Source of the DNA: Candidatus Methylomirabilota bacterium | GTDB lineage: Bacteria > Methylomirabilota > Methylomirabilia > Rokubacteriales > CSP1-6 | Direction: 5' to 3' | Assembly (NCBI GenBank): GCA_035254745.1 | Contig: DATFAJ010000051.1 | Coordinates: 1 to 31,130 of the forward strand | Length of the DNA stretch: 31,130 nt | Shown: one piece after another, positions 1 through 31,130 of the stretch | Layout: every line of letters starts with the position of its first letter | Position numbering within the stretch: the stretch's first letter is position 1 | Notes under the pieces: generated by a model | Databases searched by the model: none | Seen by the model: only the letters and a program-made list of their open reading frames with translations | What the model was told of the DNA's origin: nothing | Program-made: the position numbers and the translations under genes

Positions 1-618
1 GGTCTGCTCGGCCGCAACGGCGCCGGCAAGTCGACGTCCATGAGCGTGACCGTCGGTCTGCTGCCGCCCCGGCACGGCACCATCGCGGTCTTCGGCCAGG
101 CCGTGACCGGTCGCGCCCCCGAAGGCATCGCCGCGCAAGGCGTGGCGCTGGTGCCGCAGGGTCGCCGGATCTTCAAGAGCCTCACCGTACGCGAGAATCT
201 CGCGGTGGCGGGTCGCAAGCCCCGGACCGGCGGATCGACTCGGTGGGCGCTGGACACGATCTACGAGCTCTTCCCGCGCATCGGCGAGCGTCGCCGGCAG
301 ATCGCCGGCTCGCTCTCGGGCGGCGAGCAGCAGATGCTCGCCATCGGCCGGGCGCTGATGTCCAATCCACGGGTGCTCTTGATGGACGAGCCCTCCGAGG
401 GCCTGGCCCCTCTGATCGTCGCCGAGGTCATGGCGACCATCCGCCGGCTCAAGGGGCAGGGGCTGTCCATCGTGCTGGTCGAGCAGAACCCCAAGCTGGT
501 GTTCCAGGTCGCGGACGACATCGTCATCCTCAACAGCGGCCGCGTGGTGGCCGAGGGAGCCGCGGCAGAGTTTCGGGATCGCGACGCGGAGCTCCACCAG
601 CACCTCGGGATCTTCTGA
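1..618 (+). CDS. livF: Branched-chain amino acid-type ABC transporter ATP-binding subunit (LivF-like), 5'-truncated by the window edge
   Basis: Frame 1 is open from base 1: GLLGRNGAGKST (Walker A), LSGGEQQMLAIGRAL (signature), LLMDEPSEGLAP (Walker B/D-loop typical of LivF), LVEQN (LivF-type switch region). The ATG at 40 is internal. Confidence 0.93.
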   Translation, partial: GLLGRNGAGKSTSMSVTVGLLPPRHGTIAVFGQAVTGRAPEGIAAQGVALVPQGRRIFKSLTVRENLAVAGRKPRTGGSTRWALDTIYELFPRIGERRRQIAGSLSGGEQQMLAIGRALMSNPRVLLMDEPSEGLAPLIVAEVMATIRRLKGQGLSIVLVEQNPKLVFQVADDIVILNSGRVVAEGAAAEFRDRDAELHQHLGIF

Positions 619-626
619 GCACGGCC

Positions 627-1406
627 ATGGCGACCGCGACCGAGCGTCTCGACGTGGGCGGCGTCGCCCTCGAGGTCCTGAGGCGCGGGGCGGGGCGGCC
701 GCTGCTGGTCCTCCACGGCGAGGCGCCGCTCGATCCCGGCGCGCCGGTGATCGACCTGCTCGCGGCCCACGCCCAGGTGATCGCCCCGACCCACCCGGGC
801 TTCGGCCACTCGACGCGCCCCGACGACTTCGACACCGTCTACGACCTGGTGCATCTCTACCTCGATCTGCTCGAGCAGCTACCGCCCGGGGGCGTGACGC
901 TGATGGGGCTGTCGTTCGGCGGCTGGCTGGCCGCCGAGATCGCGGCCGCGCGCTCGCGTCGCGTGGAGCGGCTGATCCTGGTCGACGCGGTGGGCATCAA
1001 GGTCGGCGACCGCGAGACGGCGGACATCCTGGACCTGTTCAACACCGCGCCCGCGGAGGTGGAGCGACGACGCTGGCACGAGCCGGCCAAGTGGACGCCC
1101 GACCCCGACGCCATGTCCAACGAGGCCCTGGTGGCCCACGCGCGCAACCGCGAGGCCCTCTGCCTCTACGCGTGGCACCCGTACATGTACAACCCCCGGC
1201 TCGCCCGGTGGCTCGGCCGCATCGCGGTGCCGACGCTCGTGCTGTGGGGCACGAGCGACCGCATCGTGACCCCGGCCTACGGGCGCGCGTACGCCGCGCG
1301 CATCCCGGGCGCCCGCTTCGAGATCATCGAGGCCGCCGGGCACCACCCCGAGATCGAGCAGCCCGGCACGCTCGCGGAGCGCGTGCGCGCGTTCCTGCCG
1401 TCGTGA
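627..1406 (+). CDS. Alpha/beta-fold hydrolase, 259 aa
   Basis: ATG at 627, 8 nt after the livF stop. Motifs LLVLHG, PGFGHS, nucleophile elbow GLSFGG, LVLWGTSDRIV (acid), AGHHPEIE (His). Confidence 0.9.
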   Translation: MATATERLDVGGVALEVLRRGAGRPLLVLHGEAPLDPGAPVIDLLAAHAQVIAPTHPGFGHSTRPDDFDTVYDLVHLYLDLLEQLPPGGVTLMGLSFGGWLAAEIAAARSRRVERLILVDAVGIKVGDRETADILDLFNTAPAEVERRRWHEPAKWTPDPDAMSNEALVAHARNREALCLYAWHPYMYNPRLARWLGRIAVPTLVLWGTSDRIVTPAYGRAYAARIPGARFEIIEAAGHHPEIEQPGTLAERVRAFLPS

Positions 1407-1419
1407 CCCCGGAGGCGCC

Positions 1420-2589
1420 ATGCAAGCCTGGTACCTGAACGAGAACCCGTACCCCTTCGTGCCCCCGCACGTGCTCGACGCGGCGGACTCGGTCCGCGGC
1501 AGCCTGCCGAACAAGTACTGCGACCCCAAGATCGCGGCGGACCTGTTCCAGGAGGCGCTCGACGAATACCTGCTCTGCGACGACATCGGGATCAACGTGG
1601 TGTCGAACGAGCACCACGCGGGCATCAACTGCCTGCTCGGCGCGAGCCCGCTCATCCTCGGCATCCTGGCGCGCCAGACCCGCAACGTGCGCATCCTGAG
1701 CCTCGGGACCCTGATCACGGTGCGGACCGACCCGGTGCGCGTCGCCGAGGAGTACGCGACCGCCGACGTGATCTCGCGCGGCCGGCTCGAGATCGGCTTC
1801 GTGAAGTCGGGCGGCAGCGAGATGGCCTCCGGCAACGCGAACCCGATCGGGATCGTCGACCGGTTCTGGGAGGCGATCGACCTGGTGCTGAAGGCGCTGT
1901 CGCACCGCGACGGCCCGTTCAGCTGGGAGGGCAAGCACTTCACCCACCGCCACGTGAACATCTGGCCGGGCCCCTGGCAGCAGCCGCACCCGCCGCTCTG
2001 GGCCGCGACCGGCGACCCCGCGACCTCGGCCGAGCTCGGCCGGCGGGGCATCGTCAACGTGATGGTGTTCCGCACCGCGGAGGAGACCGTGCGGGCGTGG
2101 GGCGCGTACCGCAAGGCCCGCGCGGAGGCGGGCCTGCCCGCGCCGGGTCCCGACCGGTTCGGCCATACCGCGTTCGTCTACACCGGCGACACCGACGAGG
2201 AGGGCGTGCGCGTGGGGAGCAAGCTGCTGTGGTTTCTCAACACCGGGCTGCGCTCCGCGCCGCAGTACGGCAAGTTCCTGCCCGGCGCGGTCCCCGCCGA
2301 GCTCGCCCCTGCGCTCTACGCCACGAGGCCGCGGCCCGGGGTGCCCGCCGCCGCGCGGCCCGCCGCCGGCCTGATCGGCATCACCGCGGAGCAGGCGATG
2401 GCCAAGGGGCTCATGTTCGCGGGCGACCCGGACAGCGTCTACCGGCAGATCTGCGAGTACCGCGAGCGGGTCGGGCCGTTCGAGCACCTCGTGCTGGCGA
2501 GCCGCTCGGGCTTCATGACGCACGGGGAGGCGACGAAGGGACTGCGGCTCTTCGCGAAGGAAGTGCTGCCCCGCCTCCGCGAGCTCTAG
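1420..2589 (+). CDS. LLM-class flavin-dependent oxidoreductase (luciferase-like monooxygenase), 389 aa
   Basis: SNEHH, PVRVAEEYATADVISRGRLEIGF, FSWEGKHF, PGPWQQPHPPLW, AKEVLPRL C-terminus. RBS GGAGG upstream. Confidence 0.92.
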   Translation: MQAWYLNENPYPFVPPHVLDAADSVRGSLPNKYCDPKIAADLFQEALDEYLLCDDIGINVVSNEHHAGINCLLGASPLILGILARQTRNVRILSLGTLITVRTDPVRVAEEYATADVISRGRLEIGFVKSGGSEMASGNANPIGIVDRFWEAIDLVLKALSHRDGPFSWEGKHFTHRHVNIWPGPWQQPHPPLWAATGDPATSAELGRRGIVNVMVFRTAEETVRAWGAYRKARAEAGLPAPGPDRFGHTAFVYTGDTDEEGVRVGSKLLWFLNTGLRSAPQYGKFLPGAVPAELAPALYATRPRPGVPAAARPAAGLIGITAEQAMAKGLMFAGDPDSVYRQICEYRERVGPFEHLVLASRSGFMTHGEATKGLRLFAKEVLPRLREL

Positions 2590-2593
2590 GCGC

Positions 2594-2995
2594 TCACCGG
2601 GCGGCCAGCGGCGGCGAGTCCGCCCGCGCGTAGCTCTTGGTGAGGATCTCCCAGAGGTGGCCGTCCGCGTCCTGCCAGTAGAGATTCTTCCCGCCGAGCC
2701 GGCGGTTGATCTGCATGTCGGTCTCCCCGAGCGGGGAGCTGCGGTAGGGAAGTCGCGCGGCCCGGATGCGGCCGAGGATGGCGTCGAACTCGGCGTCGCT
2801 CACGCGGAAGCAGTAGTGGTGGTGCTCGAACTCCTTCCGGTCCGCGAAGTCGAGGGTCAGCGCCTCGTTGACGTAGACCGGGGTGAAGGGGCCCTGCGAG
2901 GCCTGCCAGGGCACGTCGAGCAGCGCGGCGAGCGACCTCGCCGCCGCGACCGGGTCGCGGGATGGAACGATGAGATGGTCGAGCTGGATGGCCAT
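2594..2995 (-). CDS. VOC (glyoxalase/bleomycin resistance) family protein, ChaP-like, 133 aa
   Basis: LDHLIVPSRD, LTLDF, HYCFRVSDAEFDAILGRI, GGKNLYWQDADGHLWEILT. GGAGG RBS just upstream of the ATG at 2995. Confidence 0.85.
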   Translation of the reverse strand: MAIQLDHLIVPSRDPVAAARSLAALLDVPWQASQGPFTPVYVNEALTLDFADRKEFEHHHYCFRVSDAEFDAILGRIRAARLPYRSSPLGETDMQINRRLGGKNLYWQDADGHLWEILTKSYARADSPPLAAR

Positions 2996-3017
2996 CGCGC
3001 ACCTCCAGAGGCTCTGC

Positions 3018-3047
3018 ATGATGCGCCGCCCGCCGCCGTCGCGTCAA
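3018..3047 (-). promoter_or_regulatory. Putative sigma70-type promoter for the VOC gene
   Basis: Minus strand TTGACG (3047-3042), 18 nt spacer, CATCAT (3023-3018). Confidence 0.5.
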
Positions 3048-3074
3048 GCCGCGGCCGCGACCCGCACCCGCGCC

Positions 3075-3103
3075 TTGACAGGGCCGCGCCCGCCGAGCAG
3101 TAT
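3075..3103 (+). promoter_or_regulatory. Putative sigma70-type promoter for the hydrolase/methyltransferase pair
   Basis: Perfect TTGACA (3075-3080), 17 nt spacer, CAGTAT (3098-3103). RBS GGGAGGGAAG before ATG 3128. Confidence 0.6.
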
Positions 3104-3127
3104 CTGCGTCTCGTGGGGAGGGAAGAC

Positions 3128-4006
3128 ATGTCGTTCATCGCGTCGAATGGGCTCACCGAGGAGGGCACCGCCCGGACCATCCAGGTCGGGGGGCAAGTCG
3201 GGGGTGAGGCCGGGGGCATGACGGTCCACTACCACGACGTGGGCGAGGGCGAGCCGGTGCTGTTCCTGCACTCCTACGGCCCCGGCACCACCGCCTGGAT
3301 CACGTTCCACAAGACGATCGGCGCGCTCTCGCGGCACTACCGCTGCATCCTCATGGACCTGCCGAACTTCAGCAAGACCGGCCCCGTCGTCTACCACGAG
3401 GGGGTGCACGCGCTCCAGGCGCGCACCGCGGTCGCCCTGCTGGACGCCCTCGGCATCGAGCGGGCCCACTGGGTCGGCAGCTCGCAGGGCGGGCAATCGT
3501 CGATGGTGGCCGCCATCACGTATCCCGCACGGGTGCGCAAGTTCGTGATGGGCGGGTCGCACATCGGCACCGGCGGCGATCGCTACCTGATGGCCAATCG
3601 CCCGTCGGAAGGCAGCCGGGCCACCCGCCAGGCGCTGGACGACCCGAGCCGCGAGAACATCCGGCGCTACCTGCGGGTGCACATCGACGACGAGAGCCTG
3701 GTGACCGACGAGCTGGTCGACTACATCCACCGGGCGCACACCTGGTCGCCCGAGTTCATGGAGGCGCGGCGGCGGTCGGTGAGCGTGCCGCACGACTACA
3801 CGCCGGACCTGGCCTCCATCCAGGCGCCGGTGCTGCTGATCCACGGGCGCTACGACCGCATGGTGGCCTTCGAGGTCAGCATCGCGATCCTGAACCACAT
3901 CGCGGACTCGCGCCTGGTGCTGCTCAACAACTGCGGGCACTGGCCGCCGTTCGAGAAGCCGGCCGAGTGGGCCGCCCAGGTCCTGGCGTTCCTGCGGGGC
4001 TACTGA
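3128..4006 (+). CDS. Alpha/beta hydrolase of the meta-cleavage product (BphD/HsaD/MhpC-like C-C hydrolase) family, 292 aa
   Basis: HYHDVGEGEPVLFLHSYGPG, nucleophile elbow WVGSSQGG, PSEG, HGRYDRMV (acid), NNCGHW (catalytic His followed by Trp, typical of MCP hydrolases). Confidence 0.85.
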   Translation: MSFIASNGLTEEGTARTIQVGGQVGGEAGGMTVHYHDVGEGEPVLFLHSYGPGTTAWITFHKTIGALSRHYRCILMDLPNFSKTGPVVYHEGVHALQARTAVALLDALGIERAHWVGSSQGGQSSMVAAITYPARVRKFVMGGSHIGTGGDRYLMANRPSEGSRATRQALDDPSRENIRRYLRVHIDDESLVTDELVDYIHRAHTWSPEFMEARRRSVSVPHDYTPDLASIQAPVLLIHGRYDRMVAFEVSIAILNHIADSRLVLLNNCGHWPPFEKPAEWAAQVLAFLRGY

Positions 4007-4013
4007 GGGGCGC

Positions 4014-4694
4014 GTGTCACCGGGCCGGCTGCTCTTCACCGCGGCCTACCTGCTCGTCTGGCCGGCCCTGATGCTGCTCCTGGCCGGCGACTGGGCCTGG
4101 CCGGAGGGCTGGATCTTCGGCGGCTGGTTCGTGGCCGTCGGCGCGAGCACGGTGCTCTGGCTGTACCGGAAGGACCCGGGGCTGCTCGCCGAGCGCTACC
4201 GCATGCCCGGCACCGGCGGCCAGAGCCGCCGCGACCGGATCATCGTGTATCTGCTGACGGTCGGCTTCGTCGCCTGGATCGTGCTGATGCCCCTCGACGC
4301 CCAGCGCTTCCACTGGACGCCGCGACTGCCGCTCGCGGTCGAGCTGGCCGGCGACGCGCTGCTCGCGCTCTCGTGGCTGCTCCTGTTCCGCTCGTTCGCC
4401 GACAACACCTTCGGCTCGGCCCTGGTGCGCGTGCAGACCGAGCGCGGGCACCGCGTGATCTCGACCGGGGTGTACGGCTGGGTGCGCCATCCGATGTACC
4501 TCGGCGCGACCCTCATGTTCGTGGGCGGCTCGCTCGTCACCGGGGCGGCGTCGGCGCTCGCGGTGGGCCTCGCGCTGTCGGTGCTCCTGGCGGTGCGTAG
4601 CCTCGACGAGGAGGCGCTGCTCTCGCGCGAGCTCGCCGGCTACGACGAGTACCGCCGGCGCGTGCGCTACCGCCTCATCCCCTTCGTGTGGTGA
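4014..4694 (+). CDS. Isoprenylcysteine carboxyl methyltransferase (ICMT/PEMT)-family integral membrane protein, 226 aa
   Basis: Several hydrophobic helices, NTFGSALVRVQTERGHRVISTGVYGWVRHPMY, EEALL...GYDEYRRRVRYRLIPFVW. Confidence 0.9.
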   Translation: MSPGRLLFTAAYLLVWPALMLLLAGDWAWPEGWIFGGWFVAVGASTVLWLYRKDPGLLAERYRMPGTGGQSRRDRIIVYLLTVGFVAWIVLMPLDAQRFHWTPRLPLAVELAGDALLALSWLLLFRSFADNTFGSALVRVQTERGHRVISTGVYGWVRHPMYLGATLMFVGGSLVTGAASALAVGLALSVLLAVRSLDEEALLSRELAGYDEYRRRVRYRLIPFVW

Positions 4695-4698
4695 GCGA

Positions 4699-5274
4699 CT
4701 ACAGGAACACGCTGAGGTTCTTGTCGAGCAGGACGTTGGCGTCGAGCACGATCGTGCGGCGGGCGATCTTCCACTCGCCGTTCACCCGGCGCAGCACATC
4801 CTCGCGGCAGCCCGACAGGAGCTGGTGGTCCGTCTCGAGGTGCGAGCGGTAGACCAGGAACGCGGTCCGGGCCTGCACTTCCCCCCGGGCGAGGGGCGTC
4901 ACCTCGAGGTTGCCGACCAGGTGACGGGTGCGCGACGGGGGATCCTCGGCCCAGGCCATGCCGGTGTCGAGCCGGGCCACCCGCATCTCCAGGTAGCGCT
5001 TGTCCTCCTCGAGGATGGCCAGGTCGCCGAGCGGCGTCAGCTCGCGATGCGCCTCCCGGCGGGGCACGTTCTTGCGGCGGGGCATGAAGTAGAGGACGTC
5101 GTCGGTGAAGAGGTCGAGCCACTCGGTGAGCTTGCGCTCGTCGAGGAGCCAGGCCTCGCGGATGTAGAACGGCATGAGCTCGAGCCAGAGGGCCTGCGGC
5201 GGCGAGAGCGTCGGGGGCCGGCCGGCAGGCCGCGCCGCGGGGCGAGCCCGGCGGGGCGTGCGCTTCTTCTTCAC
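4699..5274 (-). CDS. Aromatic ring-hydroxylating dioxygenase beta (small) subunit, 191 aa
   Basis: FYIREAWLLDER..EWLDLF, Y.MP, WAEDPPSRTRHLVGN, REDVLRR..GEWKIARRTIVLDANVLLDKNLSVFL. GTG at 5274, 14 nt after the alpha stop. The start could lie further downstream. Confidence 0.93.
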   Translation of the reverse strand: MKKKRTPRRARPAARPAGRPPTLSPPQALWLELMPFYIREAWLLDERKLTEWLDLFTDDVLYFMPRRKNVPRREAHRELTPLGDLAILEEDKRYLEMRVARLDTGMAWAEDPPSRTRHLVGNLEVTPLARGEVQARTAFLVYRSHLETDHQLLSGCREDVLRRVNGEWKIARRTIVLDANVLLDKNLSVFL

Positions 5275-5288
5275 CGCGTCGCGCCCCG

Positions 5289-6626
5289 CTAGCCCCGCAT
5301 CGTCGCGGTGCCGTCGAAGCGGGCCTTGATCGGATCCAGCGGGATGTCGGCCCAGCTCTCCGCGTTCATGAACTCTTCCCAGCGCTGGTAGAAGAGACGC
5401 TGGTTGTTCTCCGAGATGTACCGCTCGGAGACCAGGCCGGGGTAGTCCGGATGGGGCCCCGCGTGCCCCAGGCCCATCGACAGGTCCTGGGGGTAGCGGC
5501 GCCCGTGGCGGCTCGCGCTCGCCGCCGTCACCTGGCGCCAGTTGTCGACGTCGTCCTGCTCGAACATGCCGGCGGCGCCGTTGTTGGCCTGGCTCCCGAC
5601 GCGGACCACGCGCTTGATGGCCTCGGGGGCGTCCCGGTCCACCAGCACGAAGTGCCAGAACTCGGTCTGCAGCGGGCCGCGGGGCAGGGCCAGGCGGAGG
5701 CCGAGGATGCCGTTCGGGAAGATGCTGTGGTTGCCGAGCTGCACCCGCCGCGCCCGGAGCTTGCCGAGGCGCCGCTCGACCTCGGGCATCGTCGCGTCGT
5801 GGTAGTCCTGGAACAGCTGGAAGGTCTCGCTCGACACGCCGTGCACGTAGCGGGGGACGTTGTCGTCCGCGTCGCGGAAGGTGATCGAGTGGCCGTTGAC
5901 GAAGGCGTGCTTGTTGGGGCTCTCGAACTGGTCCTTGTGCGAGAGCCGCGGGCGGCCGAGGTACTTGCTCTGGACGCGGGCGCTCGAGAGATGGCTGGTG
6001 GGCACGTGGTAGTTGTCCGAGCAGTTGTCCACCATGACCTTCCAGTTCACCGGCTCGAGCCACTTCATCGGGCCCAGGGCCTGCATGCCGCCGTCGCGCC
6101 GGTTGAACACGGTGTCGAGGTACCAGCGCGCGTCGCCCAGGTAGGCCTCGAGGCCGGGGGCGTCCTTGGCCCAGGTGGCGAAGACGATCCCGGCGTAGGT
6201 CTCCACCCGGGCCTCGATCAGGCCGAGCGAGTCGCGGTCGAGCGCGTCGTAGTAGGCCTCCGACTTGCCCGGGACGTGATCCAGCGCGCCGTCGTTGCGG
6301 TAGGTCCAGCCGTGGTAGGTGCACATGAACCGGTTGGCGTTGCCGTCGTCGCAGCGCACCACCCGGTTGCCCCGGTGCCGGCACATGTTGAGCAGGGCGT
6401 GCAGCCGGCCCCCGCCGTCCCGGGTCAGGATGACCGGGTCCTCGCCCATGTAGGTGTGGAAGAAGTCGTCGGGCGCGGGCAGCAGGCTCTCGTGCCCGAT
6501 CATCAGCCAGGCGCGCCCGAAGATCTTCTCCATCTCGTCGTCGTAGACCGAGCGGTCGCTGAAGATGCGGCGGTCGATCTTGCCGGTGGCGGGGTCGATG
6601 ACGGCGTACTTCTGGCTGGCGCCCAT
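5289..6626 (-). CDS. Rieske aromatic ring-hydroxylating dioxygenase alpha (large) subunit, 445 aa
   Basis: Rieske motif CRHRG-x15-CTYHGW, mononuclear Fe motif NWKVMVDNCSDNYHVPTSH, C-terminal EQDDVDNW, final SENNQRLFYQRW. Strong RBS AAGGAGGAG before ATG 6626. Confidence 0.95.
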   Translation of the reverse strand: MGASQKYAVIDPATGKIDRRIFSDRSVYDDEMEKIFGRAWLMIGHESLLPAPDDFFHTYMGEDPVILTRDGGGRLHALLNMCRHRGNRVVRCDDGNANRFMCTYHGWTYRNDGALDHVPGKSEAYYDALDRDSLGLIEARVETYAGIVFATWAKDAPGLEAYLGDARWYLDTVFNRRDGGMQALGPMKWLEPVNWKVMVDNCSDNYHVPTSHLSSARVQSKYLGRPRLSHKDQFESPNKHAFVNGHSITFRDADDNVPRYVHGVSSETFQLFQDYHDATMPEVERRLGKLRARRVQLGNHSIFPNGILGLRLALPRGPLQTEFWHFVLVDRDAPEAIKRVVRVGSQANNGAAGMFEQDDVDNWRQVTAASASRHGRRYPQDLSMGLGHAGPHPDYPGLVSERYISENNQRLFYQRWEEFMNAESWADIPLDPIKARFDGTATMRG

Positions 6627-6650
6627 GCCGCGCTCCTCCTTGTCGCGCTC

Positions 6651-6656
6651 ATTATA
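6651..6656 (-). promoter_or_regulatory. Putative -10 box for the dioxygenase alpha/beta operon
   Basis: Consensus TATAAT on the minus strand, 24 nt upstream of ATG 6626, striking in 70% GC DNA. No recognisable -35. Confidence 0.55.
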
Positions 6657-6700
6657 GGCCATCGGCCGACCCGCGGCGGATCTTCACCGGGGTTTCGCCG

Positions 6701-6709
6701 TGCTATCAT
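6701..6709 (+). promoter_or_regulatory. Putative extended -10 promoter for the VOC-Mo hydroxylase-CoA ligase operon
   Basis: TG-C-TATCAT (TGnTAnnnT) about 37 nt upstream of ATG 6747, which has a GGAGG RBS. Confidence 0.5.
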
Positions 6710-6746
6710 CCGCGACAGGACCACACTCGCGCTGGAGGCCGCCCTC

Positions 6747-7295
6747 ATGACCGCATCGCCGCCCGTCTCGTTCAGCCACTTCGGCATCTACGTGACCGAC
6801 CTCGCGCGGATGGAGGACTTCTACACCCGCGTCCTCGGCCTGCTCGTGAGCGACCGCGGGCAGGTGCCGGGCGGGTCGAGCCTGGTCTTCCTCTCCCGCG
6901 ACCCGGACGAGCACCACCAGATCGTGCTGGCCACCGGCCGCCCGCCCGGCGTCGAGTTCAACGTGGTGAACCAGATGTCGTTCAAGGTGCCGGGCCTCCC
7001 CGACCTCAAGGCCATGCACGCGCGGGCCCGCGAGGAGGGCATCAAGCAGTTCCGCGTCGTCACCCACGGCAACGCGTGGTCGATCTACTTCGCCGACCCG
7101 GAGGGCAACCGCCTCGAGGTCTTCGTGGACACGCCCTGGCACACCCCGCAGCCGGTGGTCGAGCCGTTCGACATCGAGGCACCGATCGAGACCATCGAGC
7201 GGGAGACCGAGGCGCTCTGCCGCAACCGCCCCGGCTTCATGTCCCGCGCCGAGTGGCGGGCGGCGCAGGTGACGCGGATGGCCGCGGCCCGCTAG
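6747..7295 (+). CDS. Single-domain VOC family protein resembling single-domain extradiol dioxygenases, 182 aa
   Basis: SHFGIYV, DEHHQIVL, THGNAWSIYFADPEGNRLE. RBS TGGAGG. Confidence 0.85.
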   Translation: MTASPPVSFSHFGIYVTDLARMEDFYTRVLGLLVSDRGQVPGGSSLVFLSRDPDEHHQIVLATGRPPGVEFNVVNQMSFKVPGLPDLKAMHARAREEGIKQFRVVTHGNAWSIYFADPEGNRLEVFVDTPWHTPQPVVEPFDIEAPIETIERETEALCRNRPGFMSRAEWRAAQVTRMAAAR

Positions 7296-7328
7296 CCCGG
7301 CCGCGATCGCCTCCGGAGCGCGACGGCG

Positions 7329-9623
7329 GTGAGCTTCCGCGTCATCGGCAAGGGCACCCCGAAGCGCGACGGGGCCGAGAAGGTCACCGGCCACACCCAG
7401 TTCCTGCACGACCTCACGCTGCCGCGCCTCGCCCACGGCGCCATCCTCCGCACCCGCTACCCGCACGCGCGCGTGCGACGCATCGACACCCGCGCGGCCG
7501 AGGCGCTGCCCGGAGTGCTCGCGGTGATCACCGCCGACCGCGTGGAGCAGCATCCGTTCGGCTTCGCCAAGGACCACCGGGCGCTCAAGGGCGGCGCGGC
7601 CGACGGAGGCAAGGTGCGCTGCATCCGCGACGAGATCGCGGCGGTGGCCGCGCTCACCGAGGAGATCGCGCAGGAGGCGGTGCGGCTCATCCGGGTGGAC
7701 TACGAGGAGCTGCCCGCGGTGTTCGACCCCGCCGCCGCCCTCCGGCCCGGCGCCCCGCTCGTCCACGAGGAGCGGGGCAGCAACCTGGTCAACCTGCGCT
7801 ACCAGTTCGCGCACGGCGACGTGGAGTCGGCCTTCGCGCGCGCCGACGTGGTGGTCGAGGGCGAGTACCGGCTCAACTACGTCACCACCGCGTGCATGGG
7901 CACGATGGCAGCGGTCGCGTCCTGGGGCGCGCCGGAGAGCCCCGACGCCTCGCTGACCATGTGGAGCACGACGCAGGTGCCGTTCCTCTACCAGCGCGAC
8001 CTGGCCGAGGCCCTCGGCATCACCGGCGACCGGGTGCGGGTGATCCAGCCGCCGGTGGGGGGCAACTTCGGCCGCGGGCTCGACCTCTACCCGATCGACA
8101 TCATCGCCGCGCTGCTGGCCCGCCGCGCGGGCCGGCCGGTGAAGATCGCCTTCGAGCGCATCGAGGAGTTCATCGCGAGCCCGACCCGCGAGCCCTGCGT
8201 GATCCACCTCCGGACCGCGGCGGACCGCGACGGCCGCCTGCTCGCCCGCGACGCGCGGGTGGTGATCGACAACGGCGCCTACGTCTCGTGGGGCTCGACC
8301 ACGCCCTACGTGATGCTGTCCACCACCGCCGGGCTCTACCGCGTCCCCGCGGTGCGCTTCGACACGAGCATCGTCTACACCAACAATCCATACTCGGGTT
8401 CCATGCGTGGCTACGGCAACCTCGAGAGCACGTTCGCGATCGAGGCCCAGATGGACGACCTGGCCGAGCGCCTGGGGCTCGACCGGGTCGAGATCCGCCG
8501 GCGCAACGCGACCCGGTCGGGCGACGTCAACCCGCAGGGCAACGTCATCACCTCCTGCGCCATGACCGAGTGCCTCGACGCGGTCGAGCGCGAGATGAGC
8601 GGGGCCGCCCGCGAGGCCCCGCGGCCCGGCTGGCGGCGCGGGGTCGGCTACGCGGCCATGTTCCACGTGGGCGGGGGCGCGCGGGTCTACCGCTCGGACG
8701 GCTGCGGCGCGATCCTGAAGCTCGACGACTTCGGCCGGGTCTCGCTGCTCACCGGGGCCAGCGAGATCGGCCAGGGCTCCGAGACCGTGCTGGCCATGAT
8801 CGTGGCCGAGGAGCTCGGCGTGCCCCTCGGGCGAATCGACGTGGTCAACAGCGACACCACGATCAAGCCCTGGGACGTGGGCGTGCACGCGAGCCGCACC
8901 ACGTTCATCGCCGGCAACGCGGCGCTGATGGCCGCGCGCGGGCTCAAGGCCAAGCTGCTCGCCCTGGCCGCTGGGGTGATGGACGAGCGCCCCGACGACC
9001 TCGAGCTGGCCGACGGCCGCGTCCGGGTCAAGGGGCATCCAGAGCGCGGCATGGAGTACGACCGCGTGGTGCGGGCCGGCCACTTCCGCGAGGGCGGGCG
9101 CACCCTGGTGGCGGAGGCCTTCTACGACCCGCCCAACGAGATGCTGTCGAAGGACCTGCGCGGCAACGTCTCGGCCACGTACGGCTTCGCGGCCCAGGCC
9201 GCGCTGGTGGAGGTGAGCCTGGCCACCGGCCAGGTGCGGGTGCTGAAGGTGGCCTCGGCCCACGACGTGGGCCGCGCGCTCAACCCGCTGGCCGCCGAGG
9301 GGCAGATCCACGGCGGCATCCACATGGGGCTTGGCTACGCGCTCTCGGAGGAGCTGCGGATCGCGGAGGGGCGCGTGCTGAACCCGCAGTTCATGGAGTA
9401 CGCGCTGCTCACCGCGGCCGACATGCCCGAGATCGTGATCCACCTGATCGAGACGGTGGACGAGGCGGGGCCCTTCGGGGCCAAGGGCCTGGGCGAGTCC
9501 GGCGTGATCCCGGTGGCCGCCGCGGTGGCCAACGCGGTGAAGGACGCGGTGGGCGTGCGGCTCACCGAGCTGCCGATGACGCCCGAGCGCGTGTTCCGCG
9601 CCCTCGCGGCGCGACCGGCGTGA
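7329..9623 (+). CDS. Xanthine dehydrogenase-family molybdopterin-binding (large) subunit, 764 aa
   Basis: EKVTG, LRTRYPHARV, TTQVPF, GGNFG, SMRGYG, EIGQGS, HASRTT, NPLAAEGQIHGG, GPFGAKGLGES (catalytic Glu). Confidence 0.95.
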   Translation: MSFRVIGKGTPKRDGAEKVTGHTQFLHDLTLPRLAHGAILRTRYPHARVRRIDTRAAEALPGVLAVITADRVEQHPFGFAKDHRALKGGAADGGKVRCIRDEIAAVAALTEEIAQEAVRLIRVDYEELPAVFDPAAALRPGAPLVHEERGSNLVNLRYQFAHGDVESAFARADVVVEGEYRLNYVTTACMGTMAAVASWGAPESPDASLTMWSTTQVPFLYQRDLAEALGITGDRVRVIQPPVGGNFGRGLDLYPIDIIAALLARRAGRPVKIAFERIEEFIASPTREPCVIHLRTAADRDGRLLARDARVVIDNGAYVSWGSTTPYVMLSTTAGLYRVPAVRFDTSIVYTNNPYSGSMRGYGNLESTFAIEAQMDDLAERLGLDRVEIRRRNATRSGDVNPQGNVITSCAMTECLDAVEREMSGAAREAPRPGWRRGVGYAAMFHVGGGARVYRSDGCGAILKLDDFGRVSLLTGASEIGQGSETVLAMIVAEELGVPLGRIDVVNSDTTIKPWDVGVHASRTTFIAGNAALMAARGLKAKLLALAAGVMDERPDDLELADGRVRVKGHPERGMEYDRVVRAGHFREGGRTLVAEAFYDPPNEMLSKDLRGNVSATYGFAAQAALVEVSLATGQVRVLKVASAHDVGRALNPLAAEGQIHGGIHMGLGYALSEELRIAEGRVLNPQFMEYALLTAADMPEIVIHLIETVDEAGPFGAKGLGESGVIPVAAAVANAVKDAVGVRLTELPMTPERVFRALAARPA

Positions 9624-10900
9624 TGGACGCGCCGATGTGGGACGCCCCGGCCGAGTCCCGGCCGCGCGAGGTGCTGGACCGGCAGACGGTCGAGGGGATG
9701 CGCCGGACGCTCGGCCGCGCCCTGACCAACGCGGCCTGGCGGCGGCGCCTCGGGGACGCGACGCCCGGTGACATCCGCACGCCCGCCGACTGGGCGCGGC
9801 TGCCGTTCCTCACCAAGGACGACCTGCGCGATGCCTATCCCTTCGGTCTGACCTGCGCCGAGCCCGAGGCCGTCCTGCGCGTCCACATGTCCTCGGGCAC
9901 CACCGGCAACCCGGTGCTGAACCCCTACACCCGGGCCGACGTGGAGCAGTGGGCTGGGGTGATGGCCCGCTGCTACGTGGCCGCGGGCGTGGGGGCGCGG
10001 GACGTGGTCCAGATCACGCCGTCGTTCGGCCTGTTCACCGGTGGCTTCGGCTTCCACTACGGCGCGGAGCGGATCGGGGCGATGGTGGTGCCGGCCGGCG
10101 CGGGCCGGACGTCGCTGCAGCTGCAGCTCATGCGCGATCTGGGCGCCACCGTGCTGGCCGGCATCTCGACCTACCCGCTGCGCATCCTCGAGGTCGCGCG
10201 CGAGGAGCGGTTCGACCTGGGCTCGCTCCGCCTCCGGGTGGCCATCCTCGGCTCCGAGATGTGGACCGACGACCTGCGCCGGCTCATCGAGCGCGAGCTC
10301 GGCCTCACCACGTTCGACATCATCGGGATGACCGAGACCGGCGGCCCCGGTCTCGGCATCGACTGCGCGGCCCGCGCCGGCATCCACGTCTGGGAGGACC
10401 ACTACTTCTGCGAGGTGGTGGACCCGGCGACGGGCGCCCCGCGGCCCGACGGCGAGCCGGGCGAGCTGGTGGTGAGCACGCTCACGCGCGAGGGGCTCCC
10501 GCTGATCCGCTACCGCACCCACGATCTCACCCGGGTGCTGAGCCGCGCGCCCTGCGCCTGCGGTCGCACCCACCTGCGGCTGGACCGCCTGCAGGGGCGC
10601 ACCGACGACATGGTGATCTTCCGCGGGGTGAACTTCTATCCGCGCCAGATCGAAGCGCTGCTGCTCAAGCAGCCCGACGCGGGCCACGAGTACCAGATCG
10701 TGCTCGACCGCGCGCCCGGCGGGAGCGACCGGCTGGCGCTGCTCGTCGAGGCCCGCGAGGGCTTCGCGGAGACCGGCCTGCCGCGGCTCCGCAGCGAGCT
10801 GCGGCAGTTCCTGAACCTGAGCCCCGAGATCACCCTCCTGAAGGAAGGCGAGCTGCCTCGGGCGCCGGGGAAGGCGGTGCGGGTGGTGGACCGGCGGTAG
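9623..10900 (+). CDS. paaK: Phenylacetate-CoA ligase-like AMP-forming acyl/aryl-CoA ligase, 425 aa
   Basis: LPFLTKDDLRDAYPFG, P-loop HMSSGTTGNP, FGLFTGGFGFHYGAERIGA, GMTETGGPG, HVWEDHY, LIRYRTHD, GRTDDM, GVNFYP.QIE, GKAVRVVDRR. ATG overlaps the upstream TGA (TGATG). The substrate is not proven. Confidence 0.85.
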   Translation: MDAPMWDAPAESRPREVLDRQTVEGMRRTLGRALTNAAWRRRLGDATPGDIRTPADWARLPFLTKDDLRDAYPFGLTCAEPEAVLRVHMSSGTTGNPVLNPYTRADVEQWAGVMARCYVAAGVGARDVVQITPSFGLFTGGFGFHYGAERIGAMVVPAGAGRTSLQLQLMRDLGATVLAGISTYPLRILEVAREERFDLGSLRLRVAILGSEMWTDDLRRLIERELGLTTFDIIGMTETGGPGLGIDCAARAGIHVWEDHYFCEVVDPATGAPRPDGEPGELVVSTLTREGLPLIRYRTHDLTRVLSRAPCACGRTHLRLDRLQGRTDDMVIFRGVNFYPRQIEALLLKQPDAGHEYQIVLDRAPGGSDRLALLVEAREGFAETGLPRLRSELRQFLNLSPEITLLKEGELPRAPGKAVRVVDRR

Positions 10901-10902
10901 CG

Positions 10903-11301
10903 TCAGTAGCCCATGCAGCGGTTGAATTCCTCGTCATACGCGTACCGCGGTCCGAGAGACAGTCCGCGCATCCGGCGCCGGCACTCCTCGCGCCGGGCAT
11001 CGTAGTCCGGCACTGGCTGCACCACCGGTCGCATCCCCAGCGCCTCCTCCTCCCGCTCGGGCCCGCGGAACGCGCCGGGCTGGGGCGCGGCGAGCTGGGT
11101 GCGGCGCCAGCCCCGCGTCATCATGCAGTAGCGGTAGAGCGTCGTCGGCTCGACGGGAGACTTCATGGCCCGGACCTCGGTCAGGCAGGCCTGCGAGTCG
11201 GCGTCGAAGGCGGAGATGTCTCGTCCCGGCTGTGTCCAGTAGTAGCGGCCGCAGGCCACCGTGGCGAGGAGCACGAGGACGAGGAAGAGCCCGCGCTTCA
11301 T
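10903..11301 (-). CDS. Hypothetical predicted lipoprotein with two Cys-pair repeats, 132 aa
   Basis: MKR + hydrophobic core + LATVA-C17 lipobox-like site. ATG overlaps the upstream TGA (ATGA, 11298-11301). Confidence 0.7.
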   Translation of the reverse strand: MKRGLFLVLVLLATVACGRYYWTQPGRDISAFDADSQACLTEVRAMKSPVEPTTLYRYCMMTRGWRRTQLAAPQPGAFRGPEREEEALGMRPVVQPVPDYDARREECRRRMRGLSLGPRYAYDEEFNRCMGY

Positions 11302-13592
11302 GGGTGCGGCGGCAGCAGGTCCAGCAGCCGCGAGGGTCCGAGCGGCATGCGCGTCACGTGACCGCCCCGGAGCCCGACCGCGTCCTCGATCGCCGAGGCC
11401 AGCACCGCGGGCACCGGCAGCGTGCCCGACTCGCCCACGCCCTTGAGCCCGAGCGGGTTGAGCGGCGAGAGCGTCTCGAGGTGGTCGATCGCCATGGTCG
11501 GCACGTCGGTCGCGGTCGGCAGGAGATAGTCCATGTAGCTGCCGGCCAGGAGCTGGCCCGCCTCGTCGTAGGCGACCTCCTCGAGCAGCGCGCTGCCGAT
11601 GCCGAGCGCCACCGCGCCCTGGAGCTGGCCCTCGACTATCAACGGGTTGATCAAGCGGCCCGAGTCGTGGCTGATCCAGTAGCCCAGGATGCGCACCGCG
11701 GCCGAGAGGGGATCGAGCTCGACCAGCGCCACGTGGGCGCCGGAGGAGTAGGTCATGTCGGCGGGCTGGAAGACGCGCGTGCTCTCGAGGCCGGGCTCGA
11801 CGCCGAGCGCGGCCGTCGCGGCGCCGGCCAGGCGCGCCAGCTCGGCGAGGGTCACGCGGCGCTCCGGGCGCCGCCGGTCGGCGAAGGTCGGGCCGGCCTG
11901 CTCGAGGTCGCTCTCGTCGATCCCGAGGGCGCGCGCGGCCAGGGCCCGCGCCTTCACGCGCACGTCGCGCGCGGCGAGGGCCATCGCGTTGCCGCCGACC
12001 ACCGCGGCGCGGCTCGCGAACGAGCCCGTGCCGTGCTCGACGCCCGCGGTGTCGCCGGTGACGACGGTCACGTCCGCGGGGGTGACGCCGAGCTCGTCGG
12101 CCGCGACCTGGGCCAGCGTCGTCTCGAGCCCCTGGCCCTGGGTGGACACGCCGCTCCACGCGGAGATGCGCCCGGCCGCGTCGACCCGCACGCGCGCGCT
12201 CTCGAAGGGGCCGACGCCGGTCAGCTCCACGTAGCAGGCGACGCCCACGCCGAGCAGGCGGCCCGCGGCCCGCGCGGCGGCGGCCTCGGCCGCGCGCGCG
12301 TCGTACCGCGCGCTCTCGAGCGCCCGGCGCAGCACCGAGGGCAGGTCGCCGCTGTCCAGCACCACGTGGCCGCTGCCGCGGTAGTTCGGCAGCCCGGTGT
12401 CCCACGGCATGTCCTCGGCGCGGACCAGGTTGGCCAGGCGGACCTGGGCGCGATCGCGGCCGGTCTCGCGCGCCACCAGGTCCAGCACCCGCTCGATCAC
12501 GAAGACGGCCTGCGGCTGCCCGGCGCCGCGATACGGGGTGACCGGCACGCGGTGGGTGTAGCGGCTCTCGAAGCTCGACTCGACCGCGGGGATGCGGTAC
12601 GGCCCGGTCAGCATCGACGCGGTGAGCAGCGGCACCACCAGGCCGCGCGGCGTGTAGGCCCCGGTGTCGTGGACGAAGCGGTCGCGCAGGGCCAGGAGGC
12701 GGCCCGCGTCGTCGAAGCCGACCGTCACGTCGTGCTCCTGCTCGCGCTCCTGGGTTGCGGCCAGCATGTGCTCGAGGCGGTCCTCGATCCAGCGCACCGG
12801 TCGTGCCAGGCGGCGAGCGAGGAACGGGATCAGGACGTCCTCGGGATAGACGATGAGCTTGGCGCCGAAGCCGCCGCCCACGTCGGGGGCAATCACGCGC
12901 ACCTGGTGCGGGGCCAGGTCGAGCAGGTCGGCGACGAACTGGCGGATCTGGTGCGGCACCTGGGAGGAGGCCCACACCGTGAGCTGGTCGAGCGCCGGGT
13001 TCCAGTCCGCCACGAGCCCGCGCGTCTCCATCGGCTGGCCTCCGCCGCGCCCGATGCGCAGCCGAACTGAAATCACTCGGGGGGCCGCGCGGAGCGCGGC
13101 CGCGGTGTCGCCGCGGGTGAGCGTCACGCGCCCGGCCAGGTTGTCGGGGATGTCGTCGTGGACCGCGGGTGCGCCCGGGGTGAGCGTCTGGGCCGACGGC
13201 AGCACCTCGTAGTCGACCTCGAGCAGGTCGCGCGCGTCCTCCGCCGCGTAGCGGCTGTCGGCCACCACCGCGGCGACGGCCTCCCCCACGAAGCGCACGC
13301 GGTCGCCCGCGAGCGGGGCGAAGTTGTGCCCGCGCAGCTCGGGGTGCGGCGGCACCATGGGGAACGAGCGTGCGGCGCCACCGAGCTCGGCGAAGGTCAC
13401 CACGTCCACGACGCCGGGGTGCGCGCGCGCCCGGTCCGCGTCCACGCGGCGGATGCGCGCGTGGGCGTGCGGGCTCCGCAGCAGCACGACGTGGAGCATG
13501 CCGGGCAGCGCGAGATCGCCCACGTAGCGCCCGCGCCCGGTGAGCAGGCGCGGGTCCTCCTTGCGGAGATGCCGGTCGCCGACGAACTTCAC
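11298..13592 (-). CDS. Xanthine dehydrogenase/CoxL-family molybdopterin-binding large subunit (form II-like), 764 aa
   Basis: RKEDPRLLTGRGRYV, LRSPHAHARI, SSQVPH, GGGFGAK, active-site loop PYRGAGQ, QGQG, FASRAA, GRLINP..VEGQLQG, LKGVGESG. GTG overlaps the small-subunit stop. Confidence 0.95.
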   Translation of the reverse strand: MKFVGDRHLRKEDPRLLTGRGRYVGDLALPGMLHVVLLRSPHAHARIRRVDADRARAHPGVVDVVTFAELGGAARSFPMVPPHPELRGHNFAPLAGDRVRFVGEAVAAVVADSRYAAEDARDLLEVDYEVLPSAQTLTPGAPAVHDDIPDNLAGRVTLTRGDTAAALRAAPRVISVRLRIGRGGGQPMETRGLVADWNPALDQLTVWASSQVPHQIRQFVADLLDLAPHQVRVIAPDVGGGFGAKLIVYPEDVLIPFLARRLARPVRWIEDRLEHMLAATQEREQEHDVTVGFDDAGRLLALRDRFVHDTGAYTPRGLVVPLLTASMLTGPYRIPAVESSFESRYTHRVPVTPYRGAGQPQAVFVIERVLDLVARETGRDRAQVRLANLVRAEDMPWDTGLPNYRGSGHVVLDSGDLPSVLRRALESARYDARAAEAAAARAAGRLLGVGVACYVELTGVGPFESARVRVDAAGRISAWSGVSTQGQGLETTLAQVAADELGVTPADVTVVTGDTAGVEHGTGSFASRAAVVGGNAMALAARDVRVKARALAARALGIDESDLEQAGPTFADRRRPERRVTLAELARLAGAATAALGVEPGLESTRVFQPADMTYSSGAHVALVELDPLSAAVRILGYWISHDSGRLINPLIVEGQLQGAVALGIGSALLEEVAYDEAGQLLAGSYMDYLLPTATDVPTMAIDHLETLSPLNPLGLKGVGESGTLPVPAVLASAIEDAVGLRGGHVTRMPLGPSRLLDLLPPHP

Positions 13593-14098
13593 GCCGACGG
13601 GGCCGCCGCGCGCCCGGCCGCCGCCGCGTCCAGCGCGGCCTGCACGATGTGCTGGTAACCCGTGCACCGGCAGAGGTTGCCGGAGAGCGCCTCGCGGATC
13701 TCGGTCTCCGACGGAGACGGGTGCAGCCGCAGGTAGGCGACCAGCGTCATCAGGATGCCGGGCGTGCAGAAGCCGCACTGGAGCGCGTGGCGGCTCCGGA
13801 AGGCCTCCTGCAGCGGGTGCAGGCCGGGGCCGGCGCCGGCGAGGCCCTCGACGGTGTCCACCCGGCAGCCGTCCACCTGCACCGCGAAGACGAGGCAGGA
13901 GCGCGTGGGCTCGCCGTCCACCAGGACGGTGCACGCTCCGCACGCGCCGTGCTCGCAGCCGAGGTGGGTGCCGGTGAGGCCCCACTCCTCGCGGAGCAGG
14001 TCGGCCAGGAGCAGGCGGGGGATCACGCGGGCCCGGCGCTCGGCGCCGTTCACGATCGCGGTGACGTCGTGCCGGGCGGAGCCGGGCCCGGCCGTCAC
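13589..14098 (-). CDS. CoxS/XdhC-type 2x[2Fe-2S] small subunit, 169 aa
   Basis: GCEHGACGACTV..SC and QCGFCTPG...GNLCRCTGY. GTG overlaps the FAD-subunit stop (GTGA). Confidence 0.96.
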   Translation of the reverse strand: MTAGPGSARHDVTAIVNGAERRARVIPRLLLADLLREEWGLTGTHLGCEHGACGACTVLVDGEPTRSCLVFAVQVDGCRVDTVEGLAGAGPGLHPLQEAFRSRHALQCGFCTPGILMTLVAYLRLHPSPSETEIREALSGNLCRCTGYQHIVQAALDAAAAGRAAAPSA

Positions 14099-14967
14099 GC
14101 CGCCTCCGCCCGCGCGGCCGCCTGCTGGAGCGCGCGCGCGGCCAGCCCCGCCGCGACGCGCCGCCGGTACTCCGCCGTCGCGTGCAGGTCGGCGCGCGCG
14201 TCGATCTCGGCGGCGCCGGCCCGCCCCGCCTCGGCGAGGCGCGCCGCCGACGGCCGCTCGCCGATCAGCGCGGCGGCGGCGCGCACCGGGTGCGGGCCGT
14301 CGCCCGCGCCGAAGATCACGAGCCGGGCGTGCCGGCAGACGCCGCCCGCGTCGAGCGCGAGCGCCGCGCACGCCCCCACCAGCGCGAAGTCCCCGTGCCG
14401 GCGCGCCACCTCGGCGAAGCCGTGCCCCGCGCGCACGGCCGGCATTCCCGGCACCTCGATCCCGGCGAGGAGCTCGTCCGGCTCGAGCGCGGTCGACAGG
14501 AGGCCGAGGAAGAAGTCCCGGGCGGAGCAGGCCCGCTGCGCCCGGGCGCTCCGCAGGTGGAACACCGCGTCGAGCGCGATCATGCAGGCGGGCAGCTCGG
14601 CGGCGGGATCGGCGTGGGCGAGGCTGCCCCCGATGGTGCCGCGCGCCCGCGTCTGGAGGTGCCCGATGAGCGGGGCGGCCTCGGCGAGCAGCGGGGCGGC
14701 GGCGGCGACGCGCCCGTCGCGCTCGAGGGCGTGCTGGCGGACGAGCGCGCCCAGGTGGAGCCGCCCCGCGTCCGCCCGCACCGTGCCGAGCGCGGCCACC
14801 CGGTTCAGGTCGATCACCACCGCGGGACGCACCAGGCGCATGTTCATCATCGGCACCAGGCTCTGGCCTCCGGCCAGGAGCTTGGCCTCGTCGCCGTGGC
14901 GCCCGAGGAGGTCGAGGGCCTCCTCCACCGTCCGCGGCGCGAAGTACTCGAATGGAGCGGGCCGCAC
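14095..14967 (-). CDS. CoxM-type FAD-binding medium subunit, 290 aa
   Basis: PFEYFAPRTVEEA, KLLAGGQSLVP, RGTIGGSLAHADPAAELP, ARRHGDFA, DLHATAEYRR. Confidence 0.95.
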   Translation of the reverse strand: MRPAPFEYFAPRTVEEALDLLGRHGDEAKLLAGGQSLVPMMNMRLVRPAVVIDLNRVAALGTVRADAGRLHLGALVRQHALERDGRVAAAAPLLAEAAPLIGHLQTRARGTIGGSLAHADPAAELPACMIALDAVFHLRSARAQRACSARDFFLGLLSTALEPDELLAGIEVPGMPAVRAGHGFAEVARRHGDFALVGACAALALDAGGVCRHARLVIFGAGDGPHPVRAAAALIGERPSAARLAEAGRAGAAEIDARADLHATAEYRRRVAAGLAARALQQAAARAEAA

Positions 14968-14977
14968 GCGTCTTCGG

Positions 14978-15883
14978 CTAGACCTTCCCGAGCTTCGGGT
15001 GGTCGAACATCGGCAGCTTCACGCCCCACGGCGCCATCCGCGCGCGGATCTTGGCGATGAACTGGGGCACGATGCGCATCTCGTCCTCGGGGGTGGTGCC
15101 GCCGAGGCCGGCCTCGCAGGCCACGCGGTCGGCGTCGATCTCGATCGGCGTCGCGCTGCCGCCCTCGACGGCCAGCCACAGGTTGCGGTAGCCGTTGAAC
15201 TCCACGCTCTGGATCATCTGGGTCACCGCGCGCTCGATGTTCCGCACCGTCTCCGGCGTGAAGGTGGGCGCCCAGGCGTCCAGGCACTGCCAGCCGAATG
15301 CGATGTGGCGCACCTCGTCGCGCAGGATCAGCTCCATGAGCCGCCGCACCGCGGGGTTCGTGGCCTTGTGCACGGTGGCCTTGAAGGCGTCGATCAGGAT
15401 CTCCTCCGCGGCGCACACCAGGCTCGCGAAGATGCCCTCGAGCGAGGTGTCGGGGTCGAAGGCCATGCGGCGCACCCCGTGGGTGCCGACCGCGGTCACC
15501 GTCGGCGGGTTCTGCGGCTGCGGGAAGTAGCCGCCCAGGCGCTCCGCCATCAGCCAGGACGCCTCGGCGTGGCGCCCTTCCTCCTGCGTGCGCATGGTGA
15601 AGAAGAAGCGCAGGTCCGGCAGCCGATTCTCGAGGCAGAAGCGCAGGAGCAGGGCCGGGCTCTCCGAGATCGCGCCGTACTCGCCCCAGGTCCGGCGGCT
15701 CCAGTGCAGCCGCGCGGCCATGATCTGCGCCTCGGGGTAGCGCTCCGGGTGCAGCTCCTCCCACGGGATATCCGTCTCCGGGTCCCACTCGAGGGTCTTG
15801 GCGCGCTGCCACAGCTCCCACACGTCGGGCATGGCGGGGGCGAGCTCGAGCGGGTAGCGGGTCTCGGCGAGGTAGGCGCTCAT
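14978..15883 (-). CDS. Ferritin-like (four-helix diiron carboxylate) protein with a complete ligand set, 301 aa
   Basis: E68 (WGEY), E102-x-x-H105 (QEEGRH), E160/E161 (AAEE), E190-x-x-H193 (RDEVRH). RBS GGAGG. Confidence 0.8.
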   Translation of the reverse strand: MSAYLAETRYPLELAPAMPDVWELWQRAKTLEWDPETDIPWEELHPERYPEAQIMAARLHWSRRTWGEYGAISESPALLLRFCLENRLPDLRFFFTMRTQEEGRHAEASWLMAERLGGYFPQPQNPPTVTAVGTHGVRRMAFDPDTSLEGIFASLVCAAEEILIDAFKATVHKATNPAVRRLMELILRDEVRHIAFGWQCLDAWAPTFTPETVRNIERAVTQMIQSVEFNGYRNLWLAVEGGSATPIEIDADRVACEAGLGGTTPEDEMRIVPQFIAKIRARMAPWGVKLPMFDHPKLGKV

Positions 15884-15920
15884 GACGGAACCCTCCTGGA
15901 CGCGGCGGTCGGGCGGCGCG

Positions 15921-16862
15921 TCATGCGCGGCCGAGCTCCGGATGGTCGACGGGAGCCAGCGCGACGTCCCACGCGGCGAGACGCTCGCGGACCTGGGCGA
16001 GGGTGGCGCGGACCACCGCCTTCTCCTGCGCGACGGTGGAGGCGCCGAGCCCGTGCTCCGCGGTGAGGGCCTCCGCGGCGAGCAGCGGCTCGCGGGCTCC
16101 CGCGGGCAAGAGCCAGGTGTTGCGGTAGCCGGCGAGGATCACGCGCTCCAGCATATCGCGAACCGCCAGGCCGACGGCGGCGCGTCCGGCGGCGTCGAGG
16201 CGCGGCAGCCGGTCGCCGAGCAGGGTCCACGCGAACAGCACGTGGCGCTGCTTGTCGCCGGCCACGAGCCGCAGGATCTGGCGCGCGGTCTCGTCGCGGC
16301 TGTGCCGGAGATGGCTCAGGCACAGATCGAGGTCGAGCTGATCGTCCAGGCAGCCGAGCGCGGCCACCACCGCCTCCACCGACACGTCGGGGTCGAGGGC
16401 CATCTGGGCGAAGGGCTGGTTGCTCGCGCGCGCGACCGCCTCGGCGGGAGTGGGCTCGTAGCCGCCCAGGTGCCGGGCGAAGAGGAAGCACGCCTCGAGG
16501 TGCTTGGCCTCCTCCGCGGGGCGGAAGGACAGGAAGAGCTTGGCGTCCATGCCGGCCGCTCCGGACTCGAGGCAGAAGCGGATCAGCAGCGCGGTGTTCT
16601 CGCCGAGGCCGGGGTAGGTGCCCCACGCCCGGCGGCTCCACACCAGCCGCGCCGCCTCGCGCACCGCGGGCGGGTACGCCCCGGGGTCGAAGCGGCGCCA
16701 CGCCACGTCGGTCTCGGGATTCCAGCGGAGCCCCTTGGCCTGGTGGTACAGCTCGCGCAGGACCGGGCTCTCGGTCGCGAAGCGCAGCGGGAACCGCCGC
16801 TCCAGGAAGCGCTTCTCCTGCGCCTGGTAGCCCCGCAACAGCCGATCGCTCGTCTCGGACAT
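15921..16862 (-). CDS. Ferritin-like paralog with degenerate diiron ligands, 313 aa
   Basis: Collinear with the downstream protein along its whole length (W.PETD..W, AARL.WSRR.WG, LL.RFCLE, LGGY.P, DPD.S.E, GYRN.WL, GLG, DHP.LG). Ligand positions read T82, E118xxH121, D173/174, K204xxH207. Confidence 0.8.
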   Translation of the reverse strand: MSETSDRLLRGYQAQEKRFLERRFPLRFATESPVLRELYHQAKGLRWNPETDVAWRRFDPGAYPPAVREAARLVWSRRAWGTYPGLGENTALLIRFCLESGAAGMDAKLFLSFRPAEEAKHLEACFLFARHLGGYEPTPAEAVARASNQPFAQMALDPDVSVEAVVAALGCLDDQLDLDLCLSHLRHSRDETARQILRLVAGDKQRHVLFAWTLLGDRLPRLDAAGRAAVGLAVRDMLERVILAGYRNTWLLPAGAREPLLAAEALTAEHGLGASTVAQEKAVVRATLAQVRERLAAWDVALAPVDHPELGRA

Positions 16863-16899
16863 GCCGTCGATGCCTTTCCGCGCCGCTCGCCCCGGCGCG

Positions 16900-16928
16900 A
16901 GGATAGAGGGGACACGGTGACGTGTCAA
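16900..16928 (-). promoter_or_regulatory. Putative sigma70-type promoter for the diiron/Mo-hydroxylase operon
   Basis: Minus strand TTGACA (16928-16923), 17 nt spacer, TATCCT (16905-16900). Near consensus. Confidence 0.72.
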
Positions 16929-16941
16929 ACGGCACCACCCC

Positions 16942-16970
16942 TTGACGCGGCGGCACTTTCGGCAGATTCT
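16942..16970 (+). promoter_or_regulatory. Putative sigma70-type promoter for the hypothetical + rhodanese pair
   Basis: TTGACG (16942-16947), 17 nt spacer, GATTCT (16965-16970). Confidence 0.5.
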
Positions 16971-17025
16971 CGGGCGCGGCTCGCGTGGTCGGCCCACATC
17001 GGAGAACCCGGCGGAGGAGGGGCGG

Positions 17026-17451
17026 ATGGCCTTGAGAATCCTGAGCGGCTTGCTGTTCATCAACGGCGGCCCGAAGGGCGGAACCGCGGTGATCACGTTC
17101 AATCCGTTCGCGCTCGCGACGGCTCCGTCCACCGTGAGCCTCAACAAGGCCCGGATCATCGGGGCCGACGGCGCGTTCAGGCAAAGGCCGGCCTCGATCG
17201 TCGCGGCGCGGCAGTTCGCCATCCTCGACGTGGACGCCACCTACCGGCTCCGCATCAACGACACGGTGACGACGACGTCCATCACCATCTCGTGGGCCGG
17301 GACGGGGCCGAGCTTCCACGAGGAGATTCCGTTCATGGTCGTGGGCGAGGTGCCCGACCCGCAGCCCATCCCGGGGCCGGGCCGACCACCGCGTCGCCCC
17401 CGGAAGGCGCCGAGGAGAAGGGCGGCCCGTGGAAGGAAGTCGCGGCGCTGA
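17026..17451 (+). CDS. Hypothetical beta-rich protein with a Pro linker and Arg/Lys-rich C-terminal tail, 141 aa
   Basis: Strong RBS GGAGGAGG, codon usage like its neighbours, stop 2 nt before the rhodanese ATG. Confidence 0.7.
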   Translation: MALRILSGLLFINGGPKGGTAVITFNPFALATAPSTVSLNKARIIGADGAFRQRPASIVAARQFAILDVDATYRLRINDTVTTTSITISWAGTGPSFHEEIPFMVVGEVPDPQPIPGPGRPPRRPRKAPRRRAARGRKSRR

Positions 17452-17453
17452 CC

Positions 17454-18335
17454 ATGGACCTGCGCGATCCCGACGCTCTGATCTCGACCGAGGGCCTGGC
17501 CGCGCGGCTCGGCCAGCCCGGGCTGCGCGTCTACGACTGCACGACCTATCTCGAGCCGCCCGATCCCGGCTCGGACGATCCCTACAAGGTGGTCGCGGGC
17601 CGGAAGACCTTCGTCGCGGCCCACGTCCCGGGGGCCGACTTCCTCGATCTGCAGGGCGAGCTCTCCGCGCTCGACACGCGGCTCAAGTTCACGATGCCGT
17701 CGGCCGAGCACCTGGCGCGCGCCTTCGGCCGGCACGGGCTCGGCGACGGGGCCCGCGTCGTGCTCTACAGCATCGGCAGCATGATGTGGGCCACGCGGGT
17801 CTGGTGGATGCTCCGCGCGCTCGGCTTCGACGGCGCGGCGGTGCTGGACGGCGGCTTCGACCGGTGGCAGGCCGAGGGCCGGGCGGTCGAGAGCGGCGAG
17901 CCGAAGGGCTATCCGCCCGCGACGTTCACGCCGCGGCCGCGCCCGGGGCGCTTCGTCGACCGGACCGCGGTCAAGGCCGCGATCGGCGACCCGCAAACCG
18001 TCACCGTGAACGCGCTCGGGCCGCAGTTCCACAAGGGGCTCGAGCCGTCACGCTACGGCCGGCCCGGCCGCGTGCCGGGCTCGGTCAACGTGCCGGCGGC
18101 GAGCCTGGTCGATCCGGCGACCAAGTGCTTCGTCTCGCCCGCGGACGCCATGGCCAGGTTCGCCGCGGCCGGCGTCGCGCGGGACCGGCGGGTGATCGCC
18201 TACTGCGGGGGCGGCATCTCCGCGACCATCGACCTGTTCCTGCTGCACCAGCTGGGCTTCGACGACCTCACGCTGTACGACGGCTCGATGGGGGAGTGGG
18301 CGAAGGACCCGAGCCTGCCGATCGAGACCGGGTAG
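17454..18335 (+). CDS. Tandem-domain rhodanese/sulfurtransferase (SseA/MPST-like), 293 aa
   Basis: HVPGA, ATRVWWMLRALG, VLDGGFDRW, GRVPGSVNVP, active-site loop YCGGGISA, LYDGSMGEW. Confidence 0.93.
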   Translation: MDLRDPDALISTEGLAARLGQPGLRVYDCTTYLEPPDPGSDDPYKVVAGRKTFVAAHVPGADFLDLQGELSALDTRLKFTMPSAEHLARAFGRHGLGDGARVVLYSIGSMMWATRVWWMLRALGFDGAAVLDGGFDRWQAEGRAVESGEPKGYPPATFTPRPRPGRFVDRTAVKAAIGDPQTVTVNALGPQFHKGLEPSRYGRPGRVPGSVNVPAASLVDPATKCFVSPADAMARFAAAGVARDRRVIAYCGGGISATIDLFLLHQLGFDDLTLYDGSMGEWAKDPSLPIETG

Positions 18336-18369
18336 GCTCGCTCCCGGCCGCGGTCGACGGCCTCCGGGC

Positions 18370-19470
18370 CTACGGCTGGGCGCGGTAGCGCTTGAGCGCG
18401 TCCGGGTCGACCGTCGCGCCGAGGCCCGGCTGATCCCCGAGCCGGATCGCGCCCGCGTCGAGCCGCACCGGCTCGACGACGACGTCGCCGGCCATCTTCA
18501 GCGGCCCCACCGCCTCGCAGCCGTCGACGATCGCGTCGGTGACCGAGGCCACCGCGGCTTCCGCCAGCGTCGAGAGGGTCAGGCCGAAGCCGTGCCCGAT
18601 CACGACGCGCAGGCCGGCGGCGGCGGCCAGCTCCACCATGGCCAGCGTGCGGAGCAGGCCGCCCTGTTTCATGACCTTCACCTTGACCAGGTCCGCCGCC
18701 TCGCGGCGGATGATCTCGATCAGCGAGGCGGGCCCGGTCACGCTCTCGTCCGCCATCAGGGGGATGCCGATGCCGCGACGGATCTCGGCCAGCCCGGCGA
18801 TGTCGTCGCGCGAGATGGGCTGCTCGACCAGCGTCAGGTCGTAGGGCTCGAGGCGCCGGATGAACGCCACCGCCTCCGCCGGCCGCAGGCTCTCGTTGAA
18901 ATCGACCCGCAGCGCCATCCGCGTGCCGACCGCCTCCCGCACCGCGGCCACCCGCGCGATGCCCTCGGGCCCGGCGCCCGAGACCTTGATCTTGGCCGAG
19001 CGGAAGCCGCGCCCGAGCCACGCGGTCGCCTCCCGCGCGGCCTGCGCGGGCGGCACGGTCCCGATCCAGGCGTTGAACGCGACCTCGTCCTTCACCCGGC
19101 CGCCCAGCAGCGAGTGGACGGCCACGCCGAGGGCGCGCGCCTTCAGGTCGACGAGGGCCATCTCCACCGCCGCGATCGCCTCGTAGCGCGCCTCCGCCTC
19201 GCGATCCATGACCGCCAGGGCCCGGCGCACGTTGAACGGGTCGGCCCCGGTGAGCGCCGGGCCGGCCCGCCGGACGGTGTCGTGCACCTCGGCGGCCGAC
19301 ATGGCCGAGTAGCCCGGAGTGGGATCCACGTTGCCCCAGCCCTCGAGGCCGGCGTCGCTCGTGACGCGCACCAGCACGCTGCGCTGGACCCGGGCGACGC
19401 CGTGCACGCCGTGGACCGGCTCGCGCAGCGGCACGTCGAGGAGGATCGGCTCGATATCGACGATGCGCAT
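18370..19470 (-). CDS. Enolase superfamily, muconate lactonizing enzyme/dipeptide epimerase-type subgroup, 366 aa
   Basis: KxK (SAKIK), metal ligands VDFNE, VEQP, ADES, second Lys in DLVKVKVMKQGG. Confidence 0.9.
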   Translation of the reverse strand: MRIVDIEPILLDVPLREPVHGVHGVARVQRSVLVRVTSDAGLEGWGNVDPTPGYSAMSAAEVHDTVRRAGPALTGADPFNVRRALAVMDREAEARYEAIAAVEMALVDLKARALGVAVHSLLGGRVKDEVAFNAWIGTVPPAQAAREATAWLGRGFRSAKIKVSGAGPEGIARVAAVREAVGTRMALRVDFNESLRPAEAVAFIRRLEPYDLTLVEQPISRDDIAGLAEIRRGIGIPLMADESVTGPASLIEIIRREAADLVKVKVMKQGGLLRTLAMVELAAAAGLRVVIGHGFGLTLSTLAEAAVASVTDAIVDGCEAVGPLKMAGDVVVEPVRLDAGAIRLGDQPGLGATVDPDALKRYRAQP

Positions 19471-19477
19471 GCCGGAG

Positions 19478-19506
19478 AGGATCTGCCCGCGGCGGCGCGG
19501 CGTCAA
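19478..19506 (-). promoter_or_regulatory. Putative promoter for the enolase-family gene (probably leaderless transcript)
   Basis: Minus strand TTGACG (19506-19501), 17 nt spacer, GATCCT (19483-19478). The ATG follows 7 nt later with no room for an RBS. Confidence 0.55.
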
Positions 19507-19513
19507 GGGGCCA

Positions 19514-19522
19514 TGCTATCCT
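19514..19522 (+). promoter_or_regulatory. Putative extended -10 promoter for the LLM gene (probably leaderless transcript)
   Basis: TG-C-TATCCT, 8 nt before ATG 19531. No Shine-Dalgarno. Confidence 0.55.
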
Positions 19523-19530
19523 CCGCGTCA

Positions 19531-20535
19531 ATGAAGCTCGGCACGTCCGTGCGCTTCCTGTTCCCGACGTCGCCGGCCACCCACGAGCGGTTTCGCGGCC
19601 TGGTGGCGTCGATGCCGAAGGGCGCGTTCATCGAGCGGCCGATGGGCGCCTACACGCCCGAGGAGCAGGCGCGCAACCTGATGGAGGTCGCCGCCGCGGC
19701 CCGCGCGGCCGGGCTGGACGGCCTCCTGACCGGCGACAGCCACGGCGCCAACCCGGGCTACGCGGCGACGTTCTCGCCGCTGCCCACCGTCGCCCGCCTG
19801 ATGAGCGTGACCGGCGACATGCCGATCGGGGTGGTCCTGCTCGCGCCGTTCTACCACCCGGTCCTGCTCGCCGAGCAGATCGGCACGCTCGCCGCGTTCG
19901 CGGGCGGGCCGCTGATCGTGACCTTCGTCCTGGGCGGCCGCCCGCCGCAGTTCCAGGCCTTCGGCATGGAGGAGAAGAGCCGGGTGGGCCGCCTCGAGGA
20001 GGTGGTGACGATCACGCGCGCGCTGCTCGCCGGCGAGCGCGTGACCCAGCGCGGCCGCTACTTCACGCTGGAGGGCGCCACGATCAGCCCGCTGCCCCGG
20101 GTCCCGGTGGAGATCTGGCTCGGCGGCACGGTGGCCGCGTCGGCCGAGCGCGCCGCGCGGCTGGGCGACGCCTGGCTCACCGGCCAGAACGCGACGGACG
20201 ACGAGCTCCGGCGCCAGCTCGACCTCTACCGTGCGGCGGCGGCGCGGGCCGGGCGGCCGGCGCGCCCGGTCCTGCGCCGCGACATCTACGTCGGCGAGTC
20301 CGACGAGGAGGCGCGCGCCGTGGTCGGCGCCATCCTCGCCGAGGGCTATCGCGGCACCGGCCTCGACCAGCTGCTGGTGGGCGGCGCGGCCACCGTCGTC
20401 GAGGGCCTGCGCCGATACCGGGCGATGGGCTTCGACTTCGTGATGGTGCGGCACATCGTGGGCGACCACCGGCTCATGCTGCGCTCGTTCGAGCGCATCG
20501 GCCGCGAGGTGATGCCGCGGATCCGGGATCTGTGA
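19531..20535 (+). CDS. LLM-class flavin-dependent oxidoreductase, 334 aa
   Basis: AGLDGLLTGDSH, HPVLLAEQIGTL, RLEEVVTITRALLAGERVTQRGRYF, PVEIWLGG, AERAARLGDAW, FERIGREVMP. Confidence 0.9.
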   Translation: MKLGTSVRFLFPTSPATHERFRGLVASMPKGAFIERPMGAYTPEEQARNLMEVAAAARAAGLDGLLTGDSHGANPGYAATFSPLPTVARLMSVTGDMPIGVVLLAPFYHPVLLAEQIGTLAAFAGGPLIVTFVLGGRPPQFQAFGMEEKSRVGRLEEVVTITRALLAGERVTQRGRYFTLEGATISPLPRVPVEIWLGGTVAASAERAARLGDAWLTGQNATDDELRRQLDLYRAAAARAGRPARPVLRRDIYVGESDEEARAVVGAILAEGYRGTGLDQLLVGGAATVVEGLRRYRAMGFDFVMVRHIVGDHRLMLRSFERIGREVMPRIRDL

Positions 20536-20549
20536 GGAGGGGCACGGGC

Positions 20550-20882
20550 GTGGCGGTCGCGGGCTGCTGGCGGGTGGCGCTCCTGGTGGCGATCATCATG
20601 ATCGCCGCGGCGGACGAGCAGCCCTACGTCATCTGGAGGAGCTCGGCCGTCAACGGCTTCACGTGGGAGCCGGCGAGCCGCGCGTACGACTCGAGGGCCG
20701 CGTGCGAGGACGCCATGCAGTCGCGGAAGCGCTGGGTGGCGCGCACCCTCGGCCTCATGCGGCGGCTCGGCGCCGACGACACCCTGCAGCACACGGTCGG
20801 CGACCGGATCTACGAGTGCCGCCCGACGCTCACCGGCCCGGGGCCCGACCCGCTCAGGAGCGGCGCGCCGCAGTCACCCTGA
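20550..20882 (+). CDS. Hypothetical small secreted protein with a Cys pair, about 110 aa
   Basis: GGAGG RBS 9 nt before GTG 20550 (alternative GTG 20532 overlaps the LLM stop). Hydrophobic signal ending in AAA-DE. Confidence 0.6.
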   Translation: MAVAGCWRVALLVAIIMIAAADEQPYVIWRSSAVNGFTWEPASRAYDSRAACEDAMQSRKRWVARTLGLMRRLGADDTLQHTVGDRIYECRPTLTGPGPDPLRSGAPQSP

Positions 20883-21161
20883 CGGGGTGAGGCGCCTGCC
20901 GGGGCGCGCGCGCTCGACGAGCTCGCGCGCTTCCGGGGCCATGTAGACCGCGTCGCTCTCCAGGTCGCCGAGGGCCCGCGCGAGGGCGCGGAGGCGATCC
21001 ACCAGGGGCGCGCGCTGGTCGATCAGCACGAGGTGCGCGCCCCGCACGAGGCAGAGCCCGCCGCCCATCGCGGCCGGCGTCTCGAAGGGCTCCGTCCGGA
21101 CCTCGACCCCGAGCCGCCCCGCGGCCTGGACCAGCTCGTCGAGGAGCTGCTGGGCGTCCAT
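20874..21161 (-). CDS. Conserved-looking hypothetical protein, 95 aa (IrrE/ImmA-like N-terminal fold lacking HExxH)
   Basis: AAGRLGVEVR.E, GGLCLVRG..LVLID..AP, LARAL, VYMAPEARELVE. Lies 19 nt downstream of the nitrilase-family gene. Confidence 0.65.
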   Translation of the reverse strand: MDAQQLLDELVQAAGRLGVEVRTEPFETPAAMGGGLCLVRGAHLVLIDQRAPLVDRLRALARALGDLESDAVYMAPEARELVERARPGRRLTPSG

Positions 21162-21180
21162 CAGGCTGAAGGTACCCGAC

Positions 21181-22017
21181 TCACGGGCTCGTGCTGCGGT
21201 AGAAGTACCCGGGGAATCGCCGGACCGCCGCGACGTCGACGTCGGCGTAGAGGATGCCCTCGTCCTCCCCCAGGCTCTGGATGAAGCCCGCCGCCGAGTT
21301 GGTGCCGCCGGCCTTCGTCCGGAACCAAGCGGCCAGCTCGGGCAGCGACGCGATGGGCGGGGGCACGCACACCGTGCTGTAGCCGCCCGCGCGGGGGAAC
21401 CGCTCCACCAGGCGGCCGTCGGCGTCGCGGAGCCGGAGCGCGCACGCCGCGATGTCGACGCCGATCACCGGCTTGCCGTAGTGCATGTGGCGGCCGATGA
21501 CGGTGGCGGGATAGGCCTCGCCGAGGGCGAACCACCACGACGGGTTGAAGACGATGTCCACCTCCTGCTCGACGAGGGACTCGATGCCCTCGGAGAAGAA
21601 GGCGAAGTCGGCGCAGATCACGATGCCGAGCCGCCCGATGTCGGTCTCGATCACGCGGTAGCCCTTGCCGGCCACCACCCCGTTGTCGATCTCGTTCTGC
21701 GTCGGGAAGCACTTCGGCTGGCGGCCGAGGATGCCGCCGTCGGGCCCGATCACGGTCGCGGTGTTGTGCCAGCTCGCCCGGGTGCCCTCGATCAGGCCGG
21801 CCACCACGAAGACGCCGAGGCGCCGCGCCGCCGCGCGGAGCTCGGCCTCGCCCACGCGGGGGTAGAGCTCGGGGAAGCAGACGCAGGCCGCGCCGCCCCG
21901 GGCCGCGGCCTCGAGCAGGTCGACCGCGTGGGCCACGTCGCCCGCGTTCCACATGTCCTCGAAGAGCTCCGACACCGGCCGCGCCTGGACGGCCGCGATC
22001 CGCACGGTTGGTCTCAT
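21181..22017 (-). CDS. Carbon-nitrogen hydrolase (nitrilase superfamily), 278 aa
   Basis: RIAAVQ, catalytic Glu FPE, HNTATVIGPDG, Lys QPKC, Cys ICAD, EGILYADVD. ATGA overlap with the permease. Confidence 0.9.
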   Translation of the reverse strand: MRPTVRIAAVQARPVSELFEDMWNAGDVAHAVDLLEAAARGGAACVCFPELYPRVGEAELRAAARRLGVFVVAGLIEGTRASWHNTATVIGPDGGILGRQPKCFPTQNEIDNGVVAGKGYRVIETDIGRLGIVICADFAFFSEGIESLVEQEVDIVFNPSWWFALGEAYPATVIGRHMHYGKPVIGVDIAACALRLRDADGRLVERFPRAGGYSTVCVPPPIASLPELAAWFRTKAGGTNSAAGFIQSLGEDEGILYADVDVAAVRRFPGYFYRSTSP

Positions 22018-22889
22018 GGGTTCCTTCCTCCCGCGCCCGCCCGGCGCGGATCCAGGAGATCGCGCTGGGCGTCCCCGAGCAGGTTGAAGCCGAGCACCGC
22101 GAGCATGATGGCGAGCCCCGGGGCCAGCACCAGCCACGGGGCGATGGTCATGTACTGGCGGCCGCGGCTCAGCATGCTGCCCCAGCTGGGCGCGGGCGGC
22201 TGGGTGCCGAGGCCGAGGAAGCTGAGCGCCGCCTCGACCAGGATCACGATCGAGAGGCTCAGGCTCGTCTGGACCGCGAGGGTGGGCGTGATGTTGGGCA
22301 GCAGGTGCGCCCCGAGGATGCGCGCGTGGGAGGCCCCGAGCGCGCGGGCGGCCTGGACGAAGTCCTGCGGCTTGAGCGCGAGGGTCGCGCTCCGGGTGAG
22401 CATCGCGAACTGGGGGAGCGTCAGCACCGCGATCGTGAGCACGAGATTGACCGTGCTGGGGCCGAGGGCCGCGACCAGCGCGATGGCGAGGAGGATCGGG
22501 GGAAAGGCGAAGAGCACGTCGAAGACCCGCATGGCGAGCAGGTCCGGCGCGCCGCCCCAGTAGCCGAGGCCCACCCCCACGGTGGTCCCGGCCAGCACCG
22601 CCAGCGCCACCGACGGGATCGCGACCCCGAGCGACACGCGGCTGCCGTAGAGGACGCGGCTCAGGATGTCGCGGCCCACCTCGTCCGTGCCGAGCCAGAA
22701 GCGGAGGTCCGGCGGCCGGATCTCCGCGCCCGGGAAGATCGTGGTGGGCCCGTACGGGGCGAGCCACGGGGCGGCCAGCGCCGCCACCAGCAGGACGGCG
22801 ACGATGAGGCCGCCCGCCAGGAACGATCCGCTCCGCAGCGCCCGGGGCACCCGCGGCGGGGCCGGCGTGTCGCTGGGCTCGCCGCTCAC
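22014..22889 (-). CDS. Dpp/Opp-type ABC transporter permease (DppC-like), 291 aa
   Basis: WLGTDEVGRDILSR, FVQAARALGAS..RI...HLLPN, EAALSFLGLGTQPPAPSWGSM. Confidence 0.95.
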   Translation of the reverse strand: MSGEPSDTPAPPRVPRALRSGSFLAGGLIVAVLLVAALAAPWLAPYGPTTIFPGAEIRPPDLRFWLGTDEVGRDILSRVLYGSRVSLGVAIPSVALAVLAGTTVGVGLGYWGGAPDLLAMRVFDVLFAFPPILLAIALVAALGPSTVNLVLTIAVLTLPQFAMLTRSATLALKPQDFVQAARALGASHARILGAHLLPNITPTLAVQTSLSLSIVILVEAALSFLGLGTQPPAPSWGSMLSRGRQYMTIAPWLVLAPGLAIMLAVLGFNLLGDAQRDLLDPRRAGAGGRNP

Positions 22890-23836
22890 GTGTACAGGAT
22901 CCGGCGGTCGATCAGGCGGTACACGAGATCGAGCGCCAGGTTGACGAGCACCGCGGCGGAGGTCAGCAGCAGGACCGCGCCCTGGATCATCGTGTAGTCC
23001 CGCTGGTAGATCGCGTTGACGACCACGCGCCCCATGCCCGGCAGCGCGAAGACCTCCTCGATGATGACCGCGCCGCCGATGAGGTAGACGAACTGGGTGC
23101 CGGCCATGGCCACCACCGGGATCAGGGCGTTGCGGAGCGCGTGCTTGTAGACGACCGCGCGGTCGGCCACGCCCTTGGCGCGCGCGGTGCGGACGAAGTC
23201 CTGGCCGAGCACCTCGAGCATGCTGCCGCGCGTGAAGCGCGCGATGATCGCCGAGATGGCGAGGCCGAGCGAGGCCGCCGCGGGCAGCATGGCTCCCACG
23301 CTCCGGGCCGGGCTCTCGGTGAACGGCACGTGGCCCAGGGTGGGCATCCACGGTGCGTAGCGCGCGCCTCCGATGATCACCACCGTGCCGATGAAGAACG
23401 CGGGCGCCGAGATGAAGAGCAGCGAGAACACGCGGGTGGACGCGTCGAGGACGCGCCCGGCCCGGGTGGCCGCGAGGACCCCGAGCGGGATGCCGACCGC
23501 GACCGCGATGGACATCGCCATCAGCGCGAGCTGGAGGGTCACCGGGTAGCTCCGGGCCAGCTCGTCGCGCACCGAGAAGCCGGTGACCAGGGAGTGGCCG
23601 AGGTCGCCCCGCAGCACGTCGCGGAGCCACAGGACGTACTGCACCGCGAGCGGCCGGTCCAGGTGGAGCGCGTGGATCAGGGCCTGCCGCGTCTGCTCGT
23701 TCTGGCTCGCGGTGATCCCGAGCAGGATGGTCACGAGGTCGCCCGGGATCAGGTGGATGAGCAGGAAGGTGAGCGCGGACACCCCGAGCAGCGTCGGGAT
23801 CAGCAGGAGCAGCCGCTTGGCGACGTAGGCGGTCAT
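22886..23836 (-). CDS. Dpp/Opp-type ABC transporter permease (DppB-like), 316 aa
   Basis: YVAKRLL, GDLGHS, DFVRTARAKGV, HALRNAL, IEEVFALPGMG, RDY.MIQG. Confidence 0.95.
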   Translation of the reverse strand: MTAYVAKRLLLLIPTLLGVSALTFLLIHLIPGDLVTILLGITASQNEQTRQALIHALHLDRPLAVQYVLWLRDVLRGDLGHSLVTGFSVRDELARSYPVTLQLALMAMSIAVAVGIPLGVLAATRAGRVLDASTRVFSLLFISAPAFFIGTVVIIGGARYAPWMPTLGHVPFTESPARSVGAMLPAAASLGLAISAIIARFTRGSMLEVLGQDFVRTARAKGVADRAVVYKHALRNALIPVVAMAGTQFVYLIGGAVIIEEVFALPGMGRVVVNAIYQRDYTMIQGAVLLLTSAAVLVNLALDLVYRLIDRRILYT

Positions 23837-23867
23837 CCGCTCCCCGGCGCCCGGACGCGCCCGCGCG

Positions 23868-25481
23868 TCAGCCGAGCCACGTCTGCTTGAAGAACTGCCG
23901 GCTGCGGCTGCCCGGCTGCGCGCCGGGAATGGAGACGTAGCCCTTGACCGTGTCGCGGAGCGCCTCGGTCGCGCCGGAGGCGTAGGGGAAGATCAGGTAC
24001 GCCTGGTCCGCCATGTGCTGCTGCAGCTCGCGGTAGATGGCGATCCGCCGGTCGCGGTCGAGGGTCGTACGGCCCTGCTCGAGGAGCTGGTCGACCTTGG
24101 CGTCCTTGAACTTGCCCAGGTTGATGGCCGACCCGCTGTGGAAGATGTCGTAGACGTGGGCGTCGGGGTCGGGCTGCCACACCAGCGGGATCATGCTCAT
24201 GCCGTCGTACTCGGTGCGGACGAAGTTCTTGATCGCCGCGCCCCACTCGACCTGCTTGAGGGTGACGCGGATGCCGGCTCCCGCGAGCTGCTCCTTCATG
24301 ACCTCGCCGGTGCGCACGGTCTGGGGGAAGCGGGGCGACACCTCGAGGGTGGTGTCGAGGCCGCCCGCGAAGCCGGCCTCGGCGAGGAGGCGCTTGGCCA
24401 GGGCCGCGTCGTGGACGTAGTACGGCAGGCCCTTCTCGTCGCCGCTGTAGCCGAAGGGCGCGTCGCACGGCGGGATCTTGGTGGTGATGGCCCCGTGGCC
24501 CCGCAGGACGCTCGCGATGATCTCGCCCCGGCTGATGCCCACGCTGACCGCCCGTCGGACGCGCACGTCGGTGAACGGCGCCTTCGTCTGGTTGAAGGCC
24601 ATGCCGTGCTGGGCGCAGTAGCCGTCCGGCTCGCGGAGCATGACGCCGGCCGCGCCCTGGAGCTGGCGGTCGATGAGCGGGTCGACGGACCAGAGGTAGT
24701 GGACGGTACCCGCGCGCAGGGCGGCGAGGCGCGCCGCCTCGTCCGGGATGATCCGGTACTCGAGCCCGTCGAGGTAGGGGAGCCCCGACTCGTAGTAGCT
24801 CGGGTTCCGCTTGAGCACGACGGTGTTGTCGGGGACGAACCGCTCCAGCACGAAGGGCCCGGTCCCGGAGGCGACCTTCTGGAGGTCCCCGTTCTTCTCC
24901 ACGATGTCGCGCGGCACGATGGCCCCGTAGTGGGGCGTGGCGAGGTACGAGAAGAAGGGGGCGAACGGCCGCTTGATGACGAAGCGCACGGTGGCCTTGT
25001 CGGGCGCCTCGACGCGGTCGATGATCGACCAGTTGGAGCGCCAGGGCGACGCGGTCTTCTCGTCGAGCATCCGCTCGAACGAGTACTTCACGTCGTCGGC
25101 CGCCAGCTCGCGCCCGTGGTGCCACACCACGCCCTTCCGGAGCTTGAACACGAACGTGGTGTCGCTGACCACCTGCCAGGACTCCGCGAGGTCGCCCACG
25201 ATGTTCATCTTCGGGTCGCGGCGCAGCAGGGTCGAGTACACGTGCTCCGCGATCATCCAGCTGTGGGCCGCCGCCGACTTCTGGGGGTCGAGGCCGGGCG
25301 GGCTCACGTCCGCCGCGACGACCAGCGTGCCGCCGCGCTTCGGAGCCTGGGCCGCGGCGGGCCGGACGGTAGGCGCCGCGAGCCCCAGCAGCGCGAGGGC
25401 TCCCGCCCCGAGGAAGGTGCGGCGGGTGTGGTCGAGCGGAAGCGGGATCGAATCGATCGGATCCTGGGTGCGGTCGGTCAT
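23868..25481 (-). CDS. Dpp/Opp-type (family 5) ABC substrate-binding protein with a Tat signal, 537 aa
   Basis: Twin-arginine TRRTFLG signal ending in AAA-Q, GGTL, GDLAESW, LRKGV.WHHG....DDVKYSF, GTGPF, LNQ/FNQ..PF.DVRVRRA. Confidence 0.95.
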   Translation of the reverse strand: MTDRTQDPIDSIPLPLDHTRRTFLGAGALALLGLAAPTVRPAAAQAPKRGGTLVVAADVSPPGLDPQKSAAAHSWMIAEHVYSTLLRRDPKMNIVGDLAESWQVVSDTTFVFKLRKGVVWHHGRELAADDVKYSFERMLDEKTASPWRSNWSIIDRVEAPDKATVRFVIKRPFAPFFSYLATPHYGAIVPRDIVEKNGDLQKVASGTGPFVLERFVPDNTVVLKRNPSYYESGLPYLDGLEYRIIPDEAARLAALRAGTVHYLWSVDPLIDRQLQGAAGVMLREPDGYCAQHGMAFNQTKAPFTDVRVRRAVSVGISRGEIIASVLRGHGAITTKIPPCDAPFGYSGDEKGLPYYVHDAALAKRLLAEAGFAGGLDTTLEVSPRFPQTVRTGEVMKEQLAGAGIRVTLKQVEWGAAIKNFVRTEYDGMSMIPLVWQPDPDAHVYDIFHSGSAINLGKFKDAKVDQLLEQGRTTLDRDRRIAIYRELQQHMADQAYLIFPYASGATEALRDTVKGYVSIPGAQPGSRSRQFFKQTWLG

Positions 25482-25524
25482 GCCGCCCTCCGGTCTCTCG
25501 GGTGTCGGTGAGCTGCCGAGCGCC

Positions 25525-25553
25525 ATACTCGCCCGCGAGGGCGGAGGCGTCAA
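25525..25553 (-). promoter_or_regulatory. Putative promoter for the dpp-like/nitrilase operon
   Basis: Minus strand TTGACG (25553-25548), 17 nt spacer, GAGTAT (25530-25525). Confidence 0.55.
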
Positions 25554-25556
25554 GGG

Positions 25557-25585
25557 TTGACTGCCCGGCGCGCCTCGGGAATAAT
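25557..25585 (+). promoter_or_regulatory. Putative promoter for the pot-like/SDR operon
   Basis: TTGACT (25557-25562), 17 nt spacer, AATAAT (25580-25585). Near consensus. Confidence 0.7.
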
Positions 25586-25619
25586 CGCGCCACCCCGTAC
25601 CCCGAGAGGACCCGTGATC

Positions 25620-26642
25620 ATGACCATGCTCCGAGCGACCGTGCTGATGTGCCTGCTCTCCGTCGGCCTCGCGTGGCCGGCCTTCGCCGACGAGCTGGTG
25701 GTGGCGACCTTCGGCGGGACCTTCGTCGACAACTCGAAGAAGTGCCACGCCGCCGCCTTCGAGAAGGCGACCGGGTCCACCGTGAAGTACGTGCTCGGCA
25801 GCTCGGTGCAGACCGCGGCCAAGCTGCGCGCGGCCGGGGCCCGGGCCGAGTTCGACGTCGCGTACATGGACAGCCAGATCGTCAAGCAGGCGAAGGCGGA
25901 AGGGCTGCTCCAGCCGCTCGAGCCCGCGAAGATCGAGCACTGGAACGACCTCTACGAGGCCTCGAAGGACAAGGACGCCTACTGGGTCTCGATGATGTTC
26001 GCCGGCACCATCATCACCTACAACACGAATCTGGTGAAGACCCCGCCCACCTCGTGGGCCGACCTCTGGAAGCCGGAATGGAAGGGCAAGCTCGCCATCC
26101 CGGACATCTCGGGCACCTCGGGCCAGCAGTTCCTGATGGCGGCGGCGCGCCTCAACGGCGGGTCGGTCGAGAACATCGAGCCCGGCTTCGAGGCGATCAA
26201 GAAGCTCAAGCCCAACATCCAGATGATGTACACGCAGCCGGACCAGATCATCCCGCTCTTCGAGCGCGGGGACATCTCGCTGGCGGTGTGGTACACGGAC
26301 CGGACCGGCGCGGCCGCGCTCAAGGGCGTGCCGGTGGCCGCGGCCTACCCGAGCGAGGGCGCGATCGGGATCGTGCCCACCGTCTCGGTGCCCAAGGGCA
26401 GCCCGAAGCGGGAGCTCGCGCAGAAGTACATCTCGGTGCTCCTCTCGCCCGAGGGCCAGCTCTGCTTCGGGCAGTCCCAGTTCGCCGGGCCCACCAACCG
26501 GAAGGTCCAGCTCCCGGCCGACCTGGCGAAGCTCGTGCCCTACGGCCCGCTCGTCCAGCGCATGTTCTTCCCCGACACGGATCTGGTGGCGAAGAAGTTC
26601 CCGGAGTGGTCGGAGCGCTGGGGGCGCGAGATCGCGCGTTGA
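25620..26642 (+). CDS. PotD/PotF-like ABC substrate-binding protein, about 340 aa
   Basis: Sec signal ending in AFA-DE, ATFGG, YNTNLVKTPPTSWADLWKPEWKGKL, YPSEGA, LLSPEGQ. Exact start (25614/25620/25626) is uncertain. Confidence 0.9.
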   Translation: MTMLRATVLMCLLSVGLAWPAFADELVVATFGGTFVDNSKKCHAAAFEKATGSTVKYVLGSSVQTAAKLRAAGARAEFDVAYMDSQIVKQAKAEGLLQPLEPAKIEHWNDLYEASKDKDAYWVSMMFAGTIITYNTNLVKTPPTSWADLWKPEWKGKLAIPDISGTSGQQFLMAAARLNGGSVENIEPGFEAIKKLKPNIQMMYTQPDQIIPLFERGDISLAVWYTDRTGAAALKGVPVAAAYPSEGAIGIVPTVSVPKGSPKRELAQKYISVLLSPEGQLCFGQSQFAGPTNRKVQLPADLAKLVPYGPLVQRMFFPDTDLVAKKFPEWSERWGREIAR

Positions 26643-26673
26643 CCCGGATCCCGCGCGGCGCGCGTCCCCGGCG

Positions 26674-27795
26674 GTGAGCGGCGCCGCGCCGGCGCTCAGC
26701 GTGCGCCGGCTCCGCAAGGCGTTCGGCGCCGTCCTCGCGGTCGACGAGGTGTCGCTCGACGCCGCGCCCGGCGAGTTCCTCTCCCTCCTGGGCCCCTCGG
26801 GCTGCGGCAAGAGCACGCTGCTCCGCATGGTGGCCGGGCTCGTGGAGCCCGACGGCGGGCAGGTGGTGCTGGCGGGCGAGGACATCACGCGGGTGGCGGT
26901 CCATCGGCGCAACCTCGGGCTCGTGTTCCAGTCGTACGCGCTCTTCCCGCACATGACCGTGCTCGACAACGTCGCCTTCGGCCTCCGGCGCCGCGGGGTG
27001 GGGGAGGCGGAGGTGGGCGCGCGCGTCGGGCGCATGCTGGAGCTGGTGCGCCTCGGCCCGCTCGGGGCCCGGTACCCGCGCGAGCTCTCCGGCGGGCAGC
27101 AGCAGCGCGTGGCCCTGGCGCGGGCGCTCGTGACCGAGCCCCGGGTGCTGCTCCTCGACGAGCCACTCTCGAACCTGGACGCGCTCCTGCGCGACGAGAT
27201 GCGCGTGGAGCTCAAGCGCCTGCAGGAGCGCCTCGGCACCACGATGATCTTCGTGACCCACGACCAGGCGGAGGCCCTCATCCTGTCCGACCGGGTGGTG
27301 GTCATGGAGCACGGGCGGGTGGAGCAGATCGGCCGGCCGGAGGAGGTCTATCGGCGGCCGGCCACGCCGTTCGTCGCCCGGTTCCTGGGGCGCGCGAACT
27401 TCCTGACCGGCACCGTCGCGGGGAGCGAGGCGGACCGCACCGTCGTCGCGCTCGATGGGGGCGCGCTCTCGATCGTGGCGGGCCCGCGCCCGGGTCTCGT
27501 CGCGGGGCAGGCGGTGCACGCGGTGATTCGCCAGGAGAGCATCCGCCTCGAGTCCCCGGGCGATGGCGCCGGCCCCGCCGGCCCCAACCGGTTCGCGGCG
27601 ACCGTCGTCTTCCACGCCTTCGCGGGGCAGGCGCACCACTACGTCGTCCAGCTCGGGGACGGACGCGAGCTGGCGGTGGCCGCTCCCGGCGCCGCCGCGC
27701 CGCTCGCGCGCGGGGCCCGGACGCTCGCCGGCTGGCGACCCGAGGACGTGACCCTGCTGCCCGGCGGCGAGCCGGGCCCGGGAGCCCCGCGGTGA
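26674..27795 (+). CDS. PotA/FbpC-like ABC ATP-binding subunit with TOBE domain, 373 aa
   Basis: GPSGCGKS, VFQSYALFPHM, LSGGQQQRVALARAL, LLLDEPLSNLD, FVTHDQ. Confidence 0.95.
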   Translation: MSGAAPALSVRRLRKAFGAVLAVDEVSLDAAPGEFLSLLGPSGCGKSTLLRMVAGLVEPDGGQVVLAGEDITRVAVHRRNLGLVFQSYALFPHMTVLDNVAFGLRRRGVGEAEVGARVGRMLELVRLGPLGARYPRELSGGQQQRVALARALVTEPRVLLLDEPLSNLDALLRDEMRVELKRLQERLGTTMIFVTHDQAEALILSDRVVVMEHGRVEQIGRPEEVYRRPATPFVARFLGRANFLTGTVAGSEADRTVVALDGGALSIVAGPRPGLVAGQAVHAVIRQESIRLESPGDGAGPAGPNRFAATVVFHAFAGQAHHYVVQLGDGRELAVAAPGAAAPLARGARTLAGWRPEDVTLLPGGEPGPGAPR

Positions 27796-28637
27796 GATCC
27801 CGGTCCGGCGGGTGGCTGCTGGCGCCCGCGCTCCTGCTCCTGCTGGTCGCCTTCGTGGTCCCGGTGGGGATGATGGTGCCGATGAGCTTCCGGCCGTACG
27901 TCCCGCTGGTGGGCATCACCGACGGCTTCACGGTGCGCTACTACACGAAGCTCCTGACCGACTCCTACTACCTCGAGATCATCGGCCGGACCCTCGCCCT
28001 CGGCTTCACGGTGACGCTCGCCACCCTGGTCATCGGCTACCCGGTGGCTCTCTTCCTGGCGCGCACCCCGTCGCGCTGGCGGAGCTGGCTGACCATCCTG
28101 GTCGTGTTCCCGCTCATGCTGAACCTGGTGGTGCGCACCTTCGGCTGGATCGCCCTGCTCGCCCAGAACGGGCTCGTGAACCAGGCCCTGCGCGCGCTCG
28201 GAGTCGTGGACGCGCCGGTGAAGCTGCTCTTCAACTTCGCCGGGCTCCTGATCGCGATGACCCACATCTTCCTGCCGTTCATGGTGCTGGTGCTGATCGG
28301 GGCCATCCAGAACATCCCGCGCGACGTCGAGGACGCCGCGCGCGTGCTGGGCGCCTCCTGGGCCGGCACGTTCTGCCGCGTCACGCTGCCGCTCTCGGCG
28401 CCCGGGATCCTCTCGGGCTCGATCCTGGTCTTCGTGCTCACGATCAGCGCGCTGGTGACCCCGCGCCTGCTCGGCGGGCCCACCTACCAGGTGATGGCCA
28501 CGCTCATCTACGACGAGTTCCTCCAGCGCCTGAACTGGCCGGCGGGCTCGGCGCAGGCGCTGCTGCTCACCCTGATGGTGCTGGCCCTGGTCTACCTCTC
28601 GGGGCGCCTGGCCCGGCGCACCGGAGCGCGCGCGTGA
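27792..28637 (+). CDS. PotB-like ABC permease, 281 aa
   Basis: GYPVA, NLVVRTFGW, FLPFMVL, EDAARVLGA, TPRLLGG. GTGA overlap with the ATPase. Confidence 0.93.
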   Translation: MRSRSGGWLLAPALLLLLVAFVVPVGMMVPMSFRPYVPLVGITDGFTVRYYTKLLTDSYYLEIIGRTLALGFTVTLATLVIGYPVALFLARTPSRWRSWLTILVVFPLMLNLVVRTFGWIALLAQNGLVNQALRALGVVDAPVKLLFNFAGLLIAMTHIFLPFMVLVLIGAIQNIPRDVEDAARVLGASWAGTFCRVTLPLSAPGILSGSILVFVLTISALVTPRLLGGPTYQVMATLIYDEFLQRLNWPAGSAQALLLTLMVLALVYLSGRLARRTGARA

Positions 28638-29425
28638 CCGCGGCCCGGGTGCGCGGGTGGCTCCTGCGGGCGTGGGTCGCCCTGGCCTTCGCCTTCCTGA
28701 TGCTCCCGGTGGTCGTGGTCGCGCTCGCGTCGCTGAGCCGCACGTCGTACCTGACCGTGCCGCCGCGCGGCCTGACCCTGCACTGGTTCACCCAGGTGCT
28801 CGGCGACGCCGAGTACGTGCAGGCCATCGGGTTCAGCGTGCTCCTCGCGCTGGTCGCCACCGCCGGCGCGGTCGGGGCCGGGGTGGCCGCGTCCTTCGCG
28901 CTGATCCGGCGGCGGGTGCCCGGCGGGGCCCTCGTCTCGGCGCTGCTGAACGCGCCGCTGGTCTTCCCCGCGGTGGTGGTGGGAGTGGCCCTGCTCCAGT
29001 TCTATGCGATGGTCCACCTGAACGGCTCGTTCGTCGGGCTGGCCCTGGCGCACATGGTGATCACCGCGCCCTACGTGGTGCGGGCGGTGACCGCGAGCCT
29101 GCAGGGGATCGACCCGGAGCTGGAGCACGCCGCGCGGGTGCTGGGGGCGAGCGGGCCGGTCGCGTTCTTCACCGTCACGCTGCCCCTGATCCGCCCCGGC
29201 GTGGCGGCGGGGGCGCTCTTCGCCTTCATCGTGTCGTTCGACAACGTGCCGGTGTCGATCTTCCTGCTGGGCGCGGGCCAGATGACGCTGCCGGTGAAGA
29301 TCTTCACCGCGATCGAGTACGGGGTGGACCCGTCCATCGCCGCCATCTCCACCATGCTGATCGTGCTCACCGGCGCCGGCCTCGCGGTGGCCGAGCGCTG
29401 GATCGGCTTCCACCGCTTCGTCTGA
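28634..29425 (+). CDS. PotC-like ABC permease, 263 aa
   Basis: GLTLHWF, PLVFPAVV, LEHAARVLGA, FIVSFDNV, TLPVKIF. GTGA overlap. Confidence 0.93.
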   Translation: MTAARVRGWLLRAWVALAFAFLMLPVVVVALASLSRTSYLTVPPRGLTLHWFTQVLGDAEYVQAIGFSVLLALVATAGAVGAGVAASFALIRRRVPGGALVSALLNAPLVFPAVVVGVALLQFYAMVHLNGSFVGLALAHMVITAPYVVRAVTASLQGIDPELEHAARVLGASGPVAFFTVTLPLIRPGVAAGALFAFIVSFDNVPVSIFLLGAGQMTLPVKIFTAIEYGVDPSIAAISTMLIVLTGAGLAVAERWIGFHRFV

Positions 29426-29446
29426 TCCGAGTCAGGAGGGATCGCG

Positions 29447-30217
29447 ATGCCCACTCTCGTCGAAGGACGGCTCGCCGGACGGATCGCGCTCGTGACCGGG
29501 GCCGCCAACGGCATCGGTCGCGCCAGCGCGCTGCGCCTGGCCCGGGAAGGCGCGGACCTCGCCCTGGTCGACCGCGAGGGCGACCCGCTGCACGCGGTGG
29601 CCCGCGAGGCGGAGGCGGCCGGCCGGCAGGTGCTGACGATCACGACGGACTGGACCGACACCCACGCGGTGCACCAGGCCTTCGGGACCATCCGGCAGCG
29701 GTTCGGGCGGATCGACATCCTGTTCAACAACGTGGGCCAGAGCGCCCGCGAGCGCGCGAGCGAGTTCTACCTCTCGGCCGAGGAGACGTGGCGCTTCGTC
29801 ATCGAGGTCTCGCTGCTCGCCACCATGCGGGCCACCCGGCTCGCGGTCGAGGAGATGCGGGCCCGCCGGAGCGGCCGCATCGTCAACATGTCGACCGAGT
29901 CCGCGTTCTACGGCGACACCGGGTTCGTGGACTACGCGGCGGCCAAGATGGGGGTGGTCGGCTTCACCCGCTCGCTCGCGCGCGAGCTGGCCCCGTTCCA
30001 CGTCAACGTCAACGCGGTGTGCCCGGGCGCGATCCGCACCCGCGCCCACGACCGGCTGCCGAAGGACGTGATCGACAAGGTGCGGAACAGCGTGCCGATG
30101 GGCTACGTGGCCGAGCCCGAGGACGTGGCCGGCGTGGTGGCGTTCCTGGCCAGCGACGACGCGCGCTACATCACCGGGCAGTCGATCCTGATCGACGGCG
30201 GCCGGTGGATGATCTGA
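29447..30217 (+). CDS. Classical short-chain dehydrogenase/reductase, 256 aa
   Basis: TGAANGIG, NNVG, IVNMST, YAAAK (YxxxK), VNAVCPG, YITGQ...DGG. Confidence 0.95.
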   Translation: MPTLVEGRLAGRIALVTGAANGIGRASALRLAREGADLALVDREGDPLHAVAREAEAAGRQVLTITTDWTDTHAVHQAFGTIRQRFGRIDILFNNVGQSARERASEFYLSAEETWRFVIEVSLLATMRATRLAVEEMRARRSGRIVNMSTESAFYGDTGFVDYAAAKMGVVGFTRSLARELAPFHVNVNAVCPGAIRTRAHDRLPKDVIDKVRNSVPMGYVAEPEDVAGVVAFLASDDARYITGQSILIDGGRWMI

Positions 30218-30240
30218 CGTCAACTCGGGGAGGAGCGACG

Positions 30241-31023
30241 ATGGCGGGACGGCTCGCGGGCAAGGTCGCGGTGATCACTGGCGGCGGCAGCGGCATCGGG
30301 TGCGCGTGCGCGCTCCGGTTCGCGCAGGAAGGGGCGAAGGTGTGCGTGGCGGACCGGGATCAGGCCGCGGCCAAGGACACCGCCCGGCGTGTGGAGGCGG
30401 AGGGCCAGCGGGCGCTGGCGCTCCGGATCGACACGACCGACGAGGCGGCCAACGATGCCATGGTGGCGGCCTGCGTGGAGGCGTTCGGGGCGGTGGACGT
30501 GCTGGTGGCCGCCGCGGGCGTGGCGAGCGTGCGCCCGGACGCGGCGTCCGCGAAGCCGTACAGCATGCTCGACATCCCGACCGCGTCGTTCCGTGCGGTG
30601 ATCGACGTGAACCTCTACGGCGTGCTGTTCTCGAACCGCGCGGTGGCACGCTGGATGGTCGCCAACCGGCGCGGCGGCAGCCTCGTCAACCTCGGCTCGA
30701 TCATGTCGAAGATGCCCTCGCCCGGCGGCGCCTACAGCGTGAGCAAGGCCGGGGTCTGGATGGCGACGAAGTGCCTGGCCCAGGAGCTGGCCCGCCACGG
30801 CATCCGGGTCAACGCGATCGGGCCCGGCTTCATCGAGACGCCCATGACCGCGCCGCTGCGCGGTGACGCGGAGCGGAGCCGCTGGGCCATGAGCCTCACG
30901 CCGATGGGGCGCTACGGCACCCCGGACGAGGTCGCGTCCACCGCGCTCTTCCTCGCCTCGGACGAGTCGGCCTTCTTCACCGGCGAGATCCTCCACCCCT
31001 CCGGCGGCGTCTTCGTCGGCTAG
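30241..31023 (+). CDS. Classical short-chain dehydrogenase/reductase, 260 aa
   Basis: TGGGSGIG, LVNLGS, YSVSK (YxxxK), VNAIGPG, TPMGRYG, FTGE...SGG. Confidence 0.95.
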   Translation: MAGRLAGKVAVITGGGSGIGCACALRFAQEGAKVCVADRDQAAAKDTARRVEAEGQRALALRIDTTDEAANDAMVAACVEAFGAVDVLVAAAGVASVRPDAASAKPYSMLDIPTASFRAVIDVNLYGVLFSNRAVARWMVANRRGGSLVNLGSIMSKMPSPGGAYSVSKAGVWMATKCLAQELARHGIRVNAIGPGFIETPMTAPLRGDAERSRWAMSLTPMGRYGTPDEVASTALFLASDESAFFTGEILHPSGGVFVG

Positions 31024-31025
31024 CC

Positions 31026-31103
31026 CCTCACCCTGCCCTCTCCCCACGGGGGAGAGGGTGACCTCGCTCCCCCTCTCCCCTCAGGGGAGAGGGCAGGGTG
31101 AGG
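31026..31103. repeat. Inverted doublet of 33-nt REP-like hairpin elements (REPIN/BIME-like)
   Basis: CCTCACCCTG-CCCTCTCCCC-ACG-GGGGAGAGGG (31026-31058) and its reverse complement with a different 3-nt loop (31071-31103), 12 nt apart. A partial third arm GGGGTGAGGGGGC follows at about 31105-31117. Confidence 0.88.
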
Positions 31104-31130
31104 AGGGGTGAGGGGGCCCGTCAGTGAAAC

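Follow-up and report, generated by a model that had tools for sequence, protein, structure and literature searches.

The locus studied here places a pair of ferritin-like genes at the head of an operon that also encodes a molybdenum (Mo) hydroxylase, which raises the question of whether the two enzymes serve one pathway and, if so, whether they share electrons or a substrate. It lies in a window (the whole stretch of DNA that was analysed) of 31,130 nucleotides from a soil Rokubacteria/Methylomirabilota MAG, the genome being 80% complete.

Structure of the operon

Codon-position GC together with ORF and start analysis yields six co-directional minus-strand genes, ferB, ferA, coxM, coxS, coxL and a small lipoprotein ORF (Table 1), which are separated by 37 and 10 nt at the first two junctions and overlap by 4 nt at the next three (coxS thus with both coxM and coxL), just as a previous reading of the sequence alone (hereafter the sequence-only reading) had described them. 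The near-consensus promoter that it placed upstream of the operon is also present, and it is the only promoter-like site in the 7.1 kb between positions 10500 and 17600, where shuffled sequences lead to an expectation of 0.1. This site is kept in place before ferB only in a 99% relative (L035); in three other loci (L001, L020, L022) a similar site is found upstream of ABC-transporter genes that precede ferB. The lipoprotein ORF, counted as the sixth gene, does exist, but it is not a member of the conserved unit: a homologue occurs in none of 85 related loci, relatives with 95-96% identity included, two of which (L013, L090) have no such ORF between coxL and the neighbouring PaaK-like ligase gene. 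Its matches in the Atlas are weak 'hypothetical protein' leads only, and its absence from related loci marks it as a strain-specific insert.

Table 1. Features of the operon, with positions in the window.
Feature	Position	Strand	Basis or remark
Sigma-70-like promoter TTGACA-17-TATCCT	16900..16928	-	ferB ATG follows after about 37 nt
ferB, degenerate R2-like ferritin-fold paralogue, 313 aa	15921..16862	-	ligand alignment
ferA, intact R2/R2lox-like diiron-carboxylate protein (predicted), 301 aa	14978..15883	-	ligands, fold model
coxM, FAD-binding medium subunit, 290 aa	14095..14967	-	PF00941 5.8e-45, PF03450 3e-17
coxS, 2x[2Fe-2S] small subunit, 169 aa	13589..14098	-	PF01799 1.7e-31, PF00111 8e-07
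coxL, molybdopterin large subunit, 764 aa	11298..13592	-	Pfam hammerhead, MoCoBD_1 and MoCoBD_2
Small putative lipoprotein ORF, 132 aa, MKRGLFLVLVLLATVAC...	10903..11301	-	codon-position GC supports coding

A predicted R2-like diiron protein and its degenerate paralogue

Alignment assigns the diiron ligands of FerA to E74, E102xxH105, E160/E161 and E190xxH193, and this signature is intact in all 89 ferA-clade sequences. These ligands, read from the sequences, form the E, ExxH, E, ExxH pattern that, together with the R2 fold seen in the AF2 model (pLDDT 87.8), characterises R2 and R2lox structurally. The best Foldseek matches are indeed RNR R2 and R2lox, proteins of the same size as FerA (E 3e-5 to 1e-4, TM up to 0.65), VIA Z scores range from 19.5 to 18.2 against an ADO-like protein, R2lox (19.1), R2 (18.6) and MMOH-alpha (18.2), and in a profile alignment the family matches R2 over the N-terminal segment and at the ExxH helices. 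At the level of sequence families, however, the likeness to R2/R2lox fails: identity is only 11-21% and PF00268 reaches 11.8 bits against a threshold of 33.6. The radical tyrosine of R2 sits four residues after the first histidine ligand, a position occupied in FerA by a serine (S109). The AurF family (PF11583) is weakly matched by 39 of 39 homologues (best E 4.3e-9), as is no other Pfam family, and FerA itself reaches 20.8 bits where 29.6 are required. Ligands and fold together mark FerA as a predicted R2-like diiron-carboxylate protein whose site is intact and whose role would be that of an oxygenase. Many invariant Arg, Trp and His residues outside the metal site suggest a specific substrate pocket. 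Rokubacteria genera share 80-85% identity in FerA, the proteobacterial copies stand at about 50%, and databases name members of the family only 'ferritin-like domain-containing' or 'hypothetical'.

FerB shares 37% identity with FerA and has neither a Pfam nor an NCBIfam match. It retains the first Glu, an ExxH and the last His, while the Glu of helix 3 is changed to Asp or Gln and that of helix 4 to Lys; at the latter position Lys or Arg has become fixed almost throughout the ferB clade, in both phyla. The division into an intact and a degenerate protein, noted from the single locus, is therefore real and ancient. By analogy, FerB is most likely a structural partner of FerA, as PaaC is for PaaA or the beta subunit for the alpha subunit of soluble diiron monooxygenases; we infer that the two form a heterodimer with oxygenase chemistry.

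Such a heteromer with a degenerate paralogue, in a catabolic genomic context, would distinguish FerA from R2 and R2lox, which are homodimers. PaaABCE likewise combines a ferritin-fold catalytic subunit with a paralogue whose metal site is degenerate, and PaaC (3pvr_B) reaches a structural Z of 16.6 with FerA. The resemblance is to be read as analogy and not as membership: the fold of FerA ranks nearer to R2/R2lox than to PaaA or BoxB, the window holds no PaaB, PaaD or PaaE genes, and none of the 39 homologues matches PF05138 (PaaA_PaaC) at E up to 1. The suggestion of an aryl-CoA epoxidase, based on the adjacent PaaK-like ligase, has to be abandoned along with the PaaA-like assignment, since the ligase belongs to a convergent operon containing a second CoxL and does not co-vary with the pair, which it accompanies only in near-identical relatives. 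The arylamine N-oxygenases AurF and CmlI (PF11583) resemble FerAB in having no dedicated reductase gene, but they are homodimers from biosynthetic clusters with a structural Z of only 12.6-13.2, whereas FerAB is a pair found in an importer operon. The likeness to soluble diiron monooxygenases is confined to the fold (MMOH-alpha), and Pfam scans found none of their partners (Phenol_Hydrox, MmoB, reductase genes).

A molybdenum hydroxylase of the non-CO type

The assignment of FAD, 2x[2Fe-2S] and Mo large subunits is upheld by Pfam, in which the medium, small and large subunit domains of the xanthine-oxidase/CoxMSL type are all present: FAD_binding_5 and CO_deh_flav_C in CoxM, Fer2 and Fer2_2 in CoxS, and Ald_Xan_dh_C, MoCoBD_1 and MoCoBD_2 in CoxL (PF01315, PF02738 and PF20256, E 1e-27 to 1e-75). 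The active-site loop of CoxL, PYRGAGQ, is type-II-like, resembling the AYRGAGR type and lacking the Cu-binding Cys of AYRCSFR; a GVGESG motif is found towards the C-terminus. The NCBIfam models score below their cut-offs (CODH_aero_grp5, NF040766, 819 bits against 950; TIGR02416, 517 against 991). Because the loop and the equivalog scores both fail, a true type I CO dehydrogenase was rejected. The closest solved structures are CoxL 8uem, QorL 1t3q and KdhL 7dqx (E about 1e-146 to 1e-149). The genome of the window contains at least 17 coxL paralogues as opposed to 10 coxS. Type II CoxL paralogues are numerous in soil bacteria and their substrates are unassigned (PMC6784897).

Conservation of the pair beside CoxL in Rokubacteria

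At least 12 genera of a single Rokubacteria family share the order ferB-ferA-(coxM-coxS)-coxL, between flanks that differ and consist mostly of unrelated singletons. All ferA loci at 94% identity or more carry coxM-coxS-coxL; in the group with 82-86% identity, coxL lies directly downstream in 20 of the 23 loci with enough downstream sequence. A coxM between ferA and coxL is restricted to the group with at least 81% CoxM identity, made up of genus g1 and g14. The more widespread arrangement is the triad ferB-ferA-coxL without M and S, which accounts for 21 of the 33 ferA rows of Rokubacteria type in the tree and is found in about 20 species that have no coxM or coxS within 10 kb. In four triad-type genomes a search for a relocated orthologous coxS turned up only paralogues, the best of them about 60% identical; the number of coxS paralogues in such genomes is 8-15.

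Seen from CoxL, the association is stricter still. All 25 orthologues of at least 69% identity whose flanks reach upstream have ferA there (the flanks of L093 and L096 are too short to be counted), whereas paralogues at 63-65% and at 54% or less have no ferA neighbour. Among 251 genomes of the phylum, 36 possess ferA and 29 possess the CoxL orthologue, all of them among those 36; the orthologue is found in none of the 215 ferA-negative genomes. Unlike type II CoxL in general, this orthogroup thus has a defined, invariant genomic partner. The functional link that the sequence-only reading drew between pair and Mo large subunit gains considerably from this pattern, and it is well supported that both act in the same pathway. 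The numbers have to be read with some care: the link to CoxL arose once, in one clade of the ferA tree in which the MSL and L-direct clades are sister groups, so that the many species are not independent origins, and at least 17 coxL paralogues in an 80%-complete genome raise the background chance of adjacency. In two loci (L014, L018) coxL has been lost and the pair remains beside a transporter. One of the nearest outgroup CoxL (63%, L119) lies beside a GntR/UTRA regulator, an M20 amidohydrolase and a cyclic amidohydrolase, a neighbourhood that hints at N-heterocycle or amide chemistry.

The pair in Proteobacteria

The 44 proteobacterial-type loci place the pair within a HAAT ABC-importer operon that also encodes hydrolases and RidA, in the order GntR/UTRA, then SBP-ferA-ferB-LivHMGF-Abhydrolase_3-RidA-(Abhydrolase_3/amidase). 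None of them has a Mo enzyme (coxMSL within 10 kb) or a reductase. The synteny of pair and coxMSL, by which the proposed system was to be judged, stands for coxL in the Rokubacteria lineage, though there often without coxM and coxS, and breaks down in all 44 of these loci, which in part goes against that proposal. Where an SBP lies next to ferBA in Rokubacteria (L001, L005, L020, L022, L032) it is 48-54% identical to the SBP of the proteobacterial operon, which is the distance of FerA itself. The pair shares its inheritance with a HAAT-type (Liv-like) ABC importer and would therefore act on a small molecule that this importer brings in. A conserved divergent protein of about 410 aa in the proteobacterial loci yielded no Pfam match and no useful Atlas match.

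A shared substrate or shared electrons

We consider it probable, if far from certain, that the locus is an accessory catabolic operon in which FerAB and then a dedicated Mo hydroxylase oxidise one imported small N-containing substrate. Its core would be FerA as the catalytic subunit and FerB as its partner, with a small molecule taken up from outside as substrate. In the Rokubacteria lineage this pair would have been fixed beside one type-II-like CoxL orthogroup, and the operon of the window's genus also encodes CoxM and CoxS for that enzyme. One compound, probably small, N-containing and either cyclic or an amide, would undergo two consecutive oxidations, an O2-dependent one by FerAB and a water-dependent hydroxylation by the Mo enzyme, the latter replacing the hydrolases and RidA of the proteobacterial version. 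The substrate class is one that we infer, as is the order of the two steps, for which phyletic asymmetry is the sole guide. Operons for the degradation of N-heterocycles combine a Mo hydroxylase with an O2-dependent monooxygenase (quinoline Qor with the Rieske enzyme Oxo, nicotinate NicAB with the flavin enzyme NicC, nicotine Ndh/Kdh with flavin hydroxylases). There, too, water-dependent and O2-dependent hydroxylations are encoded together, for one ring substrate, and QorL and KdhL are among the closest solved relatives of our CoxL; in contrast to these flavin and Rieske systems, the oxygenase here is a predicted R2-like diiron heterodimer, and most CoxL relatives are without adjacent FeS/FAD subunit genes. 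The operon thus follows a known catabolic logic with an uncharacterised R2-like diiron pair. Literature searches for diiron/Mo-hydroxylase operons and for the FerAB family yielded no publication.

The sequence-only reading had gone further and proposed a redox coupling, in which electrons of the Mo step pass through the [2Fe-2S] clusters of CoxS and the FAD of CoxM to the diiron site of FerA, so that M and S serve as its reductase. The two-electron stoichiometry of both enzyme classes matches, gene spacing in the window's genus is close (a 10-nt gap and 4-nt overlaps), and every genome with the CoxL orthologue also has ferAB; nor did Pfam scans of window genes reveal a ferredoxin or NAD(P)H reductase, whose absence had already been remarked. 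This last point carries little weight in this genome, however, because a Rieske dioxygenase alpha/beta pair in the same window likewise stands without its obligatory reductase. Against the coupling stand the triads without M and S, with CoxS paralogues of at best about 60% identity elsewhere in their genomes, and the proteobacterial loci without a Mo enzyme or reductase: M and S cannot be the general reductase of the pair, and in Proteobacteria FerA is evidently reduced by something else. We regard the coupling as unlikely; FerA would probably draw on general cellular reductants, and a supply from the FAD of the Mo enzyme is possible but unsupported. The reverse arrangement, in which FerAB replaces the FeS/FAD subunits as electron acceptor of an orphan CoxL and passes electrons to O2 as part of a Mo-hydroxylase:diiron oxidase, would suit the commoner triads with no coxS or coxM nearby and a CoxL never found without ferAB. 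It is nevertheless extremely unlikely: every characterised enzyme of the xanthine-oxidase family, to our knowledge, uses two [2Fe-2S] clusters, the numerous coxS paralogues of triad genomes could act in trans, orphan coxL genes are common (17 L to 10 S in the window's genome), the window's operon itself has M and S between ferA and coxL, and FerAB works without CoxL in Proteobacteria. A physical complex of FerAB and CoxL that exchanges electrons with the Mo centre, through CoxS/CoxM or with FerAB in their place, and needs no NAD(P)H reductase, seems unlikely to us; if direct exchange of this kind were shown, it would represent a novel means of driving an oxygenase independently of NAD(P)H.

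The two enzymes might also act on different substrates and owe their linkage to a single ancestral rearrangement, as the single origin of the association, the many coxL paralogues per genome and the independence of the pair from Mo enzymes elsewhere would allow. Against this, adjacency has outlasted 30% CoxL divergence and a complete turnover of the flanks in at least 12 genera, genomes with the CoxL orthologue form a strict subset of those with ferA, neighbouring genes overlap or are spaced as in an operon, and the pair stays with the transporter where coxL is lost, which makes a chance neighbourhood improbable. That FerAB is not an oxygenase at all, serving instead in metal storage, in O2 or peroxide scavenging, or as a non-redox R2lox-like ligand binder that protects or matures its neighbours, we hold to be very unlikely. 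The fold class does include rubrerythrins, ferritins and R2lox of unassigned function, but 300 aa correspond to an R2-sized architecture and not to a 4-helix mini-ferritin, operons of importer and hydrolases under a GntR/UTRA regulator provide a catabolic context, and the invariant residues beyond the metal site point to a specific substrate pocket.

Implications

Few oxidoreductases without an assigned function are as abundant in soil genomes as the non-CO type II CoxL, and the invariant genomic partner of this orthogroup gives a tangible lead to its substrate. The FerAB family, a predicted diiron family without a described function, is widely distributed and highly conserved. It also occurs, inside the importer operon, in cultured and tractable Variovorax, Achromobacter, Comamonas, Ottowia and Azospirillum, with Variovorax sp. 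JS1663, Comamonas badia and Ottowia thiooxydans among the carriers; the ligand of the binding protein of that operon can be screened. Soil metatranscriptome runs contain up to 69% of the sampled words of the window's operon, a weak sign of its transcription.

The operon and its products

Gene calls based on codon-position GC profiles and inspection of start codons, in a window with a G+C content of 70-76%, place six genes in the same direction on the minus strand (see table), and the spacings proposed in the sequence-only reading (37 nt, 10 nt and three 4-nt overlaps) match these calls exactly. TTGACA-17-TATCCT, some 37 nt upstream of the start codon of ferB (ATG), is the sole sigma-70-like site within 10500-17600, compared with 0.1 sites of that kind from shuffled sequence. 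Transcription of the operon is hinted at by word matches in soil metatranscriptomes. At the junction of converging operons, the small 'lipoprotein' gene is an insert specific to this strain. On the opposite side, a putative ORF divergent from the promoter overlaps the start of a rhodanese gene; it has no Pfam match and a 77%-identical copy only in the near-identical locus L035, and its coding status is uncertain.

Location of genes and sites in the window
Feature	Position	Strand	Length or remark
Rieske dioxygenase alpha/beta	4699-6596	minus	
Second, orphan coxL	7329-9623	plus	764 aa; 34% identical to operon CoxL
TGATG overlap	9621-9625		second CoxL stop/ligase ATG
PaaK-like ligase	9623-10900	plus	
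Small ORF ('lipoprotein')	10903-11301	minus	132 aa
coxL	11298-13592	minus	764 aa
coxS	13589-14098	minus	169 aa
coxM	14095-14967	minus	290 aa
ferA	14978-15883	minus	301 aa
ferB	15921-16862	minus	313 aa
Promoter-like site	16928-16900	minus	
Putative ORF	16942-17451	plus	169 aa
Rhodanese gene	17448-18335		

Pfam and NCBIfam concur that the operon encodes a complete CoxMSL-type molybdenum hydroxylase. Its CoxL carries the loop PYRGAGQ at the place where true CO dehydrogenases have AYRCSFR, falls below all equivalog cut-offs, and has as its closest solved structures a CoxL, the quinoline 2-oxidoreductase QorL and the 6-hydroxypseudooxynicotine dehydrogenase KdhL. Non-type-I coxL genes are abundant in soil and their substrate is not known (PMC6784897).

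An ancient pair of putative diiron-type proteins

FerA and FerB are paralogues (37% identical) that belong to no curated family in Pfam or NCBIfam, FerB being without any match, and database members are named at most 'ferritin-like domain-containing protein'. FerA of the window scores 20.8 bits against AurF (cut-off 29.6); weak AurF matches recur in all 39 scanned FerA homologues, together with weak matches to DUF455, the RNR small chain, rubrerythrin and aldehyde decarbonylase, and PaaA_PaaC is not among their Pfam matches. The AlphaFold2 model of FerA (pLDDT 87.8) finds RNR R2 and R2lox as its best Foldseek matches, and an independent aligner gives Z scores of 19.5-18.2 to an ADO-like protein, R2lox, R2 and MMOH-alpha, and lower ones to PaaC (16.6), BoxB (13.0) and AurF (12.6). 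Judged from Pfam scores and modelled fold together, FerA is predicted to represent an undescribed family of R2-like diiron-carboxylate proteins of full size.

Ligand positions were compared in 165 family members from 85 loci. The pattern E, EE..H, EE, E..H is kept in all 89 sequences of the FerA clade, and the FerB clade, in Rokubacteria and Proteobacteria alike, has Lys or Arg for the fourth-helix Glu and Asp-Gln or Asp-Gly for the third-helix Glu pair. These shared substitutions indicate that the split into a catalytic and a degenerate protein predates the divergence of the two phyla, an age which supports the view that FerA and FerB would form an obligate pair.

Distribution of the pair and its association with CoxL

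A scan of species-representative genomes for ferA/ferB yielded 80 loci. Joint occurrence of the pair with coxMSL genes, which the sequence-only reading had proposed to score, held for coxL in Rokubacteria and failed in Proteobacteria: the CoxL orthologue directly follows ferB-ferA in 20 of the 23 Rokubacteria loci of the 82-86% group with enough sequence to judge, and CoxM, CoxS and CoxL are lacking within 10 kb of the pair in all 44 proteobacterial-type loci. Even in the ferB-ferA-coxL loci of the 82-86% group neither coxM nor coxS lies within 10 kb; ferB-ferA followed by coxM-coxS-coxL is the arrangement of the window's own close group.

The proteobacterial-type loci (FerA about 50% identical; cultured carriers in Variovorax, Achromobacter, Ottowia, Comamonas, Paraburkholderia and Azospirillum) share the order ferA(-ferA')-ferB in 44 of 44 cases. 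Next to a GntR/UTRA regulator gene, the operon runs Peripla_BP_6 binding protein, ferA, ferB, LivH, LivM, LivG, LivF, Abhydrolase_3, RidA and a further Abhydrolase_3 or an amidase, with neither a reductase nor a ferredoxin. Seven loci (L037-L039, L041, L043, L044, L048) have two FerA-type copies before a single FerB, which suggests that the catalytic subunit was duplicated once more.

In Rokubacteria, the genes flanking the ferB-ferA-coxL triad are mostly unrelated between loci. Several loci have a Liv-like (HAAT) importer just upstream of ferB; its binding protein shares 48-54% identity with that of the proteobacterial operon. The near-consensus promoter motif TTGACA-N16-18-TAnnnT stands just before the first transporter gene in L001 (4338-4366), L020 (4454-4482) and L022 (3943-3971), which suggests that transporter, ferBA and coxL may form a single transcription unit there. 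The window's genome, a Rokubacteria/Methylomirabilota MAG that is 80% complete and has one ferAB pair, lacks this transporter (best binding-protein match 30% identical). L014 and L018 have lost coxL and keep a HAAT transporter with an AMP-ligase downstream of the pair; L016, likewise without coxL, has a transketolase-like E1 protein gene downstream. The shared importer, the tree and the coxL-free loci indicate that importer and FerAB were the ancestral module, which CoxL joined once, in the Rokubacteria clade. L014 is also the sole locus with a split pair: ferB (5354-6298) and ferA (10001-10897) lie about 3.7 kb apart, with minus-strand genes between. Contigs 91-99% identical to window genes (L035/L036, L007, L008, L022) are filed as Verrucomicrobiia, Dormiibacterota and Binatia MAGs; mis-binning of Rokubacteria contigs is more likely than recent transfer.

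For the reciprocal test, CoxL was searched in 251 genomes of the phylum, in which orthologues (63-100% identity) stand against many paralogues (at most 54%). ferA lies immediately upstream of the orthologue, or of coxM-coxS, in all 25 loci with at least 69% identity and sufficient upstream flank, from at least 12 genera; at 63-65% and lower identity it is not found upstream. FerA occurs in 36 of the 251 genomes, and the CoxL orthologue in 29, all FerA-positive, and in none of the 215 FerA-negative ones, counts across kin that are not independent, the association having a single origin. The CoxL orthologue is thus never found without FerAB, and FerAB does occur without CoxL. Conserved synteny and the reciprocal test therefore give good support to the proposed link of the diiron pair with the Mo large subunit, and the gene-neighbourhood evidence overall is strong.

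The nearest CoxL outgroup (63-65%; L119, G248:C51, and L120, G219:C343) is also an orphan large subunit. L119 (63%) neighbours a GntR/UTRA regulator, an M20 amidohydrolase/peptidase, a cyclic amidohydrolase and an SBP_bac_5 protein, and L120 a DUF6282 protein, a nitroreductase, another coxL and a Haem_oxygenas_2 (HDO-like) protein.

Electron supply and a candidate pathway

That FerAB and the Mo enzyme are unrelated neighbours is unlikely: their adjacency persists although CoxL has diverged by 30% and the flanking genes have turned over completely, which argues for a functional link. Direct redox coupling of the Mo enzyme to the pair, with M and S as its reductase, had been proposed from the missing reductase, and we hold it to be just as unlikely, because most species lack M and S in the module, and in Proteobacteria the pair occurs without any Mo enzyme. 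A missing reductase is itself a weak argument here, since the Rieske alpha/beta pair, a type of dioxygenase for which a reductase is obligatory, is likewise without ferredoxin or reductase among those window genes that were compared with Pfam; oxygenase genes in this genome are often not accompanied by genes for the electron donors. The window's genome has at least 17 coxL paralogues as against 10 coxS and 10 coxM, so that partners acting in trans appear to be the rule and many large subunits orphan. Four related, triad-type genomes have 8-15 coxS paralogues each, the best only about 60% identical. That FerAB takes the place of S and M is highly improbable.

The reading we favour, with some confidence, is a pathway in which a small molecule would be imported and oxidised by a FerAB heteromer with O2, its product then being oxidised further by the dedicated Mo hydroxylase in Rokubacteria, or passing to hydrolytic steps (esterase/amidase, RidA) in Proteobacteria. 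A non-oxygenase role of FerAB seems very unlikely. The substrate may be a cyclic N-containing compound or an amide, as the GntR/UTRA regulators, the amidase and RidA partners and the context of the outgroup CoxL in L119 suggest. Catabolism of N-heterocycles such as quinoline, nicotinate and nicotine is known to join a Mo hydroxylase and an O2-dependent hydroxylase, but here the oxygenase family differs. New are this family and its constant association with a large subunit that in most cases has no FeS and FAD genes of its own; we found no paper on a diiron pair combined with a Mo hydroxylase.

The PaaK-like ligase, once considered as the pair's partner in aryl-CoA chemistry, loses that role: it converges on the operon (2 nt between stop codons), its start codon overlaps the stop of the second CoxL (translational coupling), and it accompanies the pair only in the near-identical loci L013, L036 and L090. 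The second CoxL follows a VOC/glyoxalase gene, and the block Rieske alpha/beta, VOC, coxL2 and ligase is kept in the 95-96% relatives L013 and L036.
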